Of a stretch of DNA of 64,000 nucleotides, positions 1-64,000 are shown one piece after another. The notes below the pieces were generated by a model that had not been told where the DNA came from, did not search any database, and saw only the letters and a program-made list of their open reading frames with translations. Positions within the stretch are counted from its first letter, which is position 1. The number at the start of each line of letters is the position of its first letter. The stretch comes from Ascidiella aspersa. Lineage: Eukaryota. Position numbers and translations under genes: made by a program. The stretch covers positions 7,130,001 through 7,194,000 of the forward strand of contig OZ004614.1 in assembly GCA_963924565.1 (NCBI GenBank), read 5' to 3'.

Positions 1-414
1 GCGCTTTCCAGCTTTACTAACGACTGTAGCACGCAATTTGAAGACCCCGCTTCCTTTTTTTCAGTCATATTTTTTATGTCTGTTGACAAAGGCAACATTA
101 AAAGTTGAAACCCATCGTTTTTGTTTCCCAGTCAGCTGAAATATCGATTGCAAGATGAAAGCCCTGAATAAAGTAAACGCGTAGGTTACACCTTACAGTG
201 CACCTTGCAAAGACATAATACAATTAAAAGTGTCTTATTAAAAAACAGAAAAAACAAATTTTCAACGTTGTGTTTAGAACATTATAGTGATATTGACATC
301 TCACAAACTATGGCCAATTCCAAGAAACGGATGCTATTTTCGTATTTATTGGCCCCAAATCGCCCAGATACGGTTTAAAAATCTTTGTGGCACTTGAAAA
401 TTTTTTTTGTTGGC

Positions 415-812
415 CAGTGTTATCAAGCTAAAATACAATGACTGTTTTCAACCCCTGGCCAAAATTACTTGACGTTAACTTGACTTAAGTCTTTTGAACG
501 AATCACTTAACTCGGACTTGAGTCAATTTTTCGAATGCTTAAAAATTAAGTGTTTTCATTAAATATTTTTGTATAAAATTGGGTTATTAGTCTCGAATTT
601 TGTACGTAATACAATTTTCATGCAGTTTTATGGCGTGTTTGATATTTTTAGTTGAGTTGTTGCTCATAATCGGGCGCATTCACCAATTGTATTAGTTTGT
701 CAATGACTTGTTTTGACTGGGACTTGACTTGGGCAACTGGTGACATTTTACTTCGACTTATGTTATTTGACTGGGACCAAGGTCTATTCAAAATGACTTA
801 TTTGCAACACTG
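415..812. mobile_element. 'gacttgactt' MITE family member
   Basis: cagtgtt...caacactg termini and internal gacttgact repeats, colinear with 55907-56392. Confidence 0.68.
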
Positions 813-3647
813 TTCACTACAAACCAGGATCTTACTTTGTGTTTTCGGGTTCCCGAAATACAACAGGGCAACGCAGCTGGCCTTAATGTGAAGAGCGCCG
901 TTTGTGCCTATGTACTTTAGTGGCTTGTGTACCCGCAATCCACATCGATCCGACGAACCCATCGGGCCATTTAAACACACGAAACCGTCCAAGTAGCACT
1001 CGAACAGACCGAACGCTAATCGGCCAGTTTACGCGGCCCATTTAGATGATGGCGGCTCCTTTTTTGTTGCCTTTACTTTGAGTTGATTTGCCCGGGAAAG
1101 GGTGCCGGCCGTTTTTGGAGTGTCTGTGTAAACTTGCCTGATGACCCTCAACAGGTGCTAGGTACCTGGCTGACACCGCGGCATTCGTGGCTAGGAAGTA
1201 GCAATGTTCGATACTTGACATATTTTTCCGATGCCGATACCCGATATTTTGAACAAACCGGTTCGGCATAATTAGACGTCATCACAGTGTAAAGGTTTCT
1301 TATAGGGCCAAACTTGTTTTTTGTAAACTTAGCGATAAAAAGCTAGGCTACATTCGACTGTTGGGGAATTTCCTTTGAATGTACAAACGTTTTGTTGGAT
1401 CGCAAACCGTGACAGAAATACCAGTAAAAGTTTGATATTAGATCGGCGCTGATAGCACCCTGTATCGGACGACTTCCCATACTATCACTCAGCCTCAGGT
1501 ATCGGTCCTGATAAAAAAGTATCGGGCATTTCTACTGGTAACCTTGTGTAAAGGTCACCCAAGGGCCCTCTGTAGAGTCTGCACCTTTGCCTTTATCGAC
1601 AACAAGCCTTCTGTGATTTGATGTAGCATTTAATAAGGCAAAAGTCACCTGCAAAAGTGCAGAAGTATACATTCATGCCTTTATACCGCATTTTTTTAGT
1701 TAAACAGACCCCCTTCTCAAATGTTATGTACATATCTTTAAAGATAACCATGTCTGAATAAAAACCAACAACCTTTTACCTAGCCCCAAACCCTCACCTG
1801 ACTTCACCACTTACTGTTAAAATACAACACTAACTCCCCCAATTTTTAGATATTGATTCGTCCATTTAGGACATGTAATTTTATATAATGGTCTCTATTC
1901 GTTCACAAATAGTTGTATCAAAAAGCTTACCGATTTTGCCAAAATGAGATTCATAAAAATTCTCAAATACCAATCGGCACCATTAAGCATTAGAAATGGC
2001 ACACCAGGTCGCACCCCGGTTGAGAACCACTGTCTCAAAACAGTGGTATAATAGATATTTCCGCTTTAGATGTTGTTGCTTTACGAGTCTTATTGTGTGT
2101 TCTCACTTGATTCGTACGAGTCTTGCGGCTGGGCAATTTGCCCCACGTTGCATGTCATTACCCGTACTGTGGTATCTCATACTGTGGTTATTCTAGTGAA
2201 CTAAAAATATACAGACTTAAAGGTGACCTAGACTTAGGCAAAGTCAGGAAGTTTCAATATTCTAACAGTTACCTAAGCGGAGATATAAACGATTAAAAAC
2301 TAAAAACGGTCCAAATGATCCCACCGGTTATTCTAGTGTTAAAGGCTGGGCGCGTCTTTAATCGCCGAAAGGACGGCACCGCGGGCGAGAGGAGGCCGAA
2401 TATTTGCGGTAGCACGCAGCAGACGGCTGTGCGCCAACGTGTAAATCGGACAGGAAGGCGTGTTAATGATTGATTTGGCCGCGGCTCCGTCGCCCATCTC
2501 GCCGCCGTCTACTATGCTGCCGGTCCGACACCTTTCGTCCGGTCAAAAATGACCGAGTTAAGGGGTGCTTGGTTTTGTTGCCCTTGATAACCTTGTCCGA
2601 ACTTTTTGTTGGCATATGTCGTTGCTGGGCAGCTTATATTGATCGCCATGTTCAATTCAAAGAACATTGCTTCGTAAACTGGTATGCTCCCTAGATCCTT
2701 TGACGAATTTTAAATTACACAAGTGATTTTCAAACCTGACTCAAGAAAATCGCAGTGTACTGCGTAACTTTTTGTTAATTTTAGAAATCACACTATTTTT
2801 GTGTTTTCAAATACTCATACAAGCATGCGAGACGTGGTAGCACATTATCCAGCAGAAAACCAGTAAAATTAAGACATTTACCTCTGAAGGTAATCTCTTG
2901 ACTGGAAGAATTTCGCTGTGCAAATTAGCGTCCACGTTAAAATTCTTTAGGTTCGAAATTGCTGTCTGTTGGGTTTGAAGATTGTAGGTGCACTCAGTTT
3001 CACACGGAAGATAAAAATACACTGGCGCCAGAATTTTTTTTTCAATTTGTTATCTTTATTTTTATATTTAGTTAAAATAGGCAAAAAAAAATAGTTTGAG
3101 GGTCCATTACCGTGTGTCCCTCTACTTTTTCTATACACCCCTGTACAGAAAGCAATACTCTTTGTTACCCGTCTTAAGACATATTTGTTAATTAAGATCG
3201 GTTTAGCATTGATTAAGCGCATTATTAACTTAGAGTTTTCTTCGCGGCCCCCATTAAAGCGGCCCTAGGGGACCGGGGCCCCAGGATGAAAACCACTGTT
3301 TACATCATGCTAAATTTTACATTTACATGCTGTTACTACCTTTTCTATTTAAGCGATAGAAACTACCATCTGTTAGCTGTTGCCAAACGTGTTCCAAAAA
3401 ACAAAATGTTTTGGCGAATTCACATACCTTGCCCCTGTACGGTTTACCTATACATAAAAAAAACGTGCCCTTATCGAATGCAGCTAGCGCAAAAGCTAGC
3501 TCGCTTGCTCCTAAAGAAGCACTGCTTTACACCATGCTAAATTTAACATTTACAAGCTATTACTATACCTTATTTCATTTAGGAATTCCTGTAGTTTTAA
3601 AACCGTGCCCCTGTATTTGTATACCTAACCGCTCCATTTCTCCACAG

Positions 3648-3849
3648 ATGGGACTACCAGTACTTGCTGCACAACTCCACCTTCTGTATGGTTCCCAGAG
3701 GAAGGCGTCTCGGCTCTTTCCGCTACCTAGAGTCACTGCAGGCCGCTTGTATTCCAGTGGTTCTTGCCAACGGCTGGATGCTGCCCTTCGCCGAGGTCAT
3801 TGACTGGTCAAGGGCTAGTCTGACTTGGGAGGAACGGCTACTTTTGCAG
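3648..3849 (+). CDS. EXT1: Exostosin-1-like exon (GT47 domain; equals human EXT1 exons 2+3 fused)
   Basis: cag|A TGG...CAG|gtgtgt; translates [67 protein letters not shown], matching the EXT1 motif [19 protein letters not shown]; 202 nt. Confidence 0.96.
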
Positions 3850-5921
3850 GTGTGTGTATTTTCCTGTGTTTCTGGACTTAATCTGCCGTTAAAATGCCGG
3901 TGTCTTGGCAAACCGCTTGTAAATAGGAAACAAGGGGACTTTGAAGATTATCAACATTTGTCGATAGCCACATTTGTCTAATTCGATATCTAAAAATCCG
4001 GTTGGACTGTTGAGTGACAAATGAAATAGAATATTGACAATCTTACGCACAACCGTGCATAGGTAAACGGACTAATCAAAAATATTAGTTTAATTATTTT
4101 GTCTCTCCTATGAACCATGAAAAACATTCCACAAAGGCCGTTTTTGTATTAAAAGGTCTAACGTGAAAAACGGTTTTATTACAAAACCCGCTTTTTGTCA
4201 GCCTAGTTTTTTACCCAATAAATTATGCTTTGTACGCAAATGTTTTTACTACAAACCATCAACGTATTACCTCTACCCCCAAAATTGGTAACCGTACCCA
4301 CATCACTTCGACTGCAAAAAATTTAACCACAAACCAGACTTAAAATATTGTTTTTTATTGCTAACCGTTTTGTTACAAACAAATTCTGAAGAAAACGCGT
4401 TACCCAAATTATCGATTAAAATTGCCCCCACTTAAAGTGTGCCTATACGCCATTTGACGTCTACTGGGTCCACCATCCTAAGCAATCTTCCCAAAAATTC
4501 GCGTTTAAATATCCTTAACATTGCGATGCCATCGCAGTAAAGTTAATCTTGTTTGCAAACCTTACTCCAATGATTTATCGCTGTTTTTAGAGCTCGCTTG
4601 TTAAAAACCCGCCCTATGTTTGCCTACACCGCTAACACGTTTGTGGAGCCAAGAAGCCATTAGCAGCGTTATTCCAGCAGCACGCCAGTTCTCTTACGAA
4701 TCGACGATTTTACGATCGAACAATGAGGCCTTCTATTTGTTTAAAGCTTGCAGTTTTGGTCGGCGCAGTTTGCTTTTCAAAACTACACGGCGTATGTAGT
4801 AGTTAAGATGCCAGACTGCCACGCGGAGCGAAATTTCAGGCTTAAAATGCTCGCAACATTATCCCAAATTAACTGCCCTTTATAGTATTGCTATTTTCCT
4901 TATTTAACAACATCCCACTTTTGGTTGGCAATAAAGCTTAAAGTTTAAAAACCCGAGTAAAACAGAATTTAATACTTTAACGTTTATTTTTTATGACAAG
5001 GACTTGACTTGAAATTGACTTGCTCTAATTATGACTTAACTGGGACTTAAAAATATTTTTGTTTATGTCACAAGACGTACTTAATGACGTCATTAACTGT
5101 TTATCAACCAGGCTGTCAGTCAGTTTTTCCTCTTTGAAAATGTCTTACTGAGCAAATGTTTGTTTCATTAAATATAAAGATTTTTAGCCTTATTTAGTTA
5201 ATTAAATTACGAATTTCGTACTGGAAAATCTTTGCCTAAAAAAACCTCTTTAATTCCACCGGGTATTTAAGTTTAATTTAAGTTGTAGCCCTACTGTTGG
5301 TGGTATTACTCGTTTATTTTTACTTCAATTCACCAATAAATAGAAAAGTTTGAATGTGCTGTGTTCAGCAACTCATCGTTTCTTAGACGTATTATTTTCA
5401 CAGACACGCGCCCTTTTGATAAAACAAGAACGACCGGCATTTCCTACCCGTACCGGAAAACCGGGAGCAGCCGCAAGTGCTTATTGGTGAAATTACACCT
5501 CGGCGTGAAATAACCTTCGCAATGTATGAGACCGCACGTCGAACCTATGCCACGTTTTTCCCGCTTTGGCGTTACAAATGATTTCTTACGTTTTTAAGTA
5601 AAAATTCTTTTTTAATAGAAGTTTTGCGTTGAAAGCAGCCAGCCCAATGGGAAAAGAGCTGACATATTCTTTAAAAACAGTTCAATCAAATTGATATATT
5701 CTTTTAATGTATATATAAACTAAATTCCGCCTAAACTGGTAGACTAATTGAAACAGGCAGACACATATGTGTGTTAACGACTGTGATCTAGCGCTCGCCC
5801 TTCTCAAGCTTCTTTTTGACCAACGATTACAGCTTACGTATCATTAGTACACCGAAAGCCATCGCAGACTCACCGAATCTGTCGATAAATAATGCAAGCA
5901 AGACAGGCTAGAAAAACAACT

Positions 5922-5996
5922 AGCCTGCAGTGAGGTTCGAACCCACGACCTCCGGTCATAGCGGGACCGTCGTTCTACCAACTGAGCTACACAGGC
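5922..5996 (-). pseudogene. tRNA-like sequence (tRNA pseudogene or SINE head)
   Basis: Minus strand GCCTGTG TA GCTC AGTTGGTA GAAC GA CGGTC CCGCTAT GACCG GAGGTC GTGGG TTCGAAC CTCAC TGCAGGC T: A and B boxes, cloverleaf and a T5 run just downstream, but C33, a D-stem mismatch and a GCT anticodon without the Ser long variable arm. Confidence 0.75.
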
Positions 5997-6171
5997 TCAG
6001 AGAGGAGCGAGTCGAGAAACATGGTTGCTTACAAAATGTAAAATTTATATCCTCTCTTTAAATGTTTACCCGCGAAATTTTTGAACATAATGGCCAAGGT
6101 AATGTAGTGTACGCGATTTAGTAATCACTGCGTACACAATACCTAACGAATATCTTAATCCGGTGCGGCAG

Positions 6172-6291
6172 GTACCGGGCACTCTCGGCGACATCCCGGA
6201 CGACAGGATCATGGAGTTGCGGCAGCAATCGCAGTTCCTGTGGAACACCTACTTCTCTTCAGTGGACGCCATGACGCGTACCACGTTGGAG
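6172..6291 (+). CDS. EXT1: EXT1-like exon (human exon 4 equivalent)
   Basis: cag|GTA...GAG|gtagga; 120 nt; VPGTLGDIPDDRIMELRQQSQFLWNTYFSSVDAMTRTTLE (human ...[25 protein letters not shown]); not in the ORF track in this frame. Confidence 0.95.
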
Positions 6292-7379
6292 GTAGGACGA
6301 TATACTCTGTTATAATTTTGGATGTCTGATAATATATATTTAAGTCCAATACGTGATGTCAAGTGGTATAATGTCGGTACTTGCATCGGTTCCTTCAAAG
6401 TTAAATAGGAATTTGGAGCAGGATTTGCTTTTTTGGGACAGGATTTGCTCAACCCTAAGCAGCGATTTTTACCTTGAAGATAAATTTACAAAAAAAATAG
6501 AGAAGGCTTACAACTGAAGATAAAACCAAATTTCTGAAATCGTTGCCTTCTAACCTGGTAAAACAAATTTAAACGTTTCCAACTTTCCATTTAATATATT
6601 TTGCTTGTTTGGGCATATTAATGACGTCATTTTATATCGTATTGTACGGCCATGCTTTTTGTCTGTCCAATCGAAATAAAATGCTAACTATTATTTATTT
6701 GATCTATTATCACACATTTAGAAAATTTGTTAGTGGTGAATGACACGATTGGGATCGGTATTTTTTTCGGTCGTGCCACGGTCAAAAAAAACAAAACAAA
6801 ACAGGTAATATGAGCTGGAGCTCCAAGGCGAAATATTAATCAAAGCGGGTAACATTAACCCTGTTAAAAGAGACCTGTAGGGACGTTTAAACGCGGAGGT
6901 AAAATACAATAGCTATAGTAGAGCTCTTTTGATTTCAAACACAGTTAGATTGATAGTTAAATTTAAGCCATTAAAAAAAATCTTTTTTCGAAACCCAGCT
7001 GTTCACAATTACGTTTTGTTAATCGCTGTTTGCGTGTTAGCCAATCGGCAACTGGTTTCCCTGTTTCACCATTCAACCAAATCGAATTTTTTTATGTAGT
7101 TTTTTATTTGAACATGTAAAGCCCCGGATTTCATTAAACTTTCTACCAATTTTTAGACTTACTTGATAAAGCCGATTGGCTTACCTTTACGAAGCCCCAA
7201 TTTACGTGTTTACTTCAAAAAATCGTTTCTTGCGTTAACAAGCATGAAAAATAGGAAACTGTGGGCTTGTAAAACGGCATTCTTAACAATCCTGGCTTAC
7301 AAAAAGGCCCAGCAGTCTACTTCTAAAAGGAACCGTGGCGCTTTGCGAAGTAGTCGTGTTATACGTATATGGTCTATAG

Positions 7380-7466
7380 CAGGGGTCGGGAATATGTTCC
7401 TTTTAAAGAAGGAATCTTGTTTTCAGCTTTTATGGCTCCTTAACCTGAAAAGGTTCCCGACCTCTG
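7380..7466. mobile_element. 87-bp hAT MITE
   Basis: TIR caggggtcgggaa / ttcccgacctctg; perfect TSD gtctatag. Confidence 0.85.
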
Positions 7467-10124
7467 GTCTATAGATACATGGCGGTTGCTATAAAAAAGC
7501 AAAGCAGCAAGGCGTACAAGTGAGGTCATGTTGTACTCTATTCTTGCTCACCCCTCGTCCGATTTCGTTTCCTTTGTGTGCTTCTATAATTATCCCGCCC
7601 ACTCTGTGGTGTCCTCTGTTCAAACGGGCTCCTGTCTTGCGCGCGCGTGTACACAAAACACCGAAACCCGTCGTTCTCGATTTGAATTTCTTCGCTAGAA
7701 ACCGTATGCTATTTCCGCTCGAAAAACAATTTTAAAGCGCATAGGGTTGTATAAAAATAGGGATTGGTGCAGCCTTTACATGCCAAGTGGTAGTTTCGGT
7801 ACTCTTTCGATACTAGGGTGTTATCGGTGCCGATCCGATACCTAATTAATATTTAAAATTTGGCAATCGTCGGCGATCCAACGTTTCAACTGTATACTTT
7901 GTAAGCCAAATAATAAAAAAATATCAGTTAAAAACCGGAATTAATGTAATCTTTTCAATGCTAAAACAAATTTCTGCCCTAAAACATTGAACTCAATTCG
8001 ATTTTGACCCTCATTTTCGATAACATTTCGAATTTTTTATTCAAGCTCGTTTTTTTTTTTTTCGGGTATCGGTATCAGAATAAAATGCAATATATCGGAT
8101 ATTCCTTTACTAAATGTTATTTTTGTATAGCAACAGAGTGAGTATTTTCTGTCTCCTGTTTTTTCAGAATCAAAAAAGTATGATGGTAACGCTTTTTAAA
8201 CGTGTCTTTAGTACGCCATACTCATTTTTCATTTTATCATCTCTTATCCATTTTCGTCTAGCGCAAAAGCCACACTGTTAAGAATCGCGATTCCATTCGT
8301 GATTTTACGACCTCGCGCCAAATCAACATTACGGCTCGATGCCAACTCTTTATTATTTAATCGCTTCCCGCAGCGATCTAATATTGACCCCCCCTCCCGT
8401 TCAAACTCCCACACGACTTCTCAGGAATGGCAACTATTTCTCCTGGCTAGGTCGGCATAACGCGGGCAATAAGCCGCATGTTTTTTTATCGCTACTAGCT
8501 CTGTGTTCGTTAACTCCTATCTCAAATAGGTAACTGGGCTTTTTTATCTATACACAGCGATAGGAAAACGCGGAAACTGTAAAGGCATTTCGGGAAACCG
8601 ATTTCTTTCACAAATCATTTTTTTGTTGTATGCGGTGAACAATTGAAAGTGCCCAGATACCACTCGAACACGTGGACTGGTATTTTAAATTTTTGCGCAA
8701 AACGGTGTAAACAAGTTCTTAGTTTGTGGATATTCACAACCCTTGTTAGATTTGTAAAGAAGGCCAAAAACTGATTGTAAATTTGCCCAATCAAATACCG
8801 CCCCACGTTCCTGGATAAAACGTTCAAGATTTTTACTTGGATATGCGCATGAAAAATCCAACGAAAAAAACACTTTATACATCTACAAAAATTTCCGAAA
8901 ATCCCGGTGCCATTTAACAGGGTGCCTTGCGTACTTTTCCTTGAAAAAAAAAACAACCACTTGCTACTCATGGCTGCTTAAACTTGTTAAGGAATCAAGT
9001 CCTTTTAACTGGTCAATGCGTCCACACAAAATGTAATAAAGCTCAAAAAAATCATCGCCTGCTAAAGACAGCAAATTGTGTGTGCCGCAAAAGCGGGCGA
9101 ATTCTGGCTTGCCCCGGCGGTAAAAAGGAATGCCGAAAATTCGGCGTGCCGGCTCGTTAGCGAACAAAGAAAGTCGCGTTCCGCCTTGGAAAAAAAGCGG
9201 GCTGAGACGAAAATGCCGCTTGTCATACGCCGATATATTCGACGGCGTCAATTGTTTCGCTTCAGTCGAAATATGTCGATTGACGTGTGTTGCGCGTCGC
9301 CCTGAATAAACCTGCACTTGCTCCTTCTTCCCTCACTCTCTCACGCCCTCTGCCTTTCTCTTTTCTTCTCTCGTTTTTCGCGTTTGGCGTCTGACTCGCA
9401 AACTGCGTCTGCGGTTGAGCTTTTTCGATTTCCGTGAACGGAACTGAAATACCACAGACGCCGTTCGACTTGTTTTTTCCGGTCAATATAAACAGTGGCA
9501 CACTGTCTTACGTTAAATGTCGTTTCAACGGAGTAAAAAAACACAATAAAGATAACAAAAAGGAAAGCCGAACTTAAATCTCTTCTAAAAATCTCTTGAA
9601 AATCTCTTTTTCTCAATATTGTTATTTTTACCCCTCAACGAAATATAAAGTTCTGTTTGGTAATGGGAAATTTAGAGTGTGAGGTTATAATTGCATTCAG
9701 AAGTTGAGTTCGCCTAATTGCTTTAAGCAATGTTAATCGATGATCGTAGCGTTGCAGTAGTTTTCTTTCCCACATTTCTCGCCTTGGGTGGCCGACAGTA
9801 GAACTACGTATTTTGGCGTTCAAGGTTCTGCAAGGACCACAGTGCACTTGTCCCTTATTCTGTTTACCCGCAAGTCAATTTCAGCCTTTAGTGGTTGTCA
9901 TACTTTTTTACATGGCGGACCCCTTCTGCTTTCTTATATTCTGTCGGACCTTTTTAATTTTTTAAACAAGTAAAATAAAAAGGTCACGGTACAATAATTA
10001 CTCTAATGGTCCAATCAATACTCTTGCAAACTACCAACTATACACAAGCTGTGATATGATTGTTATCATTAATACTCACTGAGAAGTATGTGTTACGAAT
10101 AATATAATTTACTATTCTGTGTAA

Positions 10125-10300
10125 ATAGCCGTATTTGTCTAATTCTAAATAGGGTAAGCAGGTGGCACAATTTAAGGCAAATTGTGTTGAATTCTTGACA
10201 AGCTTTCACACAACCGTGCTTTATCATGTCAAAGTAGCTACTTTGCTTGTCTAGAATTTAATACAATTTGTCTTTATATAGCGCCGCTGCCATCTGATTA
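10125..10300 (-). mobile_element. Degenerate family-B hammerhead element with short inverted segment
   Basis: Reverse complement matches 24082-24190 (ctttgacatgataaagcacggttgtgtgaaagcttgtcaagaatt...); core mutated; a + strand partial copy begins ~10245. Confidence 0.6.
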
Positions 10301-11344
10301 GTGATTAGTTTGATTACCCTATAGTTTACTAGTTAATGATTAAAAAGACTGTTGCACCGACCCAAACGGAACCCAGTTTAAAATCTGCGTTTTTGTGTAC
10401 ACTTGACCCAAACGTCCGACAGTCTCGTGCCCGATTTGCACGTCAAGGTGAAAATGACCTTGAGGCATGATGGGCGAGCTGTCAAGGTCGCTCGAAAACG
10501 GTTCGTTGCTGCCTCAAAAAACGTGACTCAAGTTGTTAACGAGCGATTATTGTTTAATGCGATTTTGATTGCGTCGAGTTACGCGCTGCGTGTTTGTGTA
10601 AAAGTTGAACAATGGCTTACAAAATCTAGTGGCATTTACTTTTCTTAAATTCTTAACGTGATGACGTTTTGTTCGTTATTACGAATGACAGGAATTGAAC
10701 TCTGCGACTCTTAATGCTGGTAGATTCGAATATCTGTATTTTATATATACTAGACTGAGTTATGCAGTTAACGAAAATTGTACACGAATTTCAGCCGTAT
10801 TTTGTATAGCTTTTTAAAATTACATTTTACGTCCAAACTATGCGGAATCGGAATTTCAAGTTTTGTCAAAAAGCCAAAGAAATGTGCCTGACATATCGGA
10901 AACACTGTATAGTTTGCTTTAAATTGCCGTTTTCCTGGATTGATTATCAGTAACCGAACACTCGACGAGTAATTTTGTGATACTTACAAGTCATAACTCA
11001 TAACTCAGGCGAATCTATAAAAACTCATAACTCAGGCGAAAAGCGACAGTAAGTATGTACTTCTGTAAATTGACTAACAAAATCCTAGCCGTTATGCGTT
11101 TATGATTGTTTCGCCGTTTAATTTTACTACAAAAAATACAAAAAGGTAATGCGTACTTTTTTGCAATAAACTTAGCTAGGCACAGATCTCTAAACATCCA
11201 CACGGAAACACACAATGATACCTATCGAGAAACAATATTTACAGCGAGTAGTCTATACGAAACAATAAAAACTAAACGCGAATGATACATATGACGGAAT
11301 AATACCCAAACCCTCCGGAATAAGTCCTAAACCATATGAATATG

Positions 11345-11475
11345 TGGTACACTATGCACAGATCTGTAATGTAGCTTGTCAATAAATTTGAATAGATCGA
11401 CATCTACCTAAGACTGCAGCCCAGAATTCAACGTCGACACCTTATCAACACCGCTGTACCTGGTCAACACCTGAA
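11345..11475 (-). repeat. Family-A element remnant lacking the ribozyme core
   Basis: Reverse complement matches 18080-18250 (ccttatcaacaccgctgtacct; tgcacagatctgtaatgtagcttg). Confidence 0.55.
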
Positions 11476-11559
11476 TGTGCTAAATAATGCTACAACGATA
11501 GAAACTTTAGAGTTAGACTGATAACAATTGCGTTCCACCTTTTATAAGTGAAACGTATG

Positions 11560-11800
11560 AATAGGGTGCTGGAAAATTCTCCGCCGCTGTTTTGGCGCCG
11601 GACTGTTTTACCTATTTTGGGGTTAGGGGTGGGTAATGGGCGTGATTAGAAGTTGGGTTAAGGGTTGAATTATTTGAAAATTGGCGATAAAGTTGGGGCG
11701 GGGTTTGATGTGAGGTAAGAGGTCTTCCCGTATAGGCGTTATTTTAGTTTGTTTGAGTAATTGTGACCTTATTCCGAATTTAGTTGTATTTCGATGACCC
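11560..11800 (-). repeat. Dispersed repeat with ccctaacc/ggttaggg motifs (related: ~30170-30500 nested in the hAT, ~1770-1850)
   Basis: Reverse-complement similarity to 30330-30480; shared tacaacactaactcccc between ~1824 and ~30310. Confidence 0.5.
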
Positions 11801-13081
11801 ACGCTAATGTTATTGCAATTTCAGCCTATTGCTCAAGTCTGTCTACCCGTCGAAAAAAGCGTTAGTCGTGCTTAAGGCAAAACAGGAAAAGCCAACTTTT
11901 TGCCTTTCGGTTGTCATTGTATGCGACTTGGCCGACGGCGCTTTATTGCCGCAACACAGCTGTACGAATTGCCGTGTTTTAGTTGGCAAATATGCCAATT
12001 TGCTGCTTCTCATAACTTCGATTAAAAATAATAATAGGTTAACTTAAAACTCTAAATTGCCAACATCCCCTTTGATTAACGTTAAACTTCGTGTTTCAAA
12101 GTTAGGTACTTTGTGAAATAATTCAGATTCCAGTCGCATCTTTCGGTGCAAAACCACAAGCCAATACCTAGTCGAAATAATTACAACAGACTTTAATGTA
12201 CTATTGACGGCGAGTCATTAGTTTTAATTGCTCGTAGTTTTCATTTCGGGATTCCTAAACTTTGATTCGCAATAACGAACCCAAGTTAGCGAATCCAGTT
12301 GTCCAAACGGCTAAAACTCTACTCAGTGATATGTGATTTTCCCCAAAAGACGAAATTTAAGATTTAAAAGCATTGTTAAAGTTAATAAGCTTACTTGTAC
12401 AAAAATAGGGCAATTCCCAGCAGAATTTTGTGAACGAAGATTTGACATTACAGTAGGGGCCAAAATTGCCGATAGGCTATAAATAGGTTTTCCGATGAGC
12501 TCATCGTTTAGAAGTATAGCAGTAAGACGTAATCAGAATATCCGAGCCCATCCAGAAGTAGGTATCTTTTCGAAAAAAATTGAACAAAATGGAAAAAGAG
12601 TAATTCAAAACGTTCAAAATGCTACCTACTTCTATATGGCCTGAGATTCTAATTACGTCATCGTTCAGGTTTAGAACTTCACAATGTACACACACAAGAC
12701 ACACACAATAAGCGATAGACGCCATAAGCTGTGTGCAGTGAAACACAAGCGGCCACCGTCCATTAGCTCACAACTCGCTCGTGTGTTGGAACGGAAAAGG
12801 CCAATCCCTGGTCAGAGCCGAACCGTGGCCTCAGTGACACCGCATTACCGCTCGCCCTGTCACTTATCCGGCCTCTGTAGCAGCTCAGTCACTCGGTGGG
12901 ATGTCCGATACATTTTATTTCGATGCACATACCCGATATTTTTGGCAGAAAGTATCGCGATCCGCTCCTATACCGAGTGACGTCATTCTGTGCTCACAAC
13001 AAGCAAAATAGACCAAAAAAACACGGCCTTTTTGCCTGGCACTTATCTAAAATTTGCTTATTTTTGTACTTTACTTTAGTC

Positions 13082-13730
13082 TAGCGGTTCTTAACCGGGG
13101 GGGGGGGGGGGCTTTTTTTTCTTACGTTTGTTCACCTTTTCTTAGCAAAATAGTAAAACACATCTCATCGAAGGTATAACGGCCCCATTTAAATCACACT
13201 TCTGCTAACTTATAGATGAATGACTAAAGGCCCCCCCTTCTCGAAATATTTTTATCGATATTTTATATATGATCACACAGGCTACAACAGGGGATCCGAA
13301 CTTGTTTGCGTCAATCTATATAATGTTTTTGCAATATTATTGGGTGTCGTCACACCTTTTAAAAGCGATAACGCAATGTTTAAATTTTGCGCTTTTCTTT
13401 CGGCGCTCGACAGACGACATCACAGCCTTCCAAGTTACAACTGTGGAGTCCATGCCCTCACAACACGTTTGTCAAAAACGGCTTCTTTCGAGCACGAGGA
13501 ATTTGTTGTGTGCCCAATGCGAGGTCTTCTGAATTACCTACAGTTTAGCCAATTTAATCAAATAAAACTCAAATTTTTTTCGCGCTTCGCGCGGCCATTA
13601 CTGCACTTTCCTATTTGTTGTCTTTGCGATATATTATTGAAAAATTACAAATTGCTTTTCGTAGGTGGGGCGTAAGGCATCGGAAAATTACCAAAGGGGG
13701 GTGCGGCTTAAAAAAGGTTAAGAACCACTG
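13082..13730. mobile_element. hAT MITE
   Basis: TIR tagcggttcttaacc / ggttaagaaccactg; perfect TSD ctttagtc. Confidence 0.85.
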
Positions 13731-14498
13731 CTTTAGTCATTTGTGCATCAAATTTTTGTTTTTTGTCGAGATACAAAATCGACCCAAAAGGGCGAAAAAA
13801 AAGTTTTGGAAAGATAAAATCTACAAAAGCATCGTTTAGGTTTAGGAAATGGAACCCGTCCCCTCTCTATTGAAAAAACCTAACATGTCGTTTCGAAAAA
13901 GACGGCATTTGATACCAATCAGCTGTGGCCCAGATTGCGGGGTATTGTACTTTTTAAAAGGGTTTCTGGTGATGAGTCATTTTTTCGAAACGTTGTTCAC
14001 TGGTTATTTTCTCGCTTATCTGCCATGACGCAATACAACTTTGCATCTCAGTTTTCACTTTAGTGCCTCGTTCGGAATTTGCGCAAATGGGAATCATTTT
14101 GTCGATTGAGCCTTCTTACTAAGGCAATAAGGCATGGCTTTTCGCTGAAATGTAGTGGTCCTTGAATATGAGCATATCCTGGAAATTGAAGTCCTTTCAT
14201 CAAAATAACAGCTAGGTAATAAAAAGTCGACCCTCTGTTTTCTTCAGCGTTATGTAATTTTAATCAATCTAGTTTGAGGTGTTTAATATTAATACCTGAT
14301 TCTGCAATAAGGTCTCGCAAAATTTTTCTAAAAATATCTAAAAAAAGTGATTTTTGTAGTTTTCGAGCGTGTGAAGTCACATATATTCATTTCACGTCTG
14401 TAATCTTTTCTTTAAAAAGTTTTTTAACAAAGCCACTTTTGTTGTCTTGTTATATAAATTTAAGACACCGCCTTAAAAATGACACTTTTTTTCCTCAG

Positions 14499-14631
14499 AT
14501 CATCAGGGACCGGGTATTCCCCGACCAGGCGCGCCCCTCCTTCGTGTGGAACACTTACCCAGGGGCAATATTCCACCTTCCCGACGCCCCTGGGTCCTAC
14601 GCCCAGCAACCCTTCTACTACGGATTACTAG
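14499..14631 (+). CDS. EXT1: EXT1-like exon (human exon 5 equivalent)
   Basis: cag|ATC...CTA G|gtgggt; 133 nt; IIRDRVFPDQARPSFVWNTYPGAIFHLPDAPGSYAQQPFYYGLL. Confidence 0.94.
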
Positions 14632-14658
14632 GTGGGTAAATCGACTGGTTATCGACGC

Positions 14659-15076
14659 CAGTGTTGTAAACAAGTCATTTTAAAATAGTCCAAGTCAAGT
14701 CATTTGTGAAATAACTCAACTGTAAGTAAAGTATTTTTGAAGAAATATCAAAAGTCATGTCCTAGTCCAGTCAGTATTAGAGAAAGTCAATTCCATGTCA
14801 AGTCCTTGTCATAAAATTAAACGTTAAACTATGAAAATTGATAAACTCTTGGGAGTATGAGCAATAACTCGGCTAAAAACTAACAAAAACACAATATATT
14901 GAAGCAAATTGTTTTATGTGCCAAAATTCAGTTGAATAACCCAATTTTTAATTCAAGTCAAAGTCATTTGACCAAAAAGCCTAATTTAAGTCAAGTTATC
15001 TTGCCCAAAATGCTTAGGACAAGCCATTTGAAAACAGTGACTTGAGTGTAGTTAAAAGTCAGCCATTACAACACTG
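14659..15076. mobile_element. 'caagtcaagt' MITE family member
   Basis: TIR cagtgttgtaa / ttacaacactg; degenerate 8-bp TSD atcgacgc / ctagacgc; internal caagt repeats. Confidence 0.78.
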
Positions 15077-17086
15077 CTAGACGCACCTCGTTTTCTAAAT
15101 GTTAAGATTGGTTCACACCAGGCGCGTTTTGTATGTGCCAGTTCAGTCGCTTGGCCCAGCGATAAACAGCAGTCATGAGTCGCAACCGCGTTGAACTTGT
15201 AAACACTCCTTTGGAATCGCAGAAAGATAAATAATCATAAGAAAGTGGGTAACACAGTATGAACGTTTCAAATTTTCGTGGGCATATTTAAAAACAATTT
15301 TTTTTATTTCAAACCGTTCACCAAGTGTTAGCTTCTGTCGATCTTTACTAGTTTTTTTTCGCACGAATGTTTTACCGCAACCTTCAATCATCGTTTTCCC
15401 AAACGTGTCAATTTCGCGAAATCGGTCTGCCACAGTCGCACGAAATGACGATCACGTCATACCCGAACGCGGTCTGCGGGCGTGACGTCATACCTTTGTG
15501 GCGGCGGGCCTCAAGGGGTGATGCCGGGCCTCAACGGCCATTCGGGGATTCTCTTATTGCCTTGGCGTAAGTAAACGTGTAAGCGAAAGGTCGACACTAG
15601 TATCTTGTTCGCTTAAGTAACTAAACAAAGCCCATCGTTGGTTATAGCTTGCTCCCAGCCCGCCAAGTATACGAGATCTCCAAGGACCGCCTTTGCGTTT
15701 ATTGTGCGGCTGTAATATCGACCTTTGCGGGCCGCCGAAGTTTTATTAGTTGGTCGGTAGATGTTTGCAAATGCAATATTAAAAACACTGGCTTGTGAAT
15801 GAGTTTGTTTTTTAAATCACTTTCGTGGCGGCACCTGCTCCCTAGTGGAGACAGGTTGTCGGGGAACTGGGCTCACACTGTGATGGATGCGTTCAGAAAT
15901 TGCGGGCCTCGTTCTTGGCCAATTGGAAGAACCCAGTCACATCCCGTGCCTTCTTTACTGTAGTTTTTTACCTTTAACTGCTAACAAGTTTTCGAAAGTT
16001 TGCTCTGCGCGACACACATGACCCAGTCAAATTTTACTGAAATGTCGAATTTGGAAAATTGATGAACTTGTAAACCCGAATAGGTGATCGAAACGTCGGT
16101 ACTTTATTAAATTTTGGCCGGAAGGACAATTTTACGAGTTAAACAACGCCTGGCAGCAACAGCAAATCTTAAAAAATTGATGTCGTAAAAGATGTAATAA
16201 CATTTCATTTAAGACAGTTTTTGTGCTCAAATTTTTTTAATTTTGATTACTAATAAAGCACGACAAGCACGTTTCCGTTTCTGTAATAGAATGTCTTCCA
16301 ATTGAAACTTTGTAAAAATTACAGCTGAAATAAATGTACAAGCAAAGCCGCCACGAAACCCCTTCAATTGTTGCTTTAAATTTTTGTTCAACCCTATTTT
16401 GCACCGTATTCACATTTTAGAAATTGACCCAACAGGGGGGACGTGGCGTCGTTTAACACAACGTGCTCGCAAAAATGTGCGCACATTTGATTATGCCTTT
16501 TAAAAATGTGCCCACTTTGTTTAGAATTAGAGTTAATACCTAGTTACGATTTTCGTGTGCGCACATTCCGGAAAAAAGTGCGCTAATTTTTGAAGGAACT
16601 TTTAAAGGCATTTTAAAATGTGCGCACTTTTTTGCACATTTTCACGAACACATTTTTGCGCACCTTGTGCAAAAAAAAACGTTCATATACCAGTCTCGTT
16701 TAACCAGCATGCCGGTGGGTCGCAATAATAAGCCTTAATTGCAACGCGCGTTTCCGTAAGCCGCTTAAAACCCAACGCAAGCTCGCGTAAGAACGCCAAC
16801 TTGGCGAACAGGGAGGCCTCATTAAAATGTCTAGCGAGAAGTATGTCAAACCACACGAATTTACACAACAGTGAAAGCTTGAATCCAACCGTAAGCTTTG
16901 CCAGGCAAAGGTTCACGACCCCGTGTGAAAGCAATCACGTTTTTGTTTTACCCTTTGGTTTTTGTGCCGATTTTGCAGTGTTTAGGTGAGTGATTTTTCA
17001 CCTATGGGTAATGACTCGCAAAAAGGGTAATTTCCTGAAGGCGATTTTGGCAGTGATATGCATTGCTAAATATGACCACCTAAAAG

Positions 17087-17563
17087 CAGACTTGGACAAC
17101 TAGATAATTCTAGTTTTCTAATTAATGAATTAGAGCAAAATGCGGCTAATTCTAATTCTAATCTAATTTGTGATTTGCTTGTGTGCTCTAATTTTAGTTC
17201 TAATCTAATTCGGATTTTACCAAAAATGCTACTTTGTCCAACGACGTTCTTGGTCTCTTAGTCAAAACAAAGAATTTGAATTGAAACTCTTTGGTTTGAA
17301 CTTAATTTTTACAGTCTGAAAAACATATGTTAATCTAAAAGACATCGAAATTAGCATAAATATATTCACCATTCACACTCTTACTAGAATACTTCTCGAT
17401 TTAAATGAAATTGTTTGTAAATAATCAAATGTTATTCTAGTTTAAATTCGATTTTTTTTAAAAATTCGGTAATTGTCACTCTAATCTAATTTGAGAAAAC
17501 TCGAAATGATCTAATTCTAATCTAATTTTAAAAAGCTAAAATAAATCTTATTGTCCAAGTCTG
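17087..17563. mobile_element. MITE with taattc/tctaat internal repeats
   Basis: 13-bp TIR cagacttggacaa; perfect 8-bp TSD cctaaaag. Confidence 0.85.
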
Positions 17564-17905
17564 CCTAAAAGCTAACAAAAGTTTAAGACAATGCTCAAAT
17601 TTTGTTGTTTACTTGAACTCAAAGTATTACGCCATTTTTGTGTTGTTTTAAATGATTGATTGTAGCTCATAAGTTATAGGAAGTTCTCTTTAGGGGTAAC
17701 GACGCATAAAAGGTTAAGAACCACTGCACTTCATACGCTTATGTTAGATAACGCAAAAAACGGCCGACTCGCCAAAGGGGAATTGACAGGTTATTTTCAG
17801 GGCCACGCTGTTTACACACCTCTATGTAACGGTTCCAACCACAGTTCAAGAAGTAAATGTATTTTATTTTTAAGCGGACAAACTCACCAATATTTGAGAA
17901 ATTTT

Positions 17906-18260
17906 GCTTGTAAATCAATTGCAAAGCTAAAAAGGTCAGGTAGATATAAGACGTTTTAATACTAGCTTGTATTATCTTCAGTTAATGTGACTGAGAAATA
18001 AATCAAGCTTTACTTATAAAAGGTGGACGCAAGTTTTATCATTTCGAGTTTATATAGTCGGATCTTTAATTAGCCTCTTCAAGGTGTTCAAAAGGTACAG
18101 CGGTGTTGATAAGGCGTCAAGGTTTAATAACTGAAGATAATACAAGCTTGTATCGAAACGTCTTAATCAAGATGATGTCGACCTACTCGAAATTTTTGGC
18201 TTTGTAATTCATGATCAAGCTACATTACATGTCCGTGCATAGTGCAACCAGGTATTATTT
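17906..18260. mobile_element. Inverted pair of family-A hammerhead units in an EXT1 intron
   Basis: + core CTGAAGA at 18131 followed by the same downstream sequence as 60555-60650; inverted copy 17906-17985. Confidence 0.65.
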
Positions 18261-18413
18261 TATCCTATAAATTGCCAGGTTCTTGATGTTGCACCATGTT
18301 TCTGTGTTGTTCAGGTATTTCTCTATAATGGCGCAATAACAGGTCCAACTCAACTGTATCCCGCTCGCTTTAACTGACTATAAGGCTTAAAAAACGCACA
18401 GAAAAAGCGTTGG

Positions 18414-18575
18414 TTTGGAGCATAATGGTTGGAGGTTGTAGTAAGACGTAACAGGAATATCAAAGCCCATACAGAAGTAGGTAGCATTTCAAACGTTTCG
18501 AATAACCCTTCGTTGTAAATGAAGAAAGAGTTTTTCAAAACGTTGAAAATGATACCTACTTCTATATGGGCTTTG
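18414..18575. repeat. Fold-back repeat family (copies at ~12500-12670, ~40230-40420, ~55185-55300)
   Basis: Internal inverted repeat aagcccatacagaagtaggtagcattt / aaatgatacctacttctatatgggctt; shared ttggagcataatggttggaggttgtagtaa segment. Confidence 0.6.
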
Positions 18576-21030
18576 AAAAGCGCTCCTGTAGAAGCGAATT
18601 TTGCCATTTCACAAATTCTCGCCTAAACCAACCTTGTTGTGTCTCCGACAACTCCACAGTTCCGGCCTACGCGCGCTCGCTCGCGGTCATCTATGTGCGC
18701 TCACAATGCCGCCATTGTGACGCGATTTCGAGCGCGAGAAGGTGTGTAACGCCTTTCCTGTTTGCTTTAGGGATGATTTTTCGCGCCCGTCGACCTTGGA
18801 TTGGCAAGGCGAGTAAGCGGAGGCTTGTTTAGCCTTGCCAGTTCATCGTTCGGTCGCCGACCACCCCCTTTGCTAATCCTTAAGCAAATAAACCGTCGTT
18901 TTGGTCGGCCTCGTTTTTTTTCTCGAAAAAGCCGCCGCCTAGACAAGGACCATCTGTTTCCGTTTTTTCTTTTTGTTTTCTTCGGGGAAAATCGATTTGC
19001 GCCGAAAAAAAACGCAAAGGGTTTGTCGGGTTAAACGAAATCGCATTTCAATCGCCACAGCGATCCATTTTAATCTGATTTCGTTTTAGTTTTTTATTCG
19101 AAAAAAAATCTTGACGAAGCCTATAGTTTTATGTGGACGCTATGACAGAGTGCTGCGTCCAAAAACCCAATGATAATAACTTTAATGCCAGGTGCGCTAA
19201 AACTTTGAGTTGGCCTCGCGATAGAGTATAACTAAGCCCTGTGGTGCCTAAGAAACGTTGAGGTAAGCAATAGACAAAAAAAAAGAAAGGTGGTCTATTT
19301 GTTCTTGAAATCCGTTTTAGTTATGGCAAAGAAAGTGATTGAAGTATTTTAAAAATAAAATTGCCGTAAGCACAATTGGATAAACTACTCACTACAATCT
19401 TTCAAATTATACGCGGTTCTTAACAGTGAAATATGATTTTTAATTTCATGCTGGGCAAATACGACCGTAAATATTGATATGCAGGTCAAACTTGACATAT
19501 TACAATAAAATGTTCATAATTTCAACCATAGACTTTTGATGGTTATAAGGTGGTTCTATAAAAGTAAGAAAAATCGCTTGGGGGCATAGAAACAAATAAT
19601 TTCGATAACCAATCCTGAAGTGCAAGTTCAAGCAAACTAAAATGCAAAGATGGAAAGGGCATGCTGTTGCGGCCAAAATAACCCTAACCTCCACTCATCC
19701 CCACACATTCGTCATCCCGCCTTACTGGTGATAACGAAACGCCCCGCAGCTCTGTCTTGTGTCTGTCTGGGCTCGCCATATGCCGTTATCTGCTTTCCCT
19801 TCCCTAATGCGCCTTTGCCTTGTCGCTTGGCTCAGCGGTGTACTTCCCCCACGCAAGCAGCCTGCCGTAATGTTAATAAATATGCTGTTGCTACCAGGCA
19901 TAGTACACTAAAAAGAAGCTCTTCCGGCACTTCGTTGTTTAATTCGACGTTTCGGCTATTACTGTACAACATGCCCTCATCAGGGAATGCAAAAACACCA
20001 CGCAAAGTTAAACAACAACAAAAAAAGGAGATAAAAATGTGACAACCAACAAACAAAATGAAAAAAAAAATGAGTTGTTATCTTTTAACACCCGTGTAAT
20101 ATGCAGCTGGAAATAAAATTACTGTCCTAATGTTGTCCGATATTTTTTTGAATCGCAGTTGTGTGGAAGTCGTTTTACATGCCCGTTTTGCTAAGTTATG
20201 TACCCAGCCCAACTGCAAGTTTTTGAAATTTTTCGTAACTGAAATTTCATGGCAGTTTTGTATCAATTGACTCCAGTTGTTTTGACATTTTTTCATTGAC
20301 CTAATCACAATTTATTTTATTTAGGTTCAACTTAAAACTAGGTAGTTGGCTCAACGCGAAAAAACGAAATGTTAATGCTAAAAATCGTGACTCTATATGT
20401 TAAACTGTCCATAAATAACCTCAGTTAAACACATTAGGTTCATGAATATATTAGTTTTTCCGTCGTGTTAGTTTCCCTAATTCACGGAGCCGAAAATTGC
20501 TATTCCACATTTTACCTAAAGTGGTGTTATATATTTTCATACCTTTTTTTGTCTGAAAATATGAAGCAAGTAGCCTTCGATATACACAAAATAAGTGGAA
20601 TTTTAAAGCGTTTCGAGTCCTGCTACCGGTACAAGTTCATTTTGCACCGTTCAGCAAAGCAGACAGGAAAAGTGGCTTGTATGAGGAAAGAGGAAGCAAC
20701 TAGTAACGGCGTTCTTTGTGAAGAATAGCAGGCGCGCCAATCGTCGCCCTGTAAGTGCTAATCCCTTTCCGTCTGCGCTTTCGCACTTAAACCTGTCCCT
20801 TGAACCCCACTCAAGATCTATGATAGATGAGTAAGCAGCGCTTATTGCCACTTCTGCTCGCCCGACTCGCCTAGATTTCTGCAAATGTGGAAATTGTGAA
20901 CAAAGGCCCTTGGTTTACGTGTCCGCTGAGAAAAAAATGGGTTCCTCTGTATTTTTTTGTTTCTTTTTTTACAGGGTGGCAATACTGAAATTAAATGTGA
21001 AAAAAGTTTGATGATAAGGTGCTTTTAAAC

Positions 21031-21488
21031 CAGGGGTTCCCAACCTTTTTAAGATCTCGTGCCACTTGGACGCTCTGTAGTGTCACGCGTACCACTTCTT
21101 GCAGAACAACTAACTTGACCGAATCTTATTTTTATGCATTTTAAGCTTACAACTAGCATCATTCAACGCTATTTGTAGCTTTTAAGCTATAAAACAGTAA
21201 ATTATATCTTCAAGAGCAATCATTTGACATAATTAACGCCCACTTGTCCAACAGCGCCATTCCACGCTTTTCAAATCAACTGTGCTCCTTGTTGACAACT
21301 GACATGGCCTGTATTTTGAAGATCGCATTGTTTCGAAACAATAGGAATAGTTACGTAACAATAAGAATGGGCTTCGGGGAATTTTTTTTTAGGTTAACAA
21401 AACCAAACAAACAAAATATAAAGTTGTGAATCCAGGGTTTTGTGCAAAAACCGGAGGCTACTCGCGTACCACAGGTTGGGAACCCCTG
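21031..21488. mobile_element. hAT MITE
   Basis: Perfect 16-bp TIR caggggttcccaacct; perfect TSD ttttaaac. Confidence 0.9.
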
Positions 21489-21820
21489 TTTTAAACGGTA
21501 CGTGCAGTTCGCCCATTTAAACGATCTGCTACAAAATAATATTGTCAGTTGTTGTGAAAACGTTTTTGTGATGAATAAAAAAGTCTTAAATATTTTAAAA
21601 AACGTACAAAATAAATATAAACCACCCTAATTATGACGCTATTTAGCATCTTTTTAAGCAGGTATGCTTTTTTTAATGTCAGTGTAATGCGCAACTTGTA
21701 ATCGTGCGATGCCCATAGGTCGACCAGCCCTTGTTTAAAGAAGCCTATTTTCATAATAGCACATACCCTGATGACGCTGACCGTTGTCGGACTTAGCACG
21801 ACGTTGTATTTTGTCCGCAG

Positions 21821-21939
21821 GCACAGAACCACCACGGAAATTCACGGCGGTCATCCAGGCCACTCAGCCAGTGACCAGCTCAGCCGCTCCACTGGTCAAG
21901 CTGGTCAAGACCCTCCTGCAAACGGTTGCGTGTGGACAG
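21821..21939 (+). CDS. EXT1: EXT1-like exon (human exon 6 equivalent, start of GT64 domain)
   Basis: cag|GC ACA...CAG|gtaaac; 119 nt; (G)TEPPRKFTAVIQATQPVTSSAAPLVKLVKTLLQTVACGQ (human PPSKFTAVIHAVTP). Confidence 0.93.
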
Positions 21940-24024
21940 GTAAACGATTTTCCATATTGGCTGTACTTCGCAAGATCTTGTTTGCTTTTACTATGTGCCT
22001 TAAGAGTGAAACCGATTTATTTAATTCCGGGTTAGCCAACACGTCGATCGCGATCGACCGGTCGGTCGACAAATTTTACCTGGTCGATCGCGTCGAATAT
22101 GTGTTACGTCATTACAGTAGCTGTCGCGCACAAGCGGAACATTAAAATGACCATTTGCTGTCTGGACAAGCCTAATACGCGTTCTTTGACGAAACAAATT
22201 AACCTTTATCGCTGGCTTGGAATGCAATTAACGCTCAAAATGTTGAATAAGTGTTCTTGTGACATTTTTCGACCGAACCAGTCGATCGCGAGTCTCTAGA
22301 AATATTTTAGTCCATTTCAATTTAACAAACACCTTTGTTGCAGCTCAGACCATTCAACCAGTGGTTTTCAAAGTGGCACATGCTCCCCAAACGGTTGGGC
22401 ATAGAAAAATTATAAAAAAAAATGGCGGGCATGTTGGTTTCTGTACTGGCACAGAGCAGAAACATATTTTTTGTAACATTTAGTAGTTATGTGTCCTAAT
22501 TGTTTTGAGGACAAAAGTAGGACCTGATTTCTGTGGAACCTGTGCTGTAAATTACCACCTAAATAAGCACTCGTATTTCTCTATTTAAACCTCCACAAGG
22601 CACAATCTGTGGCTGTTGCTAGTTGTATTAAAAAACAGGGAAAAGATGAATTATAGGTTGTATGGCGAACCTATTACGACATTTTAGGTTTCGGAAAAAA
22701 ATAGCCTTAACTTTAATTTTACCACACGTTTGCGTTTTAGTTTATTGACCAACTATTATCTACCCCGGCATAGAAACCAGCTTCTATTTTTCCCAGAGGT
22801 ACAAAACAACGTCACAAACGCAAAATAAAAAACTACGATGCAAAACAGGGTTGAACAAGTAAAAAAAAAACGATTAGCACATCGTTCCAACGAATAACAG
22901 ATCAGCCCGAAGCCTACAAAAGCGCTTGATTTAGGTCTCACGTGTCGTTTTTTTATTAGAGCTGAACTGAATGAAATGAAAAACCACAATGTTATATTTG
23001 CAAGGAACATACGCGACGTGTGTCGTAAAATTTAACTCCACAGTGGTGACAAGGGTTCTGTTGGTTGTCCAATATTGACGTTTCTTGGCTGACTTCCCTT
23101 CCCATGCGCCAGATCGACCTTCTGACGTCAACATTGCGGCGTCATTAAATTTCATGTCATTTTCTTTTTTCTGGTCCGACATGTTATATCAGACTGTTTA
23201 TTCATTACATTGGCAACAGCTACCAATCCATTTTTACTCCCTCTCGTTAGTTATTCCTGGCTGTTTTTCCTAATGTTAGAAATCTAGATCATATCTAATA
23301 AAAACACGTTACGTAAAGAATCAAGTCACTTTTAAATTTTTATTCAATATATGCTACAACATTACCCGAAAAAATATATTTAAAACTTTTTTAAATTGAT
23401 TTTTTCAGTTGTAAATCCAACGTAGATTGTGATTCTGTACATCAGACTTTTAAAGCGATTAAAACACAATGCAGATATAGCGGCGGTCTAAAGTCCTAAA
23501 CGAAGCGAATCCATTACAGTCACCGCCATATATTTTACCCTATAATTGTTTCAAGTACTTCGCCCAATACCACGTCACCTCACTTTGGCGGGAAACAGCT
23601 TGTCGCGGCTATGTAGGCCAATATTTGGGGAGTTGTGTAATTGTGGCGGTGTTGAGTGGATTATGGAAACCCTCGAGAGAGCTGAAGTATCTTGGTTAAA
23701 CATTATCCCTCATTCAGGCGAATTGCACGTGGCAGTGATGTACAGCGAATACCATCTCCCGCCGGGGTTGTTTCAATTTTGAAAACCTTTTTAATGTTTT
23801 ACGAAGTGGCTATGGGTAATAATAGCATACTATAGAGGCCTTCGGGAGGGCTTATCGAAACCAATCGGTCTTACAAGTCACTGAGGGTGTAGATCCTTAA
23901 TATAAATGTTGTATAACAAATGATTTAGTCGCCGTCAATTGAGAAACCTTAAGCTTTTGTGATTTATTACGTTGGTTCCCTAAGTAAAACCAAACTGATA
24001 AATGAAAGTTACTGTAATATTTGG

Positions 24025-24204
24025 TCAGCTTTTGCACAACCGTGCTTCATCAGGTCAAAGTATGACCTTCATCAGTAGAAACTTTGACCTGATGAAGCAC
24101 GGTTGTACGAAAGCTTGTCGAGAATCCAATACTATTTGTCTTTATATAGTGCCACCTGATTCCTCTATTTAGAATTAGACTAATACGGCCATATACAAAG
24201 ATTA
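24025..24204. mobile_element. Inverted hammerhead pair, family B, in an EXT1 intron
   Basis: + copy 24083-24122: tttgac CTGATGA A GCAC ggtt GTAC GAAA GC TT gtcgag; inverted copy 24025-24060; flanks taatatttgg (24015-24024) and taatattttgg (24205-24215). Confidence 0.7.
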
Positions 24205-25294
24205 TAATATTTTGGAAAATTATTTTTGAGCGGTTGTTTATGACATTTGTGCTGTAAAAAGAAAGCTGACAGTTTTTAACATTAGTAACACGATTTCAGA
24301 CCCAAAAAATCCCAATATAGTTGTGTATTTCGTTGTTTCCTTCAAGCTCGCAATTTTATTTGGTTTGTTATGAGAGCCCTACAAGCTTGCAGGACGAGTG
24401 AGAATCGGTCGATATAATCCTACCAGCCAGACCATAACATGACATGAGCGGTAACGGCGCCATTAGCGGGCCACAGTCGCCCTCAAGAATGCTCTTCCAA
24501 CTCGACCGTTCATACACAATACGCATGTTGGAAGTTTGGACGTGACTCTAGTGAACTTACCACAACCCACAACAACGACGCACCTTTTAAAAGTAAAACA
24601 CGCGATCTTTTTAAAACACAGATCGAAATAGGCCTTTGCAATACGCCCGCCATAGTTCACAGTCCGCGAATCGCAGCCGATACCCGATGCCAAGTTGTAG
24701 TGTCTGTACTCGTCCGATACCAAATTAACATTGGAATTTCAGCCTTGGTTTGCCAAGCTGCGGCTTTTATCTTGAAACACAAATTTATCCTAGGTTAACA
24801 ACTATAGAGGTAACTAACTTAATAACAGAAATTTTTGACATATTGAGTTGGAAAAAATTACCTTTAAAAGATTTTTTTTAGCCTATCAATGACGTCATTA
24901 GGTGTCGGATTAGATTTTATCGCAAAACTTTTTATTAGATTTTATCGCAAAACTTTTTTTTTTTAAGTATCGGACATCCCTAGCTCGCAGTATTTCTTTT
25001 CACCTTGCCATCCGTTTCTCAGGCCGCGCCGTAATTTTGCGAAGGCGTTGTCCAATAAAGCGGCCACGTAAAAGTGGCGCCAACAGCCGAGGAAAAGTTT
25101 GCCGCTCCAATAATGGACTTGCCGCTTCCCCGTTGACACGTTAACGACCATACGCTAGCTCTACGTGACCGCAACGGGTTCTATCGCACGTCGTCTTTGT
25201 CATAACACGCTTGCCCCGGCCTTAGCGACTTGTGGGCGTTTGCTCGTAAAATTTTCGCCTTTGTTTATTTTTAGCTTTATTTCAAAAATTTTTT

Positions 25295-25570
25295 TCACCA
25301 GTGAAAACGCGCCAAGCGGCAAAACCGAACCGCCCAGGAATGCCCTTTTCAACTTTTTTTTTTGGGGGGGGGGTGGGGGGGGGGGGTTTGTTTGTGCCCC
25401 TGGACGACTGAATTTTTATCCGTTATTTGAGTCTTTTCTCCAACTTGTGTTTTTTATTTTTCACTTGTGAAAACGCGCCAACGGCAAAACTGAACCGCCC
25501 AGGAATGTCCTTTTTAACGTTTTTTTTTTGGGGGGGGGGGGGGTTAATTGTTTGTGTCCCTGGCTGACTA
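25295..25570 (+). repeat. ~167-bp tandem duplication with T-run/G-run
   Basis: gtgaaaacgcgccaa...aaccgcccaggaatg at 25301 and 25468. Confidence 0.85.
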
Positions 25571-26218
25571 TATGTCACCTGTTTGTTGAATTTTTTTCTT
25601 TTTTTGTGTTTTGAATTGATCTTGCTATTTTCCAACTTTACCATTTAATTAGTCTCTATTTGAATATGCCGTGTATTGTATATTGTATTGATCAGAATAG
25701 TACAGCTAATAAGTCTAAGTGGTCTGAGACTAAATTACCAAAGAATCGCATATCGCAGCAAAATATACATATTCGCGTTACACCGCGATTTGGAAACCTT
25801 TCCAATGGGTCTTGGAATTTAGCTCCAACGGATCGGCCTCTAAACAATCGCCTTTGTTGAGATTCGAACTCACGAACTTAGATTTGCTTAGCTTGCTGTC
25901 GCATCCATAAAGTAGCCCGATTCGGGTTATTCGTCCCAAAGCCGCCCGACGTACAAAAATACAGCAAAACCCCGAAAAAGTGATGTGTAGCCCAGAAAAT
26001 GTTAATAAAACCAATAATTATAATTAACCCCTAGAATAATTGTAGGCTTATTGTAAGTGTAATAAAGCCCCTGGAAAGTTTAACCCATCCATTCTCAAAC
26101 AATAGGTTAGTAAACCATCAATAAAAATTTAAATTTCAAATTAATAACGTAAAATCATAAAAAGCTTATAAAAAAGAACGATAAAACGTGGTAAAATTAT
26201 GAACAAAAGCCTATAAAC

Positions 26219-26631
26219 CAGGGCTTTGGAGCAGACGTAATAAATGTTGAATTGCTCTGGCTCATGCTCCGGAGCTCTCTTTTATCATAGGTTAGCTCCA
26301 GCTTCAGCTCCGGAGCTTAATGATACCACTGCTCCGGCTCCATGGTTTAAGGATGAACGATTAATTTGCAATATCTAGCGTTTCAAAATAATCACAAACA
26401 AAACACCACAATGGTTAGTTAGAAAAAGTGACGCCAAAAAGGCAACAATTCTTAATTTTGTGAAGGGTTGCGAATTCAGCCATTAGTAATAGCATAGCAT
26501 CTTATAAAATACATCGGAGCCGGAGCTATTTTTTTAAACAACTGGCTCCAGCTACATTTGAATTTAACGTTGAGCTCCGGCTCCAGCTCCGTTAAAAATG
26601 CACGGCTCCGGGGCTCAGGCAAAAAGCCCTG
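26219..26631. mobile_element. hAT-like MITE with ggctcc/ggagc subterminal repeats
   Basis: TIR cagggcttt / aaagccctg; TSD ctataaac / ctgtaaac. Confidence 0.8.
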
Positions 26632-26674
26632 CTGTAAACCCAAAAATCTTAACGAGGCCTCATTTCTCGCGCAG

Positions 26675-26875
26675 ATCGTGATCCTGTGGCACTGCGGAGG
26701 CCCCCCTCCCCCAGACACGAGGTGGCGCAACTTGGCCATGCAGAGGGAGTCGATTCCAATCGTTGTGATTGACGACAAGCCCAAGCTGATGGGCAGGCGG
26801 TTCTTCCCCTTCAGTGAGATTCGACACGAGGTGGTGCTGAGCTTGGACGACGATACGACGCTTAACATACAGGAG
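26675..26875 (+). CDS. EXT1: EXT1-like exon (human exons 7+8 fused; contains DxD motif)
   Basis: cag|ATC...GAG|gttagt; 201 nt; IVILWHCGGPPPPDTRWRNLAMQRESIPIVVIDDKPKLMGRRFFPFSEIRHEVVLSLDDDTTLNIQE. Confidence 0.94.
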
Positions 26876-28583
26876 GTTAGTTTCAAATTCATATATGCTG
26901 GTATCTATTTTAATTTAGAGTGGCCTTGCATTTTGTCTATCTTCTGTGTACCTTCGGCAAAAAATGAGCTTCCGCCCCCTTTTTATGTAATGGTTGCGGA
27001 GTCACCTTATTGAGTTGACTGTTTGGTGGGATACGACGCTAAACATACAGGAGGTTAGTTAAAAAATCACTTTCGCTGCAAGTGGACAGGTCTTTGTTAA
27101 AACCCAGGCCAAGTATGTCCCGAATCCCCAGCTGTCCTTTAATACCTTCCTGTAAAATCGTCGCTTTCTGACATTTTACTCCGCCCCTTTAATTTCTTTC
27201 TCATTCGTTTTAAAAACAATCACAAACGTGCCCTTAACAAACTGGTGTAAAACGTTTCCTCAAAAAAATATACAGGAGGTTAGTTCGTGTTGTGGCGCAT
27301 AAATGTGGCGCAACAGAAACCCTATTGAATTGTTTATCGTTGTGTGGCGGGTTTGGTTGTTTACTTCTGTAAGTACGCCTTGTTCCTCAGTATGATCAAA
27401 TCAGTCCGAAAATCGGAACTTATCGCCACCAATAATAATAAAACAAATGACTTTCTCTGCAAGTGCACAGGACTCGGTTGAAACCCGGTCCAAGTAAGTC
27501 CCAACATTTCCAGCTGTATTTTATTGGAAAATGTACTGCCGGTTTGATTTATTTTTTGAATAATATTTCGCCAGGTAGCCACAGTTTTTAAATAAAATAC
27601 TGCAATTTTGGTTCGTTCCCACCTCAACTATATTCGTTCCCACCTCAACTATATTCTACTGTTAGTTAAAAACAAACTCGAGAAACACGATAAATTTAAA
27701 AAAAATGTTTGCTTCACGCCCCACAAAAATTAAGTTGCTTTGTTTGGTGCATTTTCAAAAAATAATTTAGCAACAAGTGATTTGATAAAGTTCATTCTAC
27801 GAACTAGCGGTTTCTGACATAAACATGCAAAAAGTTTGCATTGCAAATATGTATCAAAATTAGTGTCTTAATGCTGCACCAATTAGTCATGTGTTTTTCG
27901 TGTTTTCAATAGTTAGTTATTTACCAGTTGTTCCTCCGCTAAATAAGGGCGTTTGCCAATTTTTGACTTTTTGGTAAAAAGTTTTACAGGATTTTTTTTT
28001 GAGCTAGTGCGTCGCAAGCCAAGATAGTTCCCCTGCCCTAAACAGCATAGTGAGACCCACTTGATCGATGCAGTCATTCTACCTAAAGACAAATGTGTGT
28101 AAAAATACCCTCCATTGTCGTCCATTCCGGGTTTTTTCCGTGTCGTAATAAGACTATATTGACTCAATAACCAACAAGCGTTTTGTCGTTTACATACTTA
28201 CGTTTTTCCACCAATATACACTTTGCATCATGTCTGCGGTTTTCCATTTCGATTCTTAAAAGCGCGATTATCTGCGGCACCTTATCGATTCTGCTTCGCG
28301 ATTGCGCCTCGTTTGTTCGAAACAACCCCAAAGGGGCCCTGAATTATGCATTGCCGACTGCTAGCCTGGCCGTTTTTTTTTTTCACTTTTATCTACACTA
28401 AACAAAGAAACGGCGGAACGCTATTCCCCGGTAAAAACACACACATATATAAATAAGGGCGTATCTTTATTGAATCCAAAACCTTTGTCAGGAGGTTTTT
28501 TGCTTGTCGATCACTGTTCCGCTGACGCCTATATTAACAATAAGACAAGTTCAAAAACACGAGTAAACCATGATCAGACATCT

Positions 28584-28640
28584 TATACTGGCATCGTCAA
28601 TTAAGGAACTGACGATGCCAGCATAGGCGAAATATATATC
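28584..28640 (+). ncRNA. Hammerhead-like motif (family D) with upstream inverted partial copy
   Basis: CTGACGA(28609)-T-GCC agcata GGC-GAAA-TA-TA; 28584-28602 is the reverse complement of 28607-28625 with 2 mismatches; stem I weak. Confidence 0.4.
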
Positions 28641-29944
28641 CCTTTAACAAAGGGTAAAAATGTTCGAAAATCCTCAATAAACATCGAAAGCCCATTCCGT
28701 TCCGCCCGGCCCACACCCATGCCCCACCCCCAATTCTTAAGTCGGTAAATCTTCGTCGAACGAAAATAACTCGTTGCAGACTTTATTTTGACTCGCTCCC
28801 CTGAAGCTCAATGCTCGCCACGTCTCCGCTGAGTCATTGCCTTCTGACAGTGACTAATACACACAGGCACCGCAAAGCCAAGGCCAGACAGCCGCAGTTT
28901 ACCTGGCCAACTCGATAAACGCCTACCAAAGGCTTCCATTTCGCTTCGAAAACGGTACTACATCCTTTCTGACAAAATGGATTGAGCTTTCGCAGTTAAA
29001 AGAAGGCGTGATTTTGGAGGGTGGGGTGGCTTTTACCCAAGCATTTTGACTTACTGAGTGATAGAAAAAGCCACGAATCCTGGGATATAAAACTGTGTTG
29101 CGCTTTTGTAAGGCGCCAATTAAACTGGCCCGTTTTTTGTGGCCTGGCCTCATGTCTCGTTTTTCCAAAGCGTGTTGCTCGACGACTGATGAGTAATTTC
29201 AAGGTACAGGTTGGAGAGCGCCGGGTTTTTTACCAACCACTCGATATTTGCGATAGGATAATTTGGTGTCGACGTGTGCCTTTTTCAAATAAATGCCAGC
29301 TGCTAACTTTGGAAGCTCAAGATTATGTTCATAGCCCCCGCCCCTTGTACCTATACTTCACAATTGAAAAACACTGTTGTTATAGGATAGCCACTGTAAC
29401 ATCCATAAAAAATGTGTCTGATATCTTTTTTACCCATCTTTACAGTTTAATCAAGTGATTATCCAACTTCTTGCGGCCCACTGAGACATTTAAAAAACAT
29501 TACCCCAACAATTTTTCTCAAAATATGTTGCTTTAAAACGTTTTGTATTACCAACTGTAAAGAGCGATGTGTGGTGTGTCCTTTTTTAGAAAAAAATCTG
29601 ATTAAAAGGATTTTTTGTCGTTTTCAAGTACAGCCCTATTTCGTTGTCGATTTAAACACATATCTTTCGTTTATAGTTTGTTTAATTTCTGTCAGAGCAG
29701 AAACAACTACATTTCCAAAACCAAAATATTTAACGGACAAGATTAGTTTATATGCTTTTCCATCGAACATTAAAAAAAAGAAAGCAGGATTCGTTTCTCG
29801 CGTGCTTGTAGTGTATATACCCATCGGTAATACTAAAATATTTAATTAAAAAAGTTCTGCGGCACCCCTAAAAACCCTTAAAAAAATAACAGTTGTACAA
29901 CCACAGGTTTATATACCGTCCATCGTTCCAAGATTAGTTTAAAT

Positions 29945-30960
29945 CAGGGGCGGTCAACATACGGAGGGGCGGTCAACATCCGGCCCGCGATGGGATTTTG
30001 AGCGGCCAGCAGACAGTTTCTGGTTTTACATAATAATGTGGCCCGCGGCAACAGTCTGCCGCAATCCCCCACTACTTGTTTACTACGTCAAATAATAGTG
30101 ATTCTGTTATTCTTCAGTTTTTATTTTTTGGGTAAAATTAGAGGGCTTCAGCCGTAAAATCGAAATAAGAACAACATCAACCTCGGAATAGGGCAAAAAT
30201 AGGACTAATACCTAATAGTCTTATTACTGTCTAAATCGGAACAAGGTATTAACCCTCGGAATTAGACCTAAATGACCAGAATCAGGACTATAACATTTTA
30301 CAAGTGGTCTACAACACTAACTCCCCTAATAATATCAACCCTAACCCATTTTCTAACCCCGCCCATTGCCCACCAATAACCCCGAACAGGGCCAAAAAAC
30401 AGGTGCCAAAACAGCCGCGCCCTGACGGCGCCCTTCAAACCACGGCGCCCAAAATTTGACACCAAAACGGCCAATGCCGGACCCTAATCTTCTCATACGC
30501 TCTTCCTACGGTTTATGTCTTATTCAGACGAAGTTTTTATTCTGCCGTGGGTATTACTGCGTAGTCCTATTTGGCTTTATTATGTCGTTGGTGTTAATAC
30601 TATGGTACTATTGATTTTTCTGCTTTAGATATTCTTACTTTTTGGGTCTTTGTTGTGTGTTCCCAAATTAGATTTATAATTTAGCCTATATCAATATTTT
30701 CGGATTTTGCCAAGAAACGTAAAGTTGACGAGGAGTGTCGCAAACTTAACACGGATTTCAATCAATTCGGCAAGAAAGCAGTATGTTTGCTGTGCAATGA
30801 AAGTGTTGACGTGTTTAAAGAGTACAACATTAGCCGTCATTATGCGACAAAACATGCAGGCTATGGCAATACTATTAATGTATCGATTCTGAAATCCGGG
30901 CCGCCAAGTATTTCATTTTCCCATATCAGGCCCGCCCACTGAAGAAGTTGCCCACCCCTG
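29945..30960 (+). mobile_element. Internally deleted hAT (Buster/SPIN-like) transposon
   Basis: TIRs caggggcggtcaac / gttgcccacccctg, perfect 8-bp TSD gtttaaat, subterminal ggcccgc motifs, transposase N-terminal remnant. Confidence 0.88.
30709..30870 (+). pseudogene. hAT transposase N-terminal BED-type zinc-finger remnant
   Basis: AKKRKVDEECRKLNTDFNQFGKKAVCLLCNESVDVFKEYNISRHYATKHAGYG resembles the SPIN/Buster/GTF2IRD2-type KKRKVD.ECR...CLIC...KEYNL.RHY.TKH. Confidence 0.85.
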
Positions 30961-31590
30961 GTTTAAATGCTTAAAAAAACGGAAAGCCTAGTATGCGTTT
31001 CTCGCGTGCTTGTAGTCGTGTATATTTTTATCAGTAATACGAAAATGTAGTACAAAGTTTCTAGGCACACCCAAAAATCTCCTAAAAACGTTCTTCCAAA
31101 AAGTAACAGTTGTAGAACCTTTTTCTCACACCCGTTTACAAAGCCTTATTCGTTCCAAGATTAGTTTAAATACTTAAAAAAAATGAAAGCAGGATTCGTT
31201 TCTCGCGTGCTTGTAGTCTATATACCTATCGGTAATACAAAAATGTTTAAGTAAAAAGTTTTTCGGAACCCTAAAATCCCCTAAAAAAATCCTTAAATCG
31301 TTCCGAGATTAATGCCAATGCTTAAAACAATTGAAAGCAGGATTCGTTTCGTGCGTGGTTAAAACACAAAAGTTCCGCGGCACACCTAAAAATCTCCTAA
31401 AATATTCATTGAAAAAAAAATTGTTTGACCACTGGTTTTAGCCTTAATCGTTGTTTATACCTATCGGTAATACGAAAATGTTTACTTTAAAAAGTTCAGC
31501 GGCACACCTAAAATTATCACAAGGCAAACTGATGTGTACTGCGGCATACAGTTGTAAAACCACCGATTTGACCCCCATTCGTCTCTCCAG

Positions 31591-31751
31591 GTTGACTTCG
31601 CCTTCGAGGTCTGGCAAAGTTTCCCGGATCGAATCGTTGGGTTCCCGGCCCGGAGCCACTTCTGGGATGCAAGCAAGGAAAAGTGGGTGTACACCTCCAA
31701 GTGGTCCAACACCTACAGTATGGTGCTCACCGGCGCTGCCTTTCTGCATAG
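31591..31751 (+). CDS. EXT1: EXT1-like exon (human exon 9 equivalent)
   Basis: cag|GTT...CAT AG|gtagga; 161 nt; [53 protein letters not shown]. Confidence 0.96.
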
Positions 31752-32495
31752 GTAGGATTTGGTCATTATCCTTGAGTAAATGCATTTTTTCGTAAGGCCT
31801 CTTCCACTTTTTAACCCAGTGTTAATTGAAGCACTGTCATGTGTGAACATTGCCATGCATCTTGGTAAAGTATGATAGAACAAAAAACAAAATTTGTGTT
31901 AGTCTGTACATCTCCGAAACGACCCTTTTTCTCACTTAAATTTTCTATAATGAACTTGGTTTATTTTACTATCTTTAGTAAGTGTTTTGTGGGTAAATCT
32001 GAAAAACTCATTTGTTTAAAGAATAAAGTGAAGAAATATAGGCTATCGTACCTATCCTATTTCTGGTTTGAAGTTTTAAATCAGTGCAATCTTACATGCC
32101 TTTATTTATGGTTGGGCAGTACGACCTCAGAACGGCCGAAATTCTTCCTATCTCCTGTTTAAAAGTGAAATCTCTAGTTTTTCTTTATATGGGTTTTTAA
32201 GTAAATTGCATTTTAGAAGTTTGAGAAAGCGGTTTTAGGAGTTCATAACTATATATCTGTTGATTTATTTATGACATTTATCGTTATACTAGAGTTTTTG
32301 TACTGACCTTAAATATTTATCAAATTATCTGTAATTTTTTGTAGAAATTGAAGTACTCAATTAAAAAAATTATAATTTGTGCTCCAATATTTACTTTCCC
32401 CGCAGAATCGATCTCATCGCTATAGGCTGCCTATACTTCTGTATAAGCTTTGGTATTCTTATTACGGTTAACTAAATACATTTTGTGCTTTTCAG

Positions 32496-32626
32496 GTACT
32501 ACTTTAATCTGTACACCGATTGGATTCCGAAGTCGGTTCGCGCCGTTGTAGACGACATGAGTAATTGTGAGGATATCCTCATGAACATGCTCGTGTCGCA
32601 CGTGACCAGATTTCCACCAATCAAAG
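32496..32626 (+). CDS. EXT1: EXT1-like exon (5' part of human exon 10)
   Basis: cag|G TAC...AAA G|gtgaga; 131 nt; (R)YYFNLYTDWIPKSVRAVVDDMSNCEDILMNMLVSHVTRFPPIK with the GT64 NCEDI motif. Confidence 0.95.
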
Positions 32627-32686
32627 GTGAGACTGCTCCCGCGCTTTGTTGAAATGAAGATGAGTTACAAATCGAATTATATTTTC

Positions 32687-32991
32687 AATGTGTCGTATGA
32701 TATCATATGGGCCAGGACTATGCTACGAATCGTACTTAGATCTCCAATGTATCGTATTATATCGTATAGGCCAGGACAACATGTATGTTACGAATCGTAC
32801 TTAGATCTCCAATGTATCGTATTATATCGTATAGGCCAGGACAACATGTATGTTACGAATCATACTTAGATCTCCAATGTATCGTATTATATCGTATAGG
32901 CCAGGACAACATGTATGTTACGAATCATACTTAGATCTCCAATGTATCCTATTATATCGTATAGGCCAGGACAACATGTATGTTACGAATC
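32687..32991 (+). repeat. 65-bp minisatellite, ~4.7 copies
   Basis: tctccaatgt recurs at 32741, 32806, 32871 and 32936. Confidence 0.92.
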
Positions 32992-33619
32992 CTCCGTTCG
33001 TTTCATGCATTATGTTGTCCCGTCATTTTAGGGGAGGCTCCCTACTGAAAAGCAAATAGCAAACTACATTCAATTATAGGGTTGCCACAAAGTCTATGGA
33101 TGCAGGCAATGTTGGACCAGGGTCGACATCGAATTTTTAGAGATTACTTTCCAAAACAACACTACTTAAGAAACCTGCTGTTTTCAGGCCAACAGACGTC
33201 AAACTAAAATGAAGTCTAATTACATTTATATTAAAGGCTACAATGAAACTGAAAATTTTTAGCAAGCCCTAATGTTTTTTTAAAAAGTTTTCCAATAGTC
33301 TTTGAATTTATTTTATGTGTGGCTTAAAGTATGTGTTTTAAAAGTTTCCAACCAATTTTTATTGTCTTGACTATGGCTTTTGTACTGTGATCAAATTTTA
33401 GGTTTATTTTGCTTAGACCATGTTTGTCATGTCTTTAAATTTGTTTCAAAAAATGTGTTGTAACCCTGGATTACCACTACACAATACATTTGCTGTAACA
33501 CACACGTAATGTACGATATAACACGACACATTAGTTACTACAGTACCACATACTAATTCACAGCTCAAAACGATCAGACTAGAACCGGTGGCACAATTGT
33601 GACTATTCTTGTTTTACAG

Positions 33620-33746
33620 TTACCCAGAAAAAGCACTACAAGGATACGACCCAGACGCCCCAGAAAATCCCCCTTCCTGAGGGTGGGGTGATATCCAAGT
33701 GGTCGGACCCACAACATTTCGCCGACCGACAGATCTGCATGAAAAG
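33620..33746 (+). CDS. EXT1: EXT1-like exon (spans human exon 10/11 junction)
   Basis: cag|TT ACC...AAA AG|gttggt; 127 nt; (V)TQKKHYKDTTQTPQKIPLPEGGVISKWSDPQHFADRQICMK. Confidence 0.93.
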
Positions 33747-34280
33747 GTTGGTGATGGATTGTGATTCCGCCTAATTATATCGCAGTGGTGGTGACATTAA
33801 GATTCGCAAAACCATTTGCTTCTATCTACTATTTAATATTTCTTTTACAATTCTTTGAGTGTTGTGCTTCAAATTTCCGATTAAGATTCTTTTTTTTTGT
33901 TCTTTACGCAGCCTAAAAGAGTAAAAAAAATATTTGTTTTCTGGATGAAGTAACTCTGCCAGATTCTAAATACGACTAATAAACAGTAAATAAATCTCTA
34001 TCCCAAAGGGTTTTTTTGTTTGCTTCCTGAAATCAATCTATGCTTACAACTTACACTTAGTAGATAGCAAAACACTAAAAACTATGGTACTATTTGCATA
34101 GAAACGAACTCAGATTCTTTGGTGCCAGCTTATTTGCTAATTTCCTTGTCTAACAACCTTGCAGTAAATTAAGGACGATAAACGTAAACTATAGCCACTT
34201 AAAATTCGTACCAAACATTCACATTCGCCTCTTCAGACCAACCCTGATAAACCTTTAATGACTTTTCGTTCTTGTTCCAG

Positions 34281-34413
34281 TTTCGTCGACTTTTTCGGCT
34301 ACATGCCGCTTCTCTCTTCCGCCACAAGAATGGACCCGGCCCTGTTCAAGGACAAGGTCTCGGTCACTCGCAAGAGGTATCCAAAAATCGAGGCACCAAG
34401 TCAGAAGAGGTGA
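34281..34413 (+). CDS. EXT1: EXT1-like terminal coding exon
   Basis: cag|T TTC...; (S)FVDFFGYMPLLSSATRMDPALFKDKVSVTRKRYPKIEAPSQKR*, stop TGA 34411-34413 (human FGYMPL...RLDPVLFKDQVSILRKKY). Confidence 0.95.
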
Positions 34414-36649
34414 AGTTCACCGCTAGACGGCGGTCGAGATCCACTGCAATTCGGTAGTAATTCGAGCGAAAAACAAACGGTTTTCTATCGGCTCGCCGCA
34501 GCGCCCCGTAGCGACCGCTTTACGGTGGAATTGCGCGCCGCATGGGGGCGCAAGAGAAAACGGTTCTTTTTCAAGTTTCTCCGGTTGCGCAGCATGGGCT
34601 GAAATCCCAGTTTGGCAATGGACGCGACTGGTTTTGCCGGCATCCAAGTCGCCTATACGCGAGCGATTTTTTGGTTTGCCTTCAATAGCTTTATAACCCT
34701 GTTCGACGCCGAAAAAAAACTGGGTGTCGTTTATCAGTAACCTTAACCAAACCAGCATATTTATACGCGTTGTGTCGCCCCTTGTGCGTTACTTGTCGCC
34801 TTTTTTCGTGCCAGTTCTTTTCTAACTTTTATACACGCTCCCGATTCGTCGAAGTGCTATCCAGTGAAGACGGTTGCTTTTTCTACAAAAACAAAAATTA
34901 TCGTCATTCGCGTGCTATTCTTCGGTCAAACAAGGTTCAATTTTTTTTTTCTGTCCTCTTTTTAATTTTACCGCGCTTTCTTTGCCGCCGCTGTTGTTTT
35001 CGCCGCTTACTTTCCACGAAAAGGCCGAAGTTGCCCCACTGCAAAGCGTATGGCATCCTGTTTTGCAGGGGGGGGTGCCTTTTCGGCTCTCCGGTTACCA
35101 ATTAAGCATCACATTTCGCTGATTGCGGACCTGGCCTGTACAAAGGTTGTTTAGCGCCATCAAATCACCCCGTTCCTCTTAATGTGCGTTCCCCTGCGGC
35201 CTTCTAGGATCTTCTCCCCGATGTATTTCGAATTTTAAACGCGCGAAAGCTCATGATAAAGTTTCGATCAAGTGCTTTAGCGTCGGAGAACTGTATTGCA
35301 AGAAAGACGACTTACGTGACCACTTTTAACCCAGTTATGTCTTCTTAAATTGTTGTAACGTACATATGTTATTGAGACCTGCTGTTTTTGTATCGGCTTG
35401 CGAAGCACTTGCTTAAAATTACCTGCAACCGTTTGACAGCTACACAATGCAGACATTGTGGCTAGGGAAACGTTACTCCTAACCTCATTTGGTTTCCCAA
35501 AGTTGTTCTATTCCAAATATTATAGCCCATACGGTTGTAATATGTACGTACGTTTCAATTAAATCGATCTTAAAAACGAATTATGGTTGATTAAAAACCT
35601 TAGCGCAGACTGCATTTGGGTCTCACTACAGCATCCAACTGTTATTCTCCAAACTATTTTCTTTTCTTTTTTTTGTGCCTATTTTTTTCGTGGCAAGACA
35701 TTCGCCTCCAGTTAAACTTTCGTAATGCTATACGTCAAATTGGATGAGTAATGAAGGTGGCCCTTCTTGATTTCGATAATGCTACTCTTGCAACAAACCT
35801 CAATTCTAATCAAGTATGTTACTAGTCGCACAGTATGAATATTACAGTTCATTTAGAACTATTTTCAACTAAACTCGCCTAAGTTAACTCTATATCCATC
35901 GAATTAAGTTATCAATGCATCCAAATGTTAGGCGGAAGTATAAGGATCATTGTACAAATTTTATAGTTTGTTAACTGATGTTGGTAGCACTCCCTAAACT
36001 TTACGCCCTAAGAATAGGTGATATTTAAACGCCAGTCTGTTTAACGATTACAAGTTTGCACTACTGGAAATTTGCAGTTCGGCTCTGGCCGTTTAAGTTT
36101 TACAATGCATTTTCGGAATTCAATTGCTACCGACTGTTTCCAATCATTTTTAAAATTCACACACACTAAGCGAACTGTGTAATTGAAAGCTTTAAAAAAT
36201 CATGCCCGTGAATGTCGTTTAACAGGGATTATTTCGTGCCAAACGTATAAAACGCGATTTTAATCGTAACACTCAGTCGTTTAATGCACCCTTTTAAATT
36301 ACGCAAGGGACGAAACGAGAATATCGCTACTGTAGACCCTTGTGTTGAATACTATCCAGCGTGTGTGGTCATTCCCACCAGAGAATCACCAGTATTGTTG
36401 CCAAAACGCGGACCAATTTGATCCCGATCGTGTTGATTTTTTTTGTTTTTCGCTTTGCTGACTTCATATATAGCTTCTTGTCGTTTTGTCATTTTCTGTT
36501 GTTGGTAATGTTGTGGTTGCATTCGTTTTGCGTGCTTTTCTCTATACTTGTTGCAACTGTATTTATTAAGTCCACCTTGTCGGTGCTTGTCAACACCAAG
36601 CCCAACAAAAAAATTTTTTAGGAGCAATTAAATGCAAACCAATGGGCCG

Positions 36650-37010
36650 GGTATATGTTAGATTTATGTTTAAAACCATTTAAAAAATTCAAACACGCCT
36701 TCATGGCGAGCATTTCCGAATCGATAGACAGTGTGGTAAACTGTAAATGAAATAAACAAGCATAATGCTCAATTTTCTCATTCTGTTATTTGCACTAATA
36801 CCTTCAATTTTCAAACTGCATCAAAACAGCATGTGTTAGATTTCTGTTAAAAAAATATAGAAAGTCCGAAAACGCCTTCATGGCGTGCATTTCCAAATCA
36901 ATAGACAGTCTGGTAAACTGTAAAATAAAAATACAAAAAATGAAGCATAATGCTCATTCTGTTATTTGCACCAATACTTTCAAGTTTCAAACTGCATCAA
37001 AACAGCATAT
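36650..37010 (+). repeat. ~180-bp tandem duplication
   Basis: acgccttcatggcg...atagacagt.tggtaaactgtaaa...tcaaactgcatcaaaacagcat occurs twice. Confidence 0.85.
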
Positions 37011-40000
37011 TTATAAACCATTAACTCCATTTCTTTATCGCCCGGTCACTCTCCGCATTTCGCCACCTTCCGCGTTTTACCCCGTTCCAGTCCTTCTTTT
37101 CCCTCTTTCCGTTGTTGTGTCCACGTTTGTGCGCGTGCCATCAGTGTTCGTGTAACAGCCCTCTCATATATTTGTGTGCTTCGTATCTGTAAACATCGAC
37201 GGGTGCATTTGACTTTGATCTTCGGCGAAGGCGCTTTTTTTCTCGGCAATCAGATGTTGGCATCGGCTTTTGGCGCAGTGTTTATATCTGGGGGTTCTTA
37301 AACTTTTTTTATCGCAGAACCCCTAAAAATTTTTGCTTCGCGTGGACCAAGGTTGGCCTGGATTTTTTGATTGGCGTGAAACTGAAATAGAGTCTAAATA
37401 AATAAGTAAAATGCGGCAAAGCTATTTTTTTTTTATTTAACTACTTTTTTTGAAAAAAGATTCGATTTTTTAATTATACACCAAGATTTCAATATACTTT
37501 CATGCCCCCCTACAACAAGTCCACGTACCCCCAAGGGGCCCCAGTTTGAGAATTCCTTGTTTATATATAATATATTTTGAAAGCGCCTGCCTTAGCAGCA
37601 AAAGTGGAATGAATTTTTTAAATTGTTGCTATAAAACCAGTAACCCTGTTGCTTTCAGGCTAAGGCCAGACACTTTTTAGGAAAAGGCGCCAAAGCGTAT
37701 TTTAAATATACTCTTATATATTAAAAAAAATGATTCAATTTTTATATATATTACACTAGGATTTGAATAAGGCCTTCATGGACCTCCTAACACTAGTCCA
37801 CGTTCAGAAGTCGAGAGACCACAATTTAACAAACTGATTTAAGGCTAACGACCCGGAAGGCAAAAGTTGTTTCAAGTATATCAACGCGCGCCCTGCTCTC
37901 CTGTGTAGAAACATTGCGCCAGTGCTTTCATTCAACCTGTTTACGCCGCTTGCGATGCGCCCAACACTTCTTCTGTCAAGTATTATATCATTGCGGATGC
38001 GCGTTCTCTAACTTCGTTTGCCAAGCATGTTACTGTCCCGTTTTTTTGTTTTGTTTTTGACCGACGGCGTTTCGGCCTGACGCGATTTCGCCTGCGCGCT
38101 ACGCAATAAAAATTAGAGTTTTTTTGATTCTTGTGTGGTTTTGTGCAAAGGTGTGAGTTGCAGCGGTGGGCGTTGGCCACCTTCCGAAGAAATAAATTAT
38201 TTGGAACAGTGAAGTCACACAAAACGCGTAGATTCGTCGAAGGGTAAATTGCGCAGTTTTTTGGTCGAAACCGGTTAATTGATAAACTAAAAAAAAACAA
38301 AAAAAAAACGCGCTATCGGCAAACTAAATCCTCTCGGTTTTAAAAAGATAAACAAATGTCACACAATTGGGTATTGGGTAAGGATGAATAACTGGTTTGT
38401 TATCAGAGAAATGTAATTCCCCACAAAATACGGCCCGCTGTTTAAACACTGTAATTGCCTTCTCCATCAATTGTGGTTAATTTGCTCAAGCTCTGCTAAA
38501 ATAGGAATGTCGGTAGCCGGTATGCATTGCAGTGTTTTCAACATAAATTAACGCTCAGGCTTGGAAAAAGCTAGTTCATTGACTTTTTAACTATTTAAGG
38601 TAGGTTGAGAAAGTCCAAGGCTTGTTGGCAAACGTAAACGCTCCAGGGGTAGCATCTATAGGTAAAATTTTAACGCGTATCATACTTAACTTGAAAAATC
38701 TATGAACGGCAACGTTTATTCTTTCAACATCAAAAACTAGGCCCATTTTGATCGAACATCATCCAAAACCATCAGACATCGCCATTCAATACTTAACTAA
38801 AGCGAATTTGAAAAAATACTTGCTGTGTTGCAGGTTTAGTACCTAGTATATATGTAGAGGTTAACTGTTTAGATTTCTTTAATGAAAAAACAAAACTCCG
38901 GTGCAAACGTGTTGATCTATAGGGGTTAAGTTGTTCTTTCGGTCGGGACACGAAGGGCAGTATTATTATAAAGACAGACTAATCAATGACCTAAGACGCA
39001 GTCAATTCCTTTGAAAAATAACTTAAGTCCAACTCAAGTGTTTTATAATAAAAATAAATAAAAAAGGTCAAATCCCAGTCAAGATCTTTCTATTCAAGTG
39101 AAAATAAGAGCAAGTCAGCTTCAAGTCAAGTGATTGACGTAAAATCAAAACGTTAAAGTATTAAAATAGGTTAAATCGTCCGTGTTTGAGTAATATCCAA
39201 CTAAACAATAACAAAAACGCGACACACCATGTTCTGTTACAAAATGAAGTCAAAGTTAAGCATTTTCCCAAAAGACATAAGTCAAGTCATTTAAAAACAG
39301 TTCCTAAGTCATTGACTAAAGTCATCAGAACACTGCAAAGCGAATTACCCACCCCGTACAGCAATACAAGTGATAGCAAAAGCCAGGTTGCTCCTAGGCC
39401 CTTCACAAATATGAACCTCTAAGTTTGGCCTTAAATTATTTGTATAGTGTCAATAATATAGTCGGAATATTTGCGATACCATTCCGACCTTGTGAAAACC
39501 TGTCGATTAATAAAACTCTGCTGAAAATACAATTTAAACGAAATCAACGCGTGTAGTTACAAACGGTAAAACAAGCCTTAACTTGGCTTTGCAGTCAGCA
39601 CAGCAACGATGAGCGTTGATACATGGATAATAACTGAGTGTACTGTGTCGACTAGACAATTTTTTTTTTCAATGGCGAAACGACTGTTTTGTGGACAATA
39701 ACGTAACATTTGGCAGCTTGCCGATAGAACATCTCTAGCTTTGTAATATTGCAATCAACGTGATTGCCGCGTAACCAGTTTGCGGGCAAGTTTAATTTAC
39801 AAAAGCAGTGCGGTCGAAATTAGAAAAGCGCCGGCGCCTAACTGATTGGGGGCAAGCCAGAGAAGTGAGCTGCTTGCAGACTGTAAGGACTCTAAAGCAA
39901 AAGACTGCGTGACCTGAAGTTGAAACCGCACATTTGTTTTGCCTGAATAATGCAAAGGTGGGCAAATCTATTCTTAGCTCGTCGGAAAACGTGCCATGAC

Positions 40001-40479
40001 ACCCACGCAACAGTCGGAACAGCTGGACGCCTGGTGAGTTAACATTCAAATTTGATTCGGAGATTACGCGCCTAATTTGACTTCCGCCAGATGTCAGATT
40101 TAAGTAAAAATAGCTTCATGCTCTGTTTGGCCTAATTTTACCCAGTGACCTGCAGAATCACTTATCTCTAGTAGCATCTTTGCTGTACATTCAACCGCTT
40201 ATCAAACCGAAAGTGCAAATTTATGTGTATTTTGGAGCATAATGGTTGGAGGTTGTAGTAACAATATCAAACCCCATACAGAAGTCTAGGGAAACATTTT
40301 GAACGTTTCGAATAAATCTTTGTTCATTTTCAACATCGTTTGTATTTTATTTGTGAGTTGTCAAAAAAGTAGCCTAATCCAGTGTTATCAGGTGTTTTTG
40401 AAAATGATAACTTGAAAATCCGTGCCGAATCAGGGTGACTTGGCTTTGCGTCATGCCATCGCATTCCATCAAAAATATA

Positions 40480-40701
40480 CAGGGTGGGCCAAAAGTAGGC
40501 TTACAGTTATTCCACAGCGTTGGCATGGAAGAAGAGGTAGCATTGAATGGTCACCACGCTCACCTGACCTGACACCAATGGATTTCTCTTTTGGGGTGTC
40601 GTAAATAACAAGGTGTATGAGAAGAACCCCAAAACAATAAACTTACTTTTAGACCCAAACCCTATTTTTTATAACTGTAAGCCTACTTGTAGCCCACTCT
40701 G
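40480..40701 (+). mobile_element. Non-autonomous Tc1/mariner element with catalytic-domain remnant
   Basis: 29-bp TIRs cagggtgggccaaaagtaggcttacagtt / aactgtaagcctacttgtagcccactctg, TA TSD; encodes RWHGRRGSIEWSPRSPDLTPMDF (WPPRSPDLTPLDF motif). Confidence 0.88.
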
Positions 40702-43700
40702 TATATAGCGTTTTATCGGTGCACTTAATCGCACTGTAGTTTGCGAGACGCATTTATTAGCGTTTCTTTCGGAATTTCACGTGCCAATTTTAACTGGATG
40801 AGACGGGCGATAAAGGTACGAGATTGGCGAAAACCTTGCGTAAGTCGACAGCTTGTCTGATGGGATTTTGATGGCACACCAAGAGTGTAGAATCCCCGCC
40901 ATAACATCCGTCCGCCGTTCTGAGGTTGCATTTAGCTCAAACCGAGTGTGCCAAGTTCGCGCGAATTTCGGTCACGCAGTACCGAGACGAATCGTAATAG
41001 AAATAAAACTGCCGGGAGCGAACGTTTTTGTAAACAAACCGCTTCTGCAGTCAGAAAGCGTCTGAGCGCGGCAGTTTAATTTTTGCCTTATTTTTCCGTC
41101 GTTTATATAGAATTGTTTTTGGTTTTTACGTTTCCGATTTACTTGGCAACTTTTTGCGCAGATGCTGACATTAAGTACAAGCAAAAAGTAAAACATCTAA
41201 CCCATTTGACTAATAGGGCCTAATATTAAAAACGTACTTTTCTTGGAGCACGTTTTCCTTATTAGGGTGAAAATTTATATCCAAGAGGGATTTACACTTG
41301 AAAAAAAAATCGTGATTTTAACGGTATTGCTTTATTACACTGAGACACAAAGTACCCACTCATAAATTACAAAACCTAATTGTTATGGACAAAGTTGACG
41401 ACCAAAATGCTCGAAAAGATTTCTGTCCAAACGGTTTCATTAAAACAATCGATCAAAATGCATATTTGTTAACTAGGTTTTCTCGGTGTGGAAAATCCTT
41501 AACGACCGCTGCGAAGCTAAATTAAGTTGCTCGTTTAATTAAATACCGGTATCGATCAAACTGTGGCAAAACACCCCTATCACTTTCGGTAAATTTAGAT
41601 AAATGTATTGTTGGTATTGACCACCATAAAACGTTTTAATTAAGCACCCTATAGTAAAAGTCCATTATAGGATTGCAAAATTTAACCTCTGACGTGCAAC
41701 TTCTTTCGTTAGGAGAAAATCACGATAAATATAATGCGATATGTACACATTAAAGATATATACAAACCAATAAAATATTTACGAGTACCGAACATAAGCG
41801 CAGTTATATATTAATGGATCCAGTTCACGGTTGTTGTACTAGATCACGGTTGTGTATAAATATTGCAGTACTTCTAATAATGCATTAATGATTGAACCAA
41901 TCAGAATTAATTATGACAGTATGTAGAATTTCAGGCAGACGAGATCTTCATTTTTTTGCTTTGCATTTTTTTGCGAGCACCCGCCTTTTTATCTTTGCCT
42001 GTGTGCTTTTTCCCCTGTCACTAATAGTAGCATACATCCAGTTTTATCATACTACCGTGTCGCTTTTTCGTATGGACGGTGACTCTTTCCCACTTTAAGT
42101 GACCGCGTACGGTTTCTTTTCTTCCAATAAAAAGCCAAATTGCCAGATGCACCTGCCCCCTTAGCGCGGTGATGTACATTCCGATAAGTGAGGTTTTCGC
42201 CCAGTAGTTCGCACCTTCTGTGGTTTACATATCCCAGCAACGATACGCCAGGTCGTAAGGCATTTCTCCTATATAGCCGTGTGAAATATTTGCTAATTAC
42301 CAAAGATGCATCTATTTTCAATTAGAGTGGACAGCTGCGTTTTCTTCGATTACCCGTTGACGTGAAGATTTGAAGAACCTTTTGCAGTTCCTTTGTTGTC
42401 AAATTTTTAATTAATAAATAGCTTTTGACGAATTTTTGACATGCATTTTTGACTTGGGCGCATCTTCATCATTATTTTAAATGGGTAGTTTGCATTCGGT
42501 CTTTCATACTTTCCTTTATGTATATTTGCAGTGTATTGACTTAAGTCACCGTTTATAAATGTCCTGACGTGACTCAAGTCCTTTGATCAAAATTATTTCA
42601 CTCGAAGTCTTTTGGCAAAGTCATTTTGTCAAATACCCCGGTTAAAATGTAATATTTTAATTACTTTTTTTGTGAATCAAATTGAGTCGTTGTCTCAATT
42701 TTTGTACGTAATGCAATTTTCATGCTGTATATGTTTTCTATTAAGTTATTGCACATAATCGGACAAATTTACCAATCTAATTAGTTTAACATTTTACTTT
42801 TATCTCTTACTCTACAATAAAGGACAAAAACAATAAAGGAGAAATATTTGTGGCCGGACGAACTGGTTTTGTGCACACCCCTCTATTTTTAACCATCGCA
42901 AATTGGCATCAGAGACGCGCGGTTAAAGAAAGATCGGACTCGAAACGATTTAATCACTGTGCTGTCCGCGAAAAGTCGATAAAAGGCCTAGATTGCGCAG
43001 CTCGCAAAACGGAGACGAATACACTTAGAGCGGCGCTTTGTTTTGCGTATGTCGACATTTGCGGTGCGAATTTTTATCCAAACCCAAAATGACATTTCCT
43101 TGTAAGGCCCCGAATCTCGGATCAAGCGGCGGAAACAGGTCCTAATTTGTTTTAGAGCGTCCAGACTGCCAGTCGCCGCTGCAATCTTGCGCCTACTAAT
43201 CTCGCGCGAGCAATTATGCGATTTCCAGCTCAGCATACAAAAATTGCCTTGCCTCTGTCCGGCAAAGGCCGCTGTTGTGCAACAGGTTTGCAACTAGACG
43301 TATAAACGATAACGAGGCTGTGCTTTTAGTTGTATGAACCACATGAAGCGTACTGACGCGCTTCTAATTGCGCCCGTTCCCTGTAATTTCTCGACGCCCG
43401 CGCCCAACGCCGTGACGTATGTAGACTTTCATATACCTGCCATTTTTCGCAAGGCGTGATGTTTTTGGTTCAATGTCGAACGTCACAAAAACACCACCTA
43501 CTGTGCTTTCGGTCAGCTGACGCCCAAAACAAGTTACCACAGTGTGTAGGTCACGACGTGGAAAGCACATTTTGGGCATAATAAAAAAAAATGATTAATA
43601 TCCAAACGACTCGTGTCAACTACCAGGCTATATTTACGAATTAAATATTTAGTTCTCACAAATTTTTAAGCCATATTTAATTTTGTTGTTTGCTTGTGGG

Positions 43701-44665
43701 CGACTTTCAAATATAGAGGCTCTCTCAAAAAACGGCTGGTCATCCTCTAATTTTTTGATGTCTAATTCAGTTCTTCGACAAGTAAAAGATCACAAATCGT
43801 GCAGCTTGAAATGCGTTGCGTATTTTGCCAAAGATTAACCAATCTCTTTTAAAAAGTGTTGCTCGAAATAACATAAAAGAGAGTTACGCCGAAAGCGATA
43901 CTTTATTTCTGCAAATATCCACCTTTTTACGTGCTACCCTTTATTGGGCACCCCGTAATATTATTTCCCAAGGTCACACATCTACCCCTTATCAATATAG
44001 AATCAATTTTTCTTATAAGAGTATGAATGGCCAATATTTGTACGCCTTGTTTTTTTACCTTTTAGGATTGATTCACCTGCATGACTAAAAACAAAATACG
44101 CGGTCGGACAAAGTGCAATTTTCGGTAAAATCCAAAATTAGATCGAAACCGCGATTATAGAGCACGCAAGCAAATCACAAATTGATTAAATCATAATTAG
44201 CAGCATATCGTACTTATTTTACATTGAATTGGACAGCTATAATTTTCTGGTTGCCTAAATCCTGCACGTGCTGCATTCTCCACCCGGTCGCCACTCCCCT
44301 CTTAGCGGCCCGCAGCCGTCCCCCCAAATGTGCCAATTATCTCCAAACTATTTCTCGCCCATGCCTTGCGCCCAAAAGCGACGGCAACCGGCATTTACTT
44401 GCAATTTGCGGGCGGCTTGAGCGCTGAAAACACCGGGTTCGGCCCCCGTAAAAAGCATACCCGGAAACACCATGAGCCAATAAGCTATCTAACTATACGG
44501 AAGGGAAGATCCGGCGCCATTATCAAATATATAATTAATGTTTGCCTTGTGTGCCCCGGCTTGCGCAATTCGGCACTAGGCTTGTTACGAAAAAGGACGC
44601 GACCCCGTTCCTCCGTAGGGGTTTAATGATGACGGTTAATTGATAACGTCCGGTTCAGGTTAGGG

Positions 44666-44942
44666 CAGGGGTTCTTAAACTGGGGTCCATGTACCCCTTG
44701 GCGGTCCGTGAACTAGTTTTCTACTTGAAATATTAGTGTATAGTTAAAAAGTAATCAACTTATCAAAGATTACACATAATTAAAATAAAAAGATTTTTCA
44801 CTGAATGTACCTTCATTTCACTTTCACATTTTTGGACCGAAATTTGCAGATTTATGACGGCATTTTTTTTTTTTTTTGCCTACTGTGGTCCACGCAAAGC
44901 AAAAAAAGAAATTTAGAGGCCTACGGTAAAAAAGAACCCCTG
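44666..44942. mobile_element. hAT MITE (related copies at ~37288-37559 and ~46248-46569)
   Basis: TIR caggggttctt / aagaacccctg; perfect TSD ggttaggg; shared ggggtccatg(t/g)acccc segment. Confidence 0.85.
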
Positions 44943-45115
44943 GGTTAGGGTGAAGTATGGGATTCCACCTTTTGGGGCTAACGGCACCCTATATGTAAAA
45001 TATAAGTAGGTCGCGCCATCCTTGGTAGCATTTTTTTTTTCAAGTTTTTCAAAGTAGTTCAAGTTACAACACACGAAATAAATCAACACACATCTATGCT
45101 GTGCGTTATGTAGAG

Positions 45116-45870
45116 CAGGGTGATCCAAGGATTACTGTATCGCGGGCCACAATTTTTCTTGCAGATTCTTTGCGGGCCACATAAAGTACTACAAGCGTAC
45201 CAGGAAAGAATCAACGTTTTTCGTTTGATCGGGGGAAAAAAATGGTGAAAAGTGACGTCACAAAGCACCGTCAAAGACATGTAAGCTCCAGAAATTGCTG
45301 CTATCGTCGAACTTGTGCGCAAAAACCGCGTGCGTATCTTACTAAAATTTTAAGAGAGATGCTGCATACTACACAATCGCCAAATTACAAATACCTTATT
45401 GTTTCGCGCAAAAAGGTTCTATTAACCAGATCAATTTGGCTGAAATTGCATCTTGGAAAGAGTCAGGGCGTTTAGCCTCAAGTCGCAGAGTAAACCTGTA
45501 AAACAATACTTTCCAGCAGAGCGATATATTTTATCGCACATTGATTTTAAAACGCAAATATAACTTATAAGTTCGCAATACAGCATTTTAGAAAGTTCCA
45601 TATAGGACGCACTGCGGCTTCTCTCAAAGGGGTCTAACACATACCAAAATTAGGCGTTCTTGCCACCCCTTGGATCTGAATTTGGTGAGCGATAGGAGAC
45701 TGGTTTATTTCATGGTATAAGCGGAAAAATGTAATCATAACCAAACAATTGCAGTAGTATTACTGTTCGTTGAGCACTTAGATTTATTTGATTAAACCCT
45801 CAACGGAACGCATTGCAATAATTTCGCGGGCCACGAACAATGATGTCGGGCCTGGGTTTGGACCACCCTG
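45116..45870. mobile_element. hAT MITE
   Basis: TIR cagggtgatccaa / ttggaccaccctg; TSD atgtagag / atgaagag; gcgggccac subterminal motifs. Confidence 0.82.
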
Positions 45871-46899
45871 ATGAAGAGCACTCTTGATTTGTTGCATTCC
45901 AATCATAGGCTACAATTGCATCTAGAAGCTTACCAACGAGCAGAAATTTTGATCCAGAGTTTGAATTATTTCTTGGCACCCTTGAGCATTGGCAACCGTA
46001 CCCCAGTTACTTCAAAACTCGCAAAAAACGCATTTTGACCTTTCGACTTTACTTTCCAACTAACACAAGTGGATGTGTTGCGTCAATCTGCTGTTTGCTT
46101 ACTGCTTTGGTTCAATCATGCCATGAATGTGTGATATTTGATATCAACTTGACCTTCGCAAACAAAATTCAACATCAGCTCCTGATTAGTGAGAGCGGTA
46201 TAGTCTAGCAATGCTTGTTATTAAAGTCCGGCATCATAACTGTTAAAGTAGGAGTTCTTACTTTTTTACCGCGAAAACCAAAAATATTTTTTTGTTTTTT
46301 TTTTGGACCACGATGGACAATCAATTTCTAAAAATTAAACCATAAATTGATGTCACAATACAAAAAGACTTCAGAAATCTGGTGTTTCAGGTCCAAAAAA
46401 GGTGAAAATAAAATGGTGTCTAAATACCTTCAGTGCTAAAACAGTTTATTTTTAATTAAGCTCTTTTCTTAAAAAAATTGATTATTTTTCAAAATTAAAT
46501 TTTTGCCCCTCCTAAAATTAGTTCACATACCCCCGCGGGGTCCATGGACCCCAGTTTAAGAATCCCTTGGTTAATCAAAGGAAAGTTCAGAACACATATT
46601 TAAATAATACAAAACAAGACACTCGTATGTGTGGGCTTTTGTTTGGTTGGCGCTCAAGTGAAAAAAAATATCGCATTTTACATTGAAAGATTCACCTTAT
46701 TAACTAAACGACTGATGACTTTGAGGTAATAGCCAACCAACCGAACTACGACAAAAAAACACGAATTTTATCCTAAAAAAAATGAGAAAAAATTTCCGCA
46801 AAAATCTCGAATAACAGCCATTAAAAACGTTTTTACAGCCACCCTCATCCGCCAGCCCTTCTTCGAAACCGAATTCTCTCAAAAGAAAAAAAATATATA

Positions 46900-47700
46900 G
46901 CTACGTGACGTGGGTCTTTAACTGTGATCACTTAGGCCATTAGTGGCTTGGCCCAAGGCGAGGACTTGCATTGCACTTCAGCTTGGCCGGCCTTTGCGAT
47001 TACCCCTAAAACAAAATCTCTCCAAAGTTTGTGTAGGTCGACCTTGCTGCATTTTTTGCGTTCGGGTTTGTTTGCAGACGCTTGCGTTTGTGACGTCACG
47101 GGCAAACGTCACGGCGGCGTCGGGTTTTGCAGCGCTGAATGCGACCTATATAAGTCCATCGTGCAAGCGTTGGCGCTCGCGCGTGAACGTCGAAACCGGC
47201 CAAAGGGCTTTCGCGCCGATCGGAAACTATTGAAACGCAACGGCAAAGGTGCTTTGCGCGTCACGTTTGCAAAACAGCTACCTTACATGAAAGCCCGGAA
47301 AGAACGAATGTCGTTTACCTACGGCCCACGACCGTCCCACACCATTTCTATACAGTTTCAGGCGTTATTTTGAACGATATATAATAGCGACGTGGTTTGG
47401 ATCCAAGGCGCGGGAAATTCAATACACCTACACGTTCTGGCAGCTAAACGCATCCACCGGCCTTTCGCCTTGTCACGCAAATCGAGGCGGCCTGGCGTAA
47501 ACATGACGTATCGAGGGGCCTATCATCGCAATTGCTGCCCCCGTGTGACGTCACAATGGCCCCAAGATCAGTCAATGGGCGCGCGCGGGCTCGGGTAACA
47601 GCCAATCAAAAGGGGCGTGCCTGAGGCGGAATTTTGATTCGAATAATTTGGCCCCGATTAAGGCGCGACCTTTTCGGCTAGGGGTGCTTTGCTGGCCAAA
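46900..47700. promoter_or_regulatory. CpG-rich promoter/enhancer-like block
   Basis: TGACGTCA at 47091 and 47546, cctatataag at 47145-47154, CCAAT at 47602 followed by ggggcgtg; no coding exon seen nearby. Confidence 0.35.
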
Positions 47701-50700
47701 CAAGAAAAGGAGCAATTCAGCTTTGATCATGCCAGCCAGCACTGGTATTCTGCTGGATGTGAGCTTTTGGACCTGGTTGCTACTTTCTCTAATGGCCGAT
47801 TTGACCGCTTTGAACATCTCAAGGCTTCGTTTTCTTCCGTGCTATTTCCTTCATTCCATTTGTGGCCACTTTATCTCCTATTTTTGCACCTTTAAGAATA
47901 TCACAGATGCGAGTTTACCCCTGGCAAAGGCGGCTTCATTTAAAGAGGCCGTGCTAATTGGCACGTTCCTCGTGCTGTGTTTGGGAAAAGCGGAAACAAT
48001 ACCTTTGTATTGCGACTTTCCACCTACCGATTGCTCGTGACCGTTCCGAATAGAGCGTGGGAAAACGCCCTACCCTTGTGACTTGTATACCATTTTGGGC
48101 CAAAGAAGCGTCGCGCGCCAGCCTTAGACGCGAGTGTTCCATTGTTTTTTATTGGCTTTAGTGCAATGGACGTAGGCCTACATTGGACAATATCGATTTT
48201 GGGTGATCGTAACTTTTTATGACAAGTGCCACATCCACGTTCGCTAGTAAGACACTGCCGTTTAACTTCTGAATAATGTTAAATATGTAATCTAAGCTGT
48301 TGGGCCTAGTCATCGGACAGAACGTAAAGTATAGGAACCCCAGTATCTCGTGCCCTCAAAACTATCTCGCAAAAGCCAACAAAAAGTCATGCACAGGCTT
48401 AAAGAATGGAATAATTTGGGGAAACATAAGTACAATTAAAACTACAACAGTAGCTATATTTGCAGAATGCTAATACAAATCATTTTTTATTAAACGCAAA
48501 ATTGTTTTGCTCTATTAACTTTTAACAATTGTTAAATATTCTACTTACAATAGACTTAATTTACACAAAATTGAAATTTGGCGAGAATCGTTTTAAAGGG
48601 ACAATCCTTTTAAAAGAAGGGACAATCATTTTTTTTAAATACACGTTTTGTTAAAAATCCATAATATTCATCATAAGTCGCTCTTTTTTTTTTTAATTGG
48701 GTTGTAGAAAGTTTTTTTAACCTTTTTAACCGAATCGCTTAGGGCAAAACATTTGCCACTGTCATTACTGTTACCTGAAAGTGAGACTTGCGTCTGCAGT
48801 CGCTATTGCCGATTGCCGCAGAGTGATGTCAAAGAAAAAATGCAATTGGAAGTTCTTGCGTGCCAAGTTAAGTAGTTTCACCCGATCAAGGGACAAACTA
48901 CTTCCGATAAAACAAAACACTTCGATTTTGTTCACCTTCGAAGCGCCAACTGCGCCTTTCCGTTTTATTTCTATGCACCGTGCTTAGTTGGTATGTTTAT
49001 TTCGCAGTATTTTCCGACCTCGGACCTTATATCTTTCGGCTTTCTACGGATAAAGTAAATTTTGTTGGTTAATAGTTTTGCTAAATTTCTTTGGAACAAT
49101 ACACATCGACTCTACACCACGTGGAAAATGTTTTGTATTTTTATTTAACACACTCCAATTATGAATCAACAAATGTAAAATACTCGAAAAAATCCAAAAT
49201 ATGCGTTTACCTTTTTGAAATAAGCGTTTACCGCTTGATATTTCGCACCCTGGTTTGGAGCCATGTTTTAATGTTTTGGTAAAATAATTACCGCCTCCAA
49301 TTTCACTGTACTAATATCTATCCACTTTTGTTTCTTATCTTTATGCAAGGAATTCGGTCGATTTTACTGTAATCGCAGGCCTATACGTTAAAATCGTTTA
49401 ATGTTTTAAAATCAATGACCGCAGTGGACAGAAGCCGGATTTAATCGTGTTGTGGCGTAATTATGTTACGTTAAACTATTTCAGGACTCCCTACTTCACG
49501 GCCTGTCGGATGCCTGAGCACTACACGAGACTTATCTCTATTGTATATAGTATAGGACGACAGAGGCGAACTAACATATAAAACCTAAAACAATGGAAGC
49601 GCGTAATATAAAGCGACCAGAAATTAAAATAGGGCGTAAACGACGACGATCTAAACGGGTGGTAATCCCAGCCTTGAACAGCCATTCGATTTCGACCACG
49701 TGAAACACAACAACGAGAGAAAGAAATGGTGTCTGTGTCAAACGTAACTAATTATTAGGTGCCAACGGAAAACGTGGTAAGATAACAAATAAAGCGTGAA
49801 AGGTGAGGTGCAAAAGTGGAAAGGCAAGAAAATTTAAGTGAGTGACAACGCAATAGTGAACATAAGGCGAAAACAACACACAACGAACGATAAAACATTT
49901 TGTGCAACGATTATAGGTGGAGTGTATGTGCTCGCGAAACCCAGGTTGTTCATAGTGCGGTCTCCGCAGACGGCCTGTGTTTCCCGCCCTTTTCAGCCTC
50001 GACTTAGTCACGTCGAACCGTTCCCACAAGCGTTGAGTAAACTATTTGAATTTAGTTTAAGTTATTTGACAAATACCTTAAGTCAAACTTAAAAGTAGCA
50101 AGTCAAGTCCCAGTCAAGGTTATTAGTTACTCAAGCCCTAAGGCACATCACAGGTTAAGTCATTGCCACAGCAAGTCAACTCCAAGTCAAATAACTTGCA
50201 ACAAAATAATTGTCAAATTGTGAAAACTAGAAAGCATGTTTATTAACTTGGCGAAAACCTTAATTCAAACTTACAAATAACAAGTCAAGTCCCATCTCAG
50301 GCTTAGTCATTGCCACAGCAAGTCAAGTAAAAAACAACTAATCTTGGCGAAATTTTGATTAGCAAACCAAAAAAATCAATAACTTAAGTCAAAGTCAAGA
50401 CATTAGGTAGAAAAGGCTGAAGGCGAAGTCGATTTAATTTAAAACGATGACTTAAGTGCACTGACTTCATTTCAAAACGATTAAGTGTATTATTAAGTGT
50501 ATTACAAACCCGGTTCCCATCGGCCTAGAGTTTGACTGACTCCACTCGACCGATCTGAGAAAACTAAGTAATAAAAATTTCTGGCCGACGACCACAGGCC
50601 TTAACCGCCGTGACACATTTCTGAATCAACAAAGTGCTCAACCCGGCCTGAGTGGACCGCATTTAGAACTGGCCGAGTGGCCGGTAATGGGTCCTCGAGT

Positions 50701-52434
50701 CGGAATTTCCTTTAATCTGGTTTGCACCGCAGACGCGGCACCGTCGCTGATGTTTTGCTATCACCGATGAAGTTCAAATAAATGGGTGTTTCGACCTTGC
50801 ACTATTAAAGTATTATACAAATGGAATGCTGCGCCTATACAGTATGTTCCCGTGAACATTCTAACATTTCGCTCGTCTTTAAACGTTTGAAATACCGAAA
50901 TATCGTCCCATTTAGTTAGTCTGGTTTTTCGACTGTCCGCGCGACTGTAATTTGACATTTTCGATTATTGGTATTCGCTTCTTTTATCCCGTTTAAGTGT
51001 CGTTGCGCTATAAATAGAGGTTTTCACCGATCTTTTCATCTCCCCGCAAGGCAAGCGAGAAATCGTTTTTTTTTTACAAAGTACCCCGAAGTGAAAGAGT
51101 GAATGTAAGTCTATGTAACGAGTTTAAATCAAGTAATTTGTGATATTAAAAATCTTAATTCAGCCTATCATATATTGAGCATTTATGTAAACTAAAAGAG
51201 CTTAATAATGTTGCAACTACAAATTTAAAGAGGCGTATTGTAACTTAAAATGGTGCTTGAGTAAACTTTAAGGGGACAAGGTGTCTAACGTGCTGTGTTG
51301 TAATCAAACTCAAAGTCAAATCACTGGAAAATAAATATTAAACTCGTAAAGTAAAGTAGTAAAATCATTCTATTCAAATCAATATTTCGCATATCAAACA
51401 TCGAAAACGAAACCTTGTCTTAGAAAATGGTAAAGACCTATTTTTGTAAAGATGTTTTAATTAAAACACTTAATATATAAGGTAATGATAGTTGTTTGCC
51501 TAACTGACTTAAGCCCAAGCCTAGCAATTTGTCCAAATTAATCAAGTCAAGCCTATGAAAACATAGTGACTTAAAGAAAACAAATGTACACGTCACTGAC
51601 TTAGGATTAAACACTGCTAAAAAGTGCTATATGGTACAGAGTAAAGGACAGTGTTTTTCAACTATAAGAGACACCCACAGCTATTTTCTATTTCACCGGG
51701 CGCCGCCTTGTTGCTGCCAGGCTTCAAATGCAGCCTGCGGTTTCGAAACCTGCTCAAAGATTGCGCAAAAAAAGTTGCTCCGACAGGTTGAACCCAGCGA
51801 AATTGAGCGGTGCGCGCGCTTTTCCGAGAATTTGTAGCCCGACCGACCAGCGATTGGGAAGGGCCACGTCGGAAGGCGACAATTAACCTCCGCCGCGTTG
51901 CGCTAATCCAAACCGAACCGGCGACGCTCGCTGTTCCCGAAGTGCAGTTGTGCAAAGCCTTTGCAAGTCGGCAGAGTTGCTACCTTTGCTGTTTGGCTAA
52001 TGGTCTTGGTTGATGGTCTGGCGTCAATCTATAAGTGTTGTTCCAAGTTCGCTGCACTGTACAATAGACTCCGAATTCAGTCCGTTTACCCGACGGTTCT
52101 ATATAGCTAATGTTAGTCCAGACGGCATTGTACAGCGAAAGGTGCTCCCGCAATGCAATGATGGTTGATATGTCACCCTTGTGATATTCAACACAGCAGT
52201 ACTGCGGTTGATAAAGCATCTAAGCCATTTGCCCTGAAAAGCCTATTCCCGAAATACGGCCATACCACGTTGCCTCAATAAATGTTAACACATTTCCAAC
52301 AAAAAACACCACACCGATCCCAGCCAACGGAATCTAGAATTATGAATATTTCCTGAGCGGTGTTAAGAGTGCCTCGACAAAAAATCAAGTGTACGTTTTA
52401 ATTTTGACCCCCCTCAGACGCTTGGTGTAGCAGC

Positions 52435-52797
52435 CAGACTTGGACAACTGGATTTATTTCATATTTTCCGAATTACATTGGAATTAAAATTAGAGCATTT
52501 GTTTTTTCAAGTTATAGATTAGAAATGGAATTACCGAATTCTTGAAAACTTGAAAATAAACTAGAATTTGAGCTGAAATTACTTTTAATTAATTCACCAT
52601 TAATTTAGTATACATCTCAATCTTTTCGAATGTAATTAGTAAATATTCCTGTCGAAATTTTGGAAAAGTATTAATTCAAATTCTTTGTTTCGACTGGGAG
52701 ACTAAAAATACCTTCGAACGTAATAGGTATCATTTTTGGTAAAACCGAAATTAGATTAGAATTTGCCTCATTTTGCTCTAATCCTTTCCCAAGTCTG
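52435..52797. mobile_element. Second copy of the cagacttgg MITE (opposite orientation)
   Basis: TIR cagacttgg / ccaagtctg; flanks tgtagcagc / tatagcagc. Confidence 0.78.
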
Positions 52798-53949
52798 TAT
52801 AGCAGCAATGAGGTTAAAAGCCAAAACCAACAACGATTATGAAACAAAATCGTTTTCCAGGAAGGCGCCGGCATTCGGCGTTACTCATCTGGGACAATAA
52901 TAACTTCTTCTTACCGTTTCGGCACTTTGTAACCCATACTGTCGCTAAATTTGAACCGTGCAATTAAAAGCAGTAAGTACCTGATTGCAAACGCGTTCGC
53001 TTGGCGTTCGGAAAACGTTGTAGTCAAATGTCACCTGTCGATTTCGGCAAACTTGTATTCAGTAGCGGCGAATTGGGTGATTCAGCGCCTTGGCGCGTAA
53101 ATGGTATAGAGTTAGTTCTGTTATTTTTGCAAGCCAAAGCCGTAAAAACACAGCGCGGCGAAAACACACGAAATAGCAAAGTCAAAAGCCCAATGCCGAC
53201 CACCACTATCCTTCATTCCACCAAAGCCTGTTTGCAAAAACGTGTTGGCTTAACACAAGTTGTTGTATCATTCTAGTTTGACTTGAACTCAGTCCATTAG
53301 ACAAATGGCTTGACTTGGACTTACAATTATTCAAACAAATAGCTTAACTTGAACGGACTGGTGTTGGATAAACGTTTGTTATTGTGTAAATTTTTTAAAC
53401 ACAACTATATTTTTCCAAAACAAAAAAGATAAAGTTTTTCAGGCACAAATACTTGAATACAAAACTATAGCAAATTTAAGGGTATGTTTCAGCTTTCAAA
53501 GCTGCAATGTCGATTTGTTAGCCCAAAATGTTGCCCAATAATTCGTTCTCAAAGGTCCTCAGCTTAGGTTGCGCAATCCACAGGAATCGGCATTTGTCGA
53601 CTTGCTCCAAATAAGGAGTAACTAGCTGGCAAAAGGAAAAAAATGGGAAACAAAGCTATTCGCGCGGTCAGCAAATTTAAAACCGGTTTAAGGCACGCGC
53701 TTTCAAGCAGCTCGCCGGCCGGCCGGCACCTTGCGGTATTGGCTTACGTCGTTTGCAGAAAAACAAATTTCCTGCAAAAAGCGCGGCGTCATGCCCCTGC
53801 ACAGGGTCTTTTCGGCCACTTTTGAGTTTGAAAGTAGCTGCTTTTCGCTGCAAAATTTCCGTCGCTTTGTGGGTAACCTCTGCATCAACTAAATTCAACG
53901 ATTTTTTGACATGTGGCACACTAAAAAGTAACATGATATGTGCCGGCAC

Positions 53950-54326
53950 AGTTTCTGCTGCTTTATTATGAGATCTTGGCAATCACCGTTACTCATTACA
54001 TGGCCACAGGTAAATATCATACTATTATCAGGTTTTACTCAACGCACAGTGAAAATTGACAACCAGGACTTTTTAACCTGTGACAAAATTTCTTTGTAAA
54101 ATTGGAGATTACTTTTTTTTAGTATGTGGCGAACCAGAAAATAACAGAATATATCCCGAGACATTTTCTGCTGCTTTATTACGAGAACTTGGCAATCACC
54201 GTTACTTATGACACAGTCACAGGTAAATATCATACTACTATCATGTTTTACTCAACACATAGAGAGCATTTAAAACCAGGACTTTTTCACTTGTGCCAAA
54301 ATTTCTTTCTCAAATAGGAGATTACT
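53950..54326 (+). repeat. ~213-bp tandem duplication
   Basis: cttggcaatcaccgttact...cacaggtaaatatcatacta...ggagattact occurs twice. Confidence 0.85.
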
Positions 54327-54429
54327 CAAAGCACAAACTGCGGTCAAGAAAGTCGGTCTAATAAGCGCAAGCGATTTTAAAAACGGATAAAACCGCCGCT
54401 TCTATAAATAAAAACTATTTTAAGTTTTT

Positions 54430-55100
54430 GAAGCGGGCGACCAGAGCTAAAAGGCGCCGAATCCCAACGTTCAAAATGACGCCGAGTTCCCACGGATTAG
54501 TCGCCGCCGAAGCGTGTAAGTAATTGAAGATAGCGGCCTATACACGCTCGGGCGAGGCTGCGAAACAGCACTGACCGTGCATATGTAATCGCTTTCCCAC
54601 GAATGCGGCGCTTCACCCAAGCTACAGCCGCCGACGGCCACGCCCTTTTATGTAACAGACCACATTGGCTTGTTTTCTTATTCCGATGTCTGCGCGCTTG
54701 GTCGCTCCGTCAAAGCCGCGCCGAAGCTATTTATAATGCAGAGGCGGTGTATTTTCGGCTCCCTCCGCCTTTCAGGCCAAGTGCGCGTGCCCGGGGGCTG
54801 GCGAACTCGTCTGTTTACCGGCCTGGGGGCCGTGACCCCCCATTGGAAGGGGGGCGCCGCCAGACGCCGGGCGAATCTGAGCCCCCATCGCGCGGTTTCG
54901 AGATTGCCCAATACGCCGCCGGTGCGGCAAAAAATTGCGGCGCGCGAGTACAAAGGTCGAATAGGCCAATAACAGGGGACCACAAGTCGGTTGCGAAATT
55001 GTCGCGTTACGCGGAAAAACACGTGGGACGCCAGCCGCGCTGCAATTCGGCGTTTCCCGCTTTGCGCCAAAGTAACTTGATCTACGAACGAACGCACCCA
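54430..55100. promoter_or_regulatory. CpG-island-like non-coding block
   Basis: One of the most GC/CpG-rich stretches of the window; several CCAAT/ATTGG and GC-box-like motifs; overlapping ORFs have no recognisable homology. Confidence 0.35.
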
Positions 55101-55906
55101 TAGGCATTTGAAGCGATCAACAACAGCCCGACTTAGCTTAAATTTGTCTGCTGGGACGCAACCTTGTCGCCTACACACGCGAATTTCAACGTTGAAAATG
55201 AATAAAGAGTTATTCAAAACGTTCAAAATGATTATCACTTCGGTATGAGCTTTGAAATTCTTATTACGTCTTACTACAACCTCCAACCCTTTGCTCCAAT
55301 GTAAAGCCAATAGTTTGCTGTGCATTTAATGCCCGATCACCTTTTCGATTTCCGTTCAACTTGAAACGAAAACATACAGCAACATCAACATCCTAATGTT
55401 CTTTTGTCGTTGTTAACAAAAACATTGAACGAATGGAAAAAATCCTCTTGGTGGTATTTTTACTTAACCTTGATCTCAGTTATAAACAATATACTGCAGG
55501 CAATTGTGAAGAAACACTGATAAATAAATCCCTGGTTTAAAGATGCACCATATATTATGTGGAATATACTGATATTAAACGCATTTAAAGGCTTCAAGTT
55601 GGAAAGCAAATCATAAAGCAGCTCCGTATTGGGAGCAAAATCCTTAACAGTTGGATTAGATGTCCTACATTAAAGAAATAATGGTTTGGGGGTATTTATG
55701 TAGTGGTAAATAAAAAAAAGCAAACTTCACGGTACTTTTATTAAACCAAAATCACACCATTTATTTAAAAGATTTAGCCGGCACTAACGAACTAGAAGTT
55801 TTATTAATAAATGATTGGGCTTTTAGCTTTTATATAAACTCATATGTCAACCAGAAGTGGTGTTCCTCCGACCAGGACTTGCTGGCAACGCAAGCCTGGC
55901 AAACTT

Positions 55907-56392
55907 CTGTGTTGTAGTTAATTAAGTCAATGACTTGACTTAAGTGCACTTGAGTCACTGTTTTTAAATGAATTGACTTGACTTGACTTGGACTTCTGTC
56001 ATTGTGTCAAATAACTCCGGTTAAGTTAAGTGTTTTCATCTCTAATATTTTTTTCTTGAAATTGATTTATTAATCTCAATCTTTGCACATAAAACAATTT
56101 GCTTGCTATAGGTGTGTAGGCCTATTTGTTATTTTTCAGTTGAGGTAATGCTCACTGTCGGACGAGGTTAACAATTTTAAAAGTTTAATGTTTTATTTTA
56201 ATGTCAATAACTTGACTTGAAGATGACTTGCTGAAATAATGACTTGACTGTCTCTAGCTCTTGGGCACTGATGACTTGAACTGGGACTTTACTTGTTTAT
56301 TTATATGTAAACGACTTGACTTGAGATAAGGTATTTCGCAAATGAATTGACTGGGACTTGAGTAATTTCAAAATGACTTGTTTACAACACTG
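55907..56392. mobile_element. 'gacttgactt' MITE family member (reverse orientation)
   Basis: Ends ctgtgttgta / tacaacactg; flanks gcaaactt / tcaaactc; other copies or fragments at ~415-812, ~4975-5230, ~38990-39335, ~42530-42800, ~50030-50500, ~51500-51616, ~53270-53350, ~59446-59530. Confidence 0.75.
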
Positions 56393-57559
56393 TCAAACTC
56401 CCATACCCGGCAAACCGCCCCAGAACCAACGGTTGTTGTGAGCCGACTTCGCCACATTCGAAAAACAAGGTTTATCAGTTCTCTAACAGCTGATACTGCC
56501 GATTAGTGAAAATTGGGTGGTCGTTACATTACCAAGAGCCGGGCTCTCCCTAACCTAACACATTGACAAAGGCACAAAACGACAAGCTTTGGAGGTTCCA
56601 AGACGGATAAAAGCAGTAATATCAAAAGCTTTGGGAAATTGCGACCGGGATTTTTGGTTACATCTGGGTTGTCTGTCTTAAGTTAGCTCTGCAAAATCGA
56701 CAAGGGCTGTGAAAATCGCCTAAACACGGTTGACATCCAGTTATACGATAACAGTGACGGTCGGCTCCTGTTTCAATCCAAAGCATGGGAGAGCTGTCGC
56801 CAAAAAGTGCAACCGGTCGTCATTAGTTCATGGAACCAAACCACAACCCGCTATCGACCAATAAGCAACCGAAATAATTGCCAGGTGCGTGAGACGTGAT
56901 GTCGTGTCAGGCAGTAATGGACGACGTCCTTGCCACATGCAGCTGATAAATTATGGTTTTGCGTTTTCTTTTTTGGGGCTGTGCCGTCCGCCTCCTGTAT
57001 AAGCTAAATACAGGTTTCCTTTTTGATTTTTGCCAAGCACCGCGGCCTATATGATGTGGAGTTTGCGGAACAATCCGGGATTTAATAACATCCCAACATC
57101 CGTTGGCAGAAAACATTAAATTCGCAAAAAAACGCTTCTGCATAATAGAGTCACTTTTTGTGTGATTAGGGGTTGCTGCGTTTGCCTTTATAGATCCTGT
57201 TCGCTTCGTTGTAAACTACATCTGAGTTAAGAAGCCAAGAGCAGCAACAAAACAATCAATTTTAACTGATTTAATTGGTTTCACATTTTGGTTGGAACTA
57301 AATTTATAAATAAATTGTCATTTGGTGTAAACGCCCAACTCGACCCAACTAGACTCTTTTATGCAATGAAATTTGAGGGTAAAGAATTCCACTGCGGGAG
57401 AAATTAATTTTACATAAGGACAGCACTTTGGTTTATTCAAGTCAGCTATCTAAATGGCTTGTTTATAAACCAAATTACGTTATTATGTGATTTGAAAATG
57501 TAAGTACGCTCATTACTTAAGTTGAGCATTTTTGACGTTGGCCTACCAATACTGTGGTC

Positions 57560-58234
57560 TAGGAATGTCTGATATCGGACTTTTTATCCGATACCCGATA
57601 GTTTGGACAAAACGGAACTCGATCCGATCCAATACCAATGACGTCACTACTATGCTCAAACAAGCAAAATATTGATAAACTGAAATGTTTAAAGGTATTT
57701 TTCAGGTTATTTGGGCAATATGTGCTTTAATATATAACGGAGTGTTGCTCTTCCAGCAGTATATATAGCAACACTCCGTTATATATTATGCCTGGCAGCA
57801 ATAGCTTATTTCATGTGCTTCAATGTTAAGAAGTTTAGTTAGTTGTTAAATCTTATTGGCACCAACAGGGTTTTTTTAAGGTTTGGTTTGGGTGACCGCT
57901 AGGTAGTTTTAAGAGACCGCAAGTGTTTCATTTAAATACCAAAAAGTTGCAAGTCCAAAATTTGGGAAACCGCTGGAGAAATATTCCTTGAAAAAACACT
58001 GGGCACCAATACTACTTGAATATCGGAAGAGTACCGATGCTACCACTTGGCATGGGGTATCGGCGCCTTCTTCTTTCGTGTTGGTTACATATCTAGGCAG
58101 TGGCTTGTAAACCACTGCGTGGTAGAGGGTTTTGCGGCCAATATTGCTGCCCAACCACCGGGGCAGTAAAACTTCGGACGTTCTTCCACGATGTGGTGGT
58201 ATCGGCTTCTATACGATATTATCGGACATCCCTA
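57560..58234. mobile_element. MITE with ccgatac/gtatcgg subterminal repeats
   Basis: Ends taggaatgtctgata / tatcggacatcccta; related segments at ~1043-1534, ~7758-8108, ~12897-12975, ~24670-24982; TSD not clear. Confidence 0.6.
57728..57788. repeat. Perfect 22-bp inverted repeat with 17-nt loop
   Basis: taatatataacggagtgttgct / agcaacactccgttatatatta. Confidence 0.9.
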
Positions 58235-59821
58235 GTTAAGTCTCGTGTTAAGCTGACAAACAAAGCAAAATGATCGCAATACAAACAACATAGTGTGGAC
58301 GAAATTTATGTTTATTCACTTTAATTTATTTCGTAATCGCTCTTCATGATTTATTCAATTGGTTTATTTGTCTTGTCGGATTAAGTTTGTTTGTTCGCTA
58401 GCTCTTTATTTCAACAATATTTGAAATGTTAATTGCAGAATGTCAGGCCGGCGGGTCAAATATGGACTATATTATGGACCAGCGAATGATTAAAAAAGTA
58501 CGTGATTTTTAAAATACGTGATTTTTGTTCAGCGATTAAAGTGTCGAGATGATATTAGCGCTAATATTTTTATATGCCCAATGCACCATTAGGGTAAACG
58601 CTTGCCCAACTGAAACTAAATAATCGCAATTTTTGAGCTTTGCGCGATTAAAGTTTTGGTTCCACAATTGCACACCAGTTGTATTGCAAACAACAAGTTT
58701 AAGATTATACTTGAATTATTGCGTAACTGTGACGTCATATGTGTCCCAAAACTAAAATTCGAATAGGCAATTTCAAATTTGGCCCGCCATATGAAACGCA
58801 TTGCATCTGTGGCCCGCTTCAAAATATGGTTTGGATCGCGCTAGTTTATTGTAAATGAAAAAAAAACTTTGTATCCTATCTTAGTTTCAGTCCCACTATT
58901 TATTCCCTTTTCTTCGTAATTTGCGATATCCCACTTTGTGCAAAAGTATTGACGAACTGCCGAAACTGCCCCGCGGTTTCGTCTTGGTTTTGGCGCGAAA
59001 ACGAACGAATTCGAAAAACGGGAGAACAAAAACTTAGAAATGACGAAAAAAAAAGCAACATCAAACGCGGCAAAAAATCACGAGGCGAACGCGTGCTTTT
59101 CACCGAAGCTCGTTTGTTGGCTTGGCCCGGTTATAGGCAGCACATATCGCGCTCGAATCTGTGGGCGGCGCCGTGTCTTCTTAGTTCGGACTTCAATATC
59201 CGCGCCCGCCGCAAAAAGGCCAAGTTCTGGGCGCGAACTCGCAACGCTAAACATGCGGGAGGTTGTCGTACCGACGCGCGAGCTCGCCGTTTCTGTCGCT
59301 TTGGCCGCACGAGCTGAAGTTTAGTTTTTTTTTTTAGGAGAGAGTTGATCTATCGCGATATCGCCATGTAAACAGTAAGCCTTCATTATTAACAAAGAGC
59401 CCAAATAAAGAACGGAAATGTCATATACTTCTATTACCATAGATTAGTGTTGTAATGGGTTAGTCGCACTTTAAACACTGTTTTCGAATAGCTTAACTTG
59501 ACCTTGGACTTATACGTCAAATAACTTATTATAATTATTTTATTTCATTTAAAAGCGTAAATAATTTGCTTAGTATTGGTTTCGTTATTGTTGTTTGCTT
59601 TGCGAAATACTGCTCGAAATTGATGCAATTTTACAAATTTCTTGAATTGGACTTTTACACATTGTTTACAACAAGGACGCTTTACATAAAACCTCGTCTG
59701 GCGAAACTCCATGCAGACTGCGCGTCCCTTATATTGGAACTTAGCGTTGCGCAAATTGCTAAACCAGCAACAAAGCCCGAGCATTTTTTTGGGAAACAAC
59801 GCATCGACTTATAAAACACAT

Positions 59822-60043
59822 ATTTAAAACAACAGGTTCCTCTGGCAATATATATTATTTTCCACCAACGTTTCGGCTTACTATCCGGCAAGCCTTCGTC
59901 AGGGACTGACACACAAAGCCAACAAAACGCAGTCCCTGACGAAGGTTTGCCGGATAGTAAGCCAAAACGTTGGTAGAAAATAATATATATTGCCAGAGGA
60001 ACCTGTTTTAAATATACTATGCCTGGTAGCAACAGCATATTTA
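59822..60043. mobile_element. Palindromic hammerhead-containing insertion, family C (inverted pLTR-like)
   Basis: ~87-bp inverted arms (59821-59908 / 59930-60014), each with CTGACGA-A-GG(C/T)TTGC cggata GTAAGCC-(G/A)AAA-CG-TT; 13-bp direct repeat ttataaaacacat at 59809-59821 and 60044-60056. Confidence 0.75.
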
Positions 60044-60518
60044 TTATAAAACACATGTCTGAAAGCTAAGATTTAGCAGATGGGCATTAAAATACAGCAT
60101 AACAATCTGGAATAACTGGGACTGGGTTTCAACAGAGTCATGTTCACTTGCAGGAAAGGTGTTTATTTTATTATTCTTAGTGGGGGTCAGGAGTTACGAA
60201 CCGGACAGATTTGATCATACTGGGGAACATGCTTAAATTCGGGACGGGTTCGGCGTACCATAGCAGTAAATAACAAAACGCGCAACAAAACAATAAACAG
60301 TTCAATAGGGTTGCGGATTTATCTGCCACAATACCAAATAACATAGCGAAAAACACCGAATTCTAAAAGTACAATAAAAATACCAAATACCGAAAGTACA
60401 ATAAAATGCACAATACCGAAGCATGGATTCAAAGCGTAGGTAATAGTCCCTTCTTGCTGCTTCGTTTGCATGAAATGGCGAGTTAAAGCTAAAAGAAAAT
60501 CTGTCAACTATATTTTGT

Positions 60519-60558
60519 TTAACTGAAGATGATACAAGCTCGTATCGAAACGTCTTAA
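60519..60558 (+). ncRNA. Minimal type-I hammerhead ribozyme motif
   Basis: Stem I UUAA/UUAA, CUGAAGA, extra U, 5-bp stem II, GAAA, palindromic ACGU stem III, GUC cleavage triplet (cut after 60554). Confidence 0.7.
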
Positions 60559-60778
60559 TAATCAAGATGATGTCGATCTACTCAACCTTTTTAGCTTTGC
60601 AATTTATTATCAAGCTACATTACAGATCCGTGCACAGTGTACCCAAGTATATTGGTATCTATTACGGTAAAGCATTTAAATTAACTGAAGATGATACAAG
60701 CTCGTATCGAAACGTCTTAGTAATCTAGATCGTGTCGATCTACTCGACCTGTGGACTTTGTAATTTATTATCAAGCTA
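60521..60778 (+). mobile_element. Hammerhead-containing retrozyme/Penelope-like insertion, family A (1.6 tandem units of ~162 nt)
   Basis: Two cores CTGAAGA-T-GATAC aagctc GTATC-GAAA-CG-TC at 60523 and 60685; direct repeat ctatattttgttt at 60508-60520 and 60776-60788. Confidence 0.75.
60680..60721 (+). ncRNA. Minimal type-I hammerhead ribozyme motif (second tandem copy)
   Basis: Same core as at 60523; stem I AUUAA/UUAGU; predicted cut after 60716. Confidence 0.7.
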
Positions 60779-61825
60779 TATTTTGTTTGATTTTTAAATT
60801 TCAACAGTTTAAAAAAAAGTGAAAATTTCGATGGAAATAAAAACCAAGTTAAACTATAATCAAGTTTTTTTGAAAGCTTATCACAGGCTTCAGCGCTCGC
60901 AATTTGCGACTTGGCAATTTCCCACGCATTGCGACTTATAGCGTTGCTTAAATTCCGATTAAAACCAGCAAGACGTTGCTCGCAATTTACAGCGAAACGC
61001 GGCTGGTCACATTTAAAAAAGGAGAGCGCCGCCGGTGGCGACTTGAAAAGGCGTAAACAAAGTCGTCTCAAGGTTAATCGCTCGGCGCTCGGCCGCGTGT
61101 GTCTTAGCGCTTTGCCGCGTAAAGACAACAATGGCGGGCACACGGCACCCGCTGCACATTCACATCGACTTGTCAAAACCAGCGGCTACGACGAGCCTGT
61201 TGCTGATAATGTTGCTACTGTTGTTGTTGTCTTTGAAAGACGCAGTCCTTTGGCCGTTTCTATAAAAAATACATGTCCCGGCGTTGGTAAAGCTATAGCT
61301 TACATAAACCCCCCGGAGAAAGTAGAATTGTTTTGTTTATAACGTGTGCCATACTTCTTCTTTTCCAGACGTTGTTAAATAACTTTATCATAGAAGCGAG
61401 TCTTTCGGTTTTTAACCGAACCTTTTAAGCATTTGTAACTCTTGACTATTTCACCATAATTATGTGCAAACAGGCAGGACTCTTTAACAGTGGCTTTTTT
61501 TATTTTCCACCCGTTTTTTTATTTCACGTGATCTCCCTAAAAAGTCATCGCTTAATGCTCCAATACTCCTAACATAACCACTCGGTCTACTCTACACTTG
61601 TTTATTACCTGTTTATCTCGATAGAGCACGATTTGTCGTGCAAAGCTTGCCGGAGATATAAGCCTGATAGACCAAAACAACGCGGGAATTTGGTTGCAAG
61701 TCGTGATAAAATACTTCTGTTTTTAAAGATGTTAGGATCGCAACTAAGAAAATTGGCATTTTTTATTTACGCTAACGCACGCTATATATAGTTAGTTAAT
61801 GAATTGCAAAAAAAGATCTACATCA

Positions 61826-61945
61826 TTACAAGCTAGTATCGAAAACGTCTTAATCAAGATGATGTCGATCTTGGCGACCTTTTTGGATTTGCAATTCATT
61901 ACCAAGCTTCATTACTAATCCGTGCATTGTGTACCCAAATATATA
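61826..61945 (+). repeat. 5'-truncated family-A unit
   Basis: tacaagctagtatcgaaaacgtcttaatcaagatgatgtcgatc...ccgtgcattgtgtacccaa matches 60533-60650; CUGA box missing. Confidence 0.6.
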
Positions 61946-62596
61946 GTTAGTAATTTCATGTTCCCCCTTACGTTAACACCAGCACATTCCCACATTCACG
62001 TTGCTGTTTCGTGTTTAGGGCCGCGTTTTACGACGTCACCCGCCCAACGTTTAACTTAACCAAGTGCCGTGCGGCTATAAACAGTTCAGCCGAACGTTTG
62101 CCGACCGTGCTACGTCACAACAACGTGGCGTGACGTCACAAAAATGAGTGTGAACGCGGGAAGGTGTCAGTAGACCAACTTAAGTGGAGAAGCGGCCGCG
62201 TTTCCACAAAAATACACCGCTGTGTGTCTTGTGTGGGGTAACCACTTAATTATCGCTTCAGTGTGATGTTGAAGCGAACCAATCGACTTGGCCGAACAGG
62301 CAGTTGCCGCTAATTTAGGAGCGTTTTGTTTGCCGGCGTATACAGCCACGACCTATATCGAGCGCTCGTTCGCCTCGTCTATTCCAGTAGATCGAAGTTG
62401 CGAGACGCTTTGCCATCAGAGAGACAGTGGGCTGCCCAGGAGCGTGTTTGCTTTAACGGCTTTATCAAGAGCGCCTAGCGTGCGTCATCAGTTGATAAGC
62501 ACCCGGCCAAGAATGCCGCGCATTTTACGAGTTCACCAGCACCGTCTACAGCATTCTGATAAAACCGTAAAAAGGTGCCACGAAACGTGCACACAC

Positions 62597-62764
62597 AGGT
62601 CGCGTGCCGTTTTGAAAGCAAACTTTCTGCAATAGTAAATTTAAAGAAGAGGCGGTCGTTCGCAAATGGTCCAGGGTCAAAGGTCGCGTGCCGTTTTGAA
62701 AGCAAACTTTCTGCAATAGTAAATTTAAAGAAGAGACGGTCGTTCGCAAATGGTCCAGGGTCAA
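62597..62764 (+). repeat. 84-bp near-perfect tandem duplication
   Basis: aggtcgcgtgccgttttgaaagc at 62597 and 62681; one mismatch. Confidence 0.92.
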
Positions 62765-63855
62765 AAAACCCTGGTGTGTTTTTCACTCGAAGTAAGAGTT
62801 ACCTTACCTCCAATGTCGCGTGCCATAAAAATGGTACTTTTTTTTCAAAGGCACCTTTAAATTATCTTCTTAAATTCCTAAACGCCACCCTTTTCCCTAG
62901 CAATTCTAGATAGAAATACAAACCTGTTTGTTTGGTTCATTGAACGTATTATGTTACTTTATCTGACACTTATATATTTTACTTAAGTCGTACGTTTGCC
63001 CCTTCTTTCACTTATACTGTCTGTCTGGGGTTAACGATTCCTTTATATTTCGCTGTCGAAGAAAATTGCTTACGCAAAACAGTTAACAAACTTTGTGCTT
63101 TCAACTGCTGTACTCCTTCCCGTCTATCTGCCTGCTTTCCTTGCTCGAAAATTAAAAAACCGTGTCACGTTTCTGAAGCCTCGGTATATTTTGAACTTTA
63201 AAACTCGCGACCGCGCAACAAGCAGGAAAAACGACACGACGACGACTCGACGACACACTTATAGCGCGAGTGATAATAAATCAACAATCGAAAAACGAAC
63301 GACGGCGATACCACTCGGTCGCCAAATGTGAAGGCGGACCGGAAAATCGCATCGGAAACTTGCAAACGGCCGCTTAATACGCTACGAAGAGATATGGTGC
63401 ACAATTCAAGCCGAAAGGGGCAAGATTGTTTCGGTGCGCGGGTGACAGTGATCTATACGGGAGCGACAGCGATTTGCACTGTCCAGCAGTCAGCGTTGCA
63501 AACGCCAAGAGCCGATGTGCAAGTCAAACAGTGTTGTGCTGTATGTGCGTGGTGTGCGTGCGTGTATTGGTGCGTGTGTGTGTGATTGCGATGGTGGAAA
63601 ACGTTGCACAGCATGTTGGGAAATCACTACTTCTTGACGATGCAATGCGATGGGACTGTAACACACGGGAACTTTGGAACAACAACAACAAGCAACGACG
63701 CACGACACGAAAATTCGGCAGCTAATTCTCCCCTGGTTTGTCGATTGGGCGAGCACAACGCCTGTGCCGTTGTTTTCGGTCGCCGTGAAACTTCTTCGAG
63801 TGTCGTTGATGCGTTTCACAGTGAAGTAGCGACGTCGCTATAACGCAAGGGCGGA

Positions 63856-63999
63856 TTATTGAACGTGATTATTTGACGCTCCCGGAACATCCCGGGCCCC
63901 GATTTTTTTCTCGTTTTCCTCTTCGGGATCTCTCTCCAACTTCAGCGTCGCCGGGAGTGCTCGACATTGTCTGCCAACCACGGGCTCCTCGCTTTTTTG
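63856..63999 (-). CDS. Possible 3' end of a coding exon of a neighbouring convergent gene (unknown product)
   Basis: Open from the window edge: QKSEEPVVGRQCRALPATLKLERDPEEENEKKIGARDVPGASNNHVQ*, followed by ~1 kb of UTR-like sequence with no recognisable transposons; no recognisable domain. Confidence 0.2.
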   Translation of the reverse strand, partial: QKSEEPVVGRQCRALPATLKLERDPEEENEKKIGARDVPGASNNHVQ

Positions 64000-64000
64000 C

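Follow-up and report, generated by a model that had tools for sequence, protein, structure and literature searches.

Insertions of Penelope-like elements (PLEs) typically consist of inverted, 5'-truncated copies with an optional tail of 30-40 bp and target-site duplications (TSDs), as set out in PMC8557442 and PMC3846280. Two ends with an optional tail are also described for PLEs in PMC11167929 and PMC8557442, and a CX2-5CxxC linker between the reverse transcriptase (RT) and the endonuclease is given as a trait of the Neptune and Nematis elements (PMC8557442). The minimal hammerhead ribozymes of metazoans are reported to be inactive as monomers and to have low activity as dimers, and opposite-strand pairs of such motifs have already been noted in Schistosoma (PMC4209133). 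For the element of Anolis, two reverse-transcription start sites were found in vitro, together with nicking and extension of both strands of AT-rich DNA; its hammerhead needed the protein of the element and was dispensable for insertion (PMC11167929). Further context is provided by PMC2377424.

The present work concerns a hammerhead motif in the window (the whole stretch of DNA that was analysed, 64 kb of an Ascidiella aspersa contig). The motif very probably belongs to a 5'-truncated, head-to-head insertion of a PLE end in an intron of EXT1, and the hammerhead carried within it is predicted to be a non-cutting passenger.

Results

Anatomy of the hammerhead motif

The motif occupies 24083-24122 on the plus strand (core 24089-24116) and was assigned from its sequence, from a descriptor with a shuffle control and from folding energies. 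A sequence-only reading had described a 6-bp stem I, a mismatched 4-bp stem II and an AGCU stem III, and this description is confirmed base by base. Stem I joins 24083-24088 (TTTGAC) to 24117-24122 (GTCGAG) through 6 bp, 3 of them G-U; it closes the 5' and 3' ends and is present when the structure of the motif alone is predicted. The CTGATGA segment (24089-24095) is followed by an extra A (24096) and then by stem II (24097-24100/24105-24108), a 4-bp helix capped by a GGTT loop. Its C-A mismatch (24098/24107), at 10.2/11.2, adjoins an intact G10.1-C11.1 pair. Beyond this helix lie GAAA (24109-24112), the AGCT palindrome (24112-24115) and U17 (24116). The core pattern CUGANGA...GAAA...UH is found at 24089-24095, 24109-24112 and 24115-24116, and the predicted cleavage site falls after 24116, which is +28 in the family numbering (C3 of CUGAUGA, at 24089, is +1). 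Stem III consists of the AGCU palindrome only, with no loop; it allows a dimer to be drawn, although folding does not predict this as the minimum.

The hammerhead descriptor gave three matches in the 64-kb window, whereas 200 dinucleotide shuffles averaged 0.04 matches, with at most 1 in any of them; the loose hammerhead pattern alone was not significant (10 matches versus 4.66). A search of Rfam returned no hammerhead match at the gathering score or at E<=10, a silence that fits a minimal variant lacking a stem III loop. Matches to Rfam miRNA families at E<=10 were rejected, as they lie far below the gathering score and reflect the hairpin. On sequence grounds, the motif is a real hammerhead-type core of the minimal type I.

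Other hammerhead-like sequences are present in the window. A repeat family with a CUGAAGA core and a longer stem II occurs on the plus strand at 18131-18168, 60523-60563 and 60685-60725, the last two copies being in tandem, 162 nt apart. Additional cores with other sequences are located at 19940-19983 (minus strand), 59867-59902 (minus strand) and 28609-28646 (plus strand), the last of which passes the strict hammerhead descriptor.

Host intron in EXT1

By homology, the host of the insertion is a 4,735-nt EXT1 intron in phase 0 with GT..AG ends (21940-26674, plus strand). The upstream exon extends to 21939 and the downstream exon begins at 26675, which places the element in the intron, on the sense strand. 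The earlier statement that the hammerhead is intronic and co-oriented with EXT1 is therefore upheld, with EXT1 on the plus strand. Exons at 3.6-3.85 kb and 26.7-26.9 kb correspond to the Pfam GT47 and GT64 matches. The best human match of both exons is EXT1 (PDB matches, E 3.6e-30 and 2.8e-13); EXT2 is weaker for the same two exons (6.7e-16 and 1e-5), and EXTL3 is also poorer than EXT1. A protein search with the GT64 exon gave no match, and the gene was named via the PDB matches instead. The exons flanking the intron read ...TVACGQ and IVILWH..., for which the human EXT1 counterpart is SQYCAQ/IIVLW. In one same-species RNA run, of which about 6% was read, EXT1 exon depth was near 1 and no EXT1 splice joint was among the joints listed. 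This run is too shallow for splice joints, and the position of the intron thus rests on homology. A tRNA-like match within the EXT1 gene span (5922-5996, minus strand, Rfam 38.3 bits) is possibly the head of a tRNA-derived repeat.

Identity of the repeat family

In the 309-Mb genome, exact matches to a 26-nt core probe number 413, against 0 for its reversed control; those to a 3' probe number 384, with both arms counted in each case. Longer copies extend upstream, via a 3' UTR of about 185 nt, into a frame that encodes an RT plus a GIY-YIG endonuclease at the C terminus. In copy L136 (RVT_1, E 3e-10; GIY-YIG, E 2.3e-07), the stop lies about 185 nt upstream of the core. The GIY-YIG frame is also present in copy L063, and the translations of both copies contain a C-x4-C-x2-C linker between the RT and the endonuclease. 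The sense arm of the insertion shares 94% identity with the 3' end that follows the GIY-YIG frame in L063. Because the longer copies are contiguous with the RT and GIY-YIG frame and the sense arm shares this identity, the insertion is assigned to the truncated 3' end (pseudo-LTR plus tail) of an endonuclease-bearing Penelope-like retroelement. The clade, going by the linker only, would be Neptune/Nematis-like. A full-length autonomous copy was sought in the genome and none was found, the longest copy, L136, being 5'-truncated and frameshifted.

Several other family copies have features of their own. A second copy in the window (10106-10285), which is 83% identical and older, lies antisense to EXT1, has a core mutated at C3 and G8, and is accompanied by a short opposite arm of its own, which begins near +25. 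In L063, the AUG in CUGAUGA opens a short frame (2823-2907) that runs through the pseudo-LTR end; in the Anolis element, the ORF starts at the ribozyme. Copy L124 (contig C1, 14819455-14822810) adjoins RT/RNase H- and integrase-like frames that look like an LTR retrotransposon. Finally, L085, L096, L097, L107, L108 and L246 (contig C2) contain 2 or 3 head-to-tail 46-nt hammerhead repeats (-5..+40). This derived tandem unit sits behind an inverted tail arm with the same junction at at least 6 loci, and its tandem cores could form dimers in cis, which would make them better candidates for real cleavage than the EXT1-intron copy.

Architecture of the insertion

The insertion is 176 bp in length and has no coding sequence. 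It is bounded by a 12-nt left TSD (24013-24024) and a 13-nt right TSD (24203-24215) that match with one mismatch and one indel; the imperfect TSD of about 10 bp reported previously is borne out, at 12/13 nt. Between the TSDs, an inverted 5' arm of the element (24027-24063, minus strand, family positions -9 to +27) is followed by a junction filler (24064-24080), composed of antisense element pieces as judged by a 22-nt direct repeat and predicted pairing, and by a sense arm (24081-24202, plus strand, -7 to about +116) comprising the 5'-truncated pseudo-LTR end and a tail of about 35 nt. The segments 24027-24061 and 24081-24115, each 35 nt long and 19 nt apart, are complementary at 33/35 positions (94%), and the resulting hairpin has a folding z-score of -9.66. 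The inverted copy had been described as partial and 21 nt upstream. The spacing is correct when counted to the first stem I base; the word partial does not stand, as the arm spans the ribozyme from the 5' strand of stem I onwards and stops a single base short of the cleavage site. In the minus-strand core of this arm, G12 is changed to A (24033) and the 3' strand of stem I is missing. A second antisense mini-arm of 9 nt (24067-24075), absent from the earlier description, is complementary to the core at 24089-24097. The arms differ at 2/35 sites and the TSDs at 2; independent changes in both arms and TSDs are as expected from neutral decay.

At least two DNA data sets contain the insertion junctions, with the right side at about full single-copy depth, and the insertion is thus not a rare private allele. 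One of these data sets may be the source of the assembly. No empty-site allele was found among the junction joints listed in the read data. In data set X2, the left-junction contig (23860-24054) has a depth of 55.9, about half that of the right-junction contig (91.8), and a second haplotype may differ on the left side of the insertion.

Inverted arms across the family

Ninety loci, a few of which are segmental duplicates, were drawn from the first 100 of the 413 core matches. A head-to-head inverted arm is present at 51 of these and absent at 39. The arm covers at least 20 of the 26 core bases at 27 loci, part of the core at 6 and none of it at 18, and the hairpins of many family loci are longer (80-300 bp) than that in EXT1. 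An independent set took in every arm on contigs C1 and C2 with an exact match to a probe 3' of the ribozyme, 98 in total. The 3' ends of these arms fall into two groups, with 55 at +72..+86 and 38 at +109..+117 (tail), and a TSD of 9-17 nt stands next to both ends in 18 cases. The two groups agree with the pair of reverse-transcription start sites found in vitro for the Anolis element (PMC11167929). The cleavage site is spanned by 82 of the 98 arms, which argues that these were copied from uncut RNA. The inverted arm in EXT1 is likely the usual inverted pseudo-LTR of a PLE insertion, with its variable ends, and would be a common by-product rather than an evolved switch.

Arm ends as a possible record of RNA ends

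The 5' ends of the arms accumulate at -15..-5, just upstream of stem I and equivalent to 24073-24083 in the window: 33 of 98 end here, whereas the bins on either side hold 7 and 3 (p 7e-9 versus a flat spread; about two of the 33 are duplicates). The same zone holds the ends of 7 of the 18 TSD-bounded solo copies and of both arms in the EXT1 intron (-9 and -7). This pile-up may reflect a transcript start, a stall or AT microhomology. A candidate initiator-like motif, TCATTT, is located at -15..-10, and 47 RNA reads continue upstream of the pile-up. No report of such a 5'-end pile-up was found in the available parts of the literature searched.

The inverted arm in the EXT1 intron begins at +27, with 1 nt between it and the cleavage site and two bases between it and the TSD. 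One reading of these ends is that the pile-up marks a transcript start and that the inverted arm was primed on the 3' end of hammerhead-cleaved RNA. If true, this would be a genomic footprint of hammerhead cleavage in a putative role in Penelope transposition. A hand tally points in this direction, with 8 of 17 short arms ending at +25..+28 (p 0.04, in a window chosen after the fact); the 17 are what is left of 86 rows once duplicates and rows in which family sequence resumes were dropped by hand. However, none of the 98 arms starts at +29..+31, where cleavage would leave its footprint at 5' ends, and the 82 that read through the site are also at odds with a cleaved template. Short arms bounded by TSDs have other ends as well (+21 to +60), and the same picture could arise from the AAGCTT palindrome or from AT microhomology. 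Priming on cleaved RNA is therefore considered unlikely, and copying from uncleaved RNA is retained below.

Predicted activity of the intronic hammerhead

The hammerhead of the EXT1-intron copy is modelled as an inactive passenger. In nearest-neighbour predictions, adoption of the ribozyme fold would cost 44.4 kcal/mol in the whole insertion, 4.7 kcal/mol without both arms and 1.4 kcal/mol in a typical solo copy of the family. The predicted pairing probability between core and arm is at least 0.999 in a 1.4-kb context. The proposal that the upstream antisense arm sequesters the core thus agrees with the model, in which pairing is complete, and the sequestration is likely real as a structure. 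In addition, stem II is predicted to be unstable in this copy as assembled (+3.1 kcal/mol versus -3.6 kcal/mol for the family form, 6.7 kcal/mol having been lost by mutation). A stable stem II is thus a property of the family that the EXT1-intron copy lacks because of its C-A mismatch. The A at 24107 recurs in 2 of the first 100 core matches listed, and 93 of 106 family RNA reads carry the pairing base at this position. One locus-bridging contig has a second difference of unlisted position; this might be 24107, and the stem II defect may thus be allele-specific.

The further claim that the intron could be cleaved after 24116 finds no support, given the predicted instability of stem II and a model without a predicted ON state. 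Deletion of 24025-24060, which had been suggested as a control, would not free the core, because 24067-24075 is predicted by folding to remain paired with it and the ribozyme fold would still cost 9.8 kcal/mol. The active dimer is disfavoured by the same energy model even for the intact family form (-19.1 versus -28.2 kcal/mol), and the energies alone consequently cannot show inactivity. No pile-up of read ends was seen at 24116/24117 in the one RNA run, which has no reads bearing unique flanks at this locus and so cannot show an absence of cutting in the EXT1 intron. The 165 RNA reads on the element likewise have no unique flank and are for this reason family reads.

Discussion

Family membership, copy number, the anatomy of arms and TSDs and the homology-based intron position form the observed ground from which we infer an origin and fate for this insertion. 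The protein of the element would nick both strands of an AT-rich target, and uncleaved element RNA would be copied from internal start sites, with the tail (+116) as the origin of one cDNA and a site at about +27 as that of the other. The two cDNAs would each stop just 5' of stem I and would be joined head to head via templated filler, leaving an inverted repeat between TSDs. In the EXT1 pre-mRNA, transcription would reach the antisense arm before the core, which would then be enclosed in a 35-bp hairpin. Were this arm removed, the motif would still need a dimer partner and would have a broken stem II. Given the hairpin, the dimer requirement and the broken stem II, splicing likely removes the intron uncut, and neutral decay of the copy is likely.

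The sequence-only reading saw in the arm a built-in off switch, and an active intronic ribozyme regulated in this way on the EXT1 pre-mRNA would draw on the intact, co-oriented core, on an arm predicted to cover all of it at a probability of at least 0.999, and on an insertion found in more than one DNA data set. For a switch, both an ON state and some sign of selection would be needed; neither of them is observed. The predicted cost of release is 44 kcal/mol, stem II is broken and stem III has no loop. The arm is common, being present at 51/90 loci and in the same layout at 27/90. No second sense copy of the family lies in the window to serve as a dimer partner, since that at 10106-10285 is antisense and core-mutated. 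The lack of read ends at the cleavage site points the same way, weakly, as it comes from one RNA run without reads from this locus. A regulatory switch is accordingly regarded as extremely improbable.

Two other accounts concern what the silenced motif might reveal or do. Intact sense hammerheads in introns could be mildly harmful, with the persisting copies enriched for those silenced by arms or mutations. In agreement with such a filter, the sense intronic copy is silenced three ways, the other intronic copy is antisense and core-mutated, and tandem-hammerhead retrozymes are reported in a preprint to be excluded from introns (10.64898/2026.07.22.740005). Two copies are nevertheless no sample, and monomeric minimal hammerheads are reported inactive anyway (PMC4209133), and selection of this kind is regarded as unlikely. 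It is less probable still that the 35-bp hairpin matters as double-stranded RNA, either as a Dicer or ADAR substrate or as an antisense trap for family RNAs. The z-score of the hairpin and the prediction that the arm binds in trans to a hammerhead of the family (-95.5 versus -85.9 kcal/mol) would allow for this, but the longer hairpins at many family loci mean that the one in the EXT1 intron adds little, and no locus-specific reads appear in the one RNA run. A passenger hammerhead in a truncated PLE end remains the preferred explanation.

The EXT1-intron copy itself matters little, as one of hundreds of Penelope-like stubs. It shows how insertion geometry alone can mimic a designed antisense switch. 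Had an intron of a heparan-sulfate polymerase gene truly held a ribozyme under an antisense lock, this would have been notable, but the evidence argues against it. What hammerheads do in Penelope elements is an open question to which the family can contribute to some extent, since its many young copies let RNA ends be read from insertion ends.

Comparison with described systems places the family close to known elements. The hammerheads in the pseudo-LTRs of metazoan PLEs (Cervera and De la Pena 2014, PMC4209133; review PMC6765202) share the type I layout, the 6-bp stem I, the G10.1-C11.1 pair, the unpaired base between 9 and 10.1, the palindromic 15.2-16.2 segment without loop 3 and the pseudo-LTR location. 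They also occur mostly as solo truncated copies, with some opposite-strand pairs. Stem II is 4 bp here, and mismatched in the EXT1-intron copy, as compared with 7-8 bp in the minimal motifs of S. mansoni (PMC4209133). Endonuclease-bearing PLEs (PMC8557442), including Pen2/Pen2a of A. vaga (PMC3846280), have the same head-to-head arm with a tail on one arm only, TSDs of about 9-15 bp, strong 5' truncation and an RT followed by GIY-YIG. Unlike these, the EXT1-intron copy is only 176 bp long and non-coding, and its inverted arm starts at +27, whereas +80 or +116 is usual. The element Poseidon of Anolis carolinensis (PAc; Frangieh et al. 2024, PMC11167929) has the same two 3' ends about 35 nt apart, AT-rich targets and copies made from uncleaved RNA; in contrast to PAc, the Ascidiella aspersa family has the C-x4-C-x2-C linker before the endonuclease. 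Non-LTR retrozymes (10.64898/2026.07.22.740005) are likewise non-coding and PLE-related with a type I hammerhead, whereas the EXT1 locus has no tandem units and consists of a single sense unit, a one-off truncated insertion with an autonomous-type parent. The family belongs to an already known kind of element, and its copy in the EXT1 intron is likely silent.

What the first reader, a model, noticed from the sequence alone, without database searches (positions are those of the whole stretch)
60508..60788. Retrozyme-like element: 1.6 tandem units, two intact minimal hammerhead ribozymes and a target-site duplication
Seen: two identical cores, CUGAAGA-U-GAUAC(aagcuc)GUAUC-GAAA-CG-UC, 162 nt apart, each with a 4-5 bp stem I, and a 13-bp direct repeat (ctatattttgttt) flanking the insertion. 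Known: Penelope-like elements and metazoan non-LTR retrozymes carry minimal type-I hammerheads whose loopless palindromic stem III forms as a dimer. Inference: cleavage after 60554 and 60716 would release a 162-nt non-coding monomer able to circularise. A longer-than-unit copy with a TSD is what reverse transcription around a circular RNA would leave. This may be an undescribed small circRNA mobile family in this lineage.
Basis: partly seen in the sequence, partly recalled or inferred. Interest (0 to 1): 0.9.

Follow-up and report, generated by a model that had tools for sequence, protein, structure and literature searches.

The report
Truncated Penelope retrotransposon end with hammerheads
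The two hammerhead motifs are real, but they sit in a dead, gene-less double end-fragment of an abundant Penelope-like retrotransposon, a kind of ribozyme-bearing remnant described in 2014, so the finding is correct in outline and ordinary.

Summary
Two identical 32-nt hammerhead cores lie 162 nt apart (60523-60554, 60685-60716). A 13-nt direct repeat flanks the roughly 255-258-bp insertion.

The unit is not a new small non-coding circRNA family. It is the end piece of a Penelope-like element (PLE): a minimal hammerhead, a 12-nt leader and the first 38 codons of the PLE reading frame. Longer copies of the same family run upstream through a 3'UTR into a reverse-transcriptase + GIY-YIG endonuclease frame. 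Sister PLE families in this genome with intact 816-880-aa frames carry the same ribozyme layout, with compensatory changes in stems I and II and a C3:G8 to U3:A8 swap.

The family shows the PLE hallmarks:
- heavy 5' truncation;
- 3' ends in two peaks 30 nt apart (the 'tail');
- 10-13-bp target duplications;
- frequent head-to-head dimers.

Head-to-tail short dimers like this one are rare: 1 locus with exact cores against 19 head-to-head, plus 4 older loci sharing the junction.

One RNA-seq run shows no expression of this locus, no strand bias and no read ends at the predicted cleavage site. The motif matches the PLE 'min-HHR' of Cervera & de la Peña 2014 feature by feature. Other agents of this scan reached the same verdict on other DNA of this genome. 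Low interest.

The parts
60508..60520 (+). Left copy of the target-site duplication (ctatattttgttt)
   Evidence: Family-wide duplications of 10-13 bp.
60521..60680 (+). Unit 1: a 5'-truncated PLE end fragment. It runs from the first base of stem I/hammerhead to +114 of the PLE frame, which is the long 'tail' form.
   Evidence: It is 91-98% identical to other family copies.
60523..60554 (+). Minimal hammerhead 1. C3-A9 is CUGAAGA, followed by an unpaired U. Helix II is GAUAC/GUAUC with loop AAGCUC. Then G12-A14 GAA, A15.1-C15.2-G16.2-U16.1 (ACGU palindrome) and C17. Predicted cleavage is after 60554.
   Evidence: 58.3 bits, E 9e-11 with model R1.
60567..60680 (+). Remnant of the PLE reading-frame start (38 codons, MMSIYSTFLALQFIIKLHYRSVHSVPKYIGIYYGKAF). 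It matches the N-termini of the intact 880-aa and 843-aa PLE frames of sister families.
60681..60778 (+). Unit 2: a second 5'-truncated copy. It starts at the same point and ends at the short 3'-end class (about +50 of the frame). It is 90% identical to unit 1.
60685..60716 (+). Minimal hammerhead 2, identical to hammerhead 1. Predicted cleavage is after 60716.
   Evidence: 58.1 bits.
60776..60788 (+). Right copy of the target-site duplication. Its first 3 bases (cta) may equally belong to the element.

Best explanation
The feature is a dead-on-arrival insertion made in one event by the RT/GIY-YIG protein of a Penelope-like element (PLE).

Shown:
- Each 162-nt unit is the terminal piece of that PLE: about 2 nt of stem I, a minimal type-I hammerhead, a 12-nt leader and the first 38 codons of the element's frame.
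- Longer copies continue upstream through about 95 nt of 3'UTR into the RT-endonuclease frame.
- Family 3' ends fall into classes 30 nt apart inside the frame's start.
- 5' ends are variably truncated.
- Duplications are 10-13 bp.

Inferred:
- The endonuclease made a 13-bp staggered cut in AT-rich DNA.
- cDNA synthesis began at an internal site of the RNA, about +50 of the frame. This is the internal initiation shown in vitro for the Anolis PLE.
- Synthesis ran through the hammerhead to the RNA's preferred 5' end just upstream of it.
- It then continued on a second template, or a second repeat of a multimeric or circular template, from the +114 site through the hammerhead again.
- The result is 1.6 head-to-tail units.

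The hammerheads belong to the PLE life cycle. There the motif is thought to process multimeric transcripts, acting as a dimer through the ACGU palindrome. In this fragment they have no demonstrated role. The copy lacks the frame and the sequence downstream of the initiation sites, and it is not detectably transcribed.
For: Link to the PLE frame:
- Family copies extend more than 1 kb upstream of the hammerhead.
- In L051 a 202-aa frame with VVY...YIGQTRRN...H...E...N (GIY-YIG) motifs stops about 95 nt before the hammerhead.
- In L077 a 433-aa open frame just upstream hits RVT_1 at E 1.2e-7.
- The frame's C-terminus is 53% identical to that of an intact 880-aa PLE frame. That frame hits PF01541 GIY-YIG at 25.4 bits, above the 22.6-bit cut-off.

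Sister families:
- Families with 816-880-aa frames have the same hammerhead layout before the frame start and after its stop. One of them forms three tandem units of 2671 bp.
- The peptide encoded after the window's hammerhead aligns with the N-termini of those frames.

Insertion signatures:
- 3' ends are bimodal: 24 copies at +90-99 and 33 at +120-129 from the hammerhead start. This matches the optional 30-40-bp 'tail' and internal RT start sites of PMC11167929.
- Target duplications are 10-13 bp, also around head-to-head dimers.

Ribozyme:
- Cross-family covariation gives 90% of cells paired against 63% in shuffles and 16-41% in slid controls. Eight of 10 pairs have changes on both sides, including C3:G8 to U3:A8.
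- The motif matches the published PLE min-HHR in every listed feature.

Abundance:
- 2307 first-look candidates, 224 exact cores and 150 of 150 scored model hits.
Against: - No full-length family-A copy with an intact frame and both flanking repeats was recovered. All close copies are broken or truncated, so the link between frame start and frame body rests on sister families.
- The same tail-to-hammerhead junction recurs at 4 other, more diverged loci. That could mean descent from a short-unit master rather than repeated formation.
- Unit 2 is further from all 57 other copies than unit 1 (median 86.6% against 92.7%). This fits two templates but is not explained with certainty.
- Self-cleavage was not tested. 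Published PLE min-HHRs cleave poorly in vitro.
Confidence: 0.85

Rival explanations
1. One reading: a separate non-autonomous 'retrozyme' lineage with a unit of about 162 nt. Its transcripts self-cleave at the two hammerheads and circularise. The circles are then copied more than once around by a PLE reverse transcriptase, leaving 1.6 units plus a duplication.
For: - A head-to-tail dimer with a duplication is what this model predicts.
- The same junction is seen at L054, L056, L060 and L063, which share variants such as ggtataacatt.
- A circular template for more-than-unit copies is proposed in PMC4209133.
- A 2026 preprint derives animal retrozymes from PLE terminal repeats.
Against: - Only 1 locus has two exact cores at this spacing, against 224 exact cores and 19 head-to-head pairs.
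- No array longer than 2 units was seen.
- The junction joins the family's two preferred ends, so it can form repeatedly.
- The units differ by 10% and are unequally distant from the family.
- The monomer is not more structured than shuffles (z +0.49).
- RNA reads track DNA copy number, are equal on both strands and show no ends at 60554/60555.
- The hammerhead is the minimal PLE type, not the canonical retrozyme type.
Confidence: 0.08
2. A single PLE end fragment inserted first. Part of it was later duplicated locally, by replication slippage or unequal exchange, to give 1.6 units.
For: The units have diverged by 10%, so the arrangement is old. Tandem duplications are common in AT-rich DNA.
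Against: - The unit boundary coincides exactly with the family's preferred 5' end and a recurrent long-tail 3' end.
- The same junction occurs at other loci.
- A slippage event would not be expected to hit those two points.
- The duplication flanks the whole composite.
Confidence: 0.04
3. A MITE or foldback DNA transposon family that happens to contain a hammerhead-like motif.
For: Many family loci are near-palindromic head-to-head pairs with duplications. Superficially they look like MITEs.
Against: - The inner ends of the arms are variably truncated and the outer ends are the PLE 3'-end classes.
- The arms continue into an RT/GIY-YIG frame in longer copies.
- Duplication length varies from 10 to 13 bp.
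- The window copy is direct, not inverted.
Confidence: 0.01

Closest known systems
Minimal hammerheads (min-HHR) in the terminal repeats of metazoan Penelope-like elements (Cervera & de la Peña 2014, PMC4209133)
   Same: - CUGANGA / GAAA / UH core.
- An unpaired base between A9 and 10.1.
- A G10.1-C11.1 pair.
- No helix III or loop 3, with a palindromic 15.2-16.2 (ACGU), so the motif must act as a dimer.
- A helix I of 4-5 bp without a defined loop 1.
- Thousands of mostly solitary motifs in truncated PLEs, with pairs on opposite strands 100-700 bp apart.
- A U3:A8 core variant in a sister family.
   Different: Helix II is 5 bp here, against the 7-8 bp typical of the Schistosoma families (6 bp in D. 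virilis).
Poseidon PLE of Anolis carolinensis (PAc): internal initiation of reverse transcription and the 'tail' signature (Frangieh et al. 2024, PMC11167929)
   Same: - The hammerhead lies at the junction of terminal repeat and frame start.
- Genomic copies end inside the first roughly 50-115 nt of the frame.
- The 3' ends fall into discrete classes about 30 nt apart.
- Targets are AT-rich.
- Both DNA strands are extended in vitro, which would give the head-to-head dimers seen here.
   Different: In PAc the frame starts at helix II and the cut site is 26 nt inside the frame. Here the first ATG lies 12 nt after the cut site (9 nt in the commoner family form that lacks the AAU triplet). Three end classes are seen here (about +50, +80, +114), against two adjacent start sites in vitro. 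Nothing was tested biochemically here.
Metazoan non-LTR retrozymes (Cervera & de la Peña 2020, PMC7229834; Li, Clavereau & Pollet 2026 preprint, 10.64898/2026.07.22.740005)
   Same: Short AT-rich head-to-tail repeat units, each with a type-I hammerhead. Duplications are longer than 4 bp. The likely mobilising enzyme is a PLE, and the sequence is related to PLE terminal repeats.
   Different: - Retrozymes have canonical hammerheads with loop 1-loop 2 contacts.
- Their arrays reach tens of units.
- They give abundant, highly self-paired 170-400-nt circular RNAs.
- Here the hammerhead is the minimal variant and there are only 1.6 units.
- Here there is no excess structure and no RNA signal, and the unit carries the start of the PLE frame.

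Membership tests
PLE minimal hammerhead (min-HHR, PMC4209133) | Conserved catalytic boxes CUGANGA ... GAAA ... U-H in type-I order | tested here: met
   CUGAAGA, GAAA and GUC are present in both units.
PLE minimal hammerhead (min-HHR, PMC4209133) | [quoted passage not shown] | tested here: met
   a U follows A9, and helix II opens with G-C. The same layout is seen in five further hammerhead variants of the genome (B, B2, C, D and E).
PLE minimal hammerhead (min-HHR, PMC4209133) | No helix III or loop 3; palindromic 15.2-16.2 that allows a dimeric helix III | tested here: met
   A15.1-C-G-U16.1 reads ACGU.
PLE minimal hammerhead (min-HHR, PMC4209133) | Helices supported by compensatory changes between families of one genome | tested here: met
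   on a gap-free alignment of 7 sequences from 3 families. 90% of cells are paired, against 63% in shuffles. Four of 5 helix II pairs, 3 of 4 helix I pairs and C3:G8/U3:A8 change on both sides. Only 3 independent families were available.
PLE minimal hammerhead (min-HHR, PMC4209133) | Located in the terminal repeat of an RT + GIY-YIG element | tested here: met
   the same motif lies about 95 nt after the frame's stop in L051 and L077. In sister families it stands both before and after intact frames.
PLE minimal hammerhead (min-HHR, PMC4209133) | Self-cleavage (as a dimer, or assisted by protein) | not testable with these tools
   The RNA-seq run shows no excess of read ends at 60554/60555. A standard library is a poor test for this.
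Penelope-like element, endonuclease-positive | Single frame with a reverse transcriptase followed by a C-terminal GIY-YIG endonuclease | tested here: met
   This holds for the family, not for the window copy. RVT_1 hits at E 1e-7 to 1e-9. GIY-YIG scores 25.4 bits in a sister frame that is 53% identical to the family's C-terminus. The window copy has no such frame.
Penelope-like element, endonuclease-positive | Insertions as partial tandems or inverted pairs, 5' truncation, an optional 30-40-bp 'tail' at the 3' end, and variable duplications | tested here: met
Metazoan non-LTR retrozyme (PMC7229834) | Canonical type-I hammerhead with helix I / helix II loop contacts | tested here: not met
   helix I is 4-5 bp with no loop 1. 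Rfam Hammerhead_1 gives no match.
Metazoan non-LTR retrozyme (PMC7229834) | Short head-to-tail repeats (about 150-450 bp), from dimers to large multimers, at many loci | tested here: inconclusive
   There are 1.6 units of 162 bp here. Five or six other two-unit loci exist and none is longer. The search is limited to what could be fetched.
Metazoan non-LTR retrozyme (PMC7229834) | Abundant linear and circular RNA of unit length, highly self-paired | tested here: not met
   Folding gives z +0.49 against shuffles. In the single RNA-seq run the depth follows DNA copy number, both strands are equal, there are no back-joints, and the locus flanks are silent. Only 6% of the run was read and small RNAs are under-sampled, so the RNA part is weak evidence.
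Rfam Hammerhead_1 (RF00163) | Score at or above the 34-bit gathering threshold | tested here: not met
   no match even at E 10 locally or E 1 genome-wide. This is expected, because the model requires helix III.

The most novel reading that the evidence does not exclude
The short head-to-tail dimers (this locus plus L054, L056, L060, L063) might be the first steps of a retrozyme being born from a PLE terminal repeat. On this reading a 162-nt unit, made only of a minimal hammerhead and the RT-recognition/initiation region, already propagates on its own through unit-length or circular RNA. A circle of the 162 nt from 60555 to 60716 would also be one endless 54-codon reading frame.
Probability: 0.07. 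Interest if true: 0.45.

Novelty: new member of a known kind. Interest (0 to 1): 0.15.

Why it matters
It matters little on its own. It is one of thousands of dead Penelope-like end fragments in this genome.

It does give a clean in-genome illustration of two published points. The first is the feature set of the PLE minimal hammerhead. The second is the 'tail' / internal-initiation signature seen in vitro for an Anolis PLE, here as 3' ends in discrete classes inside the frame's start.

It also carries a practical lesson. Rfam's hammerhead models are blind to this abundant class, so annotation pipelines will miss it. Short inverted pairs of it can be mistaken for MITEs.

Tried and rejected
- Rfam scans of the window at gathering score and of 60400-60900 at E 10 gave no hammerhead. 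RF00163 over the whole genome also gave no match. I took this as model blindness, not absence.
- The first MAFFT alignment of all hammerhead families misplaced the two with longer or shorter helix II (A1). I counted pairs only on the gap-free set (A2), so families D and E are not in the statistics.
- Pfam on the family's own 202-aa C-terminal frame gave no GIY-YIG hit, even at E 10. The assignment rests on a sister frame, the alignment and the visible motifs. The ESM Atlas look-alikes (GIY-YIG / HTH_animal clusters) are a lead only.
- Within-family site diversity showed no special conservation of the ribozyme: 0.036 in the core against 0.034-0.060 in the adjoining frame start. The sample was chosen by similarity to the query, so this says nothing either way.
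- I looked for a full-length family-A copy with an intact frame. The best open frames are 622 aa or less and broken.
The 150 model hits could not be fetched, and no wider census of arrays or families was possible.
- The SINE reading (a sharp 5' end at -179) was an artefact of the query's own truncation.
- The MITE reading was rejected (see rivals).
- An empty-site allele was not found. Both haplotype contigs of the DNA run cross the left junction (records 2 and 3).

Full report
OBSERVATION

The sequence shows the motif CTGAAGA-T-GATAC-aagctc-GTATC-GAAA-CG-TC at 60523-60554 and, identically, at 60685-60716. The spacing is 162 nt (repeat D1: 77 nt, 90% identical).

In hammerhead numbering the motif reads as follows:
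- C3-A9 is CUGAAGA, followed by one unpaired U.
- Helix II has 5 bp opening with G10.1-C11.1, with a 6-nt loop.
- Then come G12-A13-A14, A15.1-C15.2-G16.2-U16.1 (the palindrome ACGU, with no loop 3) and C17.
- Helix I is UUAA/UUAA (4 bp) for unit 1. For unit 2 it is 5 bp with one G.U.

The 13-mer ctatattttgttt stands at 60508-60520 and 60776-60788. Its right-hand 'cta' also fits the element (caagCTAcatt in other copies), so the duplication is 10-13 bp.

A simple descriptor scan finds three such motifs in the window, against 0.03 per shuffled window.

Rfam finds no hammerhead at gathering score or at E up to 10 in 60400-60900. RF00163 has no match in the whole genome. This reflects the model, which expects a helix III.

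WHAT THE UNIT IS

The window is G000:C8:7130001-7194000 of a 308.6-Mb genome. The 162-nt unit is a high-copy repeat, with 2307 first-look candidates and 58 scored matches at 81-97% identity. The exact 32-nt core occurs 224 times, against 0 for the reversed control.

Aligning 30 loci showed three things:
- a block of about 126-133 nt shared from the hammerhead onward;
- variable left ends;
- many loci with a second, inverted, 5'-truncated copy head-to-head.

Walking upstream showed that longer copies continue for more than 1 kb. In L051 a 202-aa frame ends about 95 nt before the hammerhead and carries GIY-YIG motifs: VVYKLSCSCGASYIGQTRRN...H...LLESLSI...ELNVD. In L077 the 433-aa open frame immediately upstream hits RVT_1 at E 1.2e-7.

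A protein search of the genome with the 202-aa piece gave 151 matches. These include other PLE families at 43-57% identity with open frames of 816-880 aa, and three units spaced 2671 bp apart. Those intact frames hit RVT_1 (E 1e-9) and GIY-YIG. The C-terminal 202 aa of the 880-aa frame reaches 25.4 bits against PF01541, above the 22.6-bit cut-off, and is 53% identical to the family's own C-terminus. The family is therefore an endonuclease-positive Penelope-like element.

THE PIECE AFTER THE HAMMERHEAD IS THE START OF THE PLE FRAME

From ATG 60567, which lies 12 nt after the predicted cut, the window reads MMSIYSTFLALQFIIKLHYRSVHSVPKYIGIYYGKAF. The intact sister frames begin ...MNLLSIIWATLFLLKIINRSVFSVPKYVGNHYG (880 aa) and ...MIPTSVWALIFLLRLTTTSNHYAPKFIVSHYGEK (843 aa). 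In both, this start comes directly after their own hammerheads.

The 'non-coding monomer' is therefore hammerhead + leader + the first 38 codons of the element.

PLE INSERTION SIGNATURES

I measured 77 copies against a natural copy used as a ruler.
- 3' ends: 24 copies end 90-99 nt and 33 copies end 120-129 nt after the start of the hammerhead. Ten more end at 130-139, and a few end further on.
- From the ATG these classes lie at about +50, +80 and, rarely, +114.
- Unit 2 of the window ends in the first class. Unit 1 ends at +114.
- 5' starts are scattered, which is truncation. However, 25 of 77 lie within -10..+4 of the hammerhead.

The 3'-end pattern is the 'tail' signature. For the Anolis PLE, reverse transcription starts in vitro at two adjacent internal sites 111-118 nt into the frame. 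The optional 30-40-bp genomic tail is the stretch between them (PMC11167929).

Direct repeats of 9 nt or more flank 14 of 48 insertions, against 0.7% of mismatched flank pairs. The lengths run up to 13 nt, four times exactly 13. They flank whole head-to-head composites as well. Two other insertions in the window also have 13-nt duplications.

THE RIBOZYME MOTIF

The published description of metazoan PLE min-HHRs (PMC4209133) lists these features:
- a conserved G10.1-C11.1 pair;
- palindromic 15.2-16.2 without loop 3;
- consensus families full of compensatory changes;
- a U3:A8 core variant;
- thousands of mostly single motifs in truncated PLEs, with pairs on opposite strands.

Every sequence feature is met here. 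Six hammerhead variants of this genome share the layout with different helix II sequences:
- GAUAC/GUAUC (this family)
- GGCAA/UUGCC
- GGCA/UGCC
- GAAUAA/UUAUUC, with core UUGAAAA
- GGCUUGC/GUAAGCC
- GCAC/GUGU

I counted pairs on a gap-free alignment of 7 sequences from 3 families:
- 90% of cells pair, against 63% in shuffles and 16-41% when partners are slid.
- Eight of 10 pairs change on both sides, including C3:G8 to U3:A8.

A covariance model built from that alignment (R1) matched 150 of 150 scored candidates in the genome and eight places in the window. Within the family, the ribozyme is no more conserved than its neighbours, as expected for dead copies. Self-cleavage was not tested. Published min-HHRs cleave weakly, as dimers, or with protein help.

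IS THERE A 162-NT RETROZYME LINEAGE?

For:
- The same tail-to-hammerhead junction is present at four other, more diverged loci: L054, L056, L060 and L063.
- Two further loci (L006, L062) have longer junctions.

Against:
- The junction simply joins the family's preferred 5' end to a recurrent 3' end, so it can form again and again.
- With exact 13-nt cores there is 1 head-to-tail locus at this spacing, against 19 head-to-head loci.
- No array exceeds two units.
- The two window units differ at 10 positions, all after the ribozyme. Unit 2 is further than unit 1 from all 57 other copies, with median identity 86.6% against 92.7%. That does not fit one template copied 1.6 times, unless later mutation was uneven.
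- The 162-nt monomer folds no better than shuffles: -23.1 kcal/mol, z +0.49. Retrozyme circles are described as highly self-paired (PMC7229834).
- That paper also reserves canonical hammerheads for retrozymes and minimal ones for PLEs.

RNA AND DNA READS

One RNA-seq run of the same species was available, with raw reads, and about 6% of it was read.
- 623 reads at 90% identity or more were laid on 60300-61000.
- 96% of them run on into unlike sequence, so they come from other copies.
- The single-copy flanks at 60348-60491 and 60780-61000 have no reads.
- Both orientations are equally represented.
- Depth follows the DNA depth of the family.
- No place shows an excess of read starts or ends, and no back-joint is supported.

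This is weak negative evidence. Small, non-polyadenylated or cyclic-phosphate-ended RNAs are under-sampled in such a library.

In the DNA run, two haplotype contigs (depths 47 and 56, summing to the single-copy depth) both cross the left junction. No empty-site allele is seen in that individual.

MECHANISM

Shown: the anatomy, the link to the RT/GIY-YIG frame, the end classes, the duplications and the covariation.

Inferred:
- One target-primed event at a 13-bp staggered cut in AT-rich DNA.
- Internal initiation at about +50.
- Copying through the hammerhead to the RNA's 5' end just upstream of it.
- Continuation on a second template, or on a second repeat of a multimeric or circular RNA, from +114.

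The much commoner head-to-head dimers fit priming from both DNA ends, as seen in vitro for the Anolis element. A circular template cannot produce them.

NOVELTY AND VERDICT

The kind is known: min-HHRs since 2014, the tail and internal initiation since 2024, and the derivation of retrozymes from PLE repeats in a 2026 preprint.

Other agents of this scan reached the same verdict for other hammerhead families on other DNA of this genome. I arrived at the reading independently, before seeing those notes.

This locus is an ordinary new member of that kind. Interest is low.

The only composite sequence was a ruler that joined stretches of two natural copies (L026, L006) for coordinates and was never printed.

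Noticed in passing
window 61784-61951: A third family-A insertion. It is a + copy truncated inside the hammerhead (about 61826-61937, ending at gtgtaccc). A decayed inverted remnant precedes it. The 13-mer atatatagttagt flanks it at 61784-61796 and 61939-61951.
   Followed up: partly
window 59809-60056: A head-to-head pair of a different hammerhead family (CUGACGA-A-GGCUUGC...GUAAGCC-GAAACGUU, intact on the minus strand at 59902-59867). The 13-mer ttataaaacacat flanks it at 59809-59821 and 60044-60056.
   Followed up: partly
window 17944-17987 (-), 18125-18168 (+), 18486-18549, 40296-40339 (-), 55186-55229 (+): Further min-HHR hits of model R1. They comprise another family-A head-to-head pair and several copies of the U3:A8-core family (UUGAAAA). 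That makes at least eight hammerhead motifs in 64 kb.
   Followed up: no
window 24015-24215: A palindromic repeat with a decayed hammerhead of yet another family (CTGATGA-A-GCAC...GAAAGCTT, helix III palindrome AGCU). A better copy of this family is at L059:2995-3022 (-).
   Followed up: no
L078, L079, L080 and window 60555-60569: In three PLE families the first ATG after the predicted hammerhead cut, 4-13 nt downstream, opens the conserved N-terminus of the RT frame. Cleavage would therefore leave an mRNA with an almost leaderless start.
   Followed up: partly
window 60555-60716: The 162 nt between the two predicted cuts is 54 codons without a stop in the PLE frame, so a circle of it would be an endless reading frame. 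In unit 2 the same frame is closed by TAG at 60725-60727.
   Followed up: no
family-A copies: 25 of 77 copies begin within -10..+4 of the hammerhead start, not at the predicted cleavage site. This is a preferred 5' end of unknown cause. It could be a transcription start, a reverse-transcriptase stop, or a template-jump point.
   Followed up: partly
window 60328-60420: An imperfect 27-nt direct repeat (aaaa[at]acc[ag]aat...agtacaat) lies just upstream of the insertion (families D2 and D4).
   Followed up: no
window 5922-5996 (-): The only Rfam match at gathering score in the window is a tRNA (38.3 bits), with extra bases in the anticodon-loop region.
   Followed up: no
L077:5893-6040: In this copy the PLE end fragment runs into a frame with a DYFSRF-type motif. 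This is possibly an integrase of another retroelement into which it inserted.
   Followed up: no
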